Shown here piece by piece: positions 1-24,511 of a DNA stretch of 24,511 nt. Under the pieces are notes generated by a model. It did not search any database, was not told the DNA's origin, and worked only from the letters and a program-made list of their open reading frames with translations. The stretch is from a virus. Its lineage: Duplodnaviria; Heunggongvirae; Uroviricota; Caudoviricetes. The DNA lies in the IMG/VR virus record IMGVR_UViG_2874956758_000006, positions 1-24,511 of that record, one strand, 5' to 3'. Every line of letters begins with the position of its first letter. The stretch's first letter is position 1. The translations under genes were made by a program, and so were the position numbers.

Positions 1-906
1 GTGGATAGCGCACGCGCCCTTATTGCCCGGGGATGGGGAGTAAGCTTAGTCAGCCGTTGTCTCCGGGTGTCGCGTGCGCAGTTGCACGTCATTCTCAGAC
101 GAACCGATGACTGGATGGATGGCCGCCGCAGTCGTCACACTGATGATACGGATGTGCTTCTCCGTATACACCATGTTATCGGAGAGCTGCCCACGTATGG
201 TTATCGTCGGGTATGGGCGCTGCTTCGCAGACAGGCAGAACTTGATGGTATGCCTGCGATCAATGCCAAACGAGTTTACCGGATCATGCGCCAGAATGCG
301 CTGTTGCTTGAGCGAAAACCTGCTGTACCGCCATCGAAACGGGCACATACAGGCAGAGTGGCCGTGAAAGAAAGCAATCAGCGATGGTGCTCTGACGGGT
401 TCGAGTTCTGCTGTGATAACGGGGAGAGACTGCGTGTCACGTTCGCGCTGGACTGCTGTGATCGTGAGGCACTGCACTGGGCGGTGACTACCGGCGGCTT
501 CAACAGTGAAACAGTACAGGACGTCATGCTGGGAGCGGTGGAACGCCGCTTCGGCAACGATCTTCCGTCGTCTCCAGTGGAGTGGCTGACGGATAATGGT
601 TCATGCTACCGGGCTAATGAAACACGCCAGTTCGCCCGGATGTTGGGACTTGAACCGAAGAACACGGCGGTGCGGAGTCCGGAGAGTAACGGAATAGCAG
701 AGAGCTTCGTGAAAACGATAAAGCGTGACTACATCAGTATCATGCCCAAACCAGACGGGTTAACGGCAGCAAAGAACCTTGCAGAGGCGTTCGAGCATTA
801 TAACGAATGGCATCCGCATAGTGCGCTGGGTTATCGCTCGCCACGGGAATATCTGCGGCAGCGGGCTTGTAATGGGTTAAGTGATAACAGATGTCTGGAA
901 ATATAG
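1..906 (+). CDS. insD: IS2 transposase InsD (orfB, 301 aa, GTG start)
   Basis: 301-aa ORF recognised as IS2 InsD; stop TAG 904-906; identical protein on minus strand at 15309-16214. Confidence 0.88.
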
Positions 907-917
907 GGGCAAATCCA
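1..917 (+). mobile_element. IS2, right-hand ~917 bp (element begins upstream of the window)
   Basis: InsD ORF 1-906 has the same protein sequence as the InsD of the complete IS2 at 15307-16628; terminus ...GGGGCAAATCCA ends at 917, matching the reverse-complemented terminus TGGATTTGCCCC starting at 15307. Confidence 0.9.
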
Positions 918-1303
918 GCTACATACCATACAAAGATATCATTGGTGTATGGACTGTATGTCACGGACACACCGGAAAAGACATCATGCCTGGTAAAACG
1001 TATACCGAAGCAGAATGCAAAGCTCTCCTGAATAAAGACCTTGCCACTGTCGCCAGACAAATTAACCCGTACATCAAAGTCGATATACCGGAAACAACGC
1101 GCGGCGCTCTTTACTCGTTCGTTTACAACGTGGGCGCTGGCAATTTCAGAACATCGACGCTTCTTCGCAAAATAAACCAGGGCGATATCAAAGGCGCATG
1201 TGACCAGCTACGTCGCTGGACATATGCTGGCGGTAAGCAATGGAAAGGGCTGATGACCCGTCGTGAGATTGAGCGTGAAGTCTGTTTGTGGGGGCAGCAA
1301 TGA
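918..1303 (+). pseudogene. phage endolysin (T4-lysozyme-like/GH24, lambdoid R-type), 5'-truncated by IS2
   Basis: From 918 the frame reads [24 protein letters not shown]...[14 protein letters not shown], typical of lambdoid lysozymes; the first 13 codons of the listed ORF (881-919) are IS2-derived; stop TGA 1301-1303 overlaps the Rz ATG. Confidence 0.8.
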
Positions 1304-1776
1304 GCAGAGTCACCGCGATTATCTCCGCTCTGGTTATCTGCATCATCGTCTGCCTGTCATGGGCTGTTAATCATTACCGTGATAACGCCATTACCTACAA
1401 AGAGCAGCGCGACAAAAACGCAAGAGAACTGAAGCTGGCGAACGCAACCATTACTGACATGCAGCAGCGCCAGCGTGCTGCTGATGCACTCGATGCTAAA
1501 TACACGAAGGAGTTAGCCAATGCGAAAGCTGAAAATGATGCTCTTCGGAGCAAGCTTGATAATGGTGGTCGGGTGCTCGTCAAAGGAAAATGCCCTGTGC
1601 CATCCTCAGCCGAAACCTCCAGCGCCTCCGGCATGGGCAATGATGCCACCGTCGAACTCTCTCCAGTTGCTGGACGAAACGTTCTCGGTATCCGGGACGG
1701 AATCATCAGCGACCAGACAGCATTGAGAATGCTTCAGGAGTACATCAGGATCCAATGCCTTGGGGGGTGGCGGTAA
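1300..1776 (+). CDS. Rz-like i-spanin (inner-membrane spanin subunit)
   Basis: N-terminal TM segment ([17 protein letters not shown]), coiled-coil-rich body, ATGA overlap with upstream lysozyme stop, embedded Rz1 in +1 frame. Confidence 0.75.
1520..1726 (+). CDS. Rz1-like o-spanin lipoprotein, embedded within Rz
   Basis: Signal peptide plus lipobox (LIMVVGC), proline-rich stretch [11 protein letters not shown] as in lambda Rz1; SD AAGGAG at 1506-1511. Confidence 0.65.
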
Positions 1777-1858
1777 TTTTACTCATTATCCTTCAAATCA
1801 GATTCTGTTGTCAGAGGAATGGGGGAAGCTGGATTCGCAAGAGCTTTTTATGGGCAGT

Positions 1859-2368
1859 TTAGCTAAAAAAAGGCAACACGAAGCTAAAACTACCAACATA
1901 AAGTGCTGACCAGCTAGCAGCTGAAATCAGACTCACTGTATACACTTTCACTGGATGAAGTTGCAACATTCCTGCCACCAAAGGAGCAATATAACGCAGC
2001 ACGGCGATAAAGCGCGAAGTGAAAAGTATTGACACAGAGTTATTTTGCAACTGAAGGCGAACCCGTTCTATTGTATTGGAACGACTCGATATTATACATG
2101 CAAGTTGAGGGATATGCCCAATTATTATACCAAGATGGTAATTAACGATAGTACCGCACCATGCGCCACTCATGACCGTGATTCCAGCTTCCCATGGTGA
2201 AAGAGTCGTCTTGCTGACTGTAATTATAGTGGCCATCATAATTGATGCTGGTGGCAATATCGCCGAAATGAGTAAAGTGGATTTTGTGAACGCTATTATA
2301 AAAAGAAGCCCCCATAGGCGATATGGATGAAGTACAAAATAGTTCATCAAAGCATTTATCCACTCCAT
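1859..2368 (-). CDS. DedA/VTT-family membrane protein (start at internal ATG 2366-2368 with AAGGAA SD; ORF frame is open up to a GTG at 2437)
   Basis: C-terminal motif SRFIAVLRYIAPLVAGMLQL...SWSALYVG resembles E. coli DedA ARFVPIVRTFAPFVAGM...LLWVLLF (recalled from memory); IVNYHLG resembles AVNYTIG; several hydrophobic TM segments; AT-rich codon context. Confidence 0.55.
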   Translation of the reverse strand: MEWINALMNYFVLHPYRLWGLLFIIAFTKSTLLISAILPPASIMMATIITVSKTTLSPWEAGITVMSGAWCGTIVNYHLGIIIGHIPQLACIISSRSNTIERVRLQLQNNSVSILFTSRFIAVLRYIAPLVAGMLQLHPVKVYTVSLISAASWSALYVGSFSFVLPFFS

Positions 2369-2638
2369 CAATGTCTTTCCTTCTGTGAATTTTTCTTTGC
2401 TATTAACCGTGATACGACTTAATTTAGGCTTAAACACCTTACATTTACAAGGTACTCCTGTGGGGGGCCTGCCACGGAGCGTCGCAGGAGTGAGTGATGA
2501 GGAAGAATTAAAGCAACCTATTGTGACAGGCAGCGATAACAGTAAATCACAGGAAGCATAATCATGGCAAAACCGGACTGGGAGGTCATCGAAACGGCGT
2601 ACCAGTGTCGGGTGATGTATAGGGCATCTATTTATTCA

Positions 2639-3187
2639 TCATCTGAAAAAAGAGTTGTCCGGATGGGTTTCAATAACGGTTATGCTTGAAAGACGCGAGG
2701 GGTTAACCGTGAACTCATTTTCACCAAAATAACGACTGTGGGCATTGGGGCCAGCTAATATAGAACAGGCTGGAGCTTCAGCTCTTAACAGCAAACCTGG
2801 TGATTTGTATGCATTCAATCCACGACCAAACTTCTCGGCGACTGAAATGTCTGTTGTCCAGCAAAAGCCAATGAGCCCTTTATCGAACCTGTCTTTATTT
2901 TCTCCCCGATAAAGTACAAGGCTGTCGCTATCATATGTTGGCAATAAGAGCGTTAATAGTTTGAGGAGAATTGAGTCGTCGTTGATCTTTTCACGTATAA
3001 AGGCCCCAGACTCAACCCATTGACTATGGAATGAATTTTTCATGGCAATTGATACTGGCTTTGCGTTATCGATGCTTTTGATAAACTCAACCCATCTGTT
3101 CCGACTGTGAATGTAATCAAGAAATTTCCTCTCATCGGACACCTTCGGTTGAGGGCGGTTATAAGCTGCGAAATCTTCTAACTTCAT
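2639..3187 (-). CDS. hypothetical cargo protein, 182 aa, function unknown (speculative ADP-ribosyltransferase-like motifs)
   Basis: Real start taken as ATG 3185-3187 with SD GAGGA 4-5 nt upstream (the listed 314-aa ORF extends antisense into terS); ordered motifs Y93-R94-G-E, W110-T-T-D, E156-N-E158; AT-rich; divergent from terS with only 19 bp between start codons. Confidence 0.45.
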   Translation of the reverse strand: MKLEDFAAYNRPQPKVSDERKFLDYIHSRNRWVEFIKSIDNAKPVSIAMKNSFHSQWVESGAFIREKINDDSILLKLLTLLLPTYDSDSLVLYRGENKDRFDKGLIGFCWTTDISVAEKFGRGLNAYKSPGLLLRAEAPACSILAGPNAHSRYFGENEFTVNPSRLSSITVIETHPDNSFFR

Positions 3188-3206
3188 AATTTCCTCAGGT
3201 ATATCA

Positions 3207-3758
3207 ATGGCACTCACCGACAAACAAGAAATGTTCTGTCGCGAGTACCTCATCGATTTAAACTCCACGCAAGCGGCTATTCGGGCGGGGTACAGCGCAA
3301 AGACAGCTAACCGTACCGCATCCGAAAACCTGTCAAAACCTGACATACAATTCAGAATCGCCGAACTGAAAGCGCAACGCAATGATCTTGTTGGTATTAA
3401 TGCAGAATATGTACTTAATCGCCTTATTGAAATCGACCAGATGGATGTGCTCGACATTCTCCTGCAAAACGGTGAGCTAAAGCCCATTAAAGACTGGCCT
3501 AAGGTATGGCGCACAACGCTATCAGGAATGGATGTCGTGGAGATGGTATCCGCAGATAGCGCCGCACTTCTGAAGAAAATCAAATGGCCTGATAAGGTTA
3601 AAAACCTTGAGTTGCTTGGGCGCCATGTTTCTGTTCAGGCGTTTAAAGACAACGTCAAAAATGAAGTGACTGGCGCTGATGGAGGACCAGTCAGAACAGA
3701 AATTACCAAATTAACGCCTGAGCAGGCCGCAGAGGTGTATAGAAAAATGATGGGCTAA
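3207..3758 (+). CDS. terminase small subunit (P27/Terminase_2-type)
   Basis: N-terminus [34 protein letters not shown] is the conserved signature of P27-family small terminase subunits; directly precedes the large subunit. Confidence 0.8.
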
Positions 3759-3760
3759 GT

Positions 3761-5380
3761 ATGCCGTTACCATTCCCCTTCGATTTTAAACATCCTGATT
3801 ACCAGATGGTTTTTGAATGGCGGATGGAACGCCTACAGCGCATTCGCCAGAATCCTGAAATATTGCCTGCACTAAAACAGTTTTACCGTACCAACCCGGC
3901 TCAGTTCATTATCGACTGGGGCATGACAACGGACCCGCGTAATATTGATTATGGCCTGCCGGTGACCATTCCGTTTTTACTCTTCCCTAAGCAGGAGGAG
4001 TGGATCCACTGGATTATGGAACGCTGGAGCAATCGGGAGAATGGTATTACCGAAAAATCCCGTGAAATGGGGCTCAGTTGGACCGCGATCGGACTGGCCT
4101 GCTCGCTTTGTCTCTTCAACAAAGAAATGGTTATCGGTTTCGGCTCCCGTAAAGAGGAATACGTCGACAGCACCGGTGACCCGAAAGCATTGTTCTGGAA
4201 GGCGCGCAAGTTCGTGGAAACACTACCTGTAGAGTTTCGCGGTTCGTGGAGCGAGAAGAAGCACGCGCCATATATGCGTGTTGAGTTTCCTGAAACTGGC
4301 GCGGTTATCAAAGGTGAGGCTGGCGATAATATCGGTCGTGGTGACCGTACGGCCCTTTATTTTGTGGATGAGGCTGCTTTTCTCCAGCGACCATTACTTA
4401 TTGATGCCGCGCTTTCTCAGACAACCCGATGTCGTATCGATCTCTCATCGGTTAACGGCATGAACAACCCCTTCGCACAGAAGCGGCACAGTGGAAAAAT
4501 CCCGGTGTTTACGTTTCACTGGCGTAGCGATCCGCGTAAAGACGATGAGTGGTATCACAAGGAGTGCGAGAAAATTGATAACCCAGTCATCGTTGCCCAG
4601 GAACTGGATCTTAATTACCAGGCATCAGCAGAAGGCATCCTGATCTCCTCAGAATGGGTACAGGCTGCGGTTGATGCACATATCAGACTGGGCATTCAGC
4701 CCGGCGGCCAACGGCTTGGTGCAATGGATGTCGCCGACGAAGGGCGGGATAAAAACGCCTGTTCGCTCCGTTATGGCATCCTGCTGAATGACGTACAGGA
4801 GTGGTCAGGTAAGGGGAGTGACATCTATGACTCTGTGGTTAAGGTTTTTGGTCTGTGCGATGACTTTGGTGCCGATGAGTTTCGCTTTGATGAGGACGGA
4901 TTGGGTGCTGGCGTTCGTGGTGATGCGCGCGCTATCAACGAACTGCGTGAAGCGGAGGGCATCTGTCAAATCACCGCCACTCCATTCCGGGGCAGCGGGA
5001 GCGTGTTTCATCCTGAAAATGAAGCTGTTCCCGGTGATAATGGTAAACCGGCTCGTCTGAATAAGGACTTTTTTGTCAATGCCAAAGCCCAGGGGGGGTG
5101 GCATCTTCGCAAATTATTCCGCAATACATTTCGTGCACTACAGGGTATGGAGTATGACCCGGATGAGATTATTTCCATCAGCAGCACAATGGAAAATAAA
5201 GACCGGCTGTTGATGGAGCTGTCACAACCTACCTGGTCAAAAAATGCCACCGGAAAAATTCTTGTGGATAAGCAACCTGACGGAACGAAATCTCCAAACC
5301 TGGCTGATTCTGTGATGATTGCTTATGCCCCGATGGAAATGCCCATCGTAATTTCTGATGACTTTATGGAGTGGATCTGA
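3761..5380 (+). CDS. terminase large subunit (539 aa)
   Basis: Size and position; Walker-B-like [11 protein letters not shown]-terminal nuclease-like region; tightly coupled to terS (3-nt gap) and to the downstream gene (overlap). Confidence 0.8.
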
Positions 5381-6447
5381 TGTGGCCGTTTAAACGAAAA
5401 GAACCGTCAGCGCCGGCGGTACCGGACAAACAACCTGAACCACAGCCACCGGAAATTAACGATGAGGTCATCGCTTCCGTCCGGCAGAAACCACGGAGGG
5501 AGTTTGTTCGCTATGAGCCACCACCGGGCGTTATCCCGGCACCGGTTCGCGACGCTGTGCTGGCAATGGATGCAACACCGTATGACACCCTGAACAGTCA
5601 TTATCCTGATTTTGTTTATGGTGGTTTCCCGGGCTATCCGTATCTGGCACTTCAGGCGCAGTTACCGGAGTACCGGCGTATGGTCAGTGTGCTTGCCGAG
5701 GAGATGACCCGTAAGTGGATAAAGGTTAAGGCGGTCGGAGAAGGGGACGACAGCCACGCGTCACGCATAGCGCAGCTTACTGACGTACTGGAGCACTATA
5801 ACGTACAGGACGTTTTCAGACTGGCGATTGAGCACGACGGCTTTTTCGGGCGAGGGCAGATTTATATTGATGTGCGTTCGCCATCGGGTATATCTGCCTG
5901 GACTGACCCGGCGGAGCTGGGATCCGGACTGTTTATTTCCGACAAAAAAATCCCGAAAGGTTCCCTGCTGGGGCTTCGTGTTATTGAACCCGTCTGGACG
6001 TATCCGGGTATATATAACGCGGATAATCCGCTGAGTGATGATTTTTACCGTCCGTCCGAATGGTACGTAATGGGAAAAACGGTTCACGCCAGCCGCATGA
6101 TTGATCTGATCTCCCGTCCGGTTCCGGACATGCTGAAGCCGGCCTACAACTTTGGCGGCCTGTCACTGGTTCAGATTGCTGAGCCTTATGTTAATAACTG
6201 GCTGCGAACACGCGACAGCGTGGGCGATATGCTGCATTCGTTTTCGCTGAGCGGGATTAAGACGGATATGACACAGGTATTAAGTGGTAAAAGGGACCCG
6301 AATTACGCAAAACGCGCGGAGTTGTTTAACCGTACCCGTGATAACCGCGGGCTGCTGATGCTGGACAAGACGAACGAAGAGTTTTTCCAGTTCAACACTC
6401 CCCTGAGCGGCCTCGACACCCTTCAGGCGCAGGCAGAAAAATTTTGA
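5380..6447 (+). CDS. putative phage portal protein (possibly C-terminally shortened)
   Basis: First gene after terL, start ATG 5380 overlapping the terL stop (TGATG); acidic with a proline-rich N-terminus; only ~355 aa, which is short for a portal. Confidence 0.5.
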
Positions 6448-6451
6448 CGAA

Positions 6452-7006
6452 ATGGCCCTGCGGCTGGCGAGGCGGTTTGCCGGTGATGTCCTGAAAAACA
6501 GCGATGCGTCACTGTACACTGCGCTCCGTGATGCCGGGTTTACGGTTCCTTTCCGTATGACAACGGAGATGAATACCGCACTTCAGGCCAGCATCACGGA
6601 GAATGTGAACCTCATTCGCTCCATCCCGCAGCAACATCTCCCCCAGGTGGAAACACTGGTCATGCAGTCTGTTGGCCGGGGACGTGACCTGAAAACGCTG
6701 ACCGATGAACTGGAAAAACGTTACGGCATCACACGACGGCGCGCGGCGCTGATTGCCCGCGACCAGAACAATAAGGCAACGTCGGTAATGCAGGCCGCCA
6801 GACAGCGTTCGGTGGGTATCACTGAAGGTGTCTGGAGGCATTCCCGCGCGGGTAAAACATGGCGTCCGTCGCATGTGAAGGCGAACGGTAAATGGTTTGA
6901 CCTGCGAAAGGGGATGTTTCTGGATGGTAAGTGGGTACTGCCGGGCGAAGAAATCAACTGCCGGTGTGGCTGGGAGGCCGTTATTCCCGGACTGGAGAAA
7001 AAATGA
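6452..7006 (+). CDS. phage head morphogenesis protein (Mu gpF / SPP1 gp7-like domain)
   Basis: C-terminal motif [13 protein letters not shown] and the [14 protein letters not shown] region typical of Mu-F-like minor head proteins; 4-nt gap after the portal stop. Confidence 0.6.
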
Positions 7007-7380
7007 TTATTACCGAAATGCTGGCGTTTGACCGGGCATCGGTAAGGCAGTTCGATAAAGTCGGTCGCCTCCAGATTGAGCGCAGTAATCTCAGCAAGGC
7101 GAACGTCTGCGGTTATTTCGGGTATGAAATACCGGGGGCGGAAGCGCTGGGACTCGACCCCAAAAAACTTTATCAGCTTTACCGTGACCCCGATGAACTG
7201 CGCAAGGCAGTTTCAACCTTCAACAATATTCCCGTCCTGTGCCGACACAAACCCGATTATCCGGGCGCGCCCGCGCGCGAGTACCGGGTGGGGACGACTC
7301 ATGCCAACAGCGAGTTTGACGGTACCTATCTGGTTAACGGCATGTCCATCTGGGACAACTCCGCCATTGAGGTAGCCTGA
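7003..7380 (+). pseudogene. phage head-module gene of unknown function, 3'-truncated by IS600
   Basis: ATGA overlap with upstream stop; reading frame runs into the IS600 left end at 7368 and terminates on an IS-internal TGA (7378-7380), so the last four codons are IS-derived. Confidence 0.5.
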
Positions 7381-7431
7381 GTTTAACGGACACTCCTTCC
7401 TGAAATAGAATGGCATCAGAAGGAGCTAATA

Positions 7432-7694
7432 ATGAGCAGAAAAACCCAACGTTACTCTAAAGAGTTCAAAGCCGAAGCTGTCAGAACGGTTCTTGAAAAT
7501 CAACTTTCGATCAGTGAAGGCGCTTCCCGATTATCCCTTCCTGAAGGCACTTTAGGACAATGGGTTACCGCCGCCAGAAAAGGGCTCGGTACTCCTGGTT
7601 CCCGCACGGTGGCTGAACTGGAATCTGAAATTCTGCAACTGCGTAAGGCGTTAAATGAAGCTCGCCTTGAGCGAGATATATTAAAAAAAGCAAC
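7432..7694 (+). pseudogene. IS600 orfA (HTH transposase N-terminal ORF), split by IS30; resumes at 8916-8957
   Basis: MSRKTQRYSKEFKAEAVRTV...ERDILKKAT then IS30; rejoining the flanks across the AC duplication restores ...KKATAYFAQESLKNTR stop; A6G slippery motif at 7684-7690. Confidence 0.8.
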
Positions 7695-8915
7695 TGTAGA
7701 TTCAATTGGTCAACGCAACAGTTATGTGAAAACATGGGGTTGCGGAGGTTTTTTGAATGAGACGAACATTTACAGCAGAGGAAAAAGCCTCTGTTTTTGA
7801 ACTATGGAAGAACGGAACAGGCTTCAGTGAAATAGCGAATATCCTGGGTTCAAAACCCGGAACGATCTTCACTATGTTAAGGGATACTGGCGGCATAAAA
7901 CCCCATGAGCGTAAGCGGGCTGTAGCTCACCTGACACTGTCTGAGCGCGAGGAGATACGAGCTGGTTTGTCAGCCAAAATGAGCATTCGTGCGATAGCTA
8001 CTGCGCTGAATCGCAGTCCTTCGACGATCTCACGTGAAGTTCAGCGTAATCGGGGCAGACGCTATTACAAAGCTGTTGATGCTAATAACCGAGCCAACAG
8101 AATGGCGAAAAGGCCAAAACCGTGCTTACTGGATCAAAATTTACCATTGCGAAAGCTTGTTCTGGAAAAGCTGGAGATGAAATGGTCTCCAGAGCAAATA
8201 TCAGGATGGTTAAGGCGAACAAAACCACGTCAAAAAACGCTGCGAATATCACCTGAGACAATTTATAAAACGCTGTACTTTCGTAGCCGTGAAGCGCTAC
8301 ACCACCTGAATATACAGTATCTGCGACGGTCGCATAGCCTTCGCCATGGCAGGCGTCATACCCGCAAAGGCGAAAGAGGTACGATTAACATAGTGAACGG
8401 AACACCAATTCACGAACGTTCCCGAAATATCGATAACAGACGCTCTCTGGGACATTGGGAGGGCGATTTAGTCTCAGGTACAAAAAACTCTCATATAGCC
8501 ACACTTGTAGACCGAAAATCACGTTATACGATCATCCTTAGACTCAGGGGCAAAGATTCTGTCTCAGTAAATCAGGCTCTTACCGACAAATTCCTGAGTT
8601 TACCGTCAGAACTCAGAAAATCACTGACATGGGACAGAGGAATGGAACTGGCCAGACATCTAGAATTTACTGTCAGCACCGGCGTTAAAGTTTACTTCTG
8701 CGATCCTCAGAGTCCTTGGCAGCGGGGAACAAATGAGAACACAAATGGGCTAATTCGGCAGTACTTTCCTAAAAAGACATGTCTTGCCCAATATACTCAA
8801 CATGAACTAGATCTGGTTGCTGCTCAGCTAAACAACAGACCGAGAAAGACACTGAAGTTCAAAACACCGAAAGAGATAATTGAAAGGGGTGTTGCATTGA
8901 CAGATTGAATCTACA
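7695..8915 (+). mobile_element. IS30, complete (1221 bp) with 2-bp AC target duplication
   Basis: Left end TGTAGATTCAATTGGTCAACGCAACAG at 7695, right end ...GTTGCATTGACAGATTGAATCTACA ending 8915; AC at 7693-7694 and 8916-8917. Confidence 0.9.
7757..8908 (+). CDS. insI: IS30 transposase (383 aa)
   Basis: 383-aa ORF recognised as the IS30 transposase, contained within the IS30 inverted repeats. Confidence 0.88.
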   Translation: MRRTFTAEEKASVFELWKNGTGFSEIANILGSKPGTIFTMLRDTGGIKPHERKRAVAHLTLSEREEIRAGLSAKMSIRAIATALNRSPSTISREVQRNRGRRYYKAVDANNRANRMAKRPKPCLLDQNLPLRKLVLEKLEMKWSPEQISGWLRRTKPRQKTLRISPETIYKTLYFRSREALHHLNIQYLRRSHSLRHGRRHTRKGERGTINIVNGTPIHERSRNIDNRRSLGHWEGDLVSGTKNSHIATLVDRKSRYTIILRLRGKDSVSVNQALTDKFLSLPSELRKSLTWDRGMELARHLEFTVSTGVKVYFCDPQSPWQRGTNENTNGLIRQYFPKKTCLAQYTQHELDLVAAQLNNRPRKTLKFKTPKEIIERGVALTD

Positions 8916-8992
8916 ACAGCGTATTTTGCACAGGAGTCGCTGAAAAATACGCGTTAATCGAACAATGGCGACAACAATTTCCCATTGAAGCG

Positions 8993-9811
8993 ATGTGTCA
9001 GGTATTTGGTGTATCCAGGAGCGGTTATTACAACTGGGTACAGCATGAACCCTCAGACAGAAAACAAAGTGATGAGCGGCTAAAACTGGAGATTAAGGTG
9101 GCACATATCCGCACTCGCGAAACATATGGAACCCGGCGGCTCCAGACGGAGCTGGCAGAGAATGGCATCATCGTTGGTCATGACCGACTGGCACGTCTTC
9201 GTAAGGAGCTAAGGCTACGCTGTAAGCAGAAACGCAAGTTCAGAGCGACTACGAACTCGAACCATAATCTGCCAGTTGCGCCAAATCTGCTGAACCAGAC
9301 GTTCGCTCCTACAGCACCAAATCAGGTCTGGGTGGCGGACCTGACGTATGTTGCCACACAGGAGGGATGGTTGTACCTCGCTGGCGTCAAAGATGTTTAT
9401 ACGTGCGAAATTGTCGGCTACGCCATGGGAGAGCGCATGACAAAAGAGCTGACAGGTAAAGCCCTGTTTATGGCGCTCAGGAGCCAGCGCCCACCTGCCG
9501 GGCTAATCCACCACTCTGATCGAGGTTCACAGTACTGCGCATACGATTACCGGGTCATACAGGAGCAGTCTGGTCTGAAAACATCAATGTCGCGTAAAGG
9601 TAACTGTTACGACAACGCTCCGATGGAAAGCTTCTGGGGAACGCTGAAAAATGAGAGCCTGAGCCACTATCGTTTTAATAACCGGGATGAAGCCATCTCA
9701 GTAATACGGGAATACATTGAGATTTTCTACAATCGTCAGCGTCGTCACTCTCGTCTGGGGAATATCTCCCCGGCAGCCTTCAGGGAAAAATATCATCAGA
9801 TGGCTGCTTAA
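8993..9811 (+). CDS. IS600 orfB (DDE transposase catalytic ORF; normally expressed as an OrfAB fusion by -1 frameshift)
   Basis: IS3-family integrase-core motifs (WVADLTYV..., HSDRGSQY..., DNAPMESFWGTLK); lies between orfA and the right inverted repeat. Confidence 0.85.
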   Translation: MCQVFGVSRSGYYNWVQHEPSDRKQSDERLKLEIKVAHIRTRETYGTRRLQTELAENGIIVGHDRLARLRKELRLRCKQKRKFRATTNSNHNLPVAPNLLNQTFAPTAPNQVWVADLTYVATQEGWLYLAGVKDVYTCEIVGYAMGERMTKELTGKALFMALRSQRPPAGLIHHSDRGSQYCAYDYRVIQEQSGLKTSMSRKGNCYDNAPMESFWGTLKNESLSHYRFNNRDEAISVIREYIEIFYNRQRRHSRLGNISPAAFREKYHQMAA

Positions 9812-9854
9812 AAAAAGAACAAATGGTAGTGTCCGCTATTGCCAGTACACCTCA

Positions 9855-24511: not shown

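Follow-up and report, generated by a model that had tools for sequence, protein, structure and literature searches.

Introduction

ADP-ribosyltransferases (ARTs) of the R-S-E type combine a split β-sheet with an aromatic-Arg pair in β1, a β2 strand that ends in a hydroxyl residue and an E-x-E motif at the start of β5, together with an N-terminal helical region. The systems closest to the protein described here are the Vis toxin (4xzj), ART2.2 (1gxy), the C3 exoenzymes and the Rhs toxins TreX/TreTu (8s2m, 7zhl), and small ARTs recognized by Pfam reach a similar size (188 vs 182 aa). The E-x-E motif is typical of arginine-specific ARTs. Among phage enzymes, T4 Alt, ModA and ModB and the terminase-linked ARTs are of the R-S-E type and encoded beside packaging genes (Iyer et al., 2022; PMC9503650). 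Terminase and portal genes are in fact frequent neighbours of phage ART genes (PMC9503650, section 3.7.1), and a packaging-related role has been speculated for the terminase-linked members (Iyer et al., 2022; PMC9503650). AcrIF11 (6kyf), a diphtheria-toxin-like enzyme with an H-F-H-D active site, is encoded by phages and plasmids and acts as a standalone ART; its specificity has been proposed to depend on a helical region that is poorly conserved (PMC11383003). DarT and CmdT are ART-fold effectors in phage-host conflict that belong to two- or three-gene systems (DarTG, CmdTAC) with a dedicated antitoxin.

For membrane proteins of the DedA/VTT family, the described systems are YqjA/YghB/DedA of E. 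coli and the UptA undecaprenyl-phosphate transporters, which have a VTT domain and hydrophobic segments. Phage lambda carries the bor gene on the opposite strand between the spanins and terS.

Here we analyze a 24,511-nucleotide stretch of viral DNA (IMG/VR record IMGVR_UViG_2874956758_000006), referred to as the window, in which a DedA-family gene and an ART-like gene of 182 codons are neighbours in the region that separates the lysis genes from terS. A sequence-only reading had proposed that they form one functional module. We find that the two genes belong to different mosaic blocks, and that the 182-aa protein is predicted to adopt an ART fold.

Results

Two minus-strand ORFs are located between Rz/Rz1 and terS, as had been read from the sequence. 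The Rz spanin gene (1288-1776, plus strand; Pfam Phage_lysis, E=1e-29), with Rz1 embedded in it (1520-1726), marks the end of the lysis cassette, which brings the DedA gene along. The latter encodes an inner-membrane protein (1859-2371, minus strand) and is followed by the 182-aa ORF (2639-3187, minus strand; stop codon 2639-2641). This ORF has a GAGG Shine-Dalgarno motif, and its ATG indeed lies 19 bp from the ATG of terS (3207-3758, plus strand), a gene of the Terminase_2 type according to Pfam (PF03592, E=4.5e-39) and synteny. Read directly from the sequence, the divergent spacer (3188-3206) contains back-to-back ribosome-binding sites (CCTC abutting AGGT). Regarding base composition, the GC content of the DedA gene (0.415) and the 182-aa gene (0.428) is below that of Rz (0.532), terL (0.504) and the window (0.486). 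The proposed AT-rich two-gene island thus held for the genes themselves but not for its borders, as the dip is modest and also takes in the intergenic DNA and terS (0.466). The accompanying claim that this interval normally comprises just cos/pac DNA turned out to be wrong: besides lambda with its bor gene, related phages hold Acb2/Tad1-like, KilA-N, HNH, pRha, DUF2441 and other genes in the spanin-terS slot.

The sequence-only reading had joined the two genes into a single acquired module, in which a soluble enzyme and a membrane protein would act together as a toxin, defence or host-modifying system. Their common minus strand, an AT content above that of the flanks and the absence of a detected terminator between them are in line with such a unit, but their distribution and the structure of the junction are not. 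Among 5426 complete genomes of E. coli that were surveyed, only one has the two genes next to each other; the ART-like gene was present in 91 genomes, nearly all of them lacking a DedA gene beside it, and each of the two genes was found without the other. Whereas the 182-aa gene moves with the Terminase_2-type terS, the DedA gene moves with the lysis cassette, being co-linear with Rz in the related loci L001 and L003 and, in loci H2-H5, adjoining a different terminase where the 182-aa gene is absent. Likewise, no DedA gene adjoins the ART-like gene in about 20 other family contexts. Megablast block ends and a three-way DNA alignment place a segment of about 48 bp, common to both parental phage types, at 2551-2603, where the DedA block meets the ART-like-terS block. 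Exactly at this boundary, the 267-bp gap between the two genes holds a plus-strand gene remnant (2564-2689), the fossil 5' end of a terS-type gene ('MAKPDWEVIE...') that is now a 41-codon ORF diverging after about 15 codons. Its sequence corresponds to the beginning of a 254-aa protein, MAKPDWEAIESAYRAG..., whose gene immediately precedes terL in L003, and E. coli B REL606 has the same terS-type remnant beside its ART-like gene. We conclude that the two genes come from separate mosaic blocks that met at a recombination scar and do not constitute a two-gene system, which leaves the single-module model very improbable.

The DedA/VTT-family assignment itself was confirmed by a match to the Pfam VTT_dom profile (PF09335, E=2e-13) that scores above the gathering threshold (51.3 bits vs a cut-off of 33.9) and covers 117 of 123 profile positions, and the protein has multiple hydrophobic segments. 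Equivalog-level identity to DedA PRK10847 or UptA was not reached, with NCBIfam scores below the cut-offs (30 bits vs 236 and 19 bits vs 250). The prophage protein thus shares the VTT domain and the hydrophobic segments with YqjA/YghB/DedA and UptA, but is short (170 aa), prophage-borne and only weakly matched by NCBIfam. Its start is most likely TTG 2371 (170 aa) or ATG 2368 (169 aa), with AAGGAAAG just upstream, in agreement with the PGAP call in L001 and L003; GTG 2437 was rejected as a start. On the lambda map, bor has the position of the DedA gene and the ART-like gene, lying on the opposite strand, downstream of Rz, in the late region. It encodes a lipoprotein, however, to which neither the DedA/VTT membrane protein nor the ART-like protein is related. 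We read the DedA gene as a separate membrane-protein moron tied to the lysis cassette.

Structure prediction agrees with the earlier suggestion that the 182-aa protein is an ADP-ribosyltransferase. The AF2 model (mean pLDDT 91.3, pTM 0.83) shows the split β-sheet of the ART fold and resembles solved ARTs. Its fold matches are dominated by one superfamily, and the top Foldseek matches in the PDB belong to the same classes; BFVD returned largely viral proteins that lack characterisation, and its weak matches included DarT and ART-PolyVal. An N-terminal helical region (residues 1-88, 2924-3187, minus strand; AF2 helices H3-81) precedes the predicted catalytic core (residues 89-182, 2642-2923, minus strand), which is composed of β1 with Y93-R94-G95-E96, β2 with C109-W110-T111, an ARTT-like loop with H150-S151 and β5 with E156-N-E158. 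The motifs Y93-R94 (codons 2906-2911), W110-T-T (2855-2860) and E156-N-E158 (2714-2722), which had been picked out by eye, were verified in the DNA, map to β1, β2 and β5 of the predicted fold and coincide with the most conserved positions of the family. Among 120 homologues at ≤50% identity, R94, G107 and W110 are present in all, G95 and T/S111 in 119 and E156 in 117, while position 158 is Glu in 108 and Gln in 8. In the [Y/F]93-R94-G95 motif, an aromatic residue precedes the arginine, which falls within strand 90-97. The β2 motif (strand 109-111) reads [C/S/A]109-W110-[T/S]111, with an invariant central Trp and a Ser in first place in 38 of the 120 sequences, and E156-x-E158 is positioned right before or at strand 158-161, after an ARTT-type loop. 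A shortened tandem variant (P0294) retains just the E158 equivalent. Within the helical region, residues 1-50 are variable (column entropy 3.35 bits vs 2.3 bits for residues 51-88), whereas residues 51-88 include the conserved W57, G61, R65, D70-D71, P83, Y85 and G87. A Pfam-positive ART (PF01129/PF03496, 188 aa) modelled in the same way exhibits a helical N-terminus, the β1 Arg, a short helix, the β2 STS, further β strands, a loop helix and ExE at β5, in the order seen in the 182-aa protein. The spacing of 17 aa between the Arg and the Ser motif, flagged before as short, is indeed present but not disqualifying, since the corresponding distance is 25 aa in this PF01129 ART of comparable size.

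Because sequence searches and hhalign revealed no link to a known ART, the assignment rests on the predicted fold, the motifs and their topology. The 182-aa protein had no match in Pfam or NCBIfam at E≤1, the 120 homologues had none in Pfam at E≤0.01, and phmmer/hmmsearch against the PDB was negative. Aligning the family profile by hhalign with the PF01129/PF03496 ART, as a single sequence or as a 10-sequence alignment, gave no significant result (probability <1%), and neither sequence homology to the AcrIF11 family nor its H-F-H-D active site was found. PHROGs yielded only phrog_30882 ('unknown function') and PADLOC-DB v2 only RT_UG26 at E=0.034, which is noise. Apart from this missing sequence-level tie, two features argue against an ART: the middle motif is [S/C/A]-W-[T/S], with its invariant Trp, instead of S-T-S, and of the two glutamates it is E156, not E158, that is the more conserved, which reverses the canonical [QE]-x-E pattern. 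The protein further differs from the described R-S-E ARTs in having no secretion signal, delivery domain or immunity gene. We infer that it is an R-S-E (cholera-toxin-like) ART, for which the E-x-E motif would point to arginine as the target class.

The ART-like family comprises 1012 representatives at E≤1e-3, corresponding to about 1000 clusters at 50% identity. Members are found in common laboratory strains, among them E. coli B/BL21, and also in E. coli C and EPEC E2348/69; the gene of REL606 and BL21 is ECB_RS03905 / WP_000762846.1, that of E2348/69 is E2348C_RS13455, and none of the papers searched names accession WP_000762846. Compared to alleles of 81% and 71% identity, dN/dS amounts to 0.28 and 0.16, respectively, as expected of a genuine gene under constraint. 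The gene is full length in 91/91 E. coli carriers and intact even in decayed prophages, namely the window and that of E. coli B. In nine diverged loci, it stands head-to-head with a Terminase_2 terS at 18-20 bp, its constant neighbour in lambdoid prophages, and every Terminase_2-type prophage has it in antisense orientation to the late operon. A Xenorhabdus prophage has it on the same strand as the late genes and another temperate phage between DnaB and ParA. Further members adjoin integrases, with AbiD/Abi_2, Panacea and YafO neighbours, reside on plasmids predicted to be conjugative or mobilizable, or occur as chromosomal singletons amid housekeeping genes; in INPHARED, the gene is present in no isolated phage. 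Across more than 15 distinct contexts, we detected no conserved neighbour and no adjacent antitoxin or immunity gene (macrodomain, ARH, Xre), nor a partner of the DarTG, CmdTAC, Tre1-Tri1 or ParST type. Flanking ORFs of similar size, considered as partner genes, were mutually unrelated across loci. When 64 neighbours from non-prophage contexts were scanned with PADLOC, only 5 defence matches were obtained, indicating a weak tie to defence islands. For the plasmid copies, an anti-defence 'leading region' location was also considered, and a Pfam search of 54 neighbours found no known anti-defence marker.

Finally, we inspected the divergent terS side. The first 45 nt of terS are near-invariant at synonymous sites, codons 1-15 showing 96% identity vs 41-62% elsewhere. 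A promoter for the divergent gene was rejected as the cause, because the same sequence is present in the Cronobacter phage phiES15, which has no divergent gene, and is also kept in ES2, which has a different one; neither the 144-aa divergent gene of ES2 nor the DUF2441 gene of phiES15 is a relative of the family. As judged from these sequence comparisons, the nucleotide conservation is a property of terS itself. A promoter inside terS had been proposed for the 182-aa gene from the sequence alone; a scan of the minus strand upstream of 3187 detected no sigma-70 consensus promoter. By eye, two candidates are visible: an exact TTGACA at 3336-3331 that has no -10 element, and a TGaTATACC resembling an extended -10 on the minus strand of the spacer, which would give a nearly leaderless mRNA.

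Discussion

We consider it probable that the locus contains two unrelated accessory genes, brought side by side by recombination in the variable lysis-terS interval of a defective lambdoid Shigella/E. coli prophage, with the 182-aa gene encoding a standalone R-S-E mono-ADP-ribosyltransferase that acts as a target-specific modifier and the DedA gene being a separate moron. The predicted enzyme would be soluble and self-sufficient, consisting of the N-terminal helical region and a minimal ART core. NAD+ would be bound between β1 (R94), β2 ([S/C/A]109-W110-[T/S]111) and the loop plus β5 with E156-x-E158, while the variable first ~50 residues would set the choice of target. Given that no immunity or antitoxin partner accompanies the gene and that it travels on phages, plasmids and integrase-proximal cargo, the protein is most likely a target-specific modifier in the conflict between mobile elements and their hosts rather than a general toxin.

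The comparison with known phage and defence ARTs reveals both parallels and differences. Like T4 Alt/ModA/ModB and the terminase-linked phage ARTs, the 182-aa gene (predicted R-S-E type) is located beside packaging genes, but in most prophages it lies on the strand opposite to the packaging operon and would thus not be co-expressed with head proteins. Unlike the phage ARTs near portal genes, it carries no MuF/portal fusion and is also found on plasmids, islands and chromosomes. It shows no sequence similarity to AcrIF11, and no association with CRISPR or aca genes was seen. In some members of the family, AbiD and toxin-antitoxin genes lie nearby, reminiscent of the conflict setting of DarT and CmdT; in contrast to DarTG and CmdTAC, however, the family has no conserved partner and no PADLOC match.

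Several other readings of the 182-aa protein have to be weighed against these data. It could be a counter-defence effector, a standalone ART that the phage or plasmid expresses early in order to ADP-ribosylate, and so inactivate, a protein of host immunity, in the way AcrIF11 targets Cas8f. We regard this as unlikely, since the gene is oriented against the late operon in every Terminase_2-type prophage, persists intact in defective prophages, where a function serving only the phage would be useless, and also exists as a chromosomal singleton; moreover, AcrIF11 is built around H-F-H-D rather than R-S-E, and the 54 neighbouring proteins include no known anti-defence marker. There is only a slim chance that the protein instead consumes NAD+ (as an NADase or NAD+ phosphorylase in the manner of Tne2, Tse6 or RES toxins) and serves as a single-gene abortive-infection toxin restrained by its own N-terminal region. 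RES enzymes have the S and E replaced by Y and N (PMC9503650, section 3.7.4), whereas the triad R-[S/T]-E-x-E is conserved here; residues 51-88 are conserved like the core, indicating a part of the enzyme and not a fast-evolving sensor; and known NADase toxins are all paired with immunity proteins. Equally improbable is a structural or regulatory protein with an ART-like or unrelated fold, for which the motif match would be a coincidence or reflect AlphaFold bias. The invariant R94, E156, E158 and T/S111 across more than 100 divergent sequences argue for an active site, they fall on canonical ART positions, and the fold matches converge on one superfamily.

As to when the predicted modifier would act, its antisense orientation to the late operon and its preservation in decayed prophages make us lean slightly, though with considerable doubt, toward a function expressed in the lysogen, which would either exclude or fend off other phages or modify a host protein. 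Judging from the gene layout, late read-through from the lysis genes would run antisense and silence the 182-aa gene during lytic growth. More speculatively, the fixed head-to-head position with terS might reflect a tie to DNA packaging, with the enzyme modifying the terminase of a rival or shielding packaging from immunity.

For the prophage, the lesson is that neighbouring AT-rich genes in a mosaic genome need not form a system, and the 48-bp gene remnant marks the place where two independent cargo genes met. Beyond this locus, we tentatively suggest a large new family of R-S-E ARTs without partners, single-gene effectors that might provide a new prophage anti-phage defence or an enzymatic anti-defence. 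ADP-ribosylation recurs in the conflict between phages and bacteria, as exemplified by T4 Alt/Mod, DarT, CmdT and AcrIF11. If the proposed reading is true, it would add to this repertoire an ART-like family that no annotation library knows, and one whose effectors operate free of an antitoxin.

Predicted fold and family of the 182-aa protein

The minus-strand open reading frame at 2639-3187, which has a GAGG ribosome-binding site and lies 19 bp from terS, as correctly located in the sequence-only reading, encodes a 182-aa protein that gave no match in Pfam, NCBIfam, PADLOC or PDB sequence searches; in PHROGs it matched phrog_30882 (function unknown). The protein has 36 close homologues and 350 detectable by profile, and an exhaustive HMMER search (E<=1e-3) recovered 1012 representatives of 50%-identity clusters, nearly all of 160-280 aa. 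No Pfam domain was detected in any of the 120 members scanned. The gene is under purifying selection: dN/dS is 0.28 in comparison with alleles of 81% identity and 0.16 with those of 71%. One IMG/VR prophage allele (L052 6001-6549, 94% identity) has a frameshifted 3' end, and the gene is therefore occasionally a pseudogene. In P0294, a metagenomic homologue of 433 aa, the whole family domain is tandemly duplicated in one polypeptide, with a shortened loop in which only the glutamate equivalent to E158 is left ('THEIVVDP').

The motifs Y93-R94, W110-T111 and E156-N-E158, previously proposed to echo loosely the catalytic triad of ADP-ribosyltransferases (ARTs), were confirmed by a direct codon check and proved to be the best-conserved columns of the family. 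Among 120 homologues at <=50% identity, R94, G107 and W110 were invariant, G95 and [T/S]111 were each retained in 119, E156 in 117, and position 158 was Glu in 108 and Gln in 8, making E156 the better conserved of the two acidic residues. [Y/F]93 and [E/D]96 also ranked among the best-conserved columns, H150-S151 and D162 were conserved too, and the N-terminal part contributed W57, G61, R65, D70-D71, P83, Y85 and G87.

The AlphaFold2 model (27-sequence alignment, pLDDT 91.3, pTM 0.83) comprises five N-terminal helices, reaching to residue 81, and a β-rich core. R94 is located in β1 (90-97), W110-T111 in β2 (109-111), with a helix next, and E156-x-E158 where β5 (158-161) begins, behind a loop that includes a short helix. 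The motif order predicted by the model is that of the cholera-toxin-like R-S-E clade, although the counterpart of S-T-S is [S/C/A]-W-[T/S], which, like the better conservation of E156 than of E158, is a weak point of the assignment. Foldseek ranked ART classes first, with E-values that were not significant, and a profile-profile comparison of the family with a true ART alignment was likewise not significant. As a control, we modelled in the same way a Pfam-positive ART (PF01129/PF03496, 188 aa) from Aliivibrio, encoded 1.7 kb from a member of the family. Its elements follow the same order as in the 182-aa protein: a helical N-terminus of ~71 aa precedes β1, which carries R83; a short helix leads to β2, where S-T-S occupies 109-111; more strands and a loop helix come before β5 with E145-E-E147, and β6 comes next. 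The 17-aa spacing between R and S in the 182-aa protein, which had been regarded as short, is unremarkable because the spacing in the control is 25 aa.

The DedA and 182-aa genes do not form a unit

The window is a heavily decayed, defective lambdoid prophage. An IS2-type transposase ORF (1-906) truncates the lysozyme gene (881-1303) at its 5' end, leaving it ~37 N-terminal codons short of rrrD in the DedA-carrying genome L001, and a second IS2 copy occupies about 14989-16214 on the minus strand, where the same 301-aa transposase ORF recurs at 15309-16214. Rz (1288-1776) and Rz1 (1520-1726) are followed by the two minus-strand ORFs, terS (3207-3758; Pfam Terminase_2, E=4.5e-39) and terL (3761-5380). 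After terL, in the region 5371-9811, lies a truncated portal gene (Phage_portal_3 profile positions 2-261 of 357) with a MuF fragment 3' of it; an IS30-like transposase (7757-8908) and an IS3-family transposase (8993-9811) are also present. The replication module (DnaB-like, 10920-12074) is inverted, on the opposite strand, RecE and xis-int are found further on, and none of the window ORFs scanned was identified as a head or tail gene. PGAP/RefSeq labels the DUF1073 portal-type gene 3' of terL 'anti-CBASS protein Acb1 family protein' (L001 9681-10220; L002 7822-8580), a name that looks doubtful, Pfam assigning the window homologue to Phage_portal_3. A protein identical to the 182-aa product is on record from Shigella dysenteriae (WP_284514356.1), and identical DedA proteins from S. 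dysenteriae and S. boydii. Shigella is the probable source of the window.

The assignment of the gene at 1859-2371 to the DedA/VTT family holds, its VTT domain scoring above the Pfam threshold. The most likely start is TTG 2371 or ATG 2368 (170/169 aa), as annotated by PGAP in near-identical genomes, and not GTG 2437. The proposed AT-rich character of the locus was borne out in part: both genes are lower in GC (DedA 0.415, 182-aa gene 0.428) than Rz (0.532), terL (0.504) and the window (0.486), but the dip is modest and takes in terS (0.466) as well. Nor is the spanin-terS interval normally empty, as had been supposed, since the related phages compared carry Acb2/Tad1-like, HNH, KilA-N, pRha or DUF2441 genes there, and lambda carries bor on the opposite strand. 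In the lysis-to-terS interval of a Pantoea prophage, a gene of the Acb2/Tad1-hairpin family of anti-CBASS/anti-Thoeris sponges (L006 7638-7919) directly adjoins the ART-like gene on the other strand.

The suggestion of a two-gene module did not survive a Megablast search with window 1700-3400 against 5426 complete E. coli genomes, in which the two genes co-occurred only once (RMDEC465) and each was found without the other. The left half (Rz and DedA) recurs beside a different terminase without the 182-aa gene, and the right half (182-aa gene and terS) recurs without DedA in 91 genomes, including E. coli B (REL606, BL21), E. coli C and EPEC E2348/69. A three-way DNA alignment placed the switch between blocks inside a ~48-bp common segment (2551-2603), which corresponds to the beginning of a different terS-type gene ('MAKPDWEAIE...') that is intact in the DedA-type phage. 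At the junction this remnant persists as a fossil 41-codon ORF (2564-2689, plus strand), and in E. coli B REL606 it likewise adjoins the 182-aa gene. It follows that the block of 182-aa gene and Terminase_2 terS at one time took the place of this different terS, and that DedA came to stand beside the 182-aa gene by a subsequent recombination inside the remnant. DedA itself goes with the lysis cassette, as an independent membrane-protein moron.

The terS edge delimits a cargo slot

Nine diverged loci show the ART-like gene head-to-head with a Terminase_2 terS, always with a gap of 18-20 bp. Relative to the window, the ART-like proteins of these loci are 42-97% and the terS proteins 58-98% identical, and the two values are uncorrelated; alleles have been reassorted within an unchanged arrangement. 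Between loci with terS proteins of 58-78% identity over the remainder, codons 1-15 of terS (window 3207-3251) show 96% codon identity, compared with 41-62% in the other codons; this 5' end, near-invariant even at synonymous sites, was seen in the window and in L006, L037, L038, L041-L044, L054 and L055. A promoter of the 182-aa gene inside terS, as the sequence-only reading had expected, might have accounted for the conservation. This explanation was rejected, as the sequence is kept in Cronobacter phages phiES15, which has a DUF2441 gene upstream on the same strand, and ES2, where an unrelated 144-aa gene annotated 'transcriptional regulator' (L055 2546-2980) occupies the divergent slot 20 bp away. 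The conservation is thus a property of terS itself or of the module boundary; a pac-related element, a recombination linker or a signal for translation could underlie it. A search upstream of the 182-aa gene gave no sigma-70 consensus promoter, candidate elements being discernible by eye only. The unrelated ES2 gene argues for a fixed edge with exchangeable cargo, and the head-to-head position is, judged from these comparisons, a generic cargo slot and does not count as evidence of functional coupling.

Genomic contexts and possible roles

Elsewhere the family occupies varied contexts. In a Xenorhabdus prophage, the gene lies in the lysis-to-terminase interval, in the orientation of the late genes and with an Sf6-type terS downstream of it, and in another temperate phage group it lies between DnaB and a ParA-like gene. 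Other copies adjoin integrases, with AbiD/Abi_2, SLFN/AlbA_2, KAP NTPase, Panacea antitoxin or YafO as neighbours, or reside on plasmids predicted to be conjugative or mobilizable; two of these plasmid copies belong to long arrays of small unknown genes that share one orientation. What looks like a cassette array in Aliivibrio fischeri (L013), composed of small same-strand genes of unknown function, holds both the bona fide PF01129/PF03496 ART (3704-4270) and a family member (6001-6558), 1.7 kb apart. Singletons occur among housekeeping genes in Methylomonas, Cycloclasticus and Dasania. Pandoraea apista plasmid pPA35 (L060) gave two tblastn matches to the family, one of which (6962-7465) falls in an extended series of small hypothetical genes in one orientation; Burkholderia plasmid L061 has a comparable series. 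No conserved neighbour emerged across the contexts compared. PADLOC models matched 5 of the 64 neighbours from non-prophage loci, a set of 54 others yielded no known anti-defence marker, and none of the isolated phages in INPHARED encodes the 182-aa protein.

Together with the structural model, the data are best fitted by a standalone mono-ADP-ribosyltransferase of putative R-S-E type that mobile elements carry as cargo. As the family has no immunity partner, a specific target is more plausible than general toxicity. By analogy with the helical region of AcrIF11, proposed to set specificity (PMC11383003), the variable first ~50 residues may plausibly serve as a specificity element.

According to Iyer et al. 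2022 (PMC9503650, section 3.7.1), genes for phage ARTs commonly neighbour terminase and portal genes, and roles of these ARTs in head packaging or in protecting the packaging machinery were suggested there. In the window and its Terminase_2-type relatives, by contrast, the gene is antisense to the packaging operon, a layout that would fit expression in the absence of late transcription, with read-through silencing the gene in lytic growth. We slightly favour a role that benefits the lysogen, either exclusion or defence, or host modification, because the intact gene is kept in decayed prophages (the window, E. coli B). Counter-defence is almost as likely, given the distribution over phages and plasmids and the co-oriented copies. 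ARTs in phage-host conflict are a well-known kind of protein; this family was unannotated in every library searched, and we found no publication on it. With members in E. coli B/BL21 and E2348/69, the family is directly testable in these strains.
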